This document shows, one piece after another, positions 1 through 45,817 of a stretch of 45,817 nucleotides of DNA. Location: the IMG/VR virus record IMGVR_UViG_3300045520_000024; one strand, given 5' to 3'. Made by a program: the position numbers and the translations under genes. The notes beneath the pieces are model-generated. The model was not told the DNA's origin and searched no databases. It saw only the letters and a program-made list of their open reading frames with translations. This stretch comes from a virus. Each line of letters starts with the position of its first letter. The first letter of the stretch is position 1.

Positions 1-127
1 TCTTATTCTTGAATTTCTGAATCCAAGGCAGCTTGAACCTCTTCTCTGATTTTTTCTGGAACATCATCAATTGTCTTCAATCCTTTTTGAATTAAACTTA
101 CATAAATTTGAATCATTTTCCCTTACA
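1..127. repeat. Terminal overlap copy 1 (identical to 45691-45817)
   Basis: The string tcttattcttgaatttctga...aatcattttcccttaca is present at both termini. Confidence 0.95.
3..116 (-). CDS. Small XkdX-like protein (37 aa, MIQIYVSLIQKGLKTIDDVPEKIREEVQAALDSEIQE); same gene as 45693-45806
   Basis: ATG at 116 and stop at 3-5. It lies below the ORF-track size cutoff. It sits between the fibre genes and the lysis genes, and it is a paralog of 45539-45655. Confidence 0.5.
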   Translation of the reverse strand: MIQIYVSLIQKGLKTIDDVPEKIREEVQAALDSEIQE

Positions 128-137
128 TCCCCTTTTT

Positions 138-413
138 TTAAACTAAGTTTTCAAGCATTTCAAATACGTCGGCCAACGCCATTTGAGTATTAGTGATATC
201 TTCAGTTTGTTTCTCAATATCTTTTTCTTGTTTTTCAATTTTCTCTTTTAACAGTTTATTTTCTTCTTTAAGTAACTCAATTTCAGAAGGTTCTTTTTCG
301 AAATCTAAATCATCTAAATTAGTAGTCCAACCAAAAGGAACCTCTTCTCCCTGGTTGATAATTTTTTGAAGTAATTCATTATTTTCTTTTTTGTAAATTG
401 ATACTAATGCCAT
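138..413 (-). CDS. Hypothetical coiled-coil protein downstream of the fibre genes (XkdW-like position)
   Basis: ORF of 91 aa with an RBS (aggagga) upstream and an EKIEKQEKDIEKQ coiled coil. The call rests on position only. Confidence 0.55.
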   Translation of the reverse strand: MALVSIYKKENNELLQKIINQGEEVPFGWTTNLDDLDFEKEPSEIELLKEENKLLKEKIEKQEKDIEKQTEDITNTQMALADVFEMLENLV

Positions 414-431
414 GAAATTTTCCTCCTATCT

Positions 432-866
432 TTAAATACTTTCAAACATTGTGCTGACATTTATCCAAGAACCTACTTTACATTCTGCGTAATCTGAACC
501 AGTTCGATGTCTAGACATCGTTATTTCGCCGTTCGTTTTTACAGATAACATATATATATTAGCTGCAGAAGCTTGACATAAATCGTTTTTTTCTACTTTC
601 GGCCAACATTCTTTTGGAAGAACTCCAATAACTGCAGTCGCACTATTAGCAACCGCAACATCATTTGTACATGAACCAGAAATGTTAACAGCTTTACCCA
701 CTTTTGTTATAGAAACACCTTGTGCAGAATTATAGTCCTTAAAACCCGTTTGATACGTTATCTTATGGGTGGATGGTTCAAATTCTTTAAAATTTGCATC
801 AATCTCTTCTGCTGCATTCTGCATTCCACGATATATTTTTTTCATCTCTATTCTCCTATCTGACAA
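432..866 (-). CDS. Putative receptor-binding / fibre-tip protein (likely start at 845, MKKIYRG)
   Basis: Last sizeable structural ORF of the tail module. The composition is beta-rich with Cys residues. There is an RBS (taggagaa) before the ATG at 845. Confidence 0.45.
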   Translation of the reverse strand: MSDRRIEMKKIYRGMQNAAEEIDANFKEFEPSTHKITYQTGFKDYNSAQGVSITKVGKAVNISGSCTNDVAVANSATAVIGVLPKECWPKVEKNDLCQASAANIYMLSVKTNGEITMSRHRTGSDYAECKVGSWINVSTMFESI

Positions 867-1296
867 TAATTTCTATTGATCTATTTCTATCAATAATTAG
901 ATACTTATTTGTATCGACTAAAATAGCAGCTTGATTATTCATGTGATAATCAGCTGCTACCTCTAAAACTCTTTGTCCATTCACAATTGTATTACTTAAA
1001 ATTGGTACGTTAACAGGTACGGTTCCGCCAAATTTTGTATCATTACCAAAACCTGTAGATTCAATCCCTAACGAATCAGTTGAAAATAAAATAGTATCTA
1101 CAATCTTTGTAGTGGGAATCATTAAACGACCTAACGTTGTGATTTTAACTATATTAGATTTAGGACTTTCATCTGTACCATCTGACTCAGTAACAGAAAA
1201 CACATAACTTGTTGCTGGTTCTAACTCAACAACTGTTGTAACTGTATTACTTAGTGTTTCAATGACTGCATCACCTTTATATACTTTGTAGGCCAT
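856..1296 (-). CDS. Tail fibre/baseplate protein that begins with FN3 strands C-G
   Basis: The N-terminus YKVYKGDAVIETLSNTVTTVVELEPATSYVFSVTESDGTDESPKSNIVKITT matches the FN3 C-terminal two thirds. It is paralogous to the N-terminus of 1303-1827. Confidence 0.6.
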   Translation of the reverse strand: MAYKVYKGDAVIETLSNTVTTVVELEPATSYVFSVTESDGTDESPKSNIVKITTLGRLMIPTTKIVDTILFSTDSLGIESTGFGNDTKFGGTVPVNVPILSNTIVNGQRVLEVAADYHMNNQAAILVDTNKYLIIDRNRSIEIIVR

Positions 1297-1302
1297 GAAA
1301 GG

Positions 1303-1827
1303 TTACACTCCTTTCTTCCACTCCAATTTAACCGATGTGGCTGTCACGTTACTTGCAACTAAATTAGTTGGTGTTTTAACGATTGGCGTAACTGTTACAG
1401 AACAAGTTGCAAATTTTCCATTTGAACTTGTGGCTTTAATATCCGATGTACCAGTTTTAAGTCCTGTAATTAATCCAGCACTAGTAACGGTTGCTACTAA
1501 AGGATTACTTGATGTCCAAGTTAATGTTTTATCTGTTGCGTTACTAGGTGCTACAGTAGCTGTTAATTGGAACGTAGAACCTTTAGCAATTGATTGTGAT
1601 ACACTGTTTAGCGTAATTGATTCAACAGGAATTGCTCCTGTCGTAAATTCAACAGTATTAGATTTAGCTGACTCATCTTCTCCATCAGTTTCTGTCACAT
1701 GGAATGTGTATTTAGTATTAGGTTTTAAATCTGTTATTGTTGCTGTTAATTCTGTTACTGTTTTTAAATAAGTGTTATTCTCATAAATTTTGTAACTAAT
1801 TGCCACTCCTATTCTCCTCTCTTCCAA
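1303..1827 (-). CDS. Fibre protein: FN3 (strands C-G) + Big_2 Ig-like domain + FN3 strands A-B (likely GTG start at 1806)
   Basis: Big_2 signature ITLNSVSQSIAKGSTFQLTATVAPSNATDKTLTWTSSNPLVATVTSAGLITGLKTGTSDIKATS. FN3 pieces are present at both termini. Confidence 0.7.
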   Translation of the reverse strand: MEERRIGVAISYKIYENNTYLKTVTELTATITDLKPNTKYTFHVTETDGEDESAKSNTVEFTTGAIPVESITLNSVSQSIAKGSTFQLTATVAPSNATDKTLTWTSSNPLVATVTSAGLITGLKTGTSDIKATSSNGKFATCSVTVTPIVKTPTNLVASNVTATSVKLEWKKGV

Positions 1828-2594
1828 GTTAGTTTAATTGTTGTATCATCAATACTTGTTACTTCTAATTCTCTTGGAACTCTTACAGCTGATACTGGTT
1901 CTTCACCTGGATAATTACCACTTTTTATCTGAGCTCCTGTAACAGTAAAACAAAGCACATCTGTGCCACTAATTAGTAGTAATGTATCTTCTTTAGGAAT
2001 AGCTACTTCCCCTTTTAATGCATAGAATAAAGGCATCTCAACAAATATTTTTTTTCTATCATAACTTAACTGTGTTGGAACATTGAAGATTGTTTCTCCA
2101 CCAAAAATAGGTGTAGTGTCAAATCCATTCGTTTCAGTACCCAAAGCATTTTTATATGAAGTGACTTTTACATCAGGCTGATATTCTGAATGGTGTTCAA
2201 TAACAAATTTGAAGCCACTTGGCACTTGTTTAAATACAAAGCTATCAGCAAAATCTAAACGTCTTTTTAATGTTGGAAAAGACATTCCAGTAACAAACGA
2301 TTCTCTTGAATCAATTACCTCTGATATGTCAGTATTTCCAGCTATTTGTTTATCAAACCTTTGTTCCAACTCTTCTTGTAAAAATTGAGTTTCTTCTGAT
2401 AGTTCCTTAGCTTCAGTAGAAACAACTGAAGCTATTTCCATGCCTTGATATAAAGCTTCTCTCACATCAATACCACGCATTTTATACTTGATAGAATCAC
2501 TTCTAATTAAAACTCGTTTATCCACTCTAGATAAATCATAGTCATCAGGAAAATGATTAGGCGTTGGATCACGATATATAACATTGTTACTCAA
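1809..2594 (-). CDS. Baseplate/fibre structural protein ending in FN3 strands A-B
   Basis: It follows Tal. The C-terminus is VPRELEVTSIDDTTIKLTWKRGE, followed by the stop. Confidence 0.6.
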   Translation of the reverse strand: MSNNVIYRDPTPNHFPDDYDLSRVDKRVLIRSDSIKYKMRGIDVREALYQGMEIASVVSTEAKELSEETQFLQEELEQRFDKQIAGNTDISEVIDSRESFVTGMSFPTLKRRLDFADSFVFKQVPSGFKFVIEHHSEYQPDVKVTSYKNALGTETNGFDTTPIFGGETIFNVPTQLSYDRKKIFVEMPLFYALKGEVAIPKEDTLLLISGTDVLCFTVTGAQIKSGNYPGEEPVSAVRVPRELEVTSIDDTTIKLTWKRGE

Positions 2595-2600
2595 AAGCTA

Positions 2601-4103
2601 TCATCTCCTTTCCTCAAGTGCTTTAATTCTTTTTTCTTGATTTTCTTGAATTGAAATAAGATTAGAATTGATTAATTGTTGTTCTTGATTGCTTCTCTTT
2701 AGTTTTTCAACATCTAACATTATTGAATTAATTACCTCTTTATCAGTAATAGAAGCACTAATTCCATCTAATTTCTCATTAATATTAGTAACAGCAGTAT
2801 TAAACTCTTCTTTGCTTGAAGCTACACTATCACCAAGATTAATAACTTCTTGTTTCGTTTCTTCAATAACTTTCTCAGCTTCAGTTACTTGTTCTTTAAC
2901 TTTTACGATTTCTTTTGATTGCTTCTCCATATCAGCTTTAATTTCTAAAAGACGTTTTCTGTCTTTTTTTAATTGTGCTTGATACTTACTTAATGTCATC
3001 TGTACATCTCCAAAATCTAAATCCGATTCTTCAGGAGCATTAATATTAAAGTTAACCCCTACAATTCTTAATTCTTCGTCAATCGCCATCGGGGGATTAA
3101 AAACATGATGAATGTTACCTTCTTGATAAGTTTCGATATCTAAACCAATCAATGATAGGTCCAACGCTTTGATTTTAAACACACCAGAAGCAACAATAGG
3201 ATTCGAAATATCTTTTTTAGCTTGACTAAGTAACCTATCAGCTTTTGTAATATCATCGTAATTGACCGCTTTTCCTTGTATGCCAAATAAATTAATATAC
3301 TCTTGTGTAGCATCTAAATACTCAATACCATTATTCACACTAGCAATTGTCAATCTCGGCTGGGAAGCATCATTCTGATTTTCTTCTGTAGCTTCTTGCC
3401 TTTCTCCTCTAGGAAAAATACGTGTCATGACTTCCGCTGGATTGATTTCTTTTGACATTGACATAAGATTTTTTGTTAATTCGATATCTGTTGTTGATTT
3501 CTTACCAATTTTTTTAAGCCAGTCAATATACTTCACACCATTTTCAACGCGTATTTGAATTTCGCCACCTAACGCATCACGATCAAGTAGTTTCTCTTGA
3601 ATCGTTTCCCAAGTAGTAGACGAATCATCCATATAGTAAAACGTATCAGGTAGCTTATTTTCAACATCTATTTTCCCAACAGTGAATTGTTTGTACTTTT
3701 CTACTTGTTTGTTGTGAACGCTGATAATATGCTCAAGTATCAATCTTGAAGTCCCTTTTATTTTCTTAAAACTTTGAATGCTATCTTGAAGAAATCCCTC
3801 TTGTGACTCACATAAATAAGTAAAAGCAAATGTTTCATCTTCTGAAAATTCTTCGATAGGCTCTAAAACTCTACCTTCAAACACTTTTTTATTGTTCAAC
3901 GTATCAGTTACATCAATTAAAGAAATTAAAGGTTTAATTAAACCGAACCCTGGATTATTAGGATAAATAGTAAAAGTGAAAGAATGAATCGCGTTAATAC
4001 CACGTTTCAAACTATTACTTTCTACTTTGATATCGTTTAATAGAGGCGAATGTATCATGATTGGCTCTGAATTTGGTGTTTCTCTTAATTCAACTAAATA
4101 CAT
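2601..4103 (-). CDS. Tail-associated protein Tal (prophage-tail endopeptidase-type N-domain, coiled-coil C-terminus)
   Basis: It lies immediately after Dit. The N-terminus MYLVELRETPNSEPIMIHSPLLNDIKV is typical of siphovirus Tal proteins. The C-terminal third is a long coiled coil. Confidence 0.7.
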   Translation of the reverse strand: MYLVELRETPNSEPIMIHSPLLNDIKVESNSLKRGINAIHSFTFTIYPNNPGFGLIKPLISLIDVTDTLNNKKVFEGRVLEPIEEFSEDETFAFTYLCESQEGFLQDSIQSFKKIKGTSRLILEHIISVHNKQVEKYKQFTVGKIDVENKLPDTFYYMDDSSTTWETIQEKLLDRDALGGEIQIRVENGVKYIDWLKKIGKKSTTDIELTKNLMSMSKEINPAEVMTRIFPRGERQEATEENQNDASQPRLTIASVNNGIEYLDATQEYINLFGIQGKAVNYDDITKADRLLSQAKKDISNPIVASGVFKIKALDLSLIGLDIETYQEGNIHHVFNPPMAIDEELRIVGVNFNINAPEESDLDFGDVQMTLSKYQAQLKKDRKRLLEIKADMEKQSKEIVKVKEQVTEAEKVIEETKQEVINLGDSVASSKEEFNTAVTNINEKLDGISASITDKEVINSIMLDVEKLKRSNQEQQLINSNLISIQENQEKRIKALEERR

Positions 4104-4816
4104 TAAATAACCTCCTTATACCAAAAGAATTCGATTGTTCCGTTACCCTTGATAAGCATTTTATTCTCACCTTTTTTGATGTTAAACTTCTTCGTTTCTG
4201 TTGTTCCTTGTATAATTTCATACACCGTATTCTCTATCTGAATAGTCATGTTAGAGCTTGCTATGATTTTCGGATAACAAGAAGTTGCTCCAACGTTAAA
4301 CATAGTGACTTGTTGTTGACCTCTGATGTCATACTTAGTAATCTGAGCGATATCTAATTCAAAATTAAAGATATCCCAAATATCGTTGCCTTCTGCCTCG
4401 TTTGAAATCTTAAATGAGTAAGCATCGAACGTCACAGTCATTAAACCTTTTCCGTTTCTTTCTTCGAAATCTGGTTCATCGACTACCTCAGCTAAGAAAT
4501 GATATCCAGGAATAGCATCGTCAAACAAAGGAACTCGTTCATCCACTGGGACAAACGAGTTCAAAGCTTTTATTTTTAAGGTGTTCATATCAACTTTGTT
4601 ATGCGTTTTTTTATCAAAAACGTTAAACGTATATGATAATTCGCGACTTTCATATTCTTGATCACCGTACAATTTTGAGAAATCAAGGTCAATATTAGAA
4701 AAGGGAACGCGTTTCTTATGCTTTATCTTCTTAGGATTGCCAATTTTTTTCTCAACAATTGTTAAACCTAAGTCGTTAAAACTATGTATATTATCAAACG
4801 AAATTCCATAATACAT
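4103..4816 (-). CDS. Distal tail protein Dit
   Basis: It lies directly after the tape measure with an ATGA-type overlap. The N-terminus MYYGISFDNIHSFNDLGL resembles the phage tail family (Sipho_tail). Confidence 0.7.
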   Translation of the reverse strand: MYYGISFDNIHSFNDLGLTIVEKKIGNPKKIKHKKRVPFSNIDLDFSKLYGDQEYESRELSYTFNVFDKKTHNKVDMNTLKIKALNSFVPVDERVPLFDDAIPGYHFLAEVVDEPDFEERNGKGLMTVTFDAYSFKISNEAEGNDIWDIFNFELDIAQITKYDIRGQQQVTMFNVGATSCYPKIIASSNMTIQIENTVYEIIQGTTETKKFNIKKGENKMLIKGNGTIEFFWYKEVI

Positions 4817-7800
4817 TAATTCAGCACTCCCCTTTCTTCTAATCTTCCTCTTCTTGCTAATTCATTATCGGTGTGTGGTGCTGTTTGACGACTCACACGC
4901 TTACCGTCCATATTAACTACAACAGTACCGTTTCCAACGCCTGCAGCAATTTGACGTAATAAAGAAATGATTTCAGATAAATCAGTATTTGAACTATCTG
5001 AATTGCTACCACCTAACACATTAATCGTTAATGTTCCTAACTGTTCTGCGACTGAATCAAATAGATTGTCTAAAGAGAAACTCTTAACACTATTTAACTT
5101 GTCACTCATGTTTGTCATCAAGTTACTAGCAACATTAGGAATATTCGAAATAAACTCCATTCCACTCATTCCCATGTATTTCAATGACTGCATGATAAGT
5201 TCCATTGCGCGCTTAGGTTTTGTTAACGGGATAACCATTTCTGCTTTATTTCCTTCTCCAGCTCGATATAAACCGTCTTTAGTGATTAAACCGCCGTTTT
5301 CATAGCCAACACCACGATAAGCAGCTGTTAAACTACCGTAGCGACTTACAGCATAACGAATAGAAGCAAGCATATTGGATAATGGATCATAGATATCTTT
5401 ATTGAATGGCGCCCTAGCGTGAGCTCTAAAGGTTGAACCAATCACTTGGAGCAGTCCTTTTGAAGGGTCTCCATTAATAGCATTGATATCCCAATTATTG
5501 ATAGCTCTAGGATTACCACCCGATTCAGTACGCATTTGATTCATCATTGCGTTTAAGTTGGAAGCTGAATATTGCCCTTCCATTTTTAACGCTTTAATAG
5601 CTAGACTTCTCCAACGTTCAACGCCACTCATACCGCCAGTGTCTCCACTACCAGTAAAGATATCACCTGAACCCATAGCACCGTTTAAATGTATATGGTC
5701 GAAGTGGTCATTGTCTGGCCAGTTTACCCACGAACCAGATGAACCAGTTCCGGATAACCCCAATCGGTCTCGGACTTTACCAAGCGTGATAACATATCCG
5801 ATTTGTTTAGGGAATTTGTTAAAGGCGTAATCTGCAATTGTTTTATACCTAGAATCGCCAATAACTCCTGGATAAGCTAAATCTAGTGCTTGATGTTTAC
5901 CATGATAATACGGGTCGCCTGGACGATAACCAGAAGTAACAGTTAAACCAGGGAATTTGCCCATTAATTTTTGAGCCACATCAACAAGATATTGATAAAC
6001 GTTATTAGCGTTCATTGCACCATCAAACGTTCCATGACTAAAGAATTTGTCCATTTCAGACTTAACTAAGCCAAACGCTTCACCAGTCATTAACTTAGTT
6101 GCTGATTTACTCATATTTAACCAAGGTTCTTTGACTCCATCAAAATTAACACGCTTATCAATAAAGTTCCTAAATGCATCTGGACCGTCTAATAAATCAA
6201 CGATATCAAAATCTCCGATTCCATCTTTATAAGCAGGTAAACCGTTCATTTTCGCAACAGTTCGACCACTCATAACTTTAGTCCCTTTAGGTAAGTTAGC
6301 TATCAAATTCTTGATACGTGGGAATAAACCGACACGTCCGTCAGGTGTTTGATAAGCTTCTTGCCAGTTTAAATCTCTAGCATCATTTACTAGAGCTGGA
6401 CCGTTAAACGGATGTCCATCTGTTCCTTTGGCATAAGCAGGAATCTTCCAGGAAGGAAGTTTTCTATCTGAGCCGACTTCGCTTAAAACAAAATTAACGC
6501 CAGTTAGCAATCCGTTGATACCTTTGCTAATTCCGTTTAACATTTCTCCGTTTATATTTCTGATAGCTGTTTGAATAACTCCTTGTCCATTTTTGATACC
6601 TGTTGCTAAAGAATTCATCAAACTTAATCCTGCGTTACGCATATTAGTTTGATGCTTATTAACATTCGCTACCATCAATTGACCAATACTAAATGCACGA
6701 CCTTGAGCTAATACAAATAAACTGCTAAAACCATTTATTACGTTTTGTAATAAAGATTTACCAGTTTGAGACATTTGAGGAAAATATTTAGATAAGACTG
6801 TGTTAAGCATTGTCATTAAGTCGTTACCAGATTGGTTCATTTCAATGGCTGTTGAATCAATACCATCTGATACTGCAGAACCTAACTCACTACCAACGTT
6901 AAACACATCAGGGATATCATTTGAGAGAACATCAGTAAACTGCGTTCCTAAATTCATGTCCGTTTGAACGTCAGGAGTTTGAGTTTGATTATTAATAATT
7001 GGCTCAGCAACATTAACAACTGTTTGAGCTGTTTCAAATGTTTTAGAAACAACACTTCCCATATTTTGCACAGCATTTTTAACAGTTCCAGCTTTATCTG
7101 AAATACCTTTAGCAACACCAATTGGAATCCATTGAGATATTTTAGCCATTACTCGTGAAGGAGAATGAATATCAAGTTTCTCTTTGAACCAACCTTTGAT
7201 ACCGTCTGTGACTTTACCAACGGCATCTTTAACAGCGTTTATTTTATCGGTGATACCTTTTACAAGGCCGTCCATAATGTTTTTAGCTATCTCTGTTAAA
7301 TCAATAGAGCTTACTGTATCAACAATATTATCTTTTATTTCAATGAATTTATTAACGACACTATCTTTTAACTCAATAATTTTATTAATAAATCCGTCTT
7401 TTAGATCAATTACTTTCTGAACTACTGAATCTTTCAATTCAATAATTTTTTGAGGTACCTCAGTTACTAGCCAAACGAACATAGAAACCACATCAGCTAC
7501 TAATTCGTTAATTTTTTGAATAACTAAGTTTTTCATATTAACAAAGCCATTAACAATAGTATTTACAAGTGATAAAACTAGCTCAGCTAATGTTGTAATA
7601 GCTTTATTCCATGATTCAACTATCCAATTCCAAATAGTTGTAAATATTTCGACTACCTTGTTTTTAATACCTGTTACAGCAGTAACGATAATACTCGTTA
7701 GAAATTGGAAATAACCTATAGCAAAAGTAATAATACCTTGCCAGATACCAACAATGGCATTAGATAAATTTTGCAAGATGGCAATTAAATCTGTTTTTAA

Positions 7801-10800
7801 TCCTTCAAAATCACCAGTGATTAAATCAATAAGCAATAATATAGGTCCCATTACAACATTTTTTATCAGAATAAAAGCATTTTTGAATATACTTACAAGC
7901 CCAGTAAACATCGTTTTAACGCCTTCAATTGCTCCTGAGAAATGTTCTAATATAAAACTAGTAACAGCGGTAAAAGCAATCACTACACTATTCTTTATAG
8001 ATTTACCTAAACTAGTGAAAAATCCAGTAATACCATTCCATGCATCTTTTATCCCTTGGATAGCGCTGATAAAGATATTAGCGATTCCTACCCAAAGATT
8101 ATTAAACCAATCTTTTAAACTTTGCCATTTAGCTTTGACATTATTAATATGACCTGTAACACCATCAGAAATTGATTTCCATAAGTCTGTAAAGAAAGAG
8201 CTAACTCCTTCCCAAGCCTTTTTAACACTCTCTGATGCTTTAGAAAATACGTCAACAATACCATTCCAGATGTTTATTACTGCGTTTCTGAAACCTTCGT
8301 TTGTTTTCCAAAGGTACATTATACCCGCTACAAGCCCGATGATTGCGGTAACAATTAAACCTATTGGATTAGCATTCATTACAGCATTTAGAACTCCTTG
8401 AGCAGCTGCAGCACCTTTTAGTACCGCTTGGTATGCCAACATTGCGCCACGAGCAATAGCCATAACACCTTGATAAGTTTTGTAAGCAACTATTAAAGCT
8501 AGAACTACTTTTGTAACATTTCTAACAACACTTTCATTTTTCTTCATCCAATCAGAAAAATCATGTAACGCAGGAATTATCGTGTTTTGGATTATATCTC
8601 CTAATTTTGTAAAAGCATTAGTTGCTTCATTTGATATTGCTACAAAAATAGAAGTTCCACTTGATAATGTATCTCCTGCAAAAATTCCAAATAAAGTTTG
8701 GAAAATGTCAATTATTCCACCAATAACACCAGAAATAACATCTTTAGCAGTTTGGAAATTTTTCTTAGAATTTTCAAGCCATGCAGTAATAGCTTTACCT
8801 AATCTAAGAATATTCATAGTCCCTTTTTCGCCGAAAGTACCGCCTAAGTAATCATCCATTTCACTAAGTGTGTTAATAGAACCTGTAGCCACTTTAGCGA
8901 CTGCTTTAATACCTGTAATAAAATCGCCTATTACAAATAAAGTATTTTTGAGACCGTTAATAAATCCGTCGGCTGCATCTTTAGGGAACATCTTATAAAG
9001 TTGTTCTCTTAATGCATCCATAGGTTGACTAAACTTAGTAAAATCCTGAGTAAACAACGAATTAAAGAAAGCAAATACTACTTTTCCAGTTGCTTTGATA
9101 GCTGGTATTAAATCCGTAAAAGGTTTAGCAAGTTTAGAAACACGTTCCCAAACTTTAAATAATTTTTCTAAGTTAGCGATAATCGAAGCGAAAGCTTTAT
9201 TAATAATCACTTTTCCATTATCGATATGCTTAGCAATCGTAGCACCAGTGTACTTTTGAGATAATCTATCAAGTTCCATGATGACGTTTCCTACACCTTT
9301 ACCAATAGCGTTTCTCAAGTTACCAAATGAGGTAGCAATACCTTCACTGTTGATTTTAGCTAAATCAGCTAACTCCCCTGTTCCAGTACCCAACTCAATA
9401 ATTTTCTCTTGGAACTGGTCAAACGTCACTTCGCCATCTTGCATTGCTTTTTGAAGGTCAATCATGGCACTATTCCCCACGTAACCTAAAGCATTAGCTA
9501 CTTTACTTAATGAAACTGGCATTGTTTCCATCAACGTCTGCCATGAGTCACCTTCAACTTTTCCAGTAGCAAGCATTTTAATGTATTGATCCATACCACG
9601 AGCAGCTTCATCTGTTGTGGCACCACTTGCTAAGAAAGCATTGTTTAAACCAATTGTCGCATTAGTTGCTAAATCAATGTTTCCAGAAACTGAAATCATA
9701 CGTTGGTTAATACCAACAATGTCATCTAGTTTCGTAGGTAAACCATCAATACCAGCACTTAATGCATCAATTGACTTCTTAGATTGGTCAGCACCAAAAC
9801 CTAAAGCTTGCATTACCTTTGGATATTTGGTCATGGTGTCAAAACGAGAAATCGCGCTATCTAATGAGCTAGTAATAGCACCAATAATCTTGGTACCAGC
9901 TTTTAATAGTAAGAAAGCACCTGATATTTTACCGATTGAAATAGAAGCTTTTTCACTTGCTCCGTCTAACTCTTTAATTTTGTTCTTAGAGTTATCAATC
10001 GCTTCTTTAGCGCTATCCTTAACGCGATTAAAACTATTGCTAAAGAATGACTTAACCTTGCTTCCTGTTGCTCTGGCACTTTCTGACATACTAACAAACT
10101 TGTCTTTTACATTTGTAGCCATTTCAGAAGCTGACTTTGGAATATCTTTAATTTTTTGAACAAAATTTGTTTTAAGATTACTAGCAGACTGTCTTGTTCT
10201 GCTTGGTAATTCGTTGATGAATCTAGCTGTTTTACTCATGGCACTTGAAGCGCCTAGGGTCATACTGTTAAATCCTGTTACAAATAAATCCTTTGTTCTA
10301 TTTGAAGCGTTTCTTGCATGATTAGGAATATTATTTATTCCAGATTTAACTTTTTCCAACTGTGAGATTGCTAAATCTTTAGCTTGGCCAAAACCAGAAG
10401 CAAAGAAACCTGTAACTTTTTGGCCCATCGTCCTTGCTGCATTAGGTATTGATTGAATCACTTCAACAGGCTTTTTAACAGCTGAAATAATAGCAGAGCC
10501 AATATTTTTAGCCATTCCGACAACTGAGTCTTTTAATTCGATAAAGGACCTCTTAAATTCACCAGTTGAATACTTAACCGATTCAATAAGATTTTTATTG
10601 TAGTCATCATTAGATGCTTTCATTTCTTCAAAGGTTTGTTTAGTGTCCTCTGAAAGAGTTTTATTAACATCTTTGATGCCGTCACCAGTCTTTTTATAGT
10701 TATTGATCGTATTCTTTGATTGAGAATCTAAAGATTTACTAATAGAACCAATGGTTTTAGTTACTGATTCAACTGTTTTCTTTGTTTCAGCAAAAGTATC

Positions 10801-11010
10801 AATCATGCTTTTAGTTGATTTATTAGCCTTTTTGCCTAAATCCTCAGACTTTTCAATCGTAAAACTAATCGTTTCTCCAAACTTTTTCATGATGTCATCA
10901 ACTTTACCGACACCGTTAAATAAGTTCTTAAAAACCTTCATTGCTGCACTGTCATCAGCTGTAATTTCTATACCTGCTGAACCAACTTTTTTATCTACCA
11001 AGCAAGTCAC
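4816..11010 (-). CDS. Tape measure protein (2064 aa) with C-terminal LAS/M15-type peptidase and SLT lytic transglycosylase domains
   Basis: Very large ORF after the G/GT chaperone with TM/glycine-rich central repeats. The peptidase motif is SGYRPGDPYYHGKHQALD...DHFDHIH. The SLT motif is MRTESGGNP...GLLQV. The likely true start is the TTG at 11001. Confidence 0.9.
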   Translation of the reverse strand: MTCLVDKKVGSAGIEITADDSAAMKVFKNLFNGVGKVDDIMKKFGETISFTIEKSEDLGKKANKSTKSMIDTFAETKKTVESVTKTIGSISKSLDSQSKNTINNYKKTGDGIKDVNKTLSEDTKQTFEEMKASNDDYNKNLIESVKYSTGEFKRSFIELKDSVVGMAKNIGSAIISAVKKPVEVIQSIPNAARTMGQKVTGFFASGFGQAKDLAISQLEKVKSGINNIPNHARNASNRTKDLFVTGFNSMTLGASSAMSKTARFINELPSRTRQSASNLKTNFVQKIKDIPKSASEMATNVKDKFVSMSESARATGSKVKSFFSNSFNRVKDSAKEAIDNSKNKIKELDGASEKASISIGKISGAFLLLKAGTKIIGAITSSLDSAISRFDTMTKYPKVMQALGFGADQSKKSIDALSAGIDGLPTKLDDIVGINQRMISVSGNIDLATNATIGLNNAFLASGATTDEAARGMDQYIKMLATGKVEGDSWQTLMETMPVSLSKVANALGYVGNSAMIDLQKAMQDGEVTFDQFQEKIIELGTGTGELADLAKINSEGIATSFGNLRNAIGKGVGNVIMELDRLSQKYTGATIAKHIDNGKVIINKAFASIIANLEKLFKVWERVSKLAKPFTDLIPAIKATGKVVFAFFNSLFTQDFTKFSQPMDALREQLYKMFPKDAADGFINGLKNTLFVIGDFITGIKAVAKVATGSINTLSEMDDYLGGTFGEKGTMNILRLGKAITAWLENSKKNFQTAKDVISGVIGGIIDIFQTLFGIFAGDTLSSGTSIFVAISNEATNAFTKLGDIIQNTIIPALHDFSDWMKKNESVVRNVTKVVLALIVAYKTYQGVMAIARGAMLAYQAVLKGAAAAQGVLNAVMNANPIGLIVTAIIGLVAGIMYLWKTNEGFRNAVINIWNGIVDVFSKASESVKKAWEGVSSFFTDLWKSISDGVTGHINNVKAKWQSLKDWFNNLWVGIANIFISAIQGIKDAWNGITGFFTSLGKSIKNSVVIAFTAVTSFILEHFSGAIEGVKTMFTGLVSIFKNAFILIKNVVMGPILLLIDLITGDFEGLKTDLIAILQNLSNAIVGIWQGIITFAIGYFQFLTSIIVTAVTGIKNKVVEIFTTIWNWIVESWNKAITTLAELVLSLVNTIVNGFVNMKNLVIQKINELVADVVSMFVWLVTEVPQKIIELKDSVVQKVIDLKDGFINKIIELKDSVVNKFIEIKDNIVDTVSSIDLTEIAKNIMDGLVKGITDKINAVKDAVGKVTDGIKGWFKEKLDIHSPSRVMAKISQWIPIGVAKGISDKAGTVKNAVQNMGSVVSKTFETAQTVVNVAEPIINNQTQTPDVQTDMNLGTQFTDVLSNDIPDVFNVGSELGSAVSDGIDSTAIEMNQSGNDLMTMLNTVLSKYFPQMSQTGKSLLQNVINGFSSLFVLAQGRAFSIGQLMVANVNKHQTNMRNAGLSLMNSLATGIKNGQGVIQTAIRNINGEMLNGISKGINGLLTGVNFVLSEVGSDRKLPSWKIPAYAKGTDGHPFNGPALVNDARDLNWQEAYQTPDGRVGLFPRIKNLIANLPKGTKVMSGRTVAKMNGLPAYKDGIGDFDIVDLLDGPDAFRNFIDKRVNFDGVKEPWLNMSKSATKLMTGEAFGLVKSEMDKFFSHGTFDGAMNANNVYQYLVDVAQKLMGKFPGLTVTSGYRPGDPYYHGKHQALDLAYPGVIGDSRYKTIADYAFNKFPKQIGYVITLGKVRDRLGLSGTGSSGSWVNWPDNDHFDHIHLNGAMGSGDIFTGSGDTGGMSGVERWRSLAIKALKMEGQYSASNLNAMMNQMRTESGGNPRAINNWDINAINGDPSKGLLQVIGSTFRAHARAPFNKDIYDPLSNMLASIRYAVSRYGSLTAAYRGVGYENGGLITKDGLYRAGEGNKAEMVIPLTKPKRAMELIMQSLKYMGMSGMEFISNIPNVASNLMTNMSDKLNSVKSFSLDNLFDSVAEQLGTLTINVLGGSNSDSSNTDLSEIISLLRQIAAGVGNGTVVVNMDGKRVSRQTAPHTDNELARRGRLEERGVLN

Positions 11011-11079
11011 CTCCTTTTTAAATATTGAGTGTTATTAACCACCTTGTTTGATACTATTAGTTTGAAAGGTGGTGAGAAA

Positions 11080-11640
11080 ATGGATTTTTTAACAAGTGAA
11101 AATGCAATTAATTTATTTAAATTTATCGGTAAAGTAATTGCAGCGATAGGAATATTTACTATTGTTCAAGGAATTCTTTATCTAAAAATAGGTAAAGACT
11201 TTGAATCTATAACTGTAAAAAGATTTCCTGATGAAACTCAAATAAGCGATATTTATAAAGAAGGCTTCGATGTACTCCGAGACATAGATTTAGACCCTGA
11301 CAATAAAGGGACAGATCATAGATATACATTAATCGGACCTGAAGACAAAGAAATGACCAAAATTAAATTTTTAGAACTAGACCAAAAAGGTATGGACAGA
11401 GGTAAATTTATTTATAATGAGATAAATTTGGATGAATATGCAATAAAATCATTAAAACCTCAACAATACCTTTTAGTCAGAACTCCAACTGGGTCTAATA
11501 TTCCGACAAATAAGATTTCTTTTAATATTGATTATCAACCTGGTGAATATGAATTTAGTAGCAATATGCGCTCTGGTTTAAACGATAAAGTAACTTTAGA
11601 AGTAAAAAGAACAATTATGAGTTTCTTGGCTAATTTGTAG
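11080..11640 (+). CDS. Reverse-oriented membrane-anchored hypothetical protein (moron) between tail chaperone and tape measure
   Basis: ATG at 11080 preceded by gaaaggtggtg. There is an N-terminal TM segment FKFIGKVIAAIGIFTIVQGILYL. It is convergent with the GT gene and shares a hairpin terminator with it. Confidence 0.6.
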   Translation: MDFLTSENAINLFKFIGKVIAAIGIFTIVQGILYLKIGKDFESITVKRFPDETQISDIYKEGFDVLRDIDLDPDNKGTDHRYTLIGPEDKEMTKIKFLELDQKGMDRGKFIYNEINLDEYAIKSLKPQQYLLVRTPTGSNIPTNKISFNIDYQPGEYEFSSNMRSGLNDKVTLEVKRTIMSFLANL

Positions 11641-11756
11641 AACGTTATTCCTTCACAGACCATAGACCAATTAATATCGAAGGAATAAGTATATAAAAGA
11701 TTAATTTCCAAAATTCTAAATTTTTTATCAAATCCATTTACTATGTTCCTTTCATC

Positions 11757-11785
11757 AAAAACAGACATCACTGTCTGTTTTTTTA
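11757..11785. terminator. Bidirectional intrinsic terminator
   Basis: Stem acagaca/tgtctgt (11761-11778) is flanked by an A-run and a T-run. Confidence 0.7.
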
Positions 11786-12160
11786 TTTCTTCCACCATTC
11801 GCCTTGTACAAATCCATTAGACACACCTTTTTCTTTTTGTTCAGCCTGTTCTAATGCTTCTTTGTACGAAGGCAGTAACATATCAATCTTCTCTTCACTA
11901 AGCATAGTTGATACTACTTGAGTAACTGCTGTAGTAATATCTTGCTGTTTTTCTCTCCGTTGATTATAAAGAAGTTTTTGAGACTGCTTATACTTCCTTG
12001 TTAACCAGGACGGAGATTTTTCCAGCGTGTACTCTTCTGTGTAATTAAAAAACCACGAAACCGTCTCTACCTGTTCGACTAGTTTGGTGGCGTATTCGGA
12101 AATTGTACTACGGAACTGTTCGATCCAGTGTTTTCCGTTGTCGTTTCTGGTTGTTTTTTC
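11783..12160 (-). CDS. T-extension of the tail assembly chaperone (G-T fusion by -1 frameshift)
   Basis: The -1 frame is open from the A6 run (plus-strand T-run 12154-12159, mRNA ccg aaa aaa caa) to the TAA at 11783-11785. It encodes ...VEQVETVSWFFNYTEEY...GEWWKK. Confidence 0.55.
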   Translation of the reverse strand, partial: EKTTRNDNGKHWIEQFRSTISEYATKLVEQVETVSWFFNYTEEYTLEKSPSWLTRKYKQSQKLLYNQRREKQQDITTAVTQVVSTMLSEEKIDMLLPSYKEALEQAEQKEKGVSNGFVQGEWWKK

Positions 12161-12684
12161 GGTTTGAAGGTTCCTGTTACCTTCTGAATCGCTAAAAAAG
12201 CTTTATGAACGTTTGTATTAGCTAAGAATTCAGAAATGATAATAACAGTATCAAAGATATCCATTTGACCTGCTTCTTGTTCGGAGATACCAAGAATTAC
12301 ACCGATTAACTTAGTAATTGTTTCTTCAGTTAATTCTTCTAAAACAACCTCTACGATCCCCTCGATATCTCTACTATCAAAAGCGGTTACTTGATTGCCG
12401 TCAGCATCTAAAACAGGCTCATTTCCTGTATATTGAATAGGATTACCAGTTTCATCAAGAATTTTTTCATTCTTTTCATCCAACTTGAACATGCCTTTTG
12501 GATAAAATACTGGTTTCTTAACCGTTGAAGTCACTTTGCTGTAAATTCCTGTAAAATCACCAGTCATCATTTTAGCCAGTTTTAACACCTTACTTGTTGT
12601 TAGTTTAGGCATAGGAAAAGCACTGCCATCAGACAGTGCGATTACCTTTTTATTTTCTACCATTGAATTAATTTGATCAGTCAT
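12079..12684 (-). CDS. Tail assembly chaperone (gpG-like)
   Basis: It lies between the major tail protein and the tape measure. It is an acidic protein with an overlapping -1 ORF. Confidence 0.65.
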   Translation of the reverse strand: MTDQINSMVENKKVIALSDGSAFPMPKLTTSKVLKLAKMMTGDFTGIYSKVTSTVKKPVFYPKGMFKLDEKNEKILDETGNPIQYTGNEPVLDADGNQVTAFDSRDIEGIVEVVLEELTEETITKLIGVILGISEQEAGQMDIFDTVIIISEFLANTNVHKAFLAIQKVTGTFKPKKQPETTTENTGSNSSVVQFPNTPPN

Positions 12685-12703
12685 TATTGTTTCCTCCTAG
12701 ATT

Positions 12704-13525
12704 TTATAATAAAGTTTGCTCTACTTCGATATAGACATTTTCGTCTTCTGGTAAATCATCTTGTGCAAAAGCCACAAAGCCAACTGGCAAAGTACGTTTT
12801 TCTTTATTGAACGTTGATTCAACTTCATCACCGTTTAATTTCACTTCATAATAAACAATCATTAATAAAGTGCCATCTTCACGTTGAGAAATAAGAGCTA
12901 ATTGAACTGCTGGAACTGATTCAGGAGCACCATAAGAAATAGTTTTAGTACCTAATTCTTTAACTGGTAACACATCAGTATCAGCAGGATAGCCGCCTTC
13001 TTTGTTAATTGCTTTTTTCAAGCGAATAACATCGCCATCAACTGTACCAACTGCGATTGTTTCATCACCAATTTTAATGAAACGACTTTTCGCAAATTCT
13101 GTGCCATCAGCTACTTTAATCAATTTAGTACCGTTTGGAATAGCAGCAGTTGTTTTGCTTGCAGTTCCTAAAACAGCAGGAGTTTCAGAAATAGCCCCAC
13201 CAACATTAACTAATTGACGATTTTCAATAGATGTTTCCATCAAAGTGGTTGAAATTGCGTTAGTCCAACTTGAAACAGATGTGTCGATTGGTGTTTTTGA
13301 TTGATCGATTTCAACATCTTCTGTATCAAATCCACGTGACTGAGCAATACCGTCGTTTGTAGCTCCTAAATCACTCCAACCATCTTTAGCTTCAAATGAT
13401 TCTAGATCCATTACATCGCTAATTTTTTTAGGACGATTTAAAGTATTTGAGTTCCACAATAAACGACCTGCTCCACCTTGAATATTCTTCTTATCATATT
13501 TATAAACATTATTTTTTTCTGCCAT
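12704..13525 (-). CDS. Major tail protein
   Basis: ORF of 273 aa directly upstream of the chaperone pair. The call rests on position. Confidence 0.65.
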   Translation of the reverse strand: MAEKNNVYKYDKKNIQGGAGRLLWNSNTLNRPKKISDVMDLESFEAKDGWSDLGATNDGIAQSRGFDTEDVEIDQSKTPIDTSVSSWTNAISTTLMETSIENRQLVNVGGAISETPAVLGTASKTTAAIPNGTKLIKVADGTEFAKSRFIKIGDETIAVGTVDGDVIRLKKAINKEGGYPADTDVLPVKELGTKTISYGAPESVPAVQLALISQREDGTLLMIVYYEVKLNGDEVESTFNKEKRTLPVGFVAFAQDDLPEDENVYIEVEQTLL

Positions 13526-13527
13526 AA

Positions 13528-13776
13528 TTATTTGACCTCCTCATAGTCCCATGAGCAACCATATTTTAGTGTTTGAAGCTCATCTTCTGTTAATTCAGCA
13601 ATTTCTCCGTTTAGATACTGAATATCGTTTAGTTGTAAAACACCGATCATATTTGTTGGCGCGATTAACTTAACTTTTGTTTTTGTCTCTTCATTTGCTT
13701 TAACCTCTTTTGTTTCTTGAGGTTTCTTTTCAAACTGCTTTTTTTCTTTTGACATATTGACACTCCTAACTTTCAA
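13528..13776 (-). CDS. Hypothetical small structural-module protein
   Basis: ORF tightly packed between the tail terminator-like gene and the major tail gene. Confidence 0.45.
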   Translation of the reverse strand: MKVRSVNMSKEKKQFEKKPQETKEVKANEETKTKVKLIAPTNMIGVLQLNDIQYLNGEIAELTEDELQTLKYGCSWDYEEVK

Positions 13777-14119
13777 AATAATTAATACTCATATAACACC
13801 ATGCTTCTGGTATCTTGGTTTCCTCATCCATATCTGGATAAATAGGTGTTGTTAGTTTCATATCGAATACATTAATACCATCAATCCCAGCGTGATTACG
13901 TTGTAAATAGTTAGCGACATCGGTACAGACGTTAAGAGCGTTAATATCATTGTCGTCTCTAACTAACAGCTGGATAGTTGTTTTTCCAACTGATTTTACT
14001 TGTAAAGCTGGCTTTTCCACCGTTTTATCTAACTTGAAAGGCCTAATCGTTTTGATTTCCTCTTTGAATATTGGTTTTAAAAAACTTGCGATTGGTAATG
14101 TTGCATCTACGAAATCCAT
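13766..14119 (-). CDS. Tail terminator / tail completion-like protein
   Basis: It follows the gp10-like gene in the canonical order. The call rests on position. Confidence 0.45.
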   Translation of the reverse strand: MDFVDATLPIASFLKPIFKEEIKTIRPFKLDKTVEKPALQVKSVGKTTIQLLVRDDNDINALNVCTDVANYLQRNHAGIDGINVFDMKLTTPIYPDMDEETKIPEAWCYMSINYFES

Positions 14120-14127
14120 TTAAACAC

Positions 14128-14550
14128 CTACTTTCCTAATATAGTTTTCCTTACTGCCATGCTTCCAACTTCAAGCATTCGTTTTTCATTAGCATCTAAA
14201 GAACGAGCCATAATGTTATAGCGTTTTTCTAAAGGTGCTGCATACCTCACATCTGAGCCAATTGTTAAAATAGTCTCGTTTGCTTTTTCGACTGTGTCAT
14301 TAATTGGCGTTCCTTTTTGGATAATCCCGTTTTTACCAGGAATATTAGTTTCATAACCAATGCTGTTGACATAAGCTCCGGTATCGATATGATCATCTGA
14401 TTGAGTGATTTCCTTTGCTCCATCAGCCCACGCGATACCCATTGCTTTTACTGCAGTTTCTCTTGCTAAAGGCATTTTACTATCAATTTCAGCAAAGAAT
14501 TTTTGAGCTTGCTTATCAAATTTAAAAGAAGCTGATGCACGTTTTCCCAT
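14128..14550 (-). CDS. HK97 gp10-family head-tail joining protein
   Basis: The N-terminus MGKRASASFKFDKQAQKFFAEID and the size are typical of the gp10 family, and the position fits. Confidence 0.55.
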   Translation of the reverse strand: MGKRASASFKFDKQAQKFFAEIDSKMPLARETAVKAMGIAWADGAKEITQSDDHIDTGAYVNSIGYETNIPGKNGIIQKGTPINDTVEKANETILTIGSDVRYAAPLEKRYNIMARSLDANEKRMLEVGSMAVRKTILGK

Positions 14551-14551
14551 A

Positions 14552-14911
14552 TCAAACAGCTCCTTTCAAGATAATTTTATAATGATGCAAGGAATCAAAG
14601 TCATTACGAGGGAGTATTTCCTCAGCTCTGAACTCGTCACTAGCTAATAGATTGCCTTTACCATCTTTGATATTTTTAATTCGCATATCATCATTAATCT
14701 CTTGATCAGCTGATAAAACAAGAGTTGATTCATACAAGCCTTTTGTATCATCTGTAACAATGACGTTTTTCAGCCGTTTTCTCATGAAACGACAAGGAAT
14801 TAAAGGAACTTCTTTATCTTTAATGATAGGTCTGTCCCAGTCGTCTACCTCATCACCACTAGAAGGGATAACGAGGGTACACGTATGATTTAAAAAGTCA
14901 TCGAATGCCAT
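14552..14911 (-). CDS. Head closure / head-tail adaptor protein (start MAFDDFLNHTC)
   Basis: It follows the connector gene. The ATG at 14911 gives a short overlap with the upstream gene. Confidence 0.5.
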   Translation of the reverse strand: MAFDDFLNHTCTLVIPSSGDEVDDWDRPIIKDKEVPLIPCRFMRKRLKNVIVTDDTKGLYESTLVLSADQEINDDMRIKNIKDGKGNLLASDEFRAEEILPRNDFDSLHHYKIILKGAV

Positions 14912-15353
14912 AAGACATCTTCCTTCTTTTTGCTCTTGTAGGTCCAGAAACACCAAAAAAAGCATGAGAACTTATCGGAACAAGTAACGATTCTAGAATT
15001 AAATCAAGCTCCGTATCTCCTGTATTAGTATCTAGCTTATCTAACGATTGGCTAGACAATGAATAAGAATAATCATCCATCGACTCAGATTGCAGTCCAC
15101 TCATTTTTCTTTCAATAGCTTTTCTGTTTGAATCCATGAAAAAAAGATAGTCAACCATTTTAATAGTCGCTATCTTTAATTTCTTCTGAATCATTTCATC
15201 GCCTGTTTTAGAATAATCACAGTGAACTCTTGCTGTGATTTGAATATCAGCACGTTCGATATAACCTTGAATCTCAGTGTCTTTCAGTTCTTTAAATGAC
15301 TCATCAGCTTTATATTTTGATGTGTCTCTAACATCTTGAATAGTTGCGAACAT
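14898..15353 (-). CDS. gp6-like head-tail connector protein
   Basis: The N-terminus MFATIQDVRD...IQGYIERADIQI fits the gp6-like connector pattern, and the position fits. Confidence 0.55.
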   Translation of the reverse strand: MFATIQDVRDTSKYKADESFKELKDTEIQGYIERADIQITARVHCDYSKTGDEMIQKKLKIATIKMVDYLFFMDSNRKAIERKMSGLQSESMDDYSYSLSSQSLDKLDTNTGDTELDLILESLLVPISSHAFFGVSGPTRAKRRKMSYGIR

Positions 15354-15363
15354 CGAATCCCTC

Positions 15364-15675
15364 CTATTCTTCTACTTTGACAATGAATCCTGAGTCTAAT
15401 CTAGCTTGAATTGGTCCAGTGATTACATCAGGTAAAGGAATTTTATCTTCACTAGTAATCACGAAACGACCATCGTAAAACATGGTATCGGGTTTAGAAA
15501 GAGTATAAAGTTCTGGTTTCTCAACTTCGTCAGCTGTTTCAACTTCTTCTGTTTCGGTTAGCTCTCCTTGATTCTCATCAACAGTAACTGTTTCATCGTT
15601 TACGACTTCTTCTATAACTTCGTCAGCTGTTTCAACAGGTTTAGTTTCTTTCTTTTCCTCTTTTTTCTTAGCCAA
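15364..15675 (-). CDS. Hypothetical acidic protein after the capsid gene
   Basis: ORF of 103 aa with a very acidic N-terminal half. Confidence 0.45.
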   Translation of the reverse strand: MAKKKEEKKETKPVETADEVIEEVVNDETVTVDENQGELTETEEVETADEVEKPELYTLSKPDTMFYDGRFVITSEDKIPLPDVITGPIQARLDSGFIVKVEE

Positions 15676-15686
15676 GATAATCCCTC

Positions 15687-16784
15687 CTAAACTCTAGCTT
15701 TTGTAATATCAACAATAAGACGAGCGCGTTTTTCAAATGGTACATATCCAGCTGTTTTAGTAGAATATGAACCTTCCAATTGAGTTTTAGCACTACGTTC
15801 TGTTTCAGTAGAAAATGGTTTATAAGTGTACTCTTGTAAAGCAAAACCAGTATCAACGAACATGATTTTTCCATCAGGCATTTTTTTGTTGATAAATGGA
15901 GCTGATTTAATTACATTTGGCATATCACCATTTAAGATATTACCTAAGAATAATGGATTACCGGCTTGAGTAACATTTTTTAACCACAATTCAGCAGTTT
16001 TTAAGTTCATTACTACTCTATCGGGAGTAAATCCGTATTCGTCATTCATGTAATAAGTCGCATACCACATATCGACTGGATCAAGCTCGTTCACTTTTGA
16101 AACTCCGATAACTTCTGGAGCATCCCAACCATCATCAAAGTAACCATTACTTAATGTTTCAATAGCTAAACGCTCATCAGTAATTCCCATACGTTGACCA
16201 CGACGCTTTAAGAAAGCGGCTAACATATCAATTTTCATTGATTTAGCTTCATCAGTGATTTCTACACCACCACCACGTTTGTAGACACGGATTGAACGTT
16301 TATCTTGAAGTCCAATTGTTGTAACTGGAATTGGAGCACCTTGAGCAACAAGATTGAAATCTAAGTTGCTATCTTTGTCATCGTCAGAATCTTCATAGTA
16401 GTAAAATTCTTGAGTTTGTTGCTCCATTGGCACGTTACCCATAATTAACTCACTTGCACGACCAGATTTCTCATAACCATTACGAACGTAATCTTCTGTA
16501 ATGATTGGGAATAAAGGCTTAGTGTTTGTATTTGTAAACATTTGTTCAACGCTACGAGTCCAAATGTTTGGGTCAAGTGCTCGTTTTGCATCGTCCCATG
16601 TTAAACCTTCTTTTTCGAAAACACCGCGTAATAACGCTGATGAATTCTTTTCTAGTAAAGAACTACCTTGAGCAGCAAAACGTTCTTCTTTAGCAACTTT
16701 TGCCATTTCTTGACGTAACTCAGCACCTGAAGCAGGTAACTCAATTTGTTTTCCATCTTTTAAAGCTTTTCTAAATAAACCCAT
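15687..16784 (-). CDS. Major capsid protein
   Basis: ORF of 365 aa after the protease and the DUF2190-like gene. The call rests on position. Confidence 0.7.
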   Translation of the reverse strand: MGLFRKALKDGKQIELPASGAELRQEMAKVAKEERFAAQGSSLLEKNSSALLRGVFEKEGLTWDDAKRALDPNIWTRSVEQMFTNTNTKPLFPIITEDYVRNGYEKSGRASELIMGNVPMEQQTQEFYYYEDSDDDKDSNLDFNLVAQGAPIPVTTIGLQDKRSIRVYKRGGGVEITDEAKSMKIDMLAAFLKRRGQRMGITDERLAIETLSNGYFDDGWDAPEVIGVSKVNELDPVDMWYATYYMNDEYGFTPDRVVMNLKTAELWLKNVTQAGNPLFLGNILNGDMPNVIKSAPFINKKMPDGKIMFVDTGFALQEYTYKPFSTETERSAKTQLEGSYSTKTAGYVPFEKRARLIVDITKARV

Positions 16785-17167
16785 TAAATAAGCACCTCCG
16801 CTTGATTTTTAGCAGCATTAACTTTTAATACTACGATGTGTGATACATCAGTCGCGTCCTTTTTAAACTTACCATCAGCACCAACAACTAATTTGTCACC
16901 AACAGCTACACCGTCAGCCACATTTAAAAGAACGTTACGACTAAAGCCAGTTACGAAAGCACTAATCGGAACGTTCTTCTCTTTTTCTTGAACTTTCGCA
17001 AATAGTTGAGGCACTTCTCCATCAGTTGCTTTTCTAACTCCATAATCTCCAACAGTTGGATCTAAAATTAATCCATCACCAAAATTAACTGGCTCCTTAC
17101 AAAATACGGTTAATGATAAACCGTACGAATCTGGTAAAATACCACCTTTAGGCCATCTTAAACTCAT
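16784..17167 (-). CDS. DUF2190-like head protein (possible decoration/scaffold accessory)
   Basis: 127 aa, Gly/Val-rich and beta-type, lying between the protease and the capsid gene. Confidence 0.45.
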   Translation of the reverse strand: MSLRWPKGGILPDSYGLSLTVFCKEPVNFGDGLILDPTVGDYGVRKATDGEVPQLFAKVQEKEKNVPISAFVTGFSRNVLLNVADGVAVGDKLVVGADGKFKKDATDVSHIVVLKVNAAKNQAEVLI

Positions 17168-17183
17168 TTATATCTCCCCTTTC

Positions 17184-18350
17184 TTAATCCAAGACAACAA
17201 CGTCATCGTTGCTATCATCATCATTACCACCTAATTGACGACCTGGTTTGAATTTGTCGCCTTTCATTTTGCGGTAACTTTCAATTTCTGCTTTGATATA
17301 TTCAATATCGCCAGAACGTTCTAACAAGGCTTTGTAGCTCTCAGCATTGAAAGTATCACCTTGAACAGCTACACGCTCTTTTACAGCTTCTTCCACTAAA
17401 TCTTCTACATATTTACGACCATGTTTAGCCTCAGTTTTAAGATTACGGATAGCTTCAACAGTTGCTAAATCTTCCCCTAGCTCATTTCTGATAGCTGTAT
17501 CTTCTTGAGAACGTAAAGAATGACCTCCATCAGTTAAAGCTGCTCTTACTGCACTACGCTCAATAGAACCATCCTTTAAACCTTTTTTTAATTCTTCAAT
17601 AACATTCACGTTATCACTACCTCTCTTTGATTTTTTTGTATTTAAAAAGGCATCAGAATCACGTTCAAAACGCGTCTGATACCTTTCTTCAAACATATTA
17701 ATTTGTTTTTCTTTTAAAGAACCGTCTGAAATTTCAGAACGGACCTTTTCGATGTATGCATCAGGACAAGCGCCCTTATACACTGTGGAAACCTCACGAA
17801 GTCTTGCATCAACTATCCAAAAGAATACTCGATTTCCATCTTCGTCAGTATCACCTGGAAAATATGGTGTATCCCACAGATCTTTACCATCAGCCGAACA
17901 CTTATACCACATATCTGGACCACCAAATCCCACGCTCATGTCACGTAGAACTCCTGTTTCGATAGCTCTGATTGTGTCATCTGTACTTACACCGTTGATT
18001 GTTACACCTCTTGGAATGTACCAACGACCACGAACTGACGTTATACCGTCTTTTTCTATGATTTCAGCATCAAAAGAACGACCGTAAGGGTTTCTATCAG
18101 TATTGTGACCTTCCATTAAAGCAGTACCAAGAATTAAATCATCAGCAAAGTTTCTTAATGTTGTTGTCGGGTCCATTCGTGTGTCATAGCTGTCCAATGC
18201 ATCAGATGAACAAATGCCTTCGTAGACAAATACATCTTCTCTAGCAAGAGGTTTAAGCGTATGACGATTGATTAATTCTAAATCTTTGTCGCTAAAATCT
18301 GCATTGCTAGATGTAATTCTAATTGGTGCCATCACGTTAGAAACTATCAT
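17184..18350 (-). CDS. Prohead protease fused to a scaffold-like coiled-coil C-terminus
   Basis: The N-domain carries the GHNTDRNPYGRSF motif. The C-terminal half is charged and helical. It lies between the portal and capsid genes. Confidence 0.5.
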   Translation of the reverse strand: MIVSNVMAPIRITSSNADFSDKDLELINRHTLKPLAREDVFVYEGICSSDALDSYDTRMDPTTTLRNFADDLILGTALMEGHNTDRNPYGRSFDAEIIEKDGITSVRGRWYIPRGVTINGVSTDDTIRAIETGVLRDMSVGFGGPDMWYKCSADGKDLWDTPYFPGDTDEDGNRVFFWIVDARLREVSTVYKGACPDAYIEKVRSEISDGSLKEKQINMFEERYQTRFERDSDAFLNTKKSKRGSDNVNVIEELKKGLKDGSIERSAVRAALTDGGHSLRSQEDTAIRNELGEDLATVEAIRNLKTEAKHGRKYVEDLVEEAVKERVAVQGDTFNAESYKALLERSGDIEYIKAEIESYRKMKGDKFKPGRQLGGNDDDSNDDVVVLD

Positions 18351-18380
18351 TTATTTATCACCACCTTTCAATTATTGTAT

Positions 18381-18749
18381 TTATTTACGGCTATTAGATT
18401 TGATATTTTTAGGCTTTGGTATTTTTTTCTCATTCCCTTTTGGTTGATAGCCTTTTAGGAATGGTGGATTTGCTTCTTTTTTTATAGGTTTTCTATGCCA
18501 ATCTCTACCATCATATGTTGGTGGTAACGGAACATCAGCAGCTTTAACTTTAGATTGAATTCCTCTATCTTCATTATCTTTTGAAACATTCCCGTTAATA
18601 ACCTTGATAATTTCATCCGATTCAACACCTAGCAAACTTTGTCTATATGCAAATTTGTACTTACATAACTTATTTAACAAACTTGCAACTATTGCAAGGC
18701 TTGTTATACCTGTGATACATAAAATAATTAATTGTCCCATGTTATCCAT
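18381..18749 (-). CDS. Small membrane-anchored basic protein inside the head module
   Basis: N-terminal TM segment GQLIILCITGITSLAIVASLL followed by a Lys/Pro-rich tail. Confidence 0.45.
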   Translation of the reverse strand: MDNMGQLIILCITGITSLAIVASLLNKLCKYKFAYRQSLLGVESDEIIKVINGNVSKDNEDRGIQSKVKAADVPLPPTYDGRDWHRKPIKKEANPPFLKGYQPKGNEKKIPKPKNIKSNSRK

Positions 18750-18771
18750 CCTTAACTTTCAGTTTGGCTTT

Positions 18772-21108
18772 TTATTCATCCACCTCAGCGAACAACGTCT
18801 TATACCAACAACGGCAACTAATCACGTTATCAGCAGAAGCCCCATTTTCGCTATCTCGCGGAAACATTAATTTTTCACCATTTACAATAAAGAAATCCAT
18901 AAACCCAACACGTTGACCATTAGCATCTTTATGCCATTGTCTCGTACGGTCTTGATGAGCTGAACGCCACTCTTTACCAATGACAATACCTAAATCATAT
19001 AGTTGCAAATCAGAAGCAAACTGACCAGTTGAACCAGCTGAAAGAAGTTCAGTTCTTGCTATGGTCTCAGCTCTCCATTTATCAAACATGTAAGAACTTT
19101 CTAACTTTTTAGCAACGTCTTTAACGCTATAAGGTCCATCATTTAGCACCTCATTGATAACTTTCAACACTTCTTTTCTGTTGGTATCGACTATTTGAAT
19201 AGCTGTATTCTCAGCACGCCAGTTAATCCATTCCATTAAACGCTCATCTGTTTGATTAAACTGAACATCTACGAATACATTCAACAGATTCACGTTTCCG
19301 ATAACAGAAGTAACCTGAGTTAGCCACGATTCGACCACACCACGCCACAGCTCAACATCTTTATTCATTTCAAAAAAGACGTAAGTCATTAGCCAAAGCT
19401 CTAACTCGTCATCTGATTCTTCCTCTTCATCAGCACGAACATGCTTAATAGCTTGTTTTCGTTCTATTTTTGGAGGTTCTGGCGCTTTGTTTATGTTTTT
19501 AATGTAATTATCTAACTGCGCTTTTAATACACCTAAAAACTCATCATTTGCGATATCCATTGATGCATCTAATATCTGGTCAAATAACTGAAATATTTCT
19601 TCATCGCTTACTTGTTCTCCACGTTGCCCCCTTTTTCCCAAGAGGGCTTTACTGGGAAACTTTCGAATATAACGACCTGTTTCATCACCTTCTAAATCCT
19701 CATCGTCTTTAGGTTTAGCCTTAGACTGTAAAAAGGCTTGATAAGAACCTAAGGCATCTGACTGTTGCGGTTGTTTAGGCTCTCCAACAGCATCGTGACC
19801 AGTAATGACGTTCGATGCCTCATCATTATCAATCCAGCCTTGTTGAACTTTCATGATTTCATTGTTAATCTCAATTGCCTCAGCGTTAGCTTCTTGCGCT
19901 CTGTCTTTAGTTCTCACATCATTGAACGTGATTTTTACAGTGCTTTGGTTACCTTGGACACGTAAAGCAACAGTATAAGCTTTTTCAAGCAACCGCTTAG
20001 TAACATTTTGAATACTTTTTACACCAGCGATGTGTATTTCCCATTGGATGGAACCGTGCGTTTCAGTAGTTGACTCGTTCCGACCTAACAAAATAGGCAG
20101 CTGCTTCAATGAAGTAACTACCTGTTGATTAATGATTTCTATTAATGATTTACTATCCATTGATTTACCATTAGTACCACCAACAGTCTGAACTTTTGCA
20201 GAGTCATCATGAAGAAAGTCGTCATCTGCTTCTAGTTCTTCAAATTGACTAAAAACACCGTCCATATAGCTATCAACGAACTCTTGTACAGCCTCGTCCC
20301 CCTGATCCAATACATGTTGAGGTAAGTTTTTAAGTATCGCCTCAGCTGATACAGAGATATCAAAACGTGCATGTCCTTGATGATGAGCAACAGCTTTTAA
20401 ATCCCTTAACACTTCTGTTTGGAATAAAATAGCTTCAATAGCTGGCAACATAGGGCTACGACCGTAAGGATCATCAACATCTGGGTCAATCGGAACATAA
20501 AACACTTGCTCCATGTTTAACCTGGTAAATGTTCCATCGATTTTTCTTTCAACTAAAACTAGTTCCTCTGTTTCTTTATCCATAATGAAGTCCAGTCGTG
20601 ACGGTGAAATCACATGAAAATCTACTACATCATCAAGTGACTCGTTTAATTCAACCTCTAAAGCAACAGCTCCCTCAGTGTAACCAGTCAAATTAAGAAC
20701 ATTAATCAATTGATCAGTGCCGCCACTATATAACTTTCCTACTCGTTGAGCTAAATCAGAATTGATATACTCTTGCGCCGCTTCATCATTGTCTCCATTT
20801 TGGTCAAAGACCTCAACAGTATGACCTTGATTAGCTAAACGCAAGAAATTCCAGACTGCCATAGACGCATCCGGATTGATATCACGTAAATACTTCAAGG
20901 TCTCAAGAATATGTTTTTCTCTGTGAGGTGCTCGTCTTAAAGGCATGTCCTCATTGAGTAACCAACGTTTATAAAGTGGTGTTGTTTCTCTACCACCTTG
21001 CATTCTTGCCCTCTTAGCGTTCTTATGAACTGCTGTTTGAACACTTCTTAAATACTTTTTAGATTTATTTATCGCTCTTTTTCGTTTGTATCGTTGATAA
21101 AAGTTCAA
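18772..21108 (-). CDS. Portal protein fused to a Mu-F/SPP1 gp7-like minor head protein domain
   Basis: 778 aa directly after terL. The C-terminus ARTELLSAGSTGQF...TRQWHKDANGQ...NVISCRCW is the Mu F signature. Confidence 0.75.
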   Translation of the reverse strand: MNFYQRYKRKRAINKSKKYLRSVQTAVHKNAKRARMQGGRETTPLYKRWLLNEDMPLRRAPHREKHILETLKYLRDINPDASMAVWNFLRLANQGHTVEVFDQNGDNDEAAQEYINSDLAQRVGKLYSGGTDQLINVLNLTGYTEGAVALEVELNESLDDVVDFHVISPSRLDFIMDKETEELVLVERKIDGTFTRLNMEQVFYVPIDPDVDDPYGRSPMLPAIEAILFQTEVLRDLKAVAHHQGHARFDISVSAEAILKNLPQHVLDQGDEAVQEFVDSYMDGVFSQFEELEADDDFLHDDSAKVQTVGGTNGKSMDSKSLIEIINQQVVTSLKQLPILLGRNESTTETHGSIQWEIHIAGVKSIQNVTKRLLEKAYTVALRVQGNQSTVKITFNDVRTKDRAQEANAEAIEINNEIMKVQQGWIDNDEASNVITGHDAVGEPKQPQQSDALGSYQAFLQSKAKPKDDEDLEGDETGRYIRKFPSKALLGKRGQRGEQVSDEEIFQLFDQILDASMDIANDEFLGVLKAQLDNYIKNINKAPEPPKIERKQAIKHVRADEEEESDDELELWLMTYVFFEMNKDVELWRGVVESWLTQVTSVIGNVNLLNVFVDVQFNQTDERLMEWINWRAENTAIQIVDTNRKEVLKVINEVLNDGPYSVKDVAKKLESSYMFDKWRAETIARTELLSAGSTGQFASDLQLYDLGIVIGKEWRSAHQDRTRQWHKDANGQRVGFMDFFIVNGEKLMFPRDSENGASADNVISCRCWYKTLFAEVDE

Positions 21109-22577
21109 TCTTTCGACCTCCTTCCTCTTATTTTTGGCATTCTAGGTTTAAAGTCTTTAACTTCAAAAGGTTTACTCATTTTAACTAACGCTTGTGTCAT
21201 AGCATCCACGTCGTCATCATGAGCACCATTTGGAAATGATTCTAGTTCATCTAATATCTCATCAGACCACTGTTTCCATAACGGATGTGGCAAATAAACG
21301 TTACCTGCTTCCCAAAAAGGAGAAACAGCATAAGCTCTTACTTCTTTACCACCATCTGGATTAACTGGAACCATTCCAGCTATTTTCTTTTGCAACATTT
21401 CAATAACTGCTGAACCATTGGCTTTATCCTCAACATATTTAGCATGAGCGTTAGGCCATCTTGTTGTCATAGACTGAATAGCTTTCATTGTTTCAACTAT
21501 TCCCATACGTTCATGATGTCTATCTAATAAGTAATAATCAGCTGCTTTCTGCCCCCAAACATGACCAGCGACATAATCTGATGTTTCTTTGTTTTTAAAG
21601 GTACAATCCCAAGACTGGACTTGTCTGTCTAGGTCATCTGGTAAAATCACAACATCATCACTTAAACCTAGCTTAGTTCTCATTTCAATTGTTGGAACGT
21701 AAAACTTAGCCCATGAACGTCTAAAAATATCTCCTCCTGCAGGAGTCGGCCTCTGCTGATAAAGAGAAGCCCAACCACGAGAACCAGAAACAGCCTTTGT
21801 TTGTTTAGCCCATTCTTCATCTTTACCGATTTCAGGAGCCAACGACTCACCGATTTCACGACCTAATAAGTCTCCCTCTTCAGCAATAGCAGGTATCTTT
21901 ATTTCAACCCACGGAAGATTACCTTCTTTAAGCAATCGACCTGCTAAATCGTCCTCATGCCACCTAGTCATAATGATAATGACTGAACCCGTAGCAGATA
22001 AACGAGAGTAAAACGTATCTTGCCACTCAGCGTATATCTTATCCCTAATCGTTTTACTATTCGCCTCAGCCCTATTTTTGATTGGATCATCAATAATCAG
22101 AAGTGAAGAACCACGACCAGTAGCACCACCAAGGATTGATGTACTGTACAACTGCCCTAGATGACCATCAATTCCCCATTCCGAAACACTAGCCGTATCA
22201 GAACTGATTTTTAAATCGAATAATGATTCACTGTAAGTTCTGAATTTCTCACGGTTTTTACGACCAAACTTTTTGTAAAGTTCTTCTGAATATGAAACAA
22301 CCATTGCTAACTTTTCTGGATTCTTCATCAGATAGTATGCTGGGAATGTCTCAGTAATAAAAGTTGATTTCCCATGCTGTGGTGGCAATTCCACGATTAA
22401 AAATAATCTTTCACCATCTGCAATACGTTGCAAATAAGGTGCTATATACGTTTGGTGTCTTAACGGTGCATAGATACCACCGTGAGAATAAGAAAAGAAG
22501 TCAGCAAAATTACGTCTTGCTAACTCCTTTTTCGCTTCCTCTTTAATTTTATCCATATCAAGTTGAGTCGTTGCCAT
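21105..22577 (-). CDS. terL: Terminase large subunit
   Basis: Walker A PPQHGKS and Walker B LLIIDDP. The C-terminal nuclease region carries the acidic motif HDDDVDAMT. Confidence 0.85.
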   Translation of the reverse strand: MATTQLDMDKIKEEAKKELARRNFADFFSYSHGGIYAPLRHQTYIAPYLQRIADGERLFLIVELPPQHGKSTFITETFPAYYLMKNPEKLAMVVSYSEELYKKFGRKNREKFRTYSESLFDLKISSDTASVSEWGIDGHLGQLYSTSILGGATGRGSSLLIIDDPIKNRAEANSKTIRDKIYAEWQDTFYSRLSATGSVIIIMTRWHEDDLAGRLLKEGNLPWVEIKIPAIAEEGDLLGREIGESLAPEIGKDEEWAKQTKAVSGSRGWASLYQQRPTPAGGDIFRRSWAKFYVPTIEMRTKLGLSDDVVILPDDLDRQVQSWDCTFKNKETSDYVAGHVWGQKAADYYLLDRHHERMGIVETMKAIQSMTTRWPNAHAKYVEDKANGSAVIEMLQKKIAGMVPVNPDGGKEVRAYAVSPFWEAGNVYLPHPLWKQWSDEILDELESFPNGAHDDDVDAMTQALVKMSKPFEVKDFKPRMPKIRGRRSKD

Positions 22578-23307
22578 TGGCTAATCGCCTCAATTCGTCT
22601 TCTGTTAAGCCAGTAAAAGGATTAGATACTCCAATACTTCCAGAATGTTCTACTTTATCTAGAGCTTTAAAACCTCCACGATCAAGAATATCTTGGTAGA
22701 TGCTCTTTTTAAGTGATTGTAGTTTCTCCCAATCTTTAGACGGAAGATAATCTCTATAAAGATGGTCTTTTCTTCGAGCTAACTTATGAATATTGTTAGT
22801 AAGTTCAAAAGCTTCATCGCTCAACCCGTTTAATTGTTGATTCAACTCTTGTTTTAGCTCTTTGTTTTCAGTTTTTCGACCGTCAATGTCTTTGTTTTTC
22901 TCATTCAAAACACTAATATCACGATTTAACAAGGTTAGTTCATCTTGTAGCTCCCAAATTTCTTCTTGGAGAACCTCGACTTCATCAACAACCTCATCGT
23001 GTCGTTGAATTTTAGTATCGGTTTCAATCGCAATGTTCAAAAGACTAACAAAACTACGCAAACCCTCGTCTTCCATGCGTTTACGTAGATTCTTCATTTC
23101 TTCAACAATTTTTTGTTTGATGTACGGATGTGACAGTAAGGTCGAACCCTGTTGTCGAGCTGATTTAGGAGAATAACCTGCATCAATAGCTGCCTTAGTA
23201 GCATTGAAAGTATTCAAATAGCTCAATACAAACACATCGTACTTCTTTTTCGTTGCTTTAGTTGGTTCTTTGATTTCCGACAATGCTACCACCTTCTTTC
23301 TTTTCAA
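22558..23307 (-). CDS. terS: Terminase small subunit (Terminase_2-like HTH N-domain, long coiled-coil C-terminus); likely TTG start at 23283
   Basis: The motif YLNTFNATKAAIDAGYSPKSARQQGSTLL is present. There is an RBS (gaaggtgg) upstream of the TTG at 23283. Confidence 0.75.
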   Translation of the reverse strand: MKRKKVVALSEIKEPTKATKKKYDVFVLSYLNTFNATKAAIDAGYSPKSARQQGSTLLSHPYIKQKIVEEMKNLRKRMEDEGLRSFVSLLNIAIETDTKIQRHDEVVDEVEVLQEEIWELQDELTLLNRDISVLNEKNKDIDGRKTENKELKQELNQQLNGLSDEAFELTNNIHKLARRKDHLYRDYLPSKDWEKLQSLKKSIYQDILDRGGFKALDKVEHSGSIGVSNPFTGLTEDELRRLANGNDST

Positions 23308-23310
23308 TAC

Positions 23311-23346
23311 AAAAAAGACACATAACCCTTTGACAAGTTATGTGTC
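23311..23346 (-). terminator. Intrinsic terminator immediately upstream of terS
   Basis: Minus strand reads gacacataac-ttgtcaaaggg-ttatgtgtc followed by tttttt. Confidence 0.75.
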
Positions 23347-23515
23347 GAATAGCGCGATAGTCCTAGGTAACGATTTTCACGTCATCTTCCGTTTATCAGA
23401 CGGATGTTTGAATTAAACTAACCCTCGACCGCCGTACGCTATTTCTGATAAATCTATTTTCTTGGGAGGATGAGGGAACCACCCCTCAACTATTGGTGGT
23501 GGTTGTATGGCAATA
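23347..23515 (-). ncRNA. Candidate structured leader RNA (GC-rich, competing helices)
   Basis: There is no ORF here and the GC content is visibly higher than the surroundings. Helix 23477-83/23498-504 competes with helix 23471-76/23483-88 and with CCCTC at 23422-26. A long-range helix pairs 23348-54 with 23437-43. Confidence 0.35.
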
Positions 23516-24433
23516 TTATTTAAACGGTCGTTGATCGGATGTTAACTTACTGTTAAATGTTCCTTTTTTAGCTTTAACCCATTCTGCTTTAAAATAAATT
23601 CTGCATTCTTCAATGAAATCATCCATTATCTTTTCAAACTCATCATCTTTTTTTTCGCTTTTTTCAATAAATTCTAAAGTGTCATCATTCATTTGAGATT
23701 GTGCATATTCACTCAGAAATATTTCGATTTTTTCAACATAATTTAGCAAATTATCATTTTCTTTATTTTTACCAAATAATAATTTAAATTTGTATTTACT
23801 TTTAAAGAATACATTTAATGATTGTGTAGCTTTAAGCACCTCGTTGTTCATATAATCAAGCATAATATCCGCTTCTTCTTCTTTTCCTAATCCTCCATAC
23901 AATAAACCTTGCGCTGAATATCCTCTGTAAAGAATATAAGCAGCATTAGTTTCTGATGCACTTGAACTAATACTTGATGCTATTTCGCGAGCTAATTCAA
24001 GCCAGTCAACTATTGATTTAGAAATAATATCAGCATCTATCTTTTTTTGCTCCCATTTATCAGTTTGTTGAGTTTTTATTAATTCTATGCTATTTGCTAT
24101 TCTTTCGTTTTCGTTTTTCTGCTCACCTTGAGTTTCGATAATTTCATTTAATCTTTCTTTTATTTTTTTGTTATCTTCATGCATTTCTTTATTCGCATCT
24201 ATCTCATCTTTTGCAATTACTTGATAAACTTCCCTTAATAATTTTGCTCTATTATTTTTACCTTCGTTCACTTGATTTTTGGCAATAGATTCTAACTCCC
24301 TTTGAGTTTTTCTGTTACTTAAAAATATATTAAATCCATTATTAATAAAACTAGCTGCAATAGTACCAAATCCAATCGAACTTAAGACGGTCCACGTATT
24401 AATTTCCAAATCAACCACTCCTTTTCCATACAA
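23516..24433 (-). CDS. Membrane-anchored coiled-coil hypothetical protein (very AT-rich moron); possible TTG start at 24409
   Basis: N-terminal TM segment WTVLSSIGFGTIAASFI followed by a long Lys/Glu/Asn coiled coil. I recognised no known motif. Confidence 0.55.
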   Translation of the reverse strand: MYGKGVVDLEINTWTVLSSIGFGTIAASFINNGFNIFLSNRKTQRELESIAKNQVNEGKNNRAKLLREVYQVIAKDEIDANKEMHEDNKKIKERLNEIIETQGEQKNENERIANSIELIKTQQTDKWEQKKIDADIISKSIVDWLELAREIASSISSSASETNAAYILYRGYSAQGLLYGGLGKEEEADIMLDYMNNEVLKATQSLNVFFKSKYKFKLLFGKNKENDNLLNYVEKIEIFLSEYAQSQMNDDTLEFIEKSEKKDDEFEKIMDDFIEECRIYFKAEWVKAKKGTFNSKLTSDQRPFK

Positions 24434-24438
24434 TCATA

Positions 24439-25023
24439 CTAAAAAAGGGACGTTTGCGCACCATCAATTAGAGATTTATTCAATTTCTCCATACCTCTGT
24501 TCACATAAGATTGAACCGTTGACCTTGAAACTCCCATATATTCAGCAGTTTCTTGATAACTATTTCCTTTGGCCACAACTGAGTTAATTGCTTCTTTTTC
24601 TCTATCAGTTAAGCAACTCATGTAATCATCTAACTTCTTTAAATCATCATCTGATAGATTCTCACTATCAAATCTAAACTTATTCACTACAACTAAATCC
24701 ATATTGGACCATAACTGAGTACGCTGGTATCTTGAACGATTACTAATTTCACGTCTTGCTCCTGGTTCTTTAGCATCACGTAACCACTCAATTGAGTACA
24801 TAGAACTAGAGATAACTTCGCCTAAGATCTTTATTCTTTTTCTAGCATCTGCACGTTCTTCAACAATTATCGGTATTTTCTTCCATTTACCTTGTTCTTC
24901 GCACTCTTTTTTTAACTTCGATAAATAGGCTTCTTTTTTCTTTAAGAACTCTAATCGTTGTTTAACACCCTCTAAATCATTTATATATTCTCGCTCTAGT
25001 TCATCAGCATACTTCCAAGTCAT
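24439..25023 (-). CDS. Sigma-70 region-4-type late transcription regulator (Xpf/ArpU-like position)
   Basis: C-terminal HTH LTDREKEAINSVVAKGNSYQETAEYMGVSRSTVQSYVNRGMEKL. It lies just upstream of the packaging genes. Confidence 0.6.
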   Translation of the reverse strand: MTWKYADELEREYINDLEGVKQRLEFLKKKEAYLSKLKKECEEQGKWKKIPIIVEERADARKRIKILGEVISSSMYSIEWLRDAKEPGARREISNRSRYQRTQLWSNMDLVVVNKFRFDSENLSDDDLKKLDDYMSCLTDREKEAINSVVAKGNSYQETAEYMGVSRSTVQSYVNRGMEKLNKSLIDGAQTSLF

Positions 25024-25124
25024 AATTTATTTCCTCCTTAAAATAAAAAAAGAGGACACCTCAACAAACGTATTAAACGTTCATCAAGATATCCTCCAGT
25101 TGTCTGGTCAGATAATATTTAGTT

Positions 25125-25304
25125 TTAAAACTTGCTTTTAATTTTCTGTTCTACAAAAGTGACTTTTTCGTCATGGCTAGTAATTTCTACAATTCCAAAC
25201 TTTGGCAATTCCGCTGCTTTCATCTGGCCATTGCTGATAATCACTAGAGCATTCTTTCCTTCGAGTTCTTTTATATCGTTTAAATCCATTGTTTTTAGTT
25301 CCAA
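25125..25304 (-). CDS. Small hypothetical protein (59 aa from TTG 25304, or 54 aa from ATG 25289)
   Basis: RBS aaggag at 25313-25318. The ORF is MDLNDIKELEGKNALVIISNGQMKAAELPKFGIVEITSHDEKVTFVEQKIKSKF. It lies below the track cutoff. Confidence 0.5.
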   Translation of the reverse strand: MELKTMDLNDIKELEGKNALVIISNGQMKAAELPKFGIVEITSHDEKVTFVEQKIKSKF

Positions 25305-25318
25305 TCTTGCCAGCTCCT

Positions 25319-25381
25319 TGTTATAATATCGTTATCAGGCGATTTATTTGAGTGGCAAGAGTGATCTTGCTGCTTTTTTTA
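25319..25381 (+). ncRNA. Candidate ~45-nt antisense RNA unit (extended -10 plus terminator)
   Basis: TGTTATAAT at 25319-25327. A hairpin gcaaga-gtga-tcttgc (25355-25370) is followed by a T7 run. Confidence 0.3.
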
Positions 25382-25434
25382 TTTGTCATTTTGTTGTGTA
25401 TATAGGATTTGAAGTCTTTTTCCAGTTCAATTAT

Positions 25435-25463
25435 TTGATAATATTTTAAAATAATGGTATATT
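25435..25463 (+). promoter_or_regulatory. Sigma-A-type promoter of the plus-strand island
   Basis: TTGATA, a 17-nt spacer, then TATATT. Confidence 0.5.
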
Positions 25464-25529
25464 GATTAATGGAATTTCGTTATGACTTATCGAGTCGCCT
25501 TTTAATCTACATCAGAAAGGAGAATGTAT

Positions 25530-25679
25530 ATGACATTCAATAACAAACAATTAGAATATCGTGTAACACTAGACACAGAATTAAACTTATTCATCGTTTT
25601 TTCAAAAGAGGATGAATCTAAATCTGCAACTGGTACAACGATTCAAAACGCAGTATCTGAATTACAAAAAATTGCATAA
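25530..25679 (+). CDS. Small protein (49 aa) with weak resemblance to a HicB-like antitoxin fold
   Basis: RBS gaaaggag. The ORF is MTFNNKQLEYRVTLDTELNLFIVFSKEDESKSATGTTIQNAVSELQKIA. It has its own terminator. Confidence 0.5.
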   Translation: MTFNNKQLEYRVTLDTELNLFIVFSKEDESKSATGTTIQNAVSELQKIA

Positions 25680-25720
25680 GGAGTAACTTACCTAATGAAT
25701 ATTTCATATTCGTACTGAGA

Positions 25721-25760
25721 GCATTTACCTATTTCCATGACAGGTAGATGCTTATTTTTT
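25721..25760 (+). terminator. Intrinsic terminator
   Basis: A 10-bp stem (gcatttacct / aggtagatgc) is followed by ttatttttt. Confidence 0.75.
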
Positions 25761-25832
25761 ATATAAAAGTCTATTTATAAGCTTTTAAAACGTTTTCGTG
25801 TTATACTTGTCATATAGAAGGGAGATGGAGAT

Positions 25833-25940
25833 ATGATGAATATTGGAAACTCTGTAATCGTTCCACACAGGGTGAAGAATTTCAAAACACTAAATCGATC
25901 CCTGTCCAAATTATGGCGTAACCACAGAGGCGCCCCATAG
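25833..25940 (+). CDS. Small basic peptide (35 aa, MMNIGNSVIVPHRVKNFKTLNRSLSKLWRNHRGAP)
   Basis: Extended -10 TGTTATACT at 25799-25807 and RBS gaagggag. Its own terminator follows. Confidence 0.4.
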   Translation: MMNIGNSVIVPHRVKNFKTLNRSLSKLWRNHRGAP

Positions 25941-25980
25941 AAAGAGCATTCTTCAGAAATTTGTTGAGTGCTCTTTTTAT
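25941..25980 (+). terminator. Intrinsic terminator
   Basis: Stem aaagagca / tgctcttt is followed by a T-run. Confidence 0.55.
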
Positions 25981-26088
25981 TTGTCTCATTTACTCTATTC
26001 TCTTCGCAACCTATCAATAATTGTATCAACGAGCTATTACTTGTTATTCGTGTTACACTTAACTTGTTCTAGAAAGGACATGATTTTT

Positions 26089-26370
26089 ATGAATAATATT
26101 GATATGACTCTCAGGATGATGCTCAACAATATTAATAAATTTAAAAATGTTGGACCCAGACCGTATACAAATCCTAAATCACCTATGCACACACCTAGAA
26201 ATAACTTTTCTTTTGCTATGGAAATGATAACGGAACATAGATTATCTACGAAAACTAATGGAGCTGATATAACTAGTTATCAAGACGCTTGTGTTTTAAC
26301 ACCGCTAGGCAGTAGATATTTAGAAATGTTAAATTTAGAATTCAGACATGTTTATACTTTTTACAATTAA
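26089..26370 (+). CDS. Hypothetical protein (93 aa, MNNIDMTLRMMLNN...)
   Basis: RBS gaaagga before the ATG at 26089. It is followed by the strong terminator at 26386-26422. Confidence 0.55.
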   Translation: MNNIDMTLRMMLNNINKFKNVGPRPYTNPKSPMHTPRNNFSFAMEMITEHRLSTKTNGADITSYQDACVLTPLGSRYLEMLNLEFRHVYTFYN

Positions 26371-26385
26371 TAAAATTTATTAATC

Positions 26386-26422
26386 AAGACTGATATCGCT
26401 TTTTAGCTATCAGTCTTTTTTT
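26386..26422 (+). terminator. Intrinsic terminator closing the plus-strand island
   Basis: A 10-bp stem (aagactgata / tatcagtctt) is followed by a T7 run. Confidence 0.75.
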
Positions 26423-26532
26423 ATACTCATTTTGACTATCAATTGAGCAAACTTGATAACTTCATCTTTACTTTTATTATCTAAATTTTCCAGATTGCCT
26501 TGAACTTTTTTTAGTTTGTCTAAATACCCCAA
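26410..26532 (-). CDS. Possible 40-aa ORF (TTG start, MGYLDKLKKVQGNLENLDNKSKDEVIKFAQLIVKMSIKKD)
   Basis: A strong RBS (aaggagggg) lies about 5-6 nt upstream of the TTG at 26532. Confidence 0.3.
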   Translation of the reverse strand: MGYLDKLKKVQGNLENLDNKSKDEVIKFAQLIVKMSIKKD

Positions 26533-26710
26533 ATGTTCCCCTCCTTGTGTACTAAGGCATAAAATTTCTTAACAATACCTTTCTCATTTTCTTAGAAAAA
26601 GATAGCATTCATCTTCATTTTTTGGTAATGTATATACAAGCTTCAACTAGCTTTATCTAATATTTATAAGTCTCTTCCCTATCCCCATAATTCTTATTTA
26701 TATTAGATAT

Positions 26711-26738
26711 GCCTATCTTTCAATGGATAGGCTTTTTT
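26711..26738 (+). terminator. Intrinsic terminator T1 in an ORF-free region
   Basis: Stem gcctatc / gataggc is followed by tttttt. Confidence 0.6.
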
Positions 26739-26770
26739 CTATTTTCCTAAAATAAAAATTATGATATAAT

Positions 26771-26797
26771 TCATTCCTGTGGGGATGAAGATTTTTT
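26771..26797 (+). terminator. Terminator-like hairpin T2
   Basis: Stem tcattcc / ggggatga (with one G-U pair) is followed by a T6 run. Confidence 0.4.
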
Positions 26798-26815
26798 AAA
26801 ATCTTTCGGGGAAAG

Positions 26816-26840
26816 GCTTGCTTCTTAGTAAGCTTTTTTT
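26816..26840 (+). terminator. Intrinsic terminator T3
   Basis: Stem gcttgc / gtaagc is followed by a T7 run. Confidence 0.55.
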
Positions 26841-26891
26841 ATTTACCTAAAATTATTACCATCTTGTCTTTCAACTTGATATATTTGCATG

Positions 26892-27053
26892 TTAGTCCTC
26901 CTTGTAAGGCAGATTCCACCAACGTGTATCATCCAACCAGTGAGGTTCTGCCAATTTTTCTTTTCCGAATAAATTTTTGATACTGATCCACAACATTTTG
27001 CGACTAAAATCACTACTTAATTTGTATATCTCTTGTATCTCGTTTTTCGTCAC
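26892..27053 (-). CDS. Possible 53-aa protein (GTG start, MTKNEIQEIYKLSSDFSRKMLWISIKNLFGKEKLAEPHWLDDTRWWNLPYKED)
   Basis: RBS gagaggga upstream of the GTG at 27053. It lies directly after the MazG-like gene. Confidence 0.4.
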   Translation of the reverse strand: MTKNEIQEIYKLSSDFSRKMLWISIKNLFGKEKLAEPHWLDDTRWWNLPYKED

Positions 27054-27068
27054 TCTAATATCCCTCTC

Positions 27069-27299
27069 TCAATCTGCTAAATCCTCTGACTTAACAAATA
27101 CACCGTTCACCATCTTGCCTGTCCGTCCTGAGATTTCACTATATGCTTGATCTAAACATTCATCTAAACTCATTCCGTTTTGCTGAGCTAGTATGATTAG
27201 AGTAACCACTACATCGCCGATACCGTCTCTCAATTCATCTTTATCACTTCTTGTTAAAGCAGTAGCAACTTCTCCAACTTCCTCCTCAACTCTTAACAT
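27069..27299 (-). CDS. mazG: MazG-like nucleotide pyrophosphohydrolase (short form)
   Basis: The motifs EEVGEVATAL....ELRDGIGDVVVTLIILA are typical of MazG/all-alpha NTP-PPase. Confidence 0.65.
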   Translation of the reverse strand: MLRVEEEVGEVATALTRSDKDELRDGIGDVVVTLIILAQQNGMSLDECLDQAYSEISGRTGKMVNGVFVKSEDLAD

Positions 27300-27651
27300 T
27301 TTTGTCGAATTCCACTTCGCTATCGAAATACAAATCTATAAACTGAAACACATCAACCCTAGATTTAGTCGTCTCGTTAATAAAACGAATAAAAATTTCT
27401 TTTTTAATATTATTTTCGATATAGAAAACATAAAAACCGTAAGTTGCTCTAACAATCTTAACTGCACTTCTGCATAAATCTTTAAGCTCATTTTTGGTTA
27501 ATTCTCTACTTGCATCCATAACAATATTTGGTACTCCATCAACTACATGAGTTTTAGTTTTCCAGTTTTCGTCTTGCAATGAACCATAAAATAAAACTTT
27601 GCTATCACTGCTATTAATATCTGAAAACAAATTTAGCTGTTCATATTCCAT
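27286..27651 (-). CDS. Hypothetical protein
   Basis: ORF of 121 aa in the early operon. Confidence 0.5.
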   Translation of the reverse strand: MEYEQLNLFSDINSSDSKVLFYGSLQDENWKTKTHVVDGVPNIVMDASRELTKNELKDLCRSAVKIVRATYGFYVFYIENNIKKEIFIRFINETTKSRVDVFQFIDLYFDSEVEFDKNVKS

Positions 27652-27699
27652 AATTTCAACTCTTTCCGTTTTGGAAACTGTTCAACTGGTCTGTGTAGT

Positions 27700-28209
27700 T
27701 TATGCACTAATCACTTCTTTAGGTATCTCTAGTAATTCTGGATTCTCAAAGATATTTCCTATGACTTCTGAACGATATTGAGTAATATCGCCATCAGTTT
27801 TATATGGTTTAAAGGATCCATCGAATTCATCCTCAGTCATAAATACTTGTAAAAAGAAACCTCTAGATGGTCTGTACTTAACGATTCCATAGTGATAGCC
27901 TTCAAAATGAGTTTCTTGACCACCAAGTCCAATACCTCCAGGTCCTTCTGCATAATAATTAGAGTATGAATGCACGTATTTCTTAACGATGTCATTAGCA
28001 ACAATCGGATTCGGAACCTCCTGATTATCTTTCATTCCTGAATCTTGCATATAAATTAAGTGGTCCAAAACTTTGAAGCCGCCTTTTCCATCAGAACGCA
28101 GCATATCAATGCCACGTATGCCCTGTTCAGTAAATTCGAAATGGATGTTAGGCTCTTTACCAACTTCATACATTTTTTGTTTTTCACTGTCCCAAGCTCT
28201 ATATTTCAT
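27700..28209 (-). CDS. YopX-family protein
   Basis: MKYRAWD at the N-terminus and VIGNIFENPELLE at the C-terminus. Confidence 0.7.
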   Translation of the reverse strand: MKYRAWDSEKQKMYEVGKEPNIHFEFTEQGIRGIDMLRSDGKGGFKVLDHLIYMQDSGMKDNQEVPNPIVANDIVKKYVHSYSNYYAEGPGGIGLGGQETHFEGYHYGIVKYRPSRGFFLQVFMTEDEFDGSFKPYKTDGDITQYRSEVIGNIFENPELLEIPKEVISA

Positions 28210-28211
28210 AG

Positions 28212-29168
28212 CTATCCTCCTGCTTGTTGTTTAGGTTGACTCAACCTTTCGATTTTCGCTCTCATTTCTGCCTCTTCCTCAGGTGATAGAGGTGTTTCTT
28301 CGTAGATTTGATTTTCTGATGATGCCCAATCGGGTAGGGTTTCTTTGCGAGTTGATGATTTTGAATAGCTTTGTTGCCTATTTTGAAAAGCAGCATCATC
28401 TGCTTTAACTGCTTCCATGCTTAATATATTTCTCTTAGCCCAATTCTTCATAATACCCTCAGAGTATCTGAAACCTTTCTGCTCTTTAACAGCTCTAGAC
28501 ATAGCCTCAATGACCAATTCAACACCTATATCTTTAACCCAATGATTTATAGATTCACTCACAACTGGTGCTAAAACACCGAAGTTTTGTTGATAAAAAT
28601 CAAACGGATTAATTCCAGAAGTAGCAGCAAAATCTTTTAGCGTTTCTTTTTTACTGCTACTGTTGGTTATATGTTGGTGTTGGTTCTGTGTTGGTTCTGG
28701 TTGCAGTATCGTATCGATAGGGTATGTTTCATTTTCAGATACTATATCGATAGGGTATAAATCTTCTAATTTAGTTTTAATAGGATAATCTAATTTCATA
28801 CAGTTCATGACAACTTCTGATTTGAATTCAACTGTTTTTAGATTATCCAGCTCTTTATCAATAACTGGTGCCACTTTTGGTGATCTAGCGCTATTGTATT
28901 TCAACCAATTCACTAAAAGAACTTCGTTATTCTCTTTGTTAAAACGTATCTTTCCATTAGAGACAAAGAAATCAAGGAGTCTATTAACTTCCTCTTTCGA
29001 TATCCCAAGCTCAAACTGAGCGTATCTGTAACTAAATTCATAAGCACCACTCTGGGTTGTCTTATCGTTTGAAATCAGATAGAGATAAAACAACTTCTCT
29101 ATCTGACTACATTCCCCAATAAAATCATCCTTCCAGAAAGTGGTGTGAAGTTGTCTGTATATAGCCAA
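28212..29168 (-). CDS. Phage replisome organizer (N-terminal organizer domain plus DnaD-like C-terminal domain)
   Basis: N-terminus MAIYRQLHTTFWKDDFI. The C-terminal motif VIEAMSRAVKEQKGFRYSEGIMKNWAKRNI is present. Confidence 0.75.
   Translation of the reverse strand: MAIYRQLHTTFWKDDFIGECSQIEKLFYLYLISNDKTTQSGAYEFSYRYAQFELGISKEEVNRLLDFFVSNGKIRFNKENNEVLLVNWLKYNSARSPKVAPVIDKELDNLKTVEFKSEVVMNCMKLDYPIKTKLEDLYPIDIVSENETYPIDTILQPEPTQNQHQHITNSSSKKETLKDFAATSGINPFDFYQQNFGVLAPVVSESINHWVKDIGVELVIEAMSRAVKEQKGFRYSEGIMKNWAKRNILSMEAVKADDAAFQNRQQSYSKSSTRKETLPDWASSENQIYEETPLSPEEEAEMRAKIERLSQPKQQAGG
28677..28758. repeat. Candidate replication origin iterons inside the organizer gene
   Basis: Tandem gtgttggttct x2 (28677-28698). 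tatcgatagggtat x2 (28712-28725 and 28745-28758), spaced 33 bp apart. Confidence 0.45.
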
Positions 29169-29192
29169 CTAGTTATCCTCCTTCTGATTTAT

Positions 29193-29648
29193 TTAAAACG
29201 GTAAATCATCATCATTTATATCAATCTGACTAGAACCACCAAACGGATCATTATTCGCTAGATTGATTTCTGTGTACCCTTGCAACTCTTCGTTTGATAA
29301 ACCTTTATTCGATTGAGATTCACTTGAATCACGTTTCTCAAGTAATTGAAAGTTATCACATACTACTTCTGTAACAAAAACTTTTTGACCTTGCTGGTTC
29401 TCATAGTTCCTTGTCTGAATACGACCTACGACACCTATCAAAGTGCCCTTCTTAGCATAATTTGCTAATGTTTCAGCAGGTTTACGCCATATCACGCAAT
29501 TAACAAAGTCTGCTTCACGTTCACCACTTGCATTGGTAAAGTTACGGTTAACAGCCAAGTTGAAACTGGCAACAGCTGAACCGTTACTGGTAAATCTAAG
29601 CTCTGGATCTCTAGTAAGTCTTCCGACTAGGACTACATTGTTAATCAT
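29193..29648 (-). CDS. ssb: Single-stranded DNA-binding protein
   Basis: N-terminus [23 protein letters not shown] and the acidic tail DDDLPF. Confidence 0.9.
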
Positions 29649-29796
29649 CTAAATCACCTTCACAGTCTGAACAATTTCTTTGGTGACCAGGTCCCTCTTT
29701 TAAAAATTTAGAACCTTTAACAATCAAATCATCCATAACTGCTCCACAACATTGGCAGTAAACTCCTTCTAAAATTAAATCTGCAATCTCTCCCAT
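29641..29796 (-). CDS. Small zinc-ribbon-like protein (51 aa)
   Basis: The ORF is [23 protein letters not shown]...[13 protein letters not shown]. It overlaps both neighbours at start and stop. It lies below the track cutoff. Confidence 0.45.
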
Positions 29797-30533
29797 TATT
29801 TCTTCCTCCTAGCAATTTCTACTGTTTTGCCTATCACTTCTTCAAGTTCCTGCTTAAATCGTTGTGGGTCACTGTTTTCGCCACTTAAATGAAGAAGTAG
29901 AATCTGTTTTGCACTTGTTAAATCATTGTTTCTAAAAAAGTCTTTACATGTTTCTAAATTCATGTGACTTTTTATAATCCGGTCACGCAAGAATGGTAAA
30001 ATAATACCTTGTTCCACATTCTCGTCTAAAATATCAACCGAGTGATTACACTCAACTAGCCAATGTGTAATACCGCTAGGGAACTTCACAGGGCAATAAA
30101 TCGTGTCAGTGATAAAAACTATTCTTTCTTTACTTGGTGACTCTATGAGATAACCAACAGGCTCTGCAACGTCATGATTAACATCAAAAGCAATTATTTT
30201 CCAACCGCCTAGCATAAACTGTTTACCTACTTCAATTGCTTTATAGCGATATTTTGCTCTATCACTTAGAAAACCTTTATCAATACCAGCTTCAATCGTT
30301 CCTTGAGTTGCGTACATATCAAAACTCACACTGGCTAGAATATCGTTAGTATGTTTTATATGATCTCCGTGCTCATGAGTGACTAAAAGTCCGACTACAT
30401 TTTTCAAAGAAGCACCACTTTTTAGCACTTCTTTGAACTTAATACCTGCTTCAAGCATTAGTGAGGACTCACCATCTACTAGAATGTAATTATTTCCTTT
30501 AGATGATGAGCCATTCACTATGACCTCTAACAT
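29796..30533 (-). CDS. MBL-fold metallo-hydrolase (probable recombination nuclease)
   Basis: HEHGDH motif. It is adjacent to RecT. Confidence 0.75.
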   Translation of the reverse strand: MLEVIVNGSSSKGNNYILVDGESSLMLEAGIKFKEVLKSGASLKNVVGLLVTHEHGDHIKHTNDILASVSFDMYATQGTIEAGIDKGFLSDRAKYRYKAIEVGKQFMLGGWKIIAFDVNHDVAEPVGYLIESPSKERIVFITDTIYCPVKFPSGITHWLVECNHSVDILDENVEQGIILPFLRDRIIKSHMNLETCKDFFRNNDLTSAKQILLLHLSGENSDPQRFKQELEEVIGKTVEIARRKK

Positions 30534-31360
30534 TAGAAGTCACGCTTTCTTTTTTGTGGTTGTTCTTTCTCTAAATCACTTAAATTATTGAAAAGCGTTT
30601 CTTGAGTTTCTTCTTGATTTGGTATTTTAGTTCCAATAGTTTCAGTTGATTCAGGAAGTTCTTTCTTTTCTTCCTGATTCTCTTTTATTTCGCCAGTTTC
30701 AAAATCAATAGGAATCTTATTCGCGTGTTCTTCAACTTCTTGATTAAGTTCATCGACAGCATCAACTACTTTAAAATCAGCATCCATGTCTTTAGCTTCT
30801 TCAACTGAATACAATCCCATAATCATGTCAGGGCAATTCAAACGACCAAAGAATGAAGCTGCTCTATATCGAATCATGACCTCGGGCATTGTTTTCCATT
30901 TAGACATGCTTTTGCTAACCCAACCTTCCGCCTTAGCCATTTCCATAGTAATTTTAGGCCCTTTAATCACTCGGTCAGAATAATCTTCAACGTAAGCAGT
31001 ACACTCAAGCGTATCACCTTTGCCTTTCATTTCGAATTGAATTTCTGTTTTATATTTTTTTGAGTTATTAATCATTGCGATAATGTATTGGCTTGACCAA
31101 GCCGGACGACCGTTAACAACATAAAGGTTTTGCATCACCATTAAAGGGCTTGTTTTCAAGCGATTAGCCATTTCTAAGGCAATCATGCTATTTCCCAATC
31201 CTTTTTCACCTTGATAATCTTTAGGTACGATTGTTGATGACGATAAAGCCTTAGCCATTCTCATTGCTGTTTGAAACGCATCTGGATTTGACCAAATATC
31301 TGTTAAATTTTGATTATTAGTTGGATTAACTTCTTTTCTTTCTGCTACTTGATTTCCCAT
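30533..31360 (-). CDS. recT: RecT-family single-strand annealing protein
   Basis: The motifs VVNGRPAWSSQY and MIRYRAASFFGR are present. It lies between the ATPase and the nuclease/SSB genes. Confidence 0.6.
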   Translation of the reverse strand: MGNQVAERKEVNPTNNQNLTDIWSNPDAFQTAMRMAKALSSSTIVPKDYQGEKGLGNSMIALEMANRLKTSPLMVMQNLYVVNGRPAWSSQYIIAMINNSKKYKTEIQFEMKGKGDTLECTAYVEDYSDRVIKGPKITMEMAKAEGWVSKSMSKWKTMPEVMIRYRAASFFGRLNCPDMIMGLYSVEEAKDMDADFKVVDAVDELNQEVEEHANKIPIDFETGEIKENQEEKKELPESTETIGTKIPNQEETQETLFNNLSDLEKEQPQKRKRDF

Positions 31361-33456
31361 TATGCTGCTACCTCCGATTTAATATTTTGAACATTAACTC
31401 TTAAAGAGTTATCTTCTTTACTTGCATTTAAAGCAATGACTTGTGTATCTGTTTCAAAGGTTTCTGTTAACCCCTCAGCGTTGTCTAGGAATAAAGGTAC
31501 ATAAATGCCTTCTGCTCTCATCAACGTGTCACAGATATCAATTTTAGCTTTGATTTGCTCCCCATTTGACATATCACGATATCTCACATCATTTAGTTCT
31601 GGTTCACAGATAGACTCATCTAGATTTCCGTTGTCGTAATAATCGAAAAGTTTAAACTGGATAAATTTGAAATTTTTATTGATGTTTTCTTCTAACAAGC
31701 TAACTTTAGTAATAAAGAAGTTTTCAAAGAGTAATAACTCAGCTTCAATCTCACCTTTTTCAGCTGACATCTGCTTTTCTTCTTCAATCAACTGATTAAT
31801 AACTGATTGCTGTCTGTTGTACTCATTAACGACCGCTAGCTTTTCATCAATTGCTCTTACCTCTGCTTTAAACCCACTGATAATCTGTTGTTTTGCTTCT
31901 ACAGATGATTCAATAGATTTGTTCAATTCAGTAATTTCTTTCTCTAATTCAGCAATTTCGGCCTGAATATTGGCATACTCTTCTGATTCAACGAAAGGTA
32001 CTAAATTATCAGTAATATCTTTAATTTGAGCAGCAACTTTTTCACCTTCAAGTTTTGCTTGCTCTAATTCTTGGGTAATTTTAGCTACTGTTTCTTTTTT
32101 AGCTGATAAAACATTTTTTAAATCATTAGTTTTCTCGGTAATGACTTCAATTTCTTCGCTAGCTTCTTTTCCTAATTGGTTGATACGTTCAAATTCAGCA
32201 TCATTGTGGTCATTAAAAGCTTTAATAGCTGCTGCTTTTTCTTGCTCATATTTAGCTAGTCGTTCTTTTTCACTAGACTCAAAGTTTTCTCTTATTTCTT
32301 CTTGATCTTCAAATTCCCAAGCTCGTTTACATGTCGGACATGCTAGTTGATGTTCATCAAATGATTGAGGAATAAAAGCTTCATGTTCATAAGTAGATTC
32401 CTCAATTTTATCAAGTTGCTTCCCATAATTAGTTAACTCAGTTTCTAATCGTTTAAGATATTCTTGATTTTTTTCAATTTCTAAAGCTGTTGCAAATTCT
32501 TCTTCATTAGCATCAGTTAAACGATTTTCTACTTCACGATAAGCTATTCTTAACTCACTTCTTTTATCCTCTAAATCAGCCGTTTTCTTTTTCTGATTAG
32601 AAGAATAATCAGTTTCAGCAGCTCTTAGCTGACTTTCTTTTTCTTTAATAAAATTCTTTTTATCAGTAACTGCAGAACCATTTTTAAGAGCTAATAAGTC
32701 CTGTTCTTCTTTATCAATTGAGATAAAAAGCTCTGATTTTTCAGTATTTAAAGCTTCTTGATTAATTTCAGTAATATCAGGTAACGCTTTTCTAATCCCT
32801 TTAATTTGTGGATTAACTTCTTTAATAGATTTCTCAAGGGACTGTTTCTTTTGAAGTAACTTCTTGTTCTCATCTTCAAGTGATGATGTACCAAGATATT
32901 TTAGTAATGGTGATAACTCTTTGTTAGACTCAATAATCTCTTCATCTGTTTTAGAACCAAAGTATTCAAATAAGATTTCTCGACGTTCAGAAGCTTTTAA
33001 GCTTTCCATAAAGTAGCTGCCATTAGTTAAATACTTGAATTTGTCCTTATCAATCAACTCAGCGACTTTCTCGTCATAAGCTTTTTTAGTATTAAGTTTT
33101 AGATCATCAACATAGTAAACTGGCTCTTTATTGATTCCGCCACTTTTAACATTTTTCTTCTTATTCAATTCTTTAGTAAATTTTCGCTCAGTCCCATTAA
33201 CAGAAAGAATAAGAGAAACACTAACTCCTGCTAACTCGTCAACGTCATTTCCCCTTGGTTCAAAGTCAAATTCAGTCTTTTCTTTAGAATCTTTATGGAA
33301 CAAGCACCAAGTGAAAGCATCGTAGATTGTGGTCTTACCTGCTCCATTTTTACCATAAACATCAACGTCTGCGCCTTTTGGTTCTAATTTGAAATGAGTA
33401 GCACCTTTGAAGTTGATTAATTCAATAGATACTAACTCAATAGTTTTGTTGGTCAT
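31360..33456 (-). CDS. Rad50/SbcC-like SMC-type ATPase with a CxxC zinc hook
   Basis: Walker A GKNGAGKTT and a long coiled coil. The CPTC hook is at nt 32329-32340. The C-terminal region reads LFLDNAEGL. Confidence 0.75.
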   Translation of the reverse strand: MTNKTIELVSIELINFKGATHFKLEPKGADVDVYGKNGAGKTTIYDAFTWCLFHKDSKEKTEFDFEPRGNDVDELAGVSVSLILSVNGTERKFTKELNKKKNVKSGGINKEPVYYVDDLKLNTKKAYDEKVAELIDKDKFKYLTNGSYFMESLKASERREILFEYFGSKTDEEIIESNKELSPLLKYLGTSSLEDENKKLLQKKQSLEKSIKEVNPQIKGIRKALPDITEINQEALNTEKSELFISIDKEEQDLLALKNGSAVTDKKNFIKEKESQLRAAETDYSSNQKKKTADLEDKRSELRIAYREVENRLTDANEEEFATALEIEKNQEYLKRLETELTNYGKQLDKIEESTYEHEAFIPQSFDEHQLACPTCKRAWEFEDQEEIRENFESSEKERLAKYEQEKAAAIKAFNDHNDAEFERINQLGKEASEEIEVITEKTNDLKNVLSAKKETVAKITQELEQAKLEGEKVAAQIKDITDNLVPFVESEEYANIQAEIAELEKEITELNKSIESSVEAKQQIISGFKAEVRAIDEKLAVVNEYNRQQSVINQLIEEEKQMSAEKGEIEAELLLFENFFITKVSLLEENINKNFKFIQFKLFDYYDNGNLDESICEPELNDVRYRDMSNGEQIKAKIDICDTLMRAEGIYVPLFLDNAEGLTETFETDTQVIALNASKEDNSLRVNVQNIKSEVAA

Positions 33457-33516
33457 TTTCTAATCCTCCATTTTGTGTTATAATTGATTCAAATAAATTT
33501 ATGCAATATCTCGTTT

Positions 33517-33900
33517 CTAGTTAGTGTTCTCAGCACTAGCTAGATTTTTTGTTTCTAATAGTTCTGGATTATCGTAGATGTTGCCGATGACAGTACCAGG
33601 GCTCATACAAACTCCCATCGAAACAGATTTCACATCCCATTTCTCTTTCAATCCATTTTGTTCGACAGCTTCAAAACAACAATCTGACTGATTAAACGTA
33701 ATTTGCCAGCACGTTGTTCCGTTTGACAAAATATCTCCCTCATAAATCTCAACACCGTTTTTATCTTTTAATCCTGTGTATTGTTGAAACACCAAACCTC
33801 TATCATCTAAATACTCAAAAGTAAATTCTTTTTTAACTTGTTCCCAATCGTAAAGATTTTTTTCTAATTTACACCATGCTCTAAACGTAATTTCTCTCAC
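33517..33900 (-). CDS. YopX-family protein (second paralog)
   Basis: MREITFRAW at the N-terminus and VIGNIYDNPELLE at the C-terminus. Confidence 0.7.
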   Translation of the reverse strand: MREITFRAWCKLEKNLYDWEQVKKEFTFEYLDDRGLVFQQYTGLKDKNGVEIYEGDILSNGTTCWQITFNQSDCCFEAVEQNGLKEKWDVKSVSMGVCMSPGTVIGNIYDNPELLETKNLASAENTN

Positions 33901-34121
33901 TCTTCATCACCTCTTTCATGTCCAAACTTAGCCTCATAACTATTAAATTCGTAGTTCATAAACCAAATCATAGCTACTGGTATAAGTGATAAAAATATGT
34001 CTTTACCAAACTTAGCGAAGCCTAATCCACCTATAACAAAAAGTATTAATCCAAACCCGATAATTCTACCCTCATACACTTTTTTCATGATCTTTCCTCC
34101 AAGAAATTTCTTTAAATCCAA
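33897..34121 (-). CDS. Small two-TM membrane protein (likely start MKKVYEG at 34088)
   Basis: Hydrophobic segments IIGFGLILFVIGGLGFA and IFLSLIPVAMIWF. Confidence 0.45.
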   Translation of the reverse strand: MDLKKFLGGKIMKKVYEGRIIGFGLILFVIGGLGFAKFGKDIFLSLIPVAMIWFMNYEFNSYEAKFGHERGDEE

Positions 34122-34260
34122 AATAGATACCTCCTAAACCGATAATTACTAAAATACCAACTAATATTTGTGGGACCATCACTTACTCCTATCTTTGAAC
34201 TCAACTACAGCAAACATAATAATTATCACTACGATAGTTGCTGCTACACCTTTCCAGTCG

Positions 34261-34539
34261 TTATGCATTTTGTAGCTCCTTTTTTCTAATTTCTACTATT
34301 GGAGTAGGTTCTTTTGCGTCAAGATACTTCTTAGCAAACTGTTTATCTGCGTATTTTGATAAATCCTCTTGAGTAGCTACCATTTCCTTCTCGAATCGTT
34401 CTACCTCAAATAGCGGAATAATAAGAGTAGGCATTTTCATAGGTCTTAATCGTTTGTCATGAATCAAATTTCTTACTGTTTCTTGACTAGATTTCCACTT
34501 TTGAGCTAATTCTTTAACTGTGTAAATATCTTGAATCAT
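34261..34539 (-). CDS. Excisionase-family-type HTH DNA-binding protein
   Basis: The motif YTVKELAQKWKSSQETVRNLIHDKRL (HTH_17-like) is present. Confidence 0.5.
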   Translation of the reverse strand: MIQDIYTVKELAQKWKSSQETVRNLIHDKRLRPMKMPTLIIPLFEVERFEKEMVATQEDLSKYADKQFAKKYLDAKEPTPIVEIRKKELQNA

Positions 34540-34540
34540 T

Positions 34541-35071
34541 TTAATTCCCCTTTCTCATGTAGCCTCTCTGTTGCCAATATGGCATACGTTTCTCAACTGC
34601 TCTGTTTACTGTCACATCACATAATTCAAGAAGCGATACTAACATTGTTGTTTCGACCATAATTTCATCCAGGAACTCCATTGAGTAATCTAAAATGATA
34701 TCTTTGTCTTCACGACTTAATGTACCGTCATTTAAAGTAAGAACTTCTAAAGCCCTGTCTTTCTTAGCTTTCCGCTCATTCGATTCTTTTTGCTGCAATA
34801 TATCTAAAGCTAAAGGATTATTCTGATACTTATCTCCTGTCATAGCTGATACTGCTCCAAAGAAGATGTATGCCATTTCTAAACTGAATTTTGAATCATT
34901 AATTGATTCAGCGTATTGCTCTGCTTTTTGAATCGTCACAGCTTTTTTACCTGTTACATGGTCACTAAACGTTGCTTGTGGTGTTTTAGATTCACCTGCT
35001 ATAAATTTTTGTTGATAATCATTTCTTGCTAATGCATCCATTAACGGACTCGCTAATACATGACTTGTCAT
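34541..35071 (-). CDS. Hypothetical early protein
   Basis: ORF of 176 aa in the early operon. Confidence 0.5.
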   Translation of the reverse strand: MTSHVLASPLMDALARNDYQQKFIAGESKTPQATFSDHVTGKKAVTIQKAEQYAESINDSKFSLEMAYIFFGAVSAMTGDKYQNNPLALDILQQKESNERKAKKDRALEVLTLNDGTLSREDKDIILDYSMEFLDEIMVETTMLVSLLELCDVTVNRAVEKRMPYWQQRGYMRKGN

Positions 35072-35083
35072 TTCAAATCTCTC

Positions 35084-35245
35084 CTATCCGTAACAAGCTT
35101 CACTCAATTCCCTTTCAGCAAATTGTTGAGCTTGTTCAAAGTGTATTTGTACTTGTTCATCTGTCGCGAACTTGATAATATGAATCATTTTTGGTTTAAT
35201 CGCTAAGATAAATGCGATTTTTTCTTTTTTCTCTTTTTCAGTCAT
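35084..35245 (-). CDS. Small hypothetical early protein (53 aa, MTEKEKKEKIAFILAIKPKMIHIIKF...)
   Basis: RBS gaggaa. It lies below the track cutoff. Confidence 0.4.
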   Translation of the reverse strand: MTEKEKKEKIAFILAIKPKMIHIIKFATDEQVQIHFEQAQQFAERELSEACYG

Positions 35246-35391
35246 TGATATTCCTCATTTCGTATCGATTGAGCCCTAATACGCTCACTTTTGTAATAAA
35301 ATATAATTAAGACTTGAAAGTCTTTTGTTACCTTCCTTGCTATAATTAGTTATCAGTACTGCCATGCTGAAATATATTAAGCGAGGTGAAA

Positions 35392-35628
35392 ATGATGGTT
35401 GAAGTCTTTTTTCATAATTTAACTGATAAAGAGAATGATTTAATACAGCTTCACTCTTTACCTAGAGTTGGGGATACTTTAGGATTAGCACCTTCAGAAC
35501 AATTCTTTTTAGTAAAAGGTGTTACTCAAAATAAATTCGATACTGAAAAGCATTTAAGAGAAAACTATGAATATGAAGTTTATGCGGTTCGTATCGGTCA
35601 ATCTGAATGGGTCAAATCTCTACGTTAA
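35392..35628 (+). CDS. Reverse-oriented hypothetical protein inside the early operon
   Basis: Extended -10 TGCTATAAT at 35338-35346 and RBS gaggtg. Its 3' end overlaps the convergent minus-strand ORF. Confidence 0.5.
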   Translation: MMVEVFFHNLTDKENDLIQLHSLPRVGDTLGLAPSEQFFLVKGVTQNKFDTEKHLRENYEYEVYAVRIGQSEWVKSLR

Positions 35629-35883
35629 TTCTTTATATGATGTGAAAGAAAAATCTGATGGGATAGAACATTTTTTTATCCAATATTTATCTTTATAGAA
35701 ATGTTCTGTCTCATTTTTGTAGACTTCTAAATCTTGAATAATTATAGTTTCTGGAAATGAACTATTAATTTTTTTATGAATCCACATCAAATCACCATCA
35801 ACTATTTTTACTATTCCGAAAAATTGACCACTTATTTCTATACCGTCACCAACTTTAAAGTAGCCGTTGTGTTCTTGTTCCAT
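35620..35883 (-). CDS. Hypothetical early protein
   Basis: ORF of 87 aa directly after the Cro-like gene. Confidence 0.5.
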   Translation of the reverse strand: MEQEHNGYFKVGDGIEISGQFFGIVKIVDGDLMWIHKKINSSFPETIIIQDLEVYKNETEHFYKDKYWIKKCSIPSDFSFTSYKELT

Positions 35884-36123
35884 TTAAACTACCTCCTTTT
35901 GTTTCGATTTTCGATACTCCGAACTGAAAATTTTTTCAATCGGAATCCCTAAGATCTTAGCTAATGCAGGTAACTCTTCGGGTTGAAATTTGTACTCACC
36001 TGTTTCACGTCTATAATATTTAGATTTATTGTTAAATCCAAGCTTTATAGCCATGTCATTTAGAGAGTAACCTTTATCTTGCCTAGTTTCTTTAATCAAG
36101 TCTAAGTTTACTTTGTAAATCAT
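35884..36123 (-). CDS. Cro-like XRE-family HTH regulator
   Basis: The motif GYSLNDMAIKLGFNNKSKYYRRETG is present. It is divergent from the repressor gene. Confidence 0.7.
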   Translation of the reverse strand: MIYKVNLDLIKETRQDKGYSLNDMAIKLGFNNKSKYYRRETGEYKFQPEELPALAKILGIPIEKIFSSEYRKSKQKEVV

Positions 36124-36143
36124 GTTGTCGCCCCTTTCTTGTA

Positions 36144-36221
36144 TCGATTTTAGCAACTTTATATTCATAGTATACATTGCGATTTTAGATACGTCAATAT
36201 AAAAGTAGCGATTTTAGGTAC
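36144..36221. promoter_or_regulatory. Three operator-like repeats containing CGATTTTAG
   Basis: tcgattttagcaac (36144-57), gcgattttagatac (36179-92) and gcgattttaggtac (36208-21). Confidence 0.55.
36169..36197 (-). promoter_or_regulatory. Early lytic promoter (TTGACG, 17-nt spacer, TATACT)
   Basis: Read on the minus strand. The middle operator copy lies in the spacer. Confidence 0.6.
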
Positions 36222-36286
36222 TTTTCGTATCTTTTTTAGAAACGATGATAAAATTAAGTTGCGAAATAAGTAACGGAGGTGTTTTA

Positions 36287-36658
36287 ATGAACGATTTAAT
36301 TAGAAGAATAATTAATTTAAGAGAGTCTAATGATTGGTCACAAGCCGAATTAGCAAGGCGTTTAGGTGTTGAGAAGTCTGTCATGAATAAAATAGAAAAC
36401 GGAACAAGAAAAGTTTCCTCTGATGAGTTAATAAAATTATCTGAGTTGTTTTCTGTAACTACAGATTTCTTGCTTGGTAAAAATTCAACACCCGACTGGG
36501 CAACGCAAGATGATTTAATTCAATTAGAAGATATGCTTAAATCAAATGTGCCTATGGCTTATAACGGTGTTGAGTTGAATGAAGAAGATAAAGAAAGAAT
36601 TAATGCAGTTCTTACTCAAGTTTTCTGGGAACGGTTAAAGGAACAAAAAGAAAAATAA
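36287..36658 (+). CDS. cI-like XRE-family repressor
   Basis: HTH WSQAELARRLGVEKSVMNKIENGTRKVS and RBS aacggagg. Confidence 0.8.
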   Translation: MNDLIRRIINLRESNDWSQAELARRLGVEKSVMNKIENGTRKVSSDELIKLSELFSVTTDFLLGKNSTPDWATQDDLIQLEDMLKSNVPMAYNGVELNEEDKERINAVLTQVFWERLKEQKEK

Positions 36659-36670
36659 GTGGTGATGTAA

Positions 36671-37102
36671 TTGTATGAAGAAAGATTGATGAATAGACTC
36701 GCTCCTATCTATAATAGAGCGAAAACATTCAATCCTTTCCTGATAGCCGAAAGCGAAGGAATTGAATACAAGTACGTTGATGCATCATCTGAGTTTGAAG
36801 GACAAACGTCGAATGTGATTGGGAAACCATTGATTGTTTTAAATTCAAACTTAATTGATTCACCAAGAAGATTCGTTGTTATGGCTCATGAGATTTGTCA
36901 TGTATTGTTACATAACGGATTAATTAGTTATTACACATTAGGGAGTTTACAACAAAGTAAAATGGAGTATGAAGCTAACAAATTCACTTCTATCCTCTTA
37001 ATCAATTTCTTTGTTGAATATACTGGGGATATGCCTGAGAGTTTTCAGGCGATGCAAAATGAATTTATGTTGGAAGATGAGTATGAGAAATTTTATTTTT
37101 AA
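36671..37102 (+). CDS. immA: ImmA/IrrE-family metalloprotease (anti-repressor protease)
   Basis: HEICH zinc motif. It lies directly downstream of the repressor gene. Confidence 0.8.
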   Translation: MYEERLMNRLAPIYNRAKTFNPFLIAESEGIEYKYVDASSEFEGQTSNVIGKPLIVLNSNLIDSPRRFVVMAHEICHVLLHNGLISYYTLGSLQQSKMEYEANKFTSILLINFFVEYTGDMPESFQAMQNEFMLEDEYEKFYF

Positions 37103-37116
37103 AAGGAGTTTTGAGA

Positions 37117-37677
37117 ATGGGATTATTTGATAAAGGTATGTTTGTAAATGGTGATTTCAAAGGGTTTATCCAAGTAAACAAAAAGACTAAACAATTCAAA
37201 TTAAAAGGTATTCTATTACCACTTGAATATCAAAATTTACTTTCTTATGAATTACAAGAGAATGGTTCAACTGTTACTAAAGGTGGAATCGGTGTCGGTC
37301 GTGCTGTTGTCGGTGGTGTTCTTTTTGGTGGAGCTGGCGCTGTTTTAGGTGGGCTTTCGAAAAAGAAAACTAGCAAAGAGATTATAAATAAAATGGAAAT
37401 TCGAGTTTCTATGAAAGAATCTATCAAAAATACTTATTACGTTAAAATTTTCGATAAAAAGAAAGTTGAAAAAGGCAGTAAAGAATATGATAAATATGTA
37501 AAATATGCTCAAAATGTTTTATCCGTGTTAGACGACATCGCCAGCCAAGCACAAGAATTCCCTACCTCTCCTACTCCTGACGTTGCTACTCAGTTAAGAG
37601 AGTTTAAAGCACTACTTGATGATGGTATCATCACCCAGGAAGAGTTTGATAGGAAGAAAATGGAGTTGTTGGGATAA
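37117..37677 (+). CDS. Glycine-zipper membrane protein with C-terminal SHOCT domain
   Basis: Glycine zipper GGIGVGRAVVGGVLFGGAGAVLGGL. SHOCT-type C-terminus LREFKALLDDGIITQEEFDRKKMELLG. Confidence 0.65.
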   Translation: MGLFDKGMFVNGDFKGFIQVNKKTKQFKLKGILLPLEYQNLLSYELQENGSTVTKGGIGVGRAVVGGVLFGGAGAVLGGLSKKKTSKEIINKMEIRVSMKESIKNTYYVKIFDKKKVEKGSKEYDKYVKYAQNVLSVLDDIASQAQEFPTSPTPDVATQLREFKALLDDGIITQEEFDRKKMELLG

Positions 37678-38334
37678 ATGAAAGATAAAAAGAATATAAT
37701 CATAGCTATACTTTCTGGAATCATTATCTTAGGCATTGGTTATATGATAGGTTCTAGAACTCAAAGTAAAGAGGTTACGGATTTAACACCCCAGCCTACT
37801 ATTAATGAATCAGTAACAAGTAACTCTACAAAACAGACTACGGCATCTACATTCAAAGATGTTGAATTAACAGATAAAACGTCTGAAAACAACAGAAATT
37901 TACCAACAGAGCTTCTACCCTACTCTGATGAAGAAATTGAGTATGCTAGAGTTTGGTTAGCTGTTATGGGAGAAGATTATCTTGATAGAATTGGCAGAGA
38001 AAACTTTAATCTAAATATCTCTTTTGTAAAAAAAGGTGAGCCATTATATTTCCCTAAAAGTGAACTTAACATAAATTGGCCACAAGACACAATTTTACTT
38101 ACTGGAAACGCATCTGCTCAAGGGCAAATATTCTATTCAAGTAATTTTGATGGTTCAGTTTCAGTTTACCCTATGCCATCTCACTGGCATCAGGATCCTA
38201 AGGATTTGGCAGATGACGACTATATGACAAAATATCTAAATAGTATTTTAGCTGATAAGAAAATTGTTCCTATACCTGCAGGAAATCCTAAATTAGTTAA
38301 AGAGTTGGTGCAGTTGGAAAAAATTTATAAATAA
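37678..38334 (+). CDS. Membrane-anchored extracytoplasmic protein (superinfection-exclusion candidate)
   Basis: N-terminal TM segment IIIAILSGIIILGIGYMIGS. The start is coupled to the upstream gene (TAAATG). Confidence 0.55.
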   Translation: MKDKKNIIIAILSGIIILGIGYMIGSRTQSKEVTDLTPQPTINESVTSNSTKQTTASTFKDVELTDKTSENNRNLPTELLPYSDEEIEYARVWLAVMGEDYLDRIGRENFNLNISFVKKGEPLYFPKSELNINWPQDTILLTGNASAQGQIFYSSNFDGSVSVYPMPSHWHQDPKDLADDDYMTKYLNSILADKKIVPIPAGNPKLVKELVQLEKIYK

Positions 38335-38396
38335 GCCTTTCGAGGCTTCTCCCCTTTGCTGGGAGTAAGGTATAAAAAATAATAAGGAGGATGGAA

Positions 38397-38840
38397 ATGG
38401 ATTTAGATAATTTAAATGATGATGAAGTTAACGAACTGATTAAATCTTTAAAAAACCCATCAAAACTATTTGTTATCGATGATATTAACAATGAGTTATC
38501 ATCAATGTTTGGAAAAATAGATATTGATGAAATTGTAATCGGAATAATCGACAATATTGAATATACTCTTCATATCTTTAGGGGAAAAAGAGAATCAAAC
38601 AGGTATAGCATTAACCTAAGGTTTACTAATAAGTATCATCAACTTATCAGAATAGACATAGGTTCTAACCATACAAATCCAGATAGTACACAAATTATTG
38701 GAGACCATATTCATTTCTATAGTAACCAATACCCTAAAAGAGATCGAATTGCTTATCCAATAGATATTTCAGATTTTCCAAATGTTTCAAATATAACAGA
38801 TGCGTTTAATCAATTTACATTGTATACTAACATAAAATAG
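38397..38840 (+). CDS. Uncharacterised 147-aa protein with a His cluster (HTNPD...GDHIHFY)
   Basis: RBS aaggagg with 6-nt spacing to the ATG at 38397. It forms a pair with the next gene. Confidence 0.6.
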   Translation: MDLDNLNDDEVNELIKSLKNPSKLFVIDDINNELSSMFGKIDIDEIVIGIIDNIEYTLHIFRGKRESNRYSINLRFTNKYHQLIRIDIGSNHTNPDSTQIIGDHIHFYSNQYPKRDRIAYPIDISDFPNVSNITDAFNQFTLYTNIK

Positions 38841-38858
38841 ATAAAGGAGGAGAATGCA

Positions 38859-39656
38859 ATGAGTAAACTTCTACGACTAAAGAAACAATATTCTGATTGG
38901 ATAATGGATAGCATGAACTACACTCAACTCGATAAAGATGTTGTACGAATTGATACTCCATTCCTTGATAATGACTTTGATCATATCGTGTTATACGTTG
39001 AATTTCTAAGTAATAATCAAGTTTTAATTACTGATGATGGATATACATTAGCTAATTTAAAAAGTATTGGATTTAAAATTTCTAATCAAACTAAGAAAAG
39101 AAAAAATATTCTTACTGACATATGTGATGATTATGGAATAGAGTTTGATAGTAAGGATAATGAGTTGTTTATTAAATCTAATATGGATAAATTTCCAGTT
39201 TCAAAACATAGACTTTTACAAGCAATTCTAAAAATTAATGATTTATTCTTATTGAGGCCTAATTATGAAGCTAATTCCACTTTTGAAACTGTTTCATTGG
39301 CTTTGGATAAAGAAGAAATATTATATTCTACAAAATTTCCAGCAATCGGAAAAAGAGGAATTACATTCATCTTTGATTTTTCCATTCCAACTCGCTCCAA
39401 AAAAGACAAATTAATTAGAATTATTAATTCTCCAAATGATTTAAACTACTCTAAAGTTTTAAGTATGGACGTTAGTATGCTGCAAGGTAGTAAAGAAGCA
39501 GATTATTTTGCGATTCTAGATGATTTAAATCACGACTTAAAGAACTATTCTGAAATTAAATCAGTATACGGTGAGGTAAAAGAACAGTATAATGTCGATA
39601 TTCAGCCGATAAAAATGTCTCAATTAGATAAAAAAATAGAACTATTAAGAAACTAG
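38859..39656 (+). CDS. Uncharacterised 265-aa protein, recalled as DUF1828/DUF1829-like
   Basis: RBS aaaggagg. The N-terminal pattern VRIDTPFLDNDFDHIVLYVE...ITDDGYTL resembles my memory of DUF1828. This needs an HMM check. Confidence 0.55.
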   Translation: MSKLLRLKKQYSDWIMDSMNYTQLDKDVVRIDTPFLDNDFDHIVLYVEFLSNNQVLITDDGYTLANLKSIGFKISNQTKKRKNILTDICDDYGIEFDSKDNELFIKSNMDKFPVSKHRLLQAILKINDLFLLRPNYEANSTFETVSLALDKEEILYSTKFPAIGKRGITFIFDFSIPTRSKKDKLIRIINSPNDLNYSKVLSMDVSMLQGSKEADYFAILDDLNHDLKNYSEIKSVYGEVKEQYNVDIQPIKMSQLDKKIELLRN

Positions 39657-39679
39657 CCTCATGACGAGGCTTTTCTTTA
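39655..39679 (+). terminator. Intrinsic terminator after the cargo cassette
   Basis: Stem agcctc / gaggct is followed by a T-rich tract. Confidence 0.6.
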
Positions 39680-39798
39680 AAATAAAAAAAGAACATACAT
39701 TCGTATAAATTGCCAAATAATACGAAATAAAAGGTAAAAATATAGGTTTATCCCCTACTTTTAACCTTAAAACTGAATTTGTAAGGAGGAAATACGAA

Positions 39799-40941
39799 AT
39801 GAGAGGTTCATTACGTAAACGAGGAAACAGCTGGTATTATATTTTAGACCTAGCTAAAATAAACGGAAAGAGAAATCAAATTGAACGATACGCAGGTAAA
39901 ACTAAGACTGAGGCACAGGAAACGTTAAATAAAGTTATCCATGAATACCAGACAACCGGAACGCTACCTGTTAACAATAATATTTCAACACATGATTACC
40001 TTGAACATTGGTTTGAAAACTATGTAAAGGTTGAACTAAAACTTAACACTCAAAAGAATTATCGAGGAATGTTAGATAAACACATCCACCCAGCAATTGG
40101 TGATTACTATTTAAAGGATATTAAACCAGCTACACTACAAGAACTATTGAATCAAAAAAAAGAGGACGGCTACGCTAAACAAACATTAGCTATAATGAAA
40201 GGTATTTTTAATAAGGCTTTTTCTATGGCGGTTTATCCGTATGAATTTATAAAAACGGATCCCTCACAGTTCGTTAAAACTCCTAAATACGACCAAAAGG
40301 AATGGAAAGATAAAGGTGATTTAAAAATAATTAGTTTTGATGACTTTAAAAAGTTACAAAATACTGTACCTGCTCACTCCCCTTACTATCTAGCGATGAT
40401 GATTAGTTTTCAGACAGGATTAAGACGTGCTGAGGTATGCGGTTTGCAATGGAAAGATATTAACTTTGATGATGAAACTTTAACCGTTGAACAAATTATG
40501 ATTCAGGATGGTAAAGGCTGGTTAATGGGAACTCCTAAAACGCAATCGTCATACAGGACAATTCATATTGGCCCTTCTCTCTTATCCCTACTAAAAAAAG
40601 CTAAACTTAGACAAAAAGAAAATAAACTATTTTATAGAAATTTCTATACTGAAACAGAATTTGTTTGTACTAAAGAAAACGGTGAGCCTGTTACGTTGAA
40701 CTCAATTAAGTGGTATACAGAGAAATACCGTAAAGAAAGCGGAGTAGATTACAACTTTCATTCGTTCAGGCACACTCACGCAACTATGTTACTCGAAAAT
40801 GGAGCTAAGCCAAAAGAAATACAGGTTAGGCTAGGTCATTCAAGATTATCAACTACTATGGATACATATGCTCATGTTACTAAAAAAATGAAAAAAGAAA
40901 CCGTTGATATATTTGAGAACATATTAAGAAATGAAGCTTAA
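39799..40941 (+). CDS. int: Tyrosine recombinase integrase
   Basis: The motifs GLRRAE, HSFRHTHAT and LGHSRLSTTMDTYAH are present (R-H-R-Y catalytic set). Confidence 0.9.
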   Translation: MRGSLRKRGNSWYYILDLAKINGKRNQIERYAGKTKTEAQETLNKVIHEYQTTGTLPVNNNISTHDYLEHWFENYVKVELKLNTQKNYRGMLDKHIHPAIGDYYLKDIKPATLQELLNQKKEDGYAKQTLAIMKGIFNKAFSMAVYPYEFIKTDPSQFVKTPKYDQKEWKDKGDLKIISFDDFKKLQNTVPAHSPYYLAMMISFQTGLRRAEVCGLQWKDINFDDETLTVEQIMIQDGKGWLMGTPKTQSSYRTIHIGPSLLSLLKKAKLRQKENKLFYRNFYTETEFVCTKENGEPVTLNSIKWYTEKYRKESGVDYNFHSFRHTHATMLLENGAKPKEIQVRLGHSRLSTTMDTYAHVTKKMKKETVDIFENILRNEA

Positions 40942-40974
40942 AAAAATCCAACATTCTACTGACATTTTTAATAA

Positions 40975-40998
40975 ATGTTGGAAGAATGTTGGAAAATT
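40975..40998 (+). repeat. 24-bp direct repeat R1 (ATGTTGGAAGAATGTTGGAAAATT), arm-site candidate
   Basis: 22 of 24 bases match R2. An inverted partial copy CCAACATTCT lies at 40948-40957. Confidence 0.75.
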
Positions 40999-41224
40999 CT
41001 ATTATTCAATTATCCTCGACTCACACAAACCCTTACTACTTCTTAGGTTCATCCTCGTCCATCTTAAGAACAGCCATGAATGCCTCTTGTGATAACGGCA
41101 TTTTCAGCGTACTTCTCCTCTATTCTTAAAACTTCTAAAAGCTTCTTATATCAATCTTTCATTAGAAATAATTTCCGTTTATAACTTCTAGTAAACTCTA
41201 TTAACTTCTACGGTTTTCTGCTTT

Positions 41225-41248
41225 ATGTGGGAAGAATGTCGGAAAATT
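41225..41248 (+). repeat. 24-bp direct repeat R2 (ATGTGGGAAGAATGTCGGAAAATT)
   Basis: 22 of 24 bases match R1. Confidence 0.75.
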
Positions 41249-41259
41249 ATTTGTTCCCC

Positions 41260-41289
41260 TTGACTGATAAGAACGTTTGTTCTTATAAT
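41260..41289 (+). promoter_or_regulatory. Promoter (TTGACT...TATAAT) with an embedded LexA/Cheo box GAACGTTTGTTC
   Basis: The box is at 41271-41282, inside the palindrome ataagaacgtttgttcttat (41267-41286). Confidence 0.65.
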
Positions 41290-41319
41290 AAGAACAACAA
41301 AACAAACGGAGTGATTGCT

Positions 41320-41598
41320 ATGATAAACAACCCAACTGGAATAGTAGATAAGATTAAATTAGTTACTTCCTACCCTGATATGTTAGTAAGATTTACTTTA
41401 GTTGTTGGTGATAATACAATCAATTGTATTTGCGGTGATACTTCTATATGTAACTCGTTACTGTTCTTAGAAGATGGTAAAACTGAGGTTGCGTTGTTTG
41501 GTATTTACAATAGTAGAAAACAATTAGTCGTTAAGAAGATGTTTATCAAGAACCCTACTTCGTTTGAAAGAGTATTTGCGATGGGTGGTGCTGTTTAA
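41320..41598 (+). CDS. Small hypothetical protein upstream of the Y-family polymerase (not obviously YolD- or UmuD-like)
   Basis: RBS ggag 8 nt before the ATG at 41320. Its stop lies 1 nt before the polymerase ATG. Confidence 0.5.
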   Translation: MINNPTGIVDKIKLVTSYPDMLVRFTLVVGDNTINCICGDTSICNSLLFLEDGKTEVALFGIYNSRKQLVVKKMFIKNPTSFERVFAMGGAV

Positions 41599-41599
41599 C

Positions 41600-42919
41600 A
41601 TGTTTTCAAATGACCAATATTTCAACTATGATGATGAACCTAAAAATGACTACTTATGTATTGATATGAAGTCTTTTTATGCTTCAGTTGAATGCGTGGA
41701 GCGAGGTTTGCACCCTCTTAAAACATTGTTAGTTGTAATGAGTGGTGGAGATTCTCCTGGGGGGTTAGCTTTGGCAGCATCCCCTCTTGCAAAAAAAGAG
41801 TTGGGTATCACTAATGTAACTAGAAATTTTGAAATACCTAACCACCCTAAATTAATTAAAGCTCCTCCAAGAATGAATCTTTATATAAAAGTAAATATGA
41901 AAATAAATGATATTTTAAGACGGTATGTTGGTGATGAAGATATCTTAGTTTATTCTATTGATGAAACATTCGTTAGAATTGAAGCATCAAAGCGATTGTT
42001 TCAAATGAATGCTTACGAATTTGCACAACAATTTATGAGAGAAATTTACCACGAAACAGGCCTGTTCTGCACTATCGGAATAGGTGATAATATGCTCTTA
42101 AGTAAGTTGGCTTTAGACAATGGAGCAAAGCATAACCGTGACATGATTGCTACATGGCGTTACAAAGATGTACCCAATACCGTTTGGAAAATACCAAACA
42201 TGACTGACTTTTGGGGGATTAATAAAAGAACTCAAAAAACTTTAAATAATAAAGGGATTTATTCAATTTACGATCTAGCTCATTATGACTTCTTCCAATT
42301 AAAAGACTCCTTAGGGATTGTTGGCGCTCAATTGGTAGCTCACGCATGGGGAATCGATAGAACTGATATATCTGACAGGTATAAACCTAAATCAAAAAGC
42401 ATTGGAAACAGTCAAGTTTTAATGAAAGACTACACGAATGTCAATGAGACGAAAATAGTATTAAGAGAAATAGCTGAACAAGTTGCTACAAGACTGAGAA
42501 AACAACATTATAAAACGTCTTGTATTCATGTGGCTGTTGGTTATTCTAGACTTGAGAATGAAAAAGGATTTTCAAGGCAGATGTCAGTACCTAAAACTAA
42601 CTCATCAAAAGAGATAGTTAATTATTGTATGACTCTCTTTGATAAGTTCTATAATGGATCCACCGTGAGAAATCTTTCTGTTAATTGTTCTAAGTTAGAA
42701 TCAACTGATGTTCTGCAACTTAATTTATTTGAAAAACCTGATGAGACTATTAACAATGAAACACTTGATAATTCTATAGATACAATTAGAAATAGATTTG
42801 GTTTCGGTTCGATTGTTCATGCTAGTAGTTTATTAGATGGTGCAACAGCAATAAATAGAAGTAATTTAGTTGGTGGGCACGCTGGAGGAATGGATGGTTT
42901 AAGTAATGGATTGGGATAA
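41600..42919 (+). CDS. Y-family (UmuC/UvrX/ImpB-like) translesion DNA polymerase
   Basis: The motif YLCIDMKSFYASVECVERG and the GIGDNMLLSKLA motif are present. Length is about 440 aa. Confidence 0.85.
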   Translation: MFSNDQYFNYDDEPKNDYLCIDMKSFYASVECVERGLHPLKTLLVVMSGGDSPGGLALAASPLAKKELGITNVTRNFEIPNHPKLIKAPPRMNLYIKVNMKINDILRRYVGDEDILVYSIDETFVRIEASKRLFQMNAYEFAQQFMREIYHETGLFCTIGIGDNMLLSKLALDNGAKHNRDMIATWRYKDVPNTVWKIPNMTDFWGINKRTQKTLNNKGIYSIYDLAHYDFFQLKDSLGIVGAQLVAHAWGIDRTDISDRYKPKSKSIGNSQVLMKDYTNVNETKIVLREIAEQVATRLRKQHYKTSCIHVAVGYSRLENEKGFSRQMSVPKTNSSKEIVNYCMTLFDKFYNGSTVRNLSVNCSKLESTDVLQLNLFEKPDETINNETLDNSIDTIRNRFGFGSIVHASSLLDGATAINRSNLVGGHAGGMDGLSNGLG

Positions 42920-43130
42920 ATTGTACTGGAATGAGTTCTATAATCTAGTTGAGAAATTTGAAAACGAAGAAATAAGTCACGATGACTTTATAAGTGAATT
43001 AAATGATTATGAAGAACATGCTGTTGATGCGGTTGGTGAAGATACTTTTAATTACTGGCTGAATATTAATTCAGATTACATTGCTTTGAAGAAATTCAAT
43101 AGGAATAAAAATCAAATATTTTTATTTTAA
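42906..43130 (+). CDS. Small acidic hypothetical protein
   Basis: ORF of 74 aa that overlaps the polymerase stop. Confidence 0.5.
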   Translation: MDWDKLYWNEFYNLVEKFENEEISHDDFISELNDYEEHAVDAVGEDTFNYWLNINSDYIALKKFNRNKNQIFLF

Positions 43131-43189
43131 TTATATGTCATCCTGTATACTGTAGTTATAGTAATTCTATTTTTTAAGGAGTGATTTTT

Positions 43190-43273
43190 ATGTCTGATTT
43201 TATTAGCGATTGGATTAATGTTTCAATAGGTGGTCATGGCCGTGAGGATTTAAATTCTAGTGATAAGTTTTGA
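43190..43273 (+). CDS. 27-aa ORF in frame with the next gene, separated only by TGA
   Basis: RBS aaggag. The ORF is MSDFISDWINVSIGGHGREDLNSSDKF, then TGA, then a TTG that starts the next ORF in the same frame. Confidence 0.3.
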   Translation: MSDFISDWINVSIGGHGREDLNSSDKF

Positions 43274-43705
43274 TTGAATGCTTATAAAGTTCTTTTAGAT
43301 GAGAAAAACGATGAGTTTATTTTCTCTGGTGATTTATTATATAGAGTTCATAATAGTGGAGGACCAAAACCAAATTACAACGACTACTCTGATTATGGTT
43401 CTTATCAAGATGAATACTACAATAAAGCTTCTAATTTTTGGAAGAAGTGTAACGATGTAGATTTAATTGAATTTGATAATCATTGGGTTTCATTTACAGA
43501 TTCTATTGATGTGATAAATTCTGGTTATTTCGCAACTAAAGGTTTAAGAGGGTTTGTCATTATAATCAAACCTAAGAAAGCTATAAATATTCACCCCTTG
43601 AAAACGTTGGGATTTGATGAACGCGAAGTTGTTGCGCCTATGGATAAAACAACTCTAGTTGAGATATTACCTTTCAATGAGTTTATAAAAAAATATAAAA
43701 AATAA
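43274..43705 (+). CDS. Candidate small R-S-E-type ADP-ribosyltransferase-like protein
   Basis: LLYRVH (R24), VSFTDS (S73-S77) and DEREVVAP (E116-x-E118), with ART-like spacing of about 49 and 43 aa. Confidence 0.4.
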   Translation: MNAYKVLLDEKNDEFIFSGDLLYRVHNSGGPKPNYNDYSDYGSYQDEYYNKASNFWKKCNDVDLIEFDNHWVSFTDSIDVINSGYFATKGLRGFVIIIKPKKAINIHPLKTLGFDEREVVAPMDKTTLVEILPFNEFIKKYKK

Positions 43706-43736
43706 CCCTAGCTAGAAATTTTAACTAGGGTTTCTT
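43696..43736. terminator. Bidirectional terminator between convergent genes
   Basis: Stem ccctag / ctaggg is flanked by an A-run and a T-run. Confidence 0.6.
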
Positions 43737-43780
43737 CACGCTTTCTTTTAAAACAGGAATTACTTTTAAGATACGATGAA

Positions 43781-44818
43781 TTATCCTTTTTCTACTTTTC
43801 CATCTTTTAGCATTCTCATTTGAATGGCTTCAATCCGTTTACCACTTGTTCCAGCAACTTCTCCTTGATTCTTCCAATCAGACCAGCCAACATCAGCTGA
43901 ATGAACACGATATTGTAATGTTCTACCAGTGTTTCTAACATCTAAGCCTAAGTCAAACCTAACAACAGAAAGAGCTAATGCTTTTCCAGTTGTACCAGTA
44001 TCACCATACTCCCACTCATGCCACTTCCCTTTAATATCTTGAAAACTAGCTGATATTTTATCAGTCTGATTATCCCAACGAACGTCGATAGCTTCAATAG
44101 GTATAGCTTTTCCTGTAGTCCCAGAGGTTTCTTCAGTACCGACAAACCCTAACCAACCAACATTTGATAAGTGGCTTCGATACCACAAGCCACCTTTCGC
44201 TTTAGGTATTCCTTGAGTGATTTGATTTGGTTTGGGAACACCAGGTTTAACCTCTCCCAATTTTTCACCAGTAATAGATTCAATGAAACCTTTAGCTAAT
44301 TGATCTAACTCTTTATTAATAATACTCATATCTCTTGAGCTAGTAATAAACCCGATTTCAGTTAAACGATAGTTCAAACCTCTTTGAGCGGCTACGTTTA
44401 GATTTAAAAGATTACTTCGATAACTAATGCCGTTTGTGTTAGAAACTCCGCCCCAAAGTCCAACAACACGTTTGATTAAATTTGCCATACTTAAATCAGT
44501 ATTATCAGCCTTAAAACTTGAACTAACTATTACATGTCCACCAGTAGCTGAAGAACCAGCTGCATCTTCATGATACTCACTTATAGTCGTGTAATAACTT
44601 GGACTTATTGAATACATCCCCCATCCGTTTGCTGTTTCTTGGAACATATCCCGATTTCCCGTTGTATCAAAAAAGACGAATGAGTCTTTCGACTTATCCG
44701 CCCATTTCTTCATAAAAGGATGTAATTTTTTTCTATTAAAATCACGTTCATTAGTTCCATTACCAACTGCACCAGGATCACCTGCTCCATGGCCATAAAT
44801 AATTAAATGATTAGCCAT
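43781..44818 (-). CDS. Endolysin: N-acetylmuramoyl-L-alanine amidase plus three ChW cell-wall-binding repeats
   Basis: N-terminus IIYGHGAGDPGAVGNGTNERD. The C-terminal repeats read WYRSHLSNVGWLGFVG..GTTGKAIPIEAI and YRVHSADVGWSDWKN..GTSGKRIEAI. Confidence 0.75.
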   Translation of the reverse strand: MANHLIIYGHGAGDPGAVGNGTNERDFNRKKLHPFMKKWADKSKDSFVFFDTTGNRDMFQETANGWGMYSISPSYYTTISEYHEDAAGSSATGGHVIVSSSFKADNTDLSMANLIKRVVGLWGGVSNTNGISYRSNLLNLNVAAQRGLNYRLTEIGFITSSRDMSIINKELDQLAKGFIESITGEKLGEVKPGVPKPNQITQGIPKAKGGLWYRSHLSNVGWLGFVGTEETSGTTGKAIPIEAIDVRWDNQTDKISASFQDIKGKWHEWEYGDTGTTGKALALSVVRFDLGLDVRNTGRTLQYRVHSADVGWSDWKNQGEVAGTSGKRIEAIQMRMLKDGKVEKG

Positions 44819-44821
44819 AAA

Positions 44822-45157
44822 TTACTCACCACTTTCTTTATCTTCATGTTGTGTATCTTGATAACCTAACCCTTCATCGATTAGATTATTAGCTTTTCTT
44901 TCGTTGTTTAATGCTACTCCATTTGATTTTAAATCATAGAATCCACTCGCTGACATACCAGCTAAACCGCCAGCCCACGCATAGACTATTACTTCTGTAG
45001 GTAAAAAACTTAATGCATAACCTGCACCGATAAGAACACCCACTAATACATTCAAAAATGGCAACCACTTATTATTGATTGGTGTCGCTTTAATCATTTT
45101 AGTTACCCCATAAACTATTGCTCCGATAATTGATGCTGCTGTTAAAATTGCTTCCAT
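44822..45157 (-). CDS. Holin (three TM segments)
   Basis: 111 aa with three hydrophobic helices and a charged C-terminus. It lies directly upstream of the endolysin. Confidence 0.65.
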   Translation of the reverse strand: MEAILTAASIIGAIVYGVTKMIKATPINNKWLPFLNVLVGVLIGAGYALSFLPTEVIVYAWAGGLAGMSASGFYDLKSNGVALNNERKANNLIDEGLGYQDTQHEDKESGE

Positions 45158-45195
45158 TTTAAATTCCTTCTTTCATTTTTTGTTTGGTAAAGATT

Positions 45196-45486
45196 TTATC
45201 GTTCACCTTCAATTTTGTCTAAGCGCCTATGAGCTTGTTTTGTAGACTCTTCATTTTTTATAAGCCTATCTCTGTTCTCACGGCTCTCTTCCCTAATTGA
45301 TTTCATTTCTGATTTAATTTCATTTACACCGTTGCCTATATTTTCAAGCTTTACTAAAGTGCTTGTAGAAGTTGCTACTTCTTCTTTGTCATCTGATTTT
45401 TGGTTTCTTCTAAAACTTGCTAAACCAAAATAAATACTGGAGCATATAGAAATTATTGTTACTAGTACCATTAATTCAATTTTCAC
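45196..45486 (-). CDS. Membrane-anchored coiled-coil protein (XhlA-like position, holin accessory?)
   Basis: N-terminal TM segment LMVLVTIISICSSIYFGLA followed by a charged helix. Confidence 0.45.
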   Translation of the reverse strand: MKIELMVLVTIISICSSIYFGLASFRRNQKSDDKEEVATSTSTLVKLENIGNGVNEIKSEMKSIREESRENRDRLIKNEESTKQAHRRLDKIEGER

Positions 45487-45538
45487 CCATAGTTACCACC
45501 TTTTCTATTTTTTAACAAAACAAAAAGCCTAGCATTTG

Positions 45539-45655
45539 CTAGACTTCGACTTCTAAATCTTTTAACAATTCAGTTACTTGAACTTTTAAAGAAGCTGGTA
45601 CTTGTTCTAAAGTCTTTTTACCTTTAACGATTAGCGTTGCGTAAACGACAGCCAT
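45539..45655 (-). CDS. Small XkdX-like protein (38 aa, MAVVYATLIVKGKKTLEQVPASLKVQVTELLKDLEVEV)
   Basis: This is an internal Met of the track ORF 45539-45760. It is a paralog of the adjacent 37-aa gene. Confidence 0.5.
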   Translation of the reverse strand: MAVVYATLIVKGKKTLEQVPASLKVQVTELLKDLEVEV

Positions 45656-45690
45656 GACACTCACATCCTTTCTAAATAAAAATAAAGCTA

Positions 45691-45817
45691 TCTTATTCTT
45701 GAATTTCTGAATCCAAGGCAGCTTGAACCTCTTCTCTGATTTTTTCTGGAACATCATCAATTGTCTTCAATCCTTTTTGAATTAAACTTACATAAATTTG
45801 AATCATTTTCCCTTACA
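45691..45817. repeat. Terminal overlap copy 2
   Basis: Identical to bases 1-127. Confidence 0.95.
45693..45806 (-). CDS. Small XkdX-like protein (same as 3-116)
   Basis: It lies within the terminal overlap. Confidence 0.5.
   Translation of the reverse strand: MIQIYVSLIQKGLKTIDDVPEKIREEVQAALDSEIQE

Follow-up and report, generated by a model that had tools for sequence, protein, structure and literature searches.

A conserved DNA block, a structured leader and an intrinsic terminator in front of terS: a putative late-gene control region in a phage with a sigma-region-4-type regulator

The gap between the regulator gene and terS

The window, the whole 45,817-nt stretch of IMG/VR record IMGVR_UViG_3300045520_000024, carries a regulator gene of the sigma-region-4 type upstream of the small terminase gene terS, with an accessory gene and an intergenic gap between them. 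The genes and the main elements of the gap are as follows.

25125–25304, minus strand: XtrA-like small protein (Pfam PBSX_XtrA, E = 2e-15)
24439–25023, minus strand: predicted late activator in which an N-terminal helical hairpin precedes a sigma-70 region-4 domain (Pfam Sigma70_r4_2)
23516–24433, minus strand: 305-aa accessory gene between the activator gene and the block (no family match)
23482–23513, minus strand: conserved block TTGCCATACAACCACCACCAAT-AGT-TGAGGGG (ungapped alignment in ~17 loci)
23311–23346, minus strand: intrinsic terminator GACACAUAACUU-GUCAAA-GGGUUAUGUGUC followed by U6 (scan call, energy)
23281–23295, minus strand: ribosome-binding site (RBS) AAGGUGG (23295–23289) and TTG start (23283–23281) of terS (from the sequence)
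22558–23283, minus strand: terS, the first late gene (Pfam Terminase_2, E = 1e-17)
21105–22577: terL, after terS and followed by the portal gene

The preliminary description had drawn attention to a GC-rich gap free of open reading frames (ORFs) before terS. No credible ORF was found there, and only a 48-aa ORF of the plus strand crosses the gap. The GC content was 42.0% compared with 34.2% for the window, a modest excess with which the gap ranks among the richest 3% of 205-nt windows. The whole leader folded better than shuffled sequences (z = −2.4), and all of the helices, the CUGAUAA loop and the terminator in that description were recovered at its coordinates in the minus-strand sequence. 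A blastn search of 50,697 phage records with the gap gave no match. A terS-based scan of GTDB genomes gave one Enterococcus relative lacking the intergenic gap, and the remaining matches were distant. The related loci that were compared with the window are designated by L-numbers (L001, L007, L049, etc.).

The predicted activator (phrog_1190) matched the NCBIfam family 'positive control sigma-like factor' (E = 6e-26) with a score of 91, which is below the family cutoff of 136, so that its assignment to the LtrA/Xpf/LlgA activators holds at the class level only. It is ~31% identical to Xpf-like factors of Bacillus, Brevibacillus, and Listeria phages. A complete sigma factor was considered and rejected, as AlphaFold and Foldseek recovered only region 4 behind the N-terminal helical hairpin. 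The regulator, the one protein examined for membership of a Q family, matched sigma region 4 only, both by sequence and by fold. The XtrA-like and activator genes are paired in most relatives (L034–L037, L039, L049, L051, L052, and L054–56), and the accessory slot holds different, unrelated ORFs in L001, L007, L037, L049, and L051.

The block, read on the minus strand from 23513 to 23482, has the motif TTGyCrTACA-N4-rCCACCwAT-N3-TGAGrG. It was aligned without gaps in ~17 loci of four genera, including Vagococcus-type contigs, the PBSX-like element of Bacillus pumilus PBP180, Listeria phage FHC193-PLM9, and B. cereus-group phages, and each time it lay just downstream of a homologous regulator of the sigma-r4 type. 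The link to the sigma-like regulator that had been suspected from the window alone is thus supported across genera. The window contains a single copy. The block co-occurs with at least three unrelated terS families, namely Terminase_2 (window), PF10668 (L037), and Terminase_5 (L039), and it has been kept in L008 and L041, which are degraded elements that have lost the regulator. In PBP180, the regulator gene has its own terminator upstream of the block. The comparison shows the block as a DNA motif that travels with the LtrA/Xpf/LlgA class of activators and not with one terminase type; it is probably the target site of the late activator and a putative late promoter.

Other identities of the block were rejected. 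A pac or cos site does not suit a unit that is associated with at least three unrelated terS families and always with the same regulator family. Some upstream ORFs end within the block, but the reading frames differ among the loci, and a coding remnant was rejected on this ground. The block contains a −35-like TTGCCA, but the GTTGAG that follows it after a 17-bp spacer does not qualify as a sigma-A −10 element. When IMG/VR and JGI metagenomes were scanned for exact patterns of the block, the L001 contig was the sole match apart from chance or coding ones.

The terminator consists of a 12-bp stem (23346–23317) with a U6 tract ending at 23311 (−14.6 kcal/mol); 1.3 terminator-like sites are expected by chance in shuffles of the 3-kb region. 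Nine distinct variants of the same hairpin were found, in L007 (twice), L008 (twice), L037, L039, L041, L049 (twice), and L051; 97% of their cells are paired. In L001, L044, L047, and L054, this position is taken by non-homologous terminators, and the scan called no leader terminator in PBP180, Listeria L058, L045, or L048. The strong terminator noticed just before terS is therefore real and conserved, lies 28 nt from the likely start codon, and belongs to an architecture kept in related phages. The RBS and start region is conserved in L001, L007, and L008, and homologous TerS proteins start at the same position. No sigma-A promoter was found on the minus strand in or after the terminator, where ~28 nt of space is left up to terS. 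A late promoter downstream of the hairpin, which the preliminary description had named as an observation that would speak against it, has neither a promoter-like site nor room there.

The leader RNA and its tRNA-like cloverleaf

Between the block and the terminator, the following RNA elements were delineated.

23471–23488, minus strand: leader hairpin UGAGGG-GUGGUU-CCCUCA, with the conserved TGAG end of the block as its 5' strand
23504–23498 with 23483–23477, minus strand: helix AACCACC/GGUGGUU (from the sequence)
23488–23483 with 23476–23471, minus strand: helix UGAGGG/CCCUCA (from the sequence)
23464–23470, minus strand: single-stranded UCCUCCC with an anti-Shine-Dalgarno-like CCUCC motif (recurrence in relatives)
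23348–23443, minus strand: irregular stalk of 17 pairs with a tRNA-like cloverleaf (Rfam, RNAalifold)
23443–23437 with 23354–23348, minus strand: stalk-base helix AAUAGCG/CGCUAUU (from the sequence)
23427–23361: Rfam tRNA match (RF00005)
23404–23388, minus strand: anticodon-like arm UCCGU-CUGAUAA-ACGGA, with GAU at 23397–23395 (from the sequence)

The 3' strand of the leader hairpin tracks its 5' strand in each lineage, as GAGGG/CCCUC, GAGAGG/CCUCUC, GUGAAGAG/UUCUUCAC and, in Listeria, AUGAGAAGUG/CCACUUCUCAU. The Rfam consensus structure of RliG includes the Listeria helix. CCUCC recurs 3' of the hairpin despite differing flanks in L007, L037, L041, L051, L054, L047, L048, and L001, and the 6-bp hairpin and CCUCC are the only RNA upstream of the terminator that is common to all relatives. 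The helices AACCACC/GGUGGUU and UGAGGG/CCCUCA, which had been proposed to compete, were mutually exclusive in silico when the block was included in the RNA (p ~0.75 vs. ~0.24). A further proposed pairing, of CCCUC with GAGGG at 23426–23422, exists as sequence, but its pairing was negligible (p 0.02). The CCACC core of the conserved DNA motif forms part of the helix AACCACC/GGUGGUU, which is missing from most relatives, where the hairpin loop is GUAAAAC. In L052, a co-varying version of this helix, ACGCCACC/GGUGGCGU, forms a terminator-like hairpin followed by a U tract.

The 7-bp long-range helix around the CUGAUAA hairpin proved to be the base of a stalked cloverleaf extending from 23443 to 23348. 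The RF00005 score was 31.6 bits in the window (threshold 29, E = 7e-5), 33.6 bits in L049, and 39.4 bits in L039; the default gathering-mode Rfam search of the whole window missed this tRNA match, which was obtained only with permissive filters on 400 nt. ARAGORN gave 0 genes by default and called the cloverleaf, as Ile-GAU, only at an 80% threshold or in mitochondrial mode. RNAalifold yielded a 30-pair cloverleaf that was 100% paired and had 4 compensatory pairs, one of them in the non-tRNA stalk. Between the window and L049, all 10 substitutions keep the fold; nine of the 10 fall in paired columns and no pair is broken. When the substitutions were placed at random, the observed unbroken pairing had a probability of 9e-4, and at least four compensatory pairs arose in 0 of 200,000 trials. 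The 10 fold-preserving substitutions and the four compensatory pairs together indicate purifying selection on the structure, although this type of cloverleaf is represented by only three distinct sequences, two of which are nearly identical. The RNA before the terminator is thus truly structured, as had been supposed, and two related phages keep the fold.

Like the tRNAs of RF00005, among them phage-encoded and degenerate mitochondrial-type tRNAs, the element has a four-arm cloverleaf, U8, a 5-bp anticodon stem, and the canonical 7-nt loop, CUGAUAA (U33, GAU, A37). In contrast to a tRNA, its acceptor is mismatched and stalked, and it lacks CCA, G18G19, T54-Psi55-C56, a 5-bp T stem, and a default ARAGORN call. 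The acceptor pairs 2-71 (G-G) and 3-70 (A-A; A-G in L039) are two adjacent mismatches, and the acceptor helix runs on as a 13-pair stalk to 23443/23348, leaving no free 3' end. The D loop is AAUUC, and the T arm, GACG-UGAAAAU-CGUU, has 4 bp only. The fold appears to be selected, but the cloverleaf cannot act as a normal tRNA. A Y-RNA/YrlA-like module, suggested by GGUC/GACU in the stalk, was rejected, as Rfam gave no Y-RNA match and the stalk leaves from the acceptor position and not from the anticodon position. A Pfam scan of the ten larger ORFs of the window gave no TROVE/Rsr domain. The 24-mer of the cloverleaf was absent from IMG/VR, and literature searches for tRNA-like leaders ahead of terminase genes gave nothing specific.

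The slot that holds the cloverleaf varies among the relatives. A cloverleaf model (R1) matched only the window, L049/L050, and L039. L007, L037, L051, and L049b lack the cloverleaf and have only the block, the hairpin, and the terminator. A different RNA, with no Rfam match, is present in L041 and L008b; it was dropped as a possible relative of the cloverleaf when R1 gave no match. Other tRNA-like RNAs occupy the slot in L054 and L052 (Rfam scores of 46.8 and 40.2 bits), and L001 has a true tRNA-Trp. By this comparison, the predicted cloverleaf is an optional, exchangeable cargo module.

Possible modes of late-gene control

Taken as a whole, the gap is best explained as the control region of the late operon for packaging, morphogenesis, and lysis in a temperate phage of a Vagococcus/Enterococcus-type host. 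In the reading that we prefer, and would give about an even chance, an activator-dependent leader is transcribed into a ~175-nt tRNA-like RNA, and terS and the other late genes are reached by read-through only. The first ~35 nt are, by comparison, the DNA motif accompanying the late activator of the sigma-region-4 type. This motif would be an activator-dependent late promoter, with transcripts beginning at or next to the conserved UGAG. The RNA, if expressed as we propose, would carry the 5' hairpin, an exposed CCUCC, and the stalk with the degenerate tRNA-Ile(GAU)-like cloverleaf, a structure that the comparison shows. The terminator follows the cloverleaf at once. Since it stands right behind the leader, the promoter would mainly yield the discrete ~175-nt RNA, and the late genes would need read-through. 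Read-through may occur without an RNA switch, either as the constant leakage of a very strong promoter or by a resistance to termination that the activator confers on the polymerase at the block, as lambda Q does; the sequence does not separate the two.

Several observations count against the preferred reading. The relatives in which no leader terminator was called indicate that the terminator is not obligatory for this class of regulator. The AlphaFold model of the activator has no sigma-region-2 bundle, which bears on initiation. If TATATA/AATAGT at block positions 20–25 were the −10 element, the start would lie inside the 5' strand of the hairpin. The small number of distinct cloverleaf sequences counts in the same direction. 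Moreover, the RliG model starts ~58 nt upstream of the block and rliG is reported to be expressed in lysogens, so that, in Listeria at least, the block may lie within the transcript and the activator may be dispensable for the RNA.

Part of this evidence is also what would be expected of an obligate, Q-like antitermination, in which the leader RNA is constitutive or comes from upstream and ends at the terminator, as lambda 6S RNA does, and the block is not a promoter but the place at which the activator loads onto the polymerase and renders it resistant to the terminator. Most Vagococcus-type loci have a terminator that separates the block from the late genes, and its hairpin is of at least four unrelated sequences. 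Listeria rliG, in the homologous slot, is expressed in lysogeny when the late genes are not (PMC7397523). The block falls within the span of the Rfam RliG model, the activator is without sigma region 2, and the −35-like TTGCCA has no proper −10 element beside it. We nevertheless consider this mode unlikely: no upstream promoter was found to feed the leader once the upstream operon has been terminated, as in PBP180, published work presents Ltr proteins as activating a terS promoter whose starts have been mapped (PMC3753634), the leader terminator is missing from several relatives, and the activator resembles no Q family. Another view, which we hold to be distinctly unlikely, is that a decaying tRNA-Ile gene landed in the leader with its own terminator, the cassette being functionless and the terminator merely leaky. 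Phage leaders are known landing sites for tRNA and accessory genes, as illustrated by the tRNA-Trp of L001 and by Stx phages, whose late region has tRNAs close to stx (PMC7946995). The degenerate D and T loops, the two acceptor mismatches, and the rejection by ARAGORN at default are also compatible with decay, and the cloverleaf is missing from L007, L051, and L037, the nearest relatives to share the block and the terminator. These empty leaders, however, carry the same terminator, which is therefore not specific to the cassette. In addition, none of the substitutions that separate the window from L049 disrupts the fold, four compensatory pairs have arisen, and the slot is repeatedly filled by non-canonical tRNA-like RNAs with other types of sequence.

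The remaining explanations fare worse against the data. The preliminary description proposed that the competing helices form a cis RNA switch, or a put/EAR-like element, that controls the terminator. The mutual exclusion of the two 5' helices in silico and the co-varying version of the first helix in L052 agree with a switch, but neither 5' helix touches the terminator. The terminator hairpin had a pairing probability of 0.995–1.0 with or without the upstream RNA, nothing upstream pairs with its 5' half, and this half, before the 3' half is made, forms a local 4-bp helix only. The first helix draws on the conserved DNA motif and does not occur in most relatives, its L052 version is itself terminator-like with a U tract, and the elements shared by all relatives upstream of the terminator are limited to the 6-bp hairpin and CCUCC. 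An Rfam search of the window matched no riboswitch, EAR, or other cis-regulatory family. The structured core, moreover, is the tRNA-like cloverleaf, which is optional in relatives and has no Rfam match as a put/EAR-like element. A switch of this kind is thus very improbable, and of the earlier interpretation the conserved terminator, the structured RNA, and the link to the regulator stand, whereas the RNA switch and the put/EAR identity do not. It is hardly credible, finally, that the terminator merely ends the upstream activator/accessory operon, with the true late promoter overlapping or following it and the block being a 3'-UTR element. Such an order, in which the ltr gene is followed by a terminator, the terS promoter, and terS, is the published Ltr layout (PMC3753634). 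In the window, the short stretch from the U tract to the terS start has no promoter-like site, the terminator loop varies and so holds no conserved −35 element, and in PBP180 the block lies after the terminator of the upstream operon.

Relation to known systems and implications

Sigma70_r4 'LtrA' proteins are late activators that work on a promoter in front of terS, and no other phage factor is required (PMC3753634). The order of regulator, control region, and terS in the window is that of the Ltr-dependent terS promoters (RinA, ArpU, LtrA [= Sigma70_r4], LtrB, and LtrC) and of PBSX Xpf, the regulator falls into the Sigma70_r4 / 'positive control sigma-like factor' class, and the block is shared with a PBSX-like element. 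The window differs from the Ltr systems in that the conserved site and the leader both precede its terminator. The Ltr literature cited here makes no mention of the 32-nt motif, and searches for an Xpf promoter consensus gave nothing specific.

In Listeria, the late genes of the comK prophage phi10403S are switched on by LlgA, and the same prophage encodes the ncRNA rliG; rliG is reported to be expressed in lysogens and to be dispensable for plaque formation (PMC7397523). RliG (RF02415; A118/phi10403S-like prophages) lies in the homologous slot, flanked by the late activator gene and terS, and has been detected as an RNA in vivo; its block and the start of its hairpin are homologous to those of the window. 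Beyond the first ~40 nt, by contrast, the sequences are unrelated. A search with RF02415 gave no match in the window and a match of 90 bits, between the sigma-like gene and terS, in Listeria phage L058.

The lambda 6S RNA and phage 933W provide the background for a lambda-type comparison. As in lambda pR'-6S-tR', a control site and a short terminated RNA would precede a late operon that lies behind read-through (PMC6266700), and as in the late leaders of lambda and Stx phages, the slot accepts tRNA and accessory genes (PMC7946995). Unlike in lambda, the regulator in the window is a sigma-region-4 protein and not a Q homologue, and antitermination is only a proposal here; unlike in lambda and Stx phages, the cargo is not a canonical tRNA and the host is Gram-positive. 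HK022 put and Bacillus EAR are likewise structured leader RNAs upstream of terminators, but the window has no Rfam match to them, its structured part is optional, and it bears no sign of action on the polymerase.

The usual picture for temperate phages of Gram-positive hosts is of one activator switching on one promoter upstream of terS. A motif of 32 nt that is common to Bacillus PBSX-like elements and to Listeria and Vagococcus phages offers a testable target site for sigma-region-4 activators. A strong terminator between this site and the late genes in many phages would mean that read-through is regulated or that the leader RNA is the main product. At least three sequence types in the slot score as tRNA in Rfam, in addition to other structured RNAs; the leader thus repeatedly carries non-canonical tRNA-like RNAs, with folds that appear to be under selection. 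The arrangement also provides a genomic rationale for the orphan Listeria sRNA RliG. It is a quite doubtful idea that sigma-region-4 activators of Firmicutes phages may act in a Q-like manner on a conserved unit of promoter, leader, and terminator, rendering the polymerase resistant to the terminator, with the terminated leader being an expression slot for diverse undescribed tRNA mimics. If the idea is true, these mimics could work in trans, for instance by decoying host factors that bind tRNA or defence nucleases that target it.

The late-gene region and its regulator

The window comprises the whole genome, circularly permuted, of a tailed temperate phage. Among its genes are those for an integrase, RecT, a DnaB-like protein, both terminase subunits (TerS and TerL), the portal protein and an amidase. 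TerL showed 79% identity to that of Lactococcus P335 phages, and the nearest relatives of TerS and the regulator were found in Enterococcus, Carnobacterium and, chiefly, Vagococcus. A gene for a UmuC/ImpB-like translesion polymerase (41564-42919 and 39799-40941) has the lysis module on one side and the integrase gene on the other in the permuted genome. The features bordering the late genes are as follows.

24439-25023, minus strand: late regulator, sigma-70 region-4 domain
23516-24433, minus strand: accessory ORF (305 aa), upstream border of the 205-nt gap before terS
23346-23317, minus strand: intrinsic terminator called by a pattern scan, 12-bp stem followed by U6
23283, minus strand: TTG, probable terS start, preceded by AAGGUGG

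The regulator was similar to the "positive control sigma-like factor" (Xpf) class. Its AlphaFold model consists of an N-terminal helical hairpin of 80 residues and a C-terminal region-4 fold; the antiparallel hairpin (residues 6-83, pLDDT >90) is predicted to replace sigma region 2, whose bundle is absent from the model. A structure search with this model gave matches confined to the region-4 part. An XtrA-like gene was located upstream of the regulator gene, an order shared by most of the relatives for which this upstream stretch was available. A second strong terminator-like hairpin of 20 pairs with a U tract (25051-25097, minus strand) lies between the two genes, and the activator gene is therefore also placed behind a terminator.

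The preliminary description had listed a GC-rich gap with competing helices and a terminator, and a sequence check found every listed element in place on the minus strand. The GC content of the gap was 42.0%, compared with 34.2% for the window (top 3% of 205-nt windows), and the gap folded better than shuffled sequence (z = -2.4). The terminator had a folding energy of -14.6 kcal/mol, and no sigma-A-like promoter was found in the 28 nt between its U tract and the probable terS start. As the preliminary description inferred, the window has its late genes behind a terminator. Nine distinct variants of the hairpin CACAUAAC...GUUAUGUG occurred among related loci, 97% of cells being paired and most changes compatible with wobble pairing. 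The same position was held by unrelated terminators in four related loci (L001, L044, L047 and L054), and the scan called no leader terminator in PBP180, the Listeria phage L058, L045 or L048. The terminator is a conserved component of the unit that includes the site described below. In the closest relative (L007, TerS 97% identical), a reverse-strand 'Beta_protein' gene occupies the position of the regulator and a small reverse-strand ORF is inserted between the terminator and terS (L007:654-1718 and 2666-2827).

A conserved site downstream of the regulator

Related contigs were gathered via TerS and regulator homologues. The block TTGCCATACAACCACCACCAAT-nnn-TGAGrGG recurred with at most three mismatches in L001, L007, L008 (twice), L037, L041/42, L049 (twice) and L051, and more diverged copies were found in L052, L044, L045, L047, L048 and L054-56, whose regulators were 45-65% identical. 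It still lay directly downstream of regulators of only about 31% identity in the B. pumilus and Listeria elements listed below and in the B. cereus-group phages BMBtp3 and CUBc25. All versions were aligned without gaps, among them the following.

B. pumilus PBSX-like PBP180: TTGTCTTACAGTTGCCACCTATAGTTAGAAAG
Listeria phage FHC193-PLM9 (L058): TTGCCGCACACCTGCCACCTATATATGAGAAG

The genes upstream of the block varied from locus to locus, as did the terS families downstream; the block was retained in degraded elements without a regulator, and in PBP180 the terminator of the regulator gene was positioned upstream of it. These observations tie the block to the regulator and, at the sequence level, support the proposed involvement of the upstream sigma-like protein. 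This agrees with the literature, in which Sigma70_r4 "LtrA" proteins (PMC3753634) and LlgA (PMC7397523) switch on the late genes by acting upstream of terS. On these grounds 23513-23482 was read as the putative target of the activator and, most probably, as the late promoter. Its TTGCCA is −35-like, and a proper sigma-A −10 element is absent at 17 bp from it.

Block-terminator units were duplicated around differing accessory genes (L007:1794-1819 and 2613-2638; L049:1800-2060 and 2746-2840; L008:1100-1200), and in L049 and L008 a remnant of about 40 nt of the 3' end of the regulator gene follows the first unit. The duplicated units look like recombination scars marking the unit as a boundary of gene exchange. 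In L041:4001-8037 and L008:1-5270, terL is split and the regulator truncated or deleted, with the activator site, leader and terminator kept; both look like degraded prophages or satellites. L041 adjoins host lepA and a TIR/SEFIR gene.

Leader hairpins and the tRNA-like cargo

The 5' strand of the UGAGGG/CCCUCA hairpin begins within the conserved TGAG of the block. Since its partner strand co-changes in every lineage (GAGAGG/CCUCUC; GUGAAGAG/UUCUUCAC; AUGAGAAGUG/CCACUUCUCAU in Listeria), this leader hairpin is real. The competing AACCACC/GGUGGUU helix, which draws on the motif's CCACC core, indeed excluded it in silico. Such a helix can form only in window-type loci and L052; most relatives carry the loop GUAAAAC, which makes it impossible. 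A further suggested pairing of CCCUC with 23426-22 had a probability of only 0.02. In L052 the helix co-varies as ACGCCACC/GGUGGCGU; with the U tract behind it, it resembles a terminator that would end transcripts arriving from upstream. A single-stranded, anti-Shine-Dalgarno-like CCUCC follows the leader hairpin (window 23464-23470) and recurs in L007, L037, L041, L051, L054, L047, L048 and L001 despite differing flanks; it may base-pair, in cis or in trans, with ribosome-binding sites.

The Rfam tRNA model matched 23427-23361 with 31.6 bits (threshold 29; E 7e-5, permissive filters), the 7-nt loop CUGAUAA forming a canonical anticodon loop, GAU (Ile). The same element was also present in two related loci, scoring 33.6 bits in L049 and 39.4 bits in L039. 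RNAalifold analysis of these three sequences, on which the window-type element rests, gave a cloverleaf whose acceptor-like helix extends into an irregular stalk, ending in the 7-bp long-range helix noted previously. The consensus had 30 pairs, paired in every sequence, and four compensatory changes, two of which fall in the anticodon stem and the others in the stalk and the D stem (one each); the count was zero in slid-register controls. Between the window and L049, 9 of 10 substitutions fell in paired columns and no pair was broken (P = 9e-4 under random placement), and none of 200,000 random-placement trials gave four or more compensatory pairs. The cloverleaf carries the T loop UGAAAAU on a 4-bp stem, has two adjacent acceptor mismatches, and lacks a free 3' end or CCA and G18G19; ARAGORN called it at relaxed or mitochondrial settings only. 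As it stands, it is predicted not to be a working tRNA. It had no exact match in IMG/VR, and its covariance model matched only the window, L049/50 and L039 in 254 kb of related loci. Relatives show the cloverleaf to be optional cargo, although tRNA-like RNAs recur in this slot.

Contents of the slot in related loci
L007, L037, L051, L049b: hairpin-to-terminator slot empty, linker of about 45 nt
L041/42, L008b: different multi-arm RNA of about 130 nt, no Rfam match
L054-56: tRNA-like RNA (Rfam tRNA model, 46.8 bits) with an "anticodon" loop of 4 nt, D and T arms canonical
L052: aberrant tRNA-like RNA, 40.2 bits
L001: true tRNA-Trp, located after the L001 terminator

The multi-arm RNA (L041:5374-5500, L042:1879-2005, L008:2250-2385) is closed by the helix GUGCCGUA/UACGGCAU, bears three hairpin arms with loops varying between loci, and did not match the cloverleaf covariance model. 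The tRNA-like RNAs at L054:5433-5494 (also in L055 and L056) and L052:4200-4268 are non-canonical and belong to the late leaders of less closely related phages; that of L052 has the loop UUUUUAA. ARAGORN called neither at default settings. In the leaders of L045 (an IMG/VR phage, ~5655-5825) and L058 (~2020-2165), pieces resembling class II (Leu-like) tRNA were seen by eye only (GUGGCGGAAUAGGUAGACG ... GGUGCAAAUCC, halves about 150 nt apart), those of L045 with a matching 7-bp acceptor.

Possible mode of late-gene expression

The lambda 6S RNA is the terminated leader transcript of the pR'-tR'-Q arrangement. It is to this late leader (pR', 6S RNA, tR' and Q) that the architecture is closest (PMC6266700), and Stx phages likewise have tRNA genes in the late region (PMC7946995). 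In ancestry, the window leader is one of the terS regions under Ltr/Xpf control (PMC3753634). The nearest described RNA is Listeria RliG: L058:1863-2055, between the sigma-like gene and terS, matched Rfam RF02415 with 90 bits. Since this match takes in the conserved activator site, RliG may well be the leader of the late operon in A118-like prophages. RliG was detected in vivo and is made in lysogens, plaques form without it, and its function is not known (PMC7397523). The window itself matched neither RF02415 nor put, EAR or any riboswitch family in Rfam, so the put/EAR-like element proposed earlier found no support.

We favor, with moderate confidence, an activator-dependent leader RNA with a tRNA-like module and late genes reached by read-through. 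Transcription would begin at the block in dependence on the activator, giving a leader RNA of about 175 nt that ends at the terminator and contains a tRNA-like module under selection; the polymerase fraction reading through the terminator would transcribe the late genes. The main rival, a Q-like activator whose site lies inside or beside a leader that is made constitutively, is unlikely: the expression of RliG in lysogens and the predicted lack of sigma region 2 in the activator agree with it, whereas the published Ltr data (PMC3753634) and the terminator-less leaders of relatives argue against it.

A decaying, functionless tRNA cassette is somewhat less likely still, given the compensatory changes in the cloverleaf. 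Control of the terminator by an RNA switch is improbable. The terminator formed with a probability of 0.995-1.0 in all contexts computed, unaffected by either 5' helix, and in silico folding found no upstream RNA able to pair with its 5' half, so the results give no support to a terminator/antiterminator switch. A promoter downstream of the terminator is the least probable alternative, considering the promoter-free 28-nt space. The preliminary observations were confirmed, and their interpretation was supported in part.

Following the read-through reading, the window leader is a late-operon leader and attenuator carrying tRNA-mimic cargo. The cited literature makes no mention of the activator site, a terminator after it or recurring non-canonical tRNA-like RNAs; the conserved site, the downstream terminator and the recurring tRNA-like RNAs are all open to direct testing.

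Follow-up and report, generated by a model that had tools for sequence, protein, structure and literature searches.

What do two small adjacent genes in the lysogeny region of a Vagococcus fluvialis prophage do for the phage or its host? These genes (referred to as gene A and gene B, and their products as protein A and protein B) form a two-gene cassette, which a preliminary description of this DNA had put forward as a candidate defense or exclusion system. We followed up this proposal in the window, i.e., the whole 45,817-nt stretch of DNA that was analyzed, as well as in GTDB genomes, viral contigs, and phage and plasmid records.

The Gene Pair and Its Prophage Neighborhood

Gene A (38397..38840) and gene B (38859..39656) are both present as plus-strand genes, encoding 147 aa and 265 aa respectively, with a spacer of 18 nt between the stop of gene A and the start of gene B. 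The matches of their products to Pfam families (DUF6978 in protein A, DUF1828 and DUF1829 in protein B) indicate that they are real genes rather than chance open reading frames. The reading frame of gene A, which ends at 38840, can be opened at either 38391 or 38397. Its Shine-Dalgarno site AAGGAGG (38384..38390, plus strand, read from the sequence) is immediately followed by the ATG at 38391 and is 6 nt upstream of that at 38397, and homologs of gene A start with MDLDNL; both the spacing and the homologs therefore favor 38397 (147 aa) as the start. The Shine-Dalgarno site of gene B, AAGGAGGAG (38844..38852, plus strand, likewise read from the sequence), contains GGAGGAG, which ends 6 nt upstream of the start codon at 38859. 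The tight spacing and the protein lengths originally reported for the pair thus stand.

An intrinsic terminator follows the A-B unit on the plus strand (39655..39679; terminator scan and RNA folding), consisting of a stem at 39655-39671 and then a T-run, TTTTCTTT, with a folding energy of -9.1 kcal/mol and z = -3.45. RNA folding also placed two short adjacent stem-loops 5' of gene A (38333..38365, plus strand), with stems of 5-6 bp and -13 kcal/mol, and with z = -0.93 on the plus strand and z = -2.42 on the minus strand. These upstream structures exist, but on the plus strand they are no more stable than shuffled sequence; they are weak, lack a T-tract, drew no call in the plus-strand terminator scan, and are probably not a plus-strand terminator. 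The cassette had been described as bracketed by hairpins; the downstream one was borne out, while the upstream one was not, leaving a terminator 3' of gene B and no strong one 5' of gene A. The number of sites in the promoter scan did not exceed that in shuffled sequence, and the 62 nt from 38334 to gene A contained none that resembled a promoter.

The surrounding genes are all on the plus strand as well. A CI-like HTH repressor (36245-36658; Pfam HTH_3, 5.9e-13) and an ImmA/M78 metalloprotease (36671-37102; Pfam Peptidase_M78, 6.6e-10) are followed by a SHOCT-domain cargo protein (37111-37677; Pfam SHOCT, 3e-09) and a cargo protein with an N-terminal membrane anchor according to its hydropathy (37678-38334), and a tyrosine integrase (39799..40941; Pfam Phage_integrase, 4.3e-28) lies downstream of gene B. 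The coordinates and Pfam matches agree with the location first given for the cassette, flanked by the ImmA/cargo genes on one side and the integrase on the other and in the orientation of the repressor. The membrane-anchored protein is referred to as YdeJ-like (PF27223), after the precomputed Pfam label that its 217-aa counterpart bears in related contigs, in which protein A is 99% identical and the gene order is the same. A match to phrog_888 was also found in the two cargo genes (37111..38334). Both the SHOCT and the YdeJ-like neighbors fall outside the conserved A-B pair. A megablast search with 36200-41000 against 50,697 phage records returned no match, indicating that there is no close sequenced phage, and Rfam and tRNA scans of the whole window returned nothing.

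A Prophage Copy of PDC-M24

The preliminary description recognized neither gene as part of a named system. This part of it has to be revised, as both proteins match models of PDC-M24 in PADLOC: protein A matches PDC-M24A (PDLC04538, E = 1.1e-20, residues 5-147; three more M24A models match) and protein B matches PDC-M24B (PDLC04539, E = 9.6e-52, residues 1-261). With both models matched, and with the genes adjacent on one strand in the order A>>B, sequence comparison identifies the prophage pair as a copy of PDC-M24, already catalogued in PADLOC-DB v2. The proteins also match phrog_17771 (protein A, 1.2e-42) and phrog_5059 (protein B, 3.4e-56), and NCBIfam contains no model for either of them.

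PDC-M24 (cassette CAS_00098, written FAM_00129>>FAM_00065 in supplementary file 8) is one of 145 candidates from an embedding screen, predicted to be an anti-phage system by its embedding in RM, BREX, or DISARM loci (Payne et al., 2024, bioRxiv 10.1101/2024.01.29.577857). We independently reproduced its embedding in type I RM and other defense loci (see below), whereas the prophage copy is cargo outside any RM, BREX, or DISARM locus. PDC-M24 is a bioinformatic candidate label, and membership in it is silent on function. Our literature search found no experimental report on PDC-M24, and searches by Pfam and InterPro accessions, by PDC-M24, and by Lj965 transcription found no functional data. 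Other PDC candidates have been validated about half the time (4/8 in a cold-seep study, 0/2 in a Pseudomonas study).

Linkage and Distribution of the Pair

Co-occurrence of the two genes had been set beforehand as a check, and it was examined from both sides. Using a family HMM, we found an A reading frame directly adjoining B in 73/80 B loci from GTDB genomes; two further B loci contain remnants of A, and in three others B is located at a contig edge. Among the 76 B loci with sequence upstream of B, 74 have A or an A remnant beside it. In the opposite direction, we scanned viral contigs with a degenerate DNA motif of A: 78 of the 80 contigs matched by the motif encode A, and B is present in all 73 A loci with downstream sequence. 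The modal overlap between A and B is 4 nt, and the pairwise identities of A and B correlate (r = 0.89). In eight loci (seven viral loci and L070) A and B are convergent, so cotranscription is not universal. The two genes are one conserved unit that travels as a cassette and is almost never separated.

The pair is spread over many bacterial phyla, archaea, phages, and satellites, and it is sporadic (14/50,697 phage records and 9/72,556 plasmids). In cellular genomes, it is found between hsdS and hsdR of type I RM systems (L017, L021), between the DUF1156 and DUF499 proteins of MADS (mad2/mad5) in L011, next to one of these two flanks in L080 and L065, and adjoining a type IIG enzyme in L013. 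Relatives in Staphylococcus phage 37, Lactobacillus prophage Lj965, and Streptococcus satellite Javan357 occupy the same repressor-integrase slot as the Vagococcus copy, in agreement with the earlier statement that temperate Firmicute phages typically carry cargo at this position. Neighbors of the pair in phages, identified by Pfam scans of the neighbor sets, include integrases, S24/M78/HTH regulators, Ltp, Abi_2, MazF, Fic, leukocidins, and superantigens; the scans replaced a phmmer search with four integrase and five regulator sequences, which undercounted neighbors (9/46 and 22/55).

Protein A

Protein A belongs to the Pfam family DUF6978 (PF22398; E = 7.6e-32, 110.8 bits vs. a gathering cut-off of 29.6), matching profile positions 1-133 of 133. 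The preliminary description had pointed to a His cluster in this protein, and this cluster turned out to be the best-conserved stretch of the family, with the motif RLDIxxxxHxNPDGxxIxGxHIHIY. K19, H92, and H106 are invariant among 91 sequences, in which H104 is conserved at 98%, and R85 and N94 are, like H104, nearly invariant. The conservation pattern is consistent with a metal or catalytic site at the HxH residues, as had been suggested, and any biochemical role assigned to protein A is a guess from this pattern alone.

The AF2 model of protein A (pLDDT 93.7) is that of a small, soluble alpha+beta protein, for which Foldseek found no fold match in PDB or BFVD (best E 0.065, TM 0.26-0.27). 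A faint series of Bet v 1/START-like and other antiparallel-sheet proteins among the Foldseek matches is too weak to use. We also considered a likeness of the H-x-NPDG...HxH motif to RelE/ParE, HNH, cupin, and DUF4160 proteins, and dropped it as neither Pfam nor Foldseek supported it. Pfam, NCBIfam, and PADLOC gave no match to a toxin or to a kinase family. Sequence and profile searches of both proteins against PDB chains found nothing meaningful (best E = 0.017-0.02, to coiled-coil-like regions of hemagglutinin HA2 or KtrC).

Protein B

Protein B had been described as DUF1828/DUF1829-like, and both Pfam domains are indeed found above their gathering thresholds: DUF1828 at aa 33-126 (E = 5.3e-26, 91.2 bits, cut-off 22) and DUF1829 at aa 164-232 (E = 3.1e-08, 34.4 bits, cut-off 22.2). 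In the AF2 model (pLDDT 89.1), DUF1828 forms a helix and a four-strand antiparallel meander, while the C-terminal secondary structure (H140-151, E157-163, E169-176, E183-189, H195-208, E214-220) fits an alpha-beta-beta-beta-alpha-beta core. Many of the best Foldseek matches of this model in PDB are PD-(D/E)xK nucleases, and all of the matches are weak (E >= 1e-3, query TM <= 0.37). They include Can2 (probability 0.99), Card1 (0.96), and Hef (0.98), the last with the best target TM (0.52), and further NucS/EndoMS, SfsA, EcoT38I, Mus81, CdiA-CT, and Exo5.

E143 (95%) and D173 (96%) are conserved at the elements expected for PD-(D/E)xK, and so is D/E183, which is E in 89% of sequences and Asp in the prophage copy. 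Position +2 from D/E183 is Ile/Leu, and R/K184 is located at +1, so that the lysine of the canonical (D/E)xK is off its expected place. Judging from these residues, DUF1829 could act as a variant nuclease or, as the lysine is absent from the expected position, merely bind DNA without catalysis. The DUF1828 domain contains invariant polar residues as well (D37, D41, D59, R81, H117, Q121, N127, D128), and D60, K80, and K116 are conserved at 94-97%. Hhalign found neither an internal duplication of the two halves of protein B nor similarity between A and B (probabilities < 1%). Overall, the profile and Foldseek searches that had been proposed as checks recovered the PDC-M24, DUF6978, DUF1828, and DUF1829 families, while leaving protein A without a fold match and protein B with weak ones.

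Comparison with Known Systems

DUF1829 is also found in HipAD/DS-6, a validated two-gene defense system whose second protein, DS-6B, consists of DUF3037 followed by DUF1829; binding to both its partner and DNA is predicted for DS-6B, in the manner of an antitoxin rather than of an effector (DefensePredictor, Science 2026, PMC13092281). Compared by domain layout, DS-6B and protein B both have a partner-specific N-terminal domain followed by DUF1829. However, the N-terminal domain is DUF3037 in the former and DUF1828 in the latter, and DS-6B is paired with a HipA-family kinase, whereas protein B is paired with a DUF6978 protein without kinase features.

Can2/Card1, NucS/EndoMS, and SfsA are the best full-length Foldseek matches to the model of protein B. 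They are similar to it in overall size and combine an N-terminal binding domain with a C-terminal restriction-endonuclease fold, a layout that protein B may share, although the similarity is weak (E 1e-3 to 1e-2, query TM 0.25-0.37) and does not extend to the sequence. In addition, unlike the Rossmann-like CARF domain of Can2/Card1, DUF1828 is an antiparallel meander, protein B has no CARF match in Pfam, and the pair is not associated with a cyclic-oligoadenylate synthase; CRISPR genes are not among the most frequent neighbor families.

The pair occupies the same slot, in the same orientation, as the lysogeny cargo of Firmicute prophages (Ltp/Sie, Abi, and toxin morons). Unlike Ltp/Sie proteins, both A and B lack a membrane segment and a lipoprotein signal (maximum 19-residue hydropathy 1.02 in A and 0.79 in B, vs. 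2.53 in the neighboring membrane protein). Neither protein matches an Abi or Sie family, PADLOC and Pfam giving no Abi match to either. Further, whereas that cargo is restricted to phages, A-B is also widespread in non-phage defense loci of bacteria and archaea.

Possible Functions of the Pair

A defense role is our leading hypothesis: the pair is most likely a lysogen-expressed, nuclease-based defense or abortive module, a reading to which we assign a probability of roughly one half. Judging from gene orientation, A and B would be expressed in the lysogen, either together with the repressor operon or downstream of it, and would protect the lysogen against other phages. The mechanism is the least certain step. 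Protein B may be the component that acts on nucleic acid, through a C-terminal DUF1829 of predicted PD-(D/E)xK fold that keeps E143, D173, and D/E183, while its N-terminal DUF1828 may serve as a regulatory or partner-binding domain. In protein A, sequence spacing would place R62, R75, R85/D87, and H104/H106 on one face of the beta-sheet, beside the H92-x-N-P-D-G loop, and protein A might then act either as a trigger or controller of B or as a second, His-dependent catalytic subunit. Infection would free the activity of the pair against phage or host nucleic acid. More tentatively, DUF6978 may be a new fold with a His/Lys/Arg active or metal site and may form, together with B, a mechanistically new two-component immunity common to bacteria, archaea, temperate phages, and satellites, with a sensing and effector logic unlike that of characterized defense families.

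Alternatively, the pair could be a toxin-antitoxin or addiction module, which we consider rather unlikely. Protein A would then be a toxic effector (e.g., a His-dependent RNase or other enzyme), which B neutralizes via DUF1828 while autoregulating the operon via a DNA-binding DUF1829, and phage protection by abortive infection would be a by-product, with stability of the mobile element as the main gain. The non-kinase partner in HipAD/DS-6, predicted to be an antitoxin-like binder of toxin and DNA, carries DUF1829 (PMC13092281), and the genes here are small, translationally coupled, and located on prophages, satellites, and RM islands. Moreover, A is frameshifted, truncated, or absent in 10/76 evaluable loci with intact B, while B is intact in 73/73 loci picked for an intact A motif (Fisher p = 0.0014), a comparison between differently sampled sets (genomes/MAGs vs. 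viral contigs) in which B was chosen by full-length match. Such asymmetric decay of A would be expected if A were harmful in the absence of B. However, both proteins are mildly acidic (pI 5.1 for A and 5.7 for B; family medians 6.0 and 5.8), without the charge complementarity often seen in such pairs, and B, the larger of the two, is also the better conserved (mean pairwise identity 0.42 vs. 0.36 for A), its many invariant polar residues being unlike a typical labile antitoxin. Protein A matches no known toxin family or fold, and the eight convergent loci fit operon autoregulation oddly.

A role in the upkeep of the mobile element rather than in defense, either as a nuclease for repair, recombination, or processing (NucS/Hef-like) or as an anti-restriction or counter-defense factor, appears improbable. 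It would agree with the presence of NucS/EndoMS, Hef/XPF, Mus81, and Exo5 among the fold matches of B and with the integrases and recombinases that the pair adjoins in many phages, and counter-defense genes are also carried by phages in the same hotspots. Yet the pair also lies within type I RM and MADS operons of bacterial and archaeal chromosomes, on the same strand as the operon and far from any phage, which an anti-restriction or phage-replication role would hardly explain. In phages it belongs to the lysogeny module rather than to the replication/recombination module and points the same way as the repressor, and its sporadic spread across the phage and plasmid records is what one sees with accessory cargo and not with a core function. 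Finally, the notion that A and B are unrelated genes that became neighbors by chance in the cargo region could draw on the general mosaicism of this region, where the SHOCT and YdeJ-like genes are not conserved partners; it is refuted by the adjacency in 74/76 evaluable B loci and 73/73 A loci, over many phyla and usually with overlapping stop and start, and is hardly credible.

Implications and Experimental Entry Points

PDC-M24 stands out for its very strict gene coupling, its broad spread, and a protein A that is confidently modeled without a solved or viral predicted relative. If the pair does defend, it would provide a new enzyme or sensor fold for prokaryotic immunity and a function for three widespread DUFs (DUF6978, DUF1828, and DUF1829), of which DUF1829 has recently been implicated in defense via HipAD; and if the reading as a new type of immunity is true, the prophage copy described here would be a natural, lysogen-expressed, and directly testable example. 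Even if the pair does not function in defense, its strict pairing and the preferential loss of A would still point to a new addiction module resembling toxin-antitoxin systems. Copies in Firmicute prophages and satellites offer a handy experimental entry, as those in Vagococcus, Enterococcus faecalis, Staphylococcus phage 37, Lactobacillus Lj965, and Streptococcus satellites each combine a defined slot in the lysogeny module with a cultivable host and phages at hand.

Genomic Arrangement of the Two-Gene Cassette

The cassette in this Vagococcus fluvialis prophage consists of two plus-strand genes at the positions given for them in the preliminary description, one encoding a DUF6978 protein (referred to as gene A, 38397-38840, 147 aa, the length described before) and the other a DUF1828-DUF1829 protein (gene B, 38859-39656, 265 aa, with its own GGAGGAG site), separated by an 18-nt spacer from the stop of A to the start of B. 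The ORF of gene A is already open from an ATG at 38391. We set its start at 38397, because AAGGAGG at 38384-38390 touches the first ATG and lies 6 nt ahead of the second, and because the homologs begin with MDLDNL. The cassette had been described as bracketed by hairpins and a terminator, and the downstream half of this bracket was recovered as a plus-strand terminator (stem at 39655-39671, then a T-run; -9.1 kcal/mol, z = -3.45). The upstream hairpins (38336-38370) are two stems of 5-6 bp that fold no better than shuffled sequence on the plus strand (z = -0.93), and they lack a T-tract, with no plus-strand terminator called there in the terminator scan. The cassette is thus closed downstream, while its upstream insulation is not clear. 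On the minus strand, folding of the stem-loops at 38330-38375 is stronger (z = -2.42) and a T-rich run follows them, with no minus-strand gene ending nearby; they may be a relic or may act as a stop in both directions.

Upstream of the cassette on the plus strand are an HTH repressor (36245-36658), an ImmA/M78 protease (36671-37102), a SHOCT protein (37111-37677), and a membrane-anchored protein (37678-38334), preceded by a divergent Cro-like HTH gene (35884-36177, minus strand), and downstream is a tyrosine integrase (39799-40941, plus strand). Annotated V. fluvialis proteins match A, B, and the integrase exactly (WP_207008003.1, WP_207008001.1, and WP_207007999.1 respectively), and four other short contigs carry near-identical cassettes with the same neighbors. 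The SHOCT protein belongs to phrog_888, and on related contigs its counterpart is labeled PH_gly_zipper + SHOCT and that of the membrane-anchored protein YdeJ (PF27223). These two cargo genes accompany the cassette in close relatives, not in other genera.

Family Assignment

Protein A is a full-length DUF6978 protein (PF22398, E = 7.6e-32), and protein B combines DUF1828 (5.3e-26) and DUF1829 (3.1e-08), in agreement with the family named in the preliminary description. In PHROGs, A and B fall into phrog_17771 and phrog_5059 respectively, both annotated as "unknown" in function, and no NCBIfam model matches either protein. Neither gene had been recognized as part of a named system; PADLOC-DB v2, however, already lists the pair as the candidate anti-phage system PDC-M24, with A matching PDC-M24A (1.1e-20) and B matching PDC-M24B (9.6e-52), and adjacency and gene order agree with that system as well. 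The PDC systems are 145 "phage defence candidates" drawn from genes that lie inside BREX, DISARM, and type I restriction-modification (RM) loci, described as untested by their authors (Payne et al., bioRxiv 10.1101/2024.01.29.577857), whose supplementary file 8 gives cassette CAS_00098 (FAM_00129>>FAM_00065, count 153) the remark "Assign as candidate PDC-M24". Our literature search found no report testing PDC-M24 and none giving a function to DUF6978 or DUF1828; among other PDC candidates, 4/8 were validated in one study and 0/2 in another. By its profile matches, the cassette is a further example of this candidate family rather than a new kind, as the family has already been published and is detectable with a standard tool. 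It retains moderate interest owing to the broad and strict pairing of A and B and the orphan fold of A.

A and B as a Coupled Unit

Co-occurrence of the two genes was examined from both sides. A pattern scan for B in one genome per GTDB species yielded 216 relatives; the 80 loci retained from these come from Bacillota, Acidobacteriota, Planctomycetota, Chloroflexota, Proteobacteria, Bacteroidota, Cyanobacteria, and archaea (Methanoregula, Methanosarcinales, and Promethearchaeota). With an HMM derived from 8 close relatives of A, an A ORF was found in 64/80 of these loci, and with a 91-sequence HMM in 73/80. It lies upstream of B on the same strand in 72 of the 73, most commonly with a 4-nt stop/start overlap, the sole convergent arrangement being L070. 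Among the seven B loci without an A ORF, B is at a contig edge in three, A remnants are present in two (L047 and L052), and the other two show no trace of A (L012 and L018). Conversely, a degenerate DNA motif for H-x-N-P-D-G-x6-H-x-H retrieved 106 stretches from IMG/VR, 80 of which were kept as loci, and 78 of these encode an A-family protein. B is encoded in all 73 viral A loci that have downstream sequence, the other five ending at the locus edge; A and B are convergent in seven and separated by a 2.4-kb gap in one. Pairwise identities of A and B are also correlated (r = 0.89, 62 complete pairs). Adjacency in both directions together with this correlation places A and B among the more strictly coupled gene pairs, and they form a horizontally mobile two-gene unit.

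The convergent viral loci (L107, L117, L123, L128, L148, L149, and L155), like L070, have the two genes tail to tail, about 0-12 nt apart, so that adjacency is retained even without cotranscription.

Defense Loci and the Lysogeny-Module Slot

The pair resides both in defense loci and in a cargo slot of the lysogeny module. In type I RM operons it lies between hsdS and hsdR (L017 and L021), and in L011 between DUF1156 and DUF499 proteins that PADLOC recognizes as mad2/mad5 of MADS; a single MADS flank is present in L080 (DUF499 downstream) and L065 (DUF1156 upstream). In a Methanoregula MAG (L013), the pair is beside a type IIG Eco57I/MmeI-like enzyme. In the Azospirillum MAG locus L017 (3813-5507), the hsdS upstream of the pair is fused to, or called with, a Pol-beta-type nucleotidyltransferase domain; a further embedded gene or a wrongly called start may account for this.

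Of the records in the phage collection, 14 contain B, and 11 of these also contain A. Staphylococcus phage 37 (ORF031 + ORF014), Lactobacillus johnsonii prophage Lj965 (Ljo_0292 + Ljo_0291), and Streptococcus satellite Javan357 have the pair placed as in the window, with the repressor (or ImmA) on one side, the integrase on the other, and all on one strand. Among the two genes that follow B in 66 non-redundant viral loci there are 16 tyrosine integrases and 4 serine recombinases, and among the two that precede A there are 14 HTH, 9 S24, and 4 M78 regulators, which supports the proposed repressor-integrase hotspot. Other neighbors are of cargo type (Ltp, Abi_2, MazF, SocA, Fic, leukocidins, and superantigens), and the slot gathers virulence and defense cargo alike. 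Plasmids rarely carry the pair (9/72,556). Flanking genes in the viral loci L084-L163 include leukocidins (4), staphylococcal superantigens (2), Ltp lipoproteins (2), Fic (2), Abi_2, MazF/PemK, SocA-Panacea, Mrr, and a PBECR3 nuclease.

Predicted Structures of A and B

Almost all A-family proteins are single-domain and approximately 145-170 aa long (126 representatives at E <= 1e-3 among 1.84 billion). They share the motif R-L-D-I-x4-H-x-N-P-D-G-x2-I-x-G-x-H-I-H-I-Y, with K19, H92, and H106 invariant and R85, N94, H104, A119, and F140 at least 90% conserved, while the N-terminal ~50 residues are more variable (pairwise identity 0.31 vs. 0.40 for the rest). Protein A is soluble and mildly acidic (pI 5.07). 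In its AlphaFold2 model, which is confident (pLDDT 93.7, pTM 0.88), two N-terminal helices flank a short strand, and a four-strand antiparallel meander (41-88) leads into the conserved loop (89-103), after which come two further strands and a helix at the C-terminus. Foldseek found no match to it in PDB (best E 0.065, TM 0.26) or BFVD (best E 0.12), and sequence and profile searches of PDB returned nothing. The model presents an unmatched fold with a conserved His/Lys/Arg constellation. Based on i/i+2 residue spacing, R85/D87 and H104/H106, with R62 and R75, probably share one face of neighboring strands, which may resemble a phosphate- or metal-binding surface.

The model of B has a pLDDT of 89.1 and a pTM of 0.55, the latter consistent with two loosely coupled domains; we found neither internal duplication in B nor similarity between A and B. 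The modeled N-terminal DUF1828 domain begins with a helix and a four-strand meander, to which two helices, a hairpin, and a long helix are added. It is more conserved than the C-terminal half (0.445 vs. 0.390) and bears most of the invariant polar residues (T33, P34, D37, D41, D59, R81, H117, Q121, N127, and D128), with D60, K80, and K116 conserved at 94-97%. The C-terminal domain is modeled in the order alpha-beta-beta-beta-alpha-beta-alpha-beta-alpha. Every Foldseek match of B in PDB is weak, and many of the top-ranked ones belong to the PD-(D/E)xK superfamily; these are Can2 (E 1.1e-3, prob 0.99), Card1 (prob 0.96), the Hef nuclease domain (prob 0.98, target TM 0.52), an R2 restriction-like endonuclease, NucS, EndoMS, SfsA, EcoT38I, Mus81, Exo5, McrC, and a CdiA-CT toxin. 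These weak matches suggest a nuclease-like fold in B, and membership of DUF1829 in this superfamily is plausible, with an atypical catalytic motif. The acidic residues E143 (helix 1), D173 (strand 2), and D/E183 (start of strand 3) are 89-96% conserved; since the position at +2 from 183 is nevertheless hydrophobic, with R/K184 at +1, the domain may be either an active nuclease variant or a DNA-binding relic.

Possible Function of the Pair

The preliminary description proposed the cassette as a defense or exclusion system, and as a candidacy this agrees with the PDC-M24 listing, the embedding in RM and MADS loci, and the cargo slot. Judging from the shared orientation, the terminator downstream, and the lack of a strong one upstream, the unit would be transcribed in the lysogen, which it would shield from superinfecting phages; most likely, B would cleave nucleic acid and A would control or complement B. 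A non-defense role, such as DNA metabolism or anti-restriction, is hard to reconcile with the same-strand embedding of the pair inside chromosomal RM and MADS operons. The cassette also differs from known systems, lacking the kinase partner of HipAD, the CARF domain of CARF nucleases, and the membrane signal of Sie/Ltp proteins, and by profile matches A and B belong to no Abi family or recognized toxin family.

The main rival is a toxin-antitoxin or addiction module, in which A would be the toxin and B its neutralizer and DNA binder. DUF1829 was newly implicated in defense through DS-6B, the second protein of the HipAD/DS-6 system, where DUF3037 precedes it and binding to both DNA and the HipA-like kinase is predicted (PMC13092281), and B could act by analogy. 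Decay of the pair is also asymmetric: A is damaged or absent in 10/76 evaluable loci with intact B (frameshifted in L024, L027, L044, and L055; truncated or a remnant in L009, L035, L047, and L052; absent in L012 and L018), while B is intact in 73/73 loci picked by an intact A motif (Fisher p = 0.0014), which is a hint only, as genomes and MAGs are compared with viral contigs under selection criteria that are not symmetric. However, A and B are both acidic, B exceeds A in size and conservation, A matches no toxin family, and the genes are convergent in eight loci, all of which argue against a classical toxin-antitoxin module. The two readings are not mutually exclusive, as many toxin-antitoxin modules double as abortive-infection defenses. 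Some A frameshifts are possibly MAG assembly errors; in these ten loci the decayed or missing A falls upstream of B at about 5300-6000, and the remnants are C-terminal.

Other Features of the Window

Just downstream of the integrase is a plus-strand Y-family (ImpB/MucB/SamB) DNA polymerase gene (41564-42919), its start overlapped by a 123-aa plus-strand ORF without a Pfam match (41227-41598); the two look like UmuDC-like mutagenesis cargo or flanking genes. At the right end, minus-strand genes (43781-45486) comprise an Amidase_3+ChW endolysin (43781-44818) and two small ORFs, and the structural genes occupy the minus strand from about 35 kb down to the left end (138-35245). With lysis genes on the right and structural genes on the left, the window looks like a whole phage genome in circularly permuted form. 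In the related contig L190, the integrase is followed by a few small ORFs and then by the lysis module.
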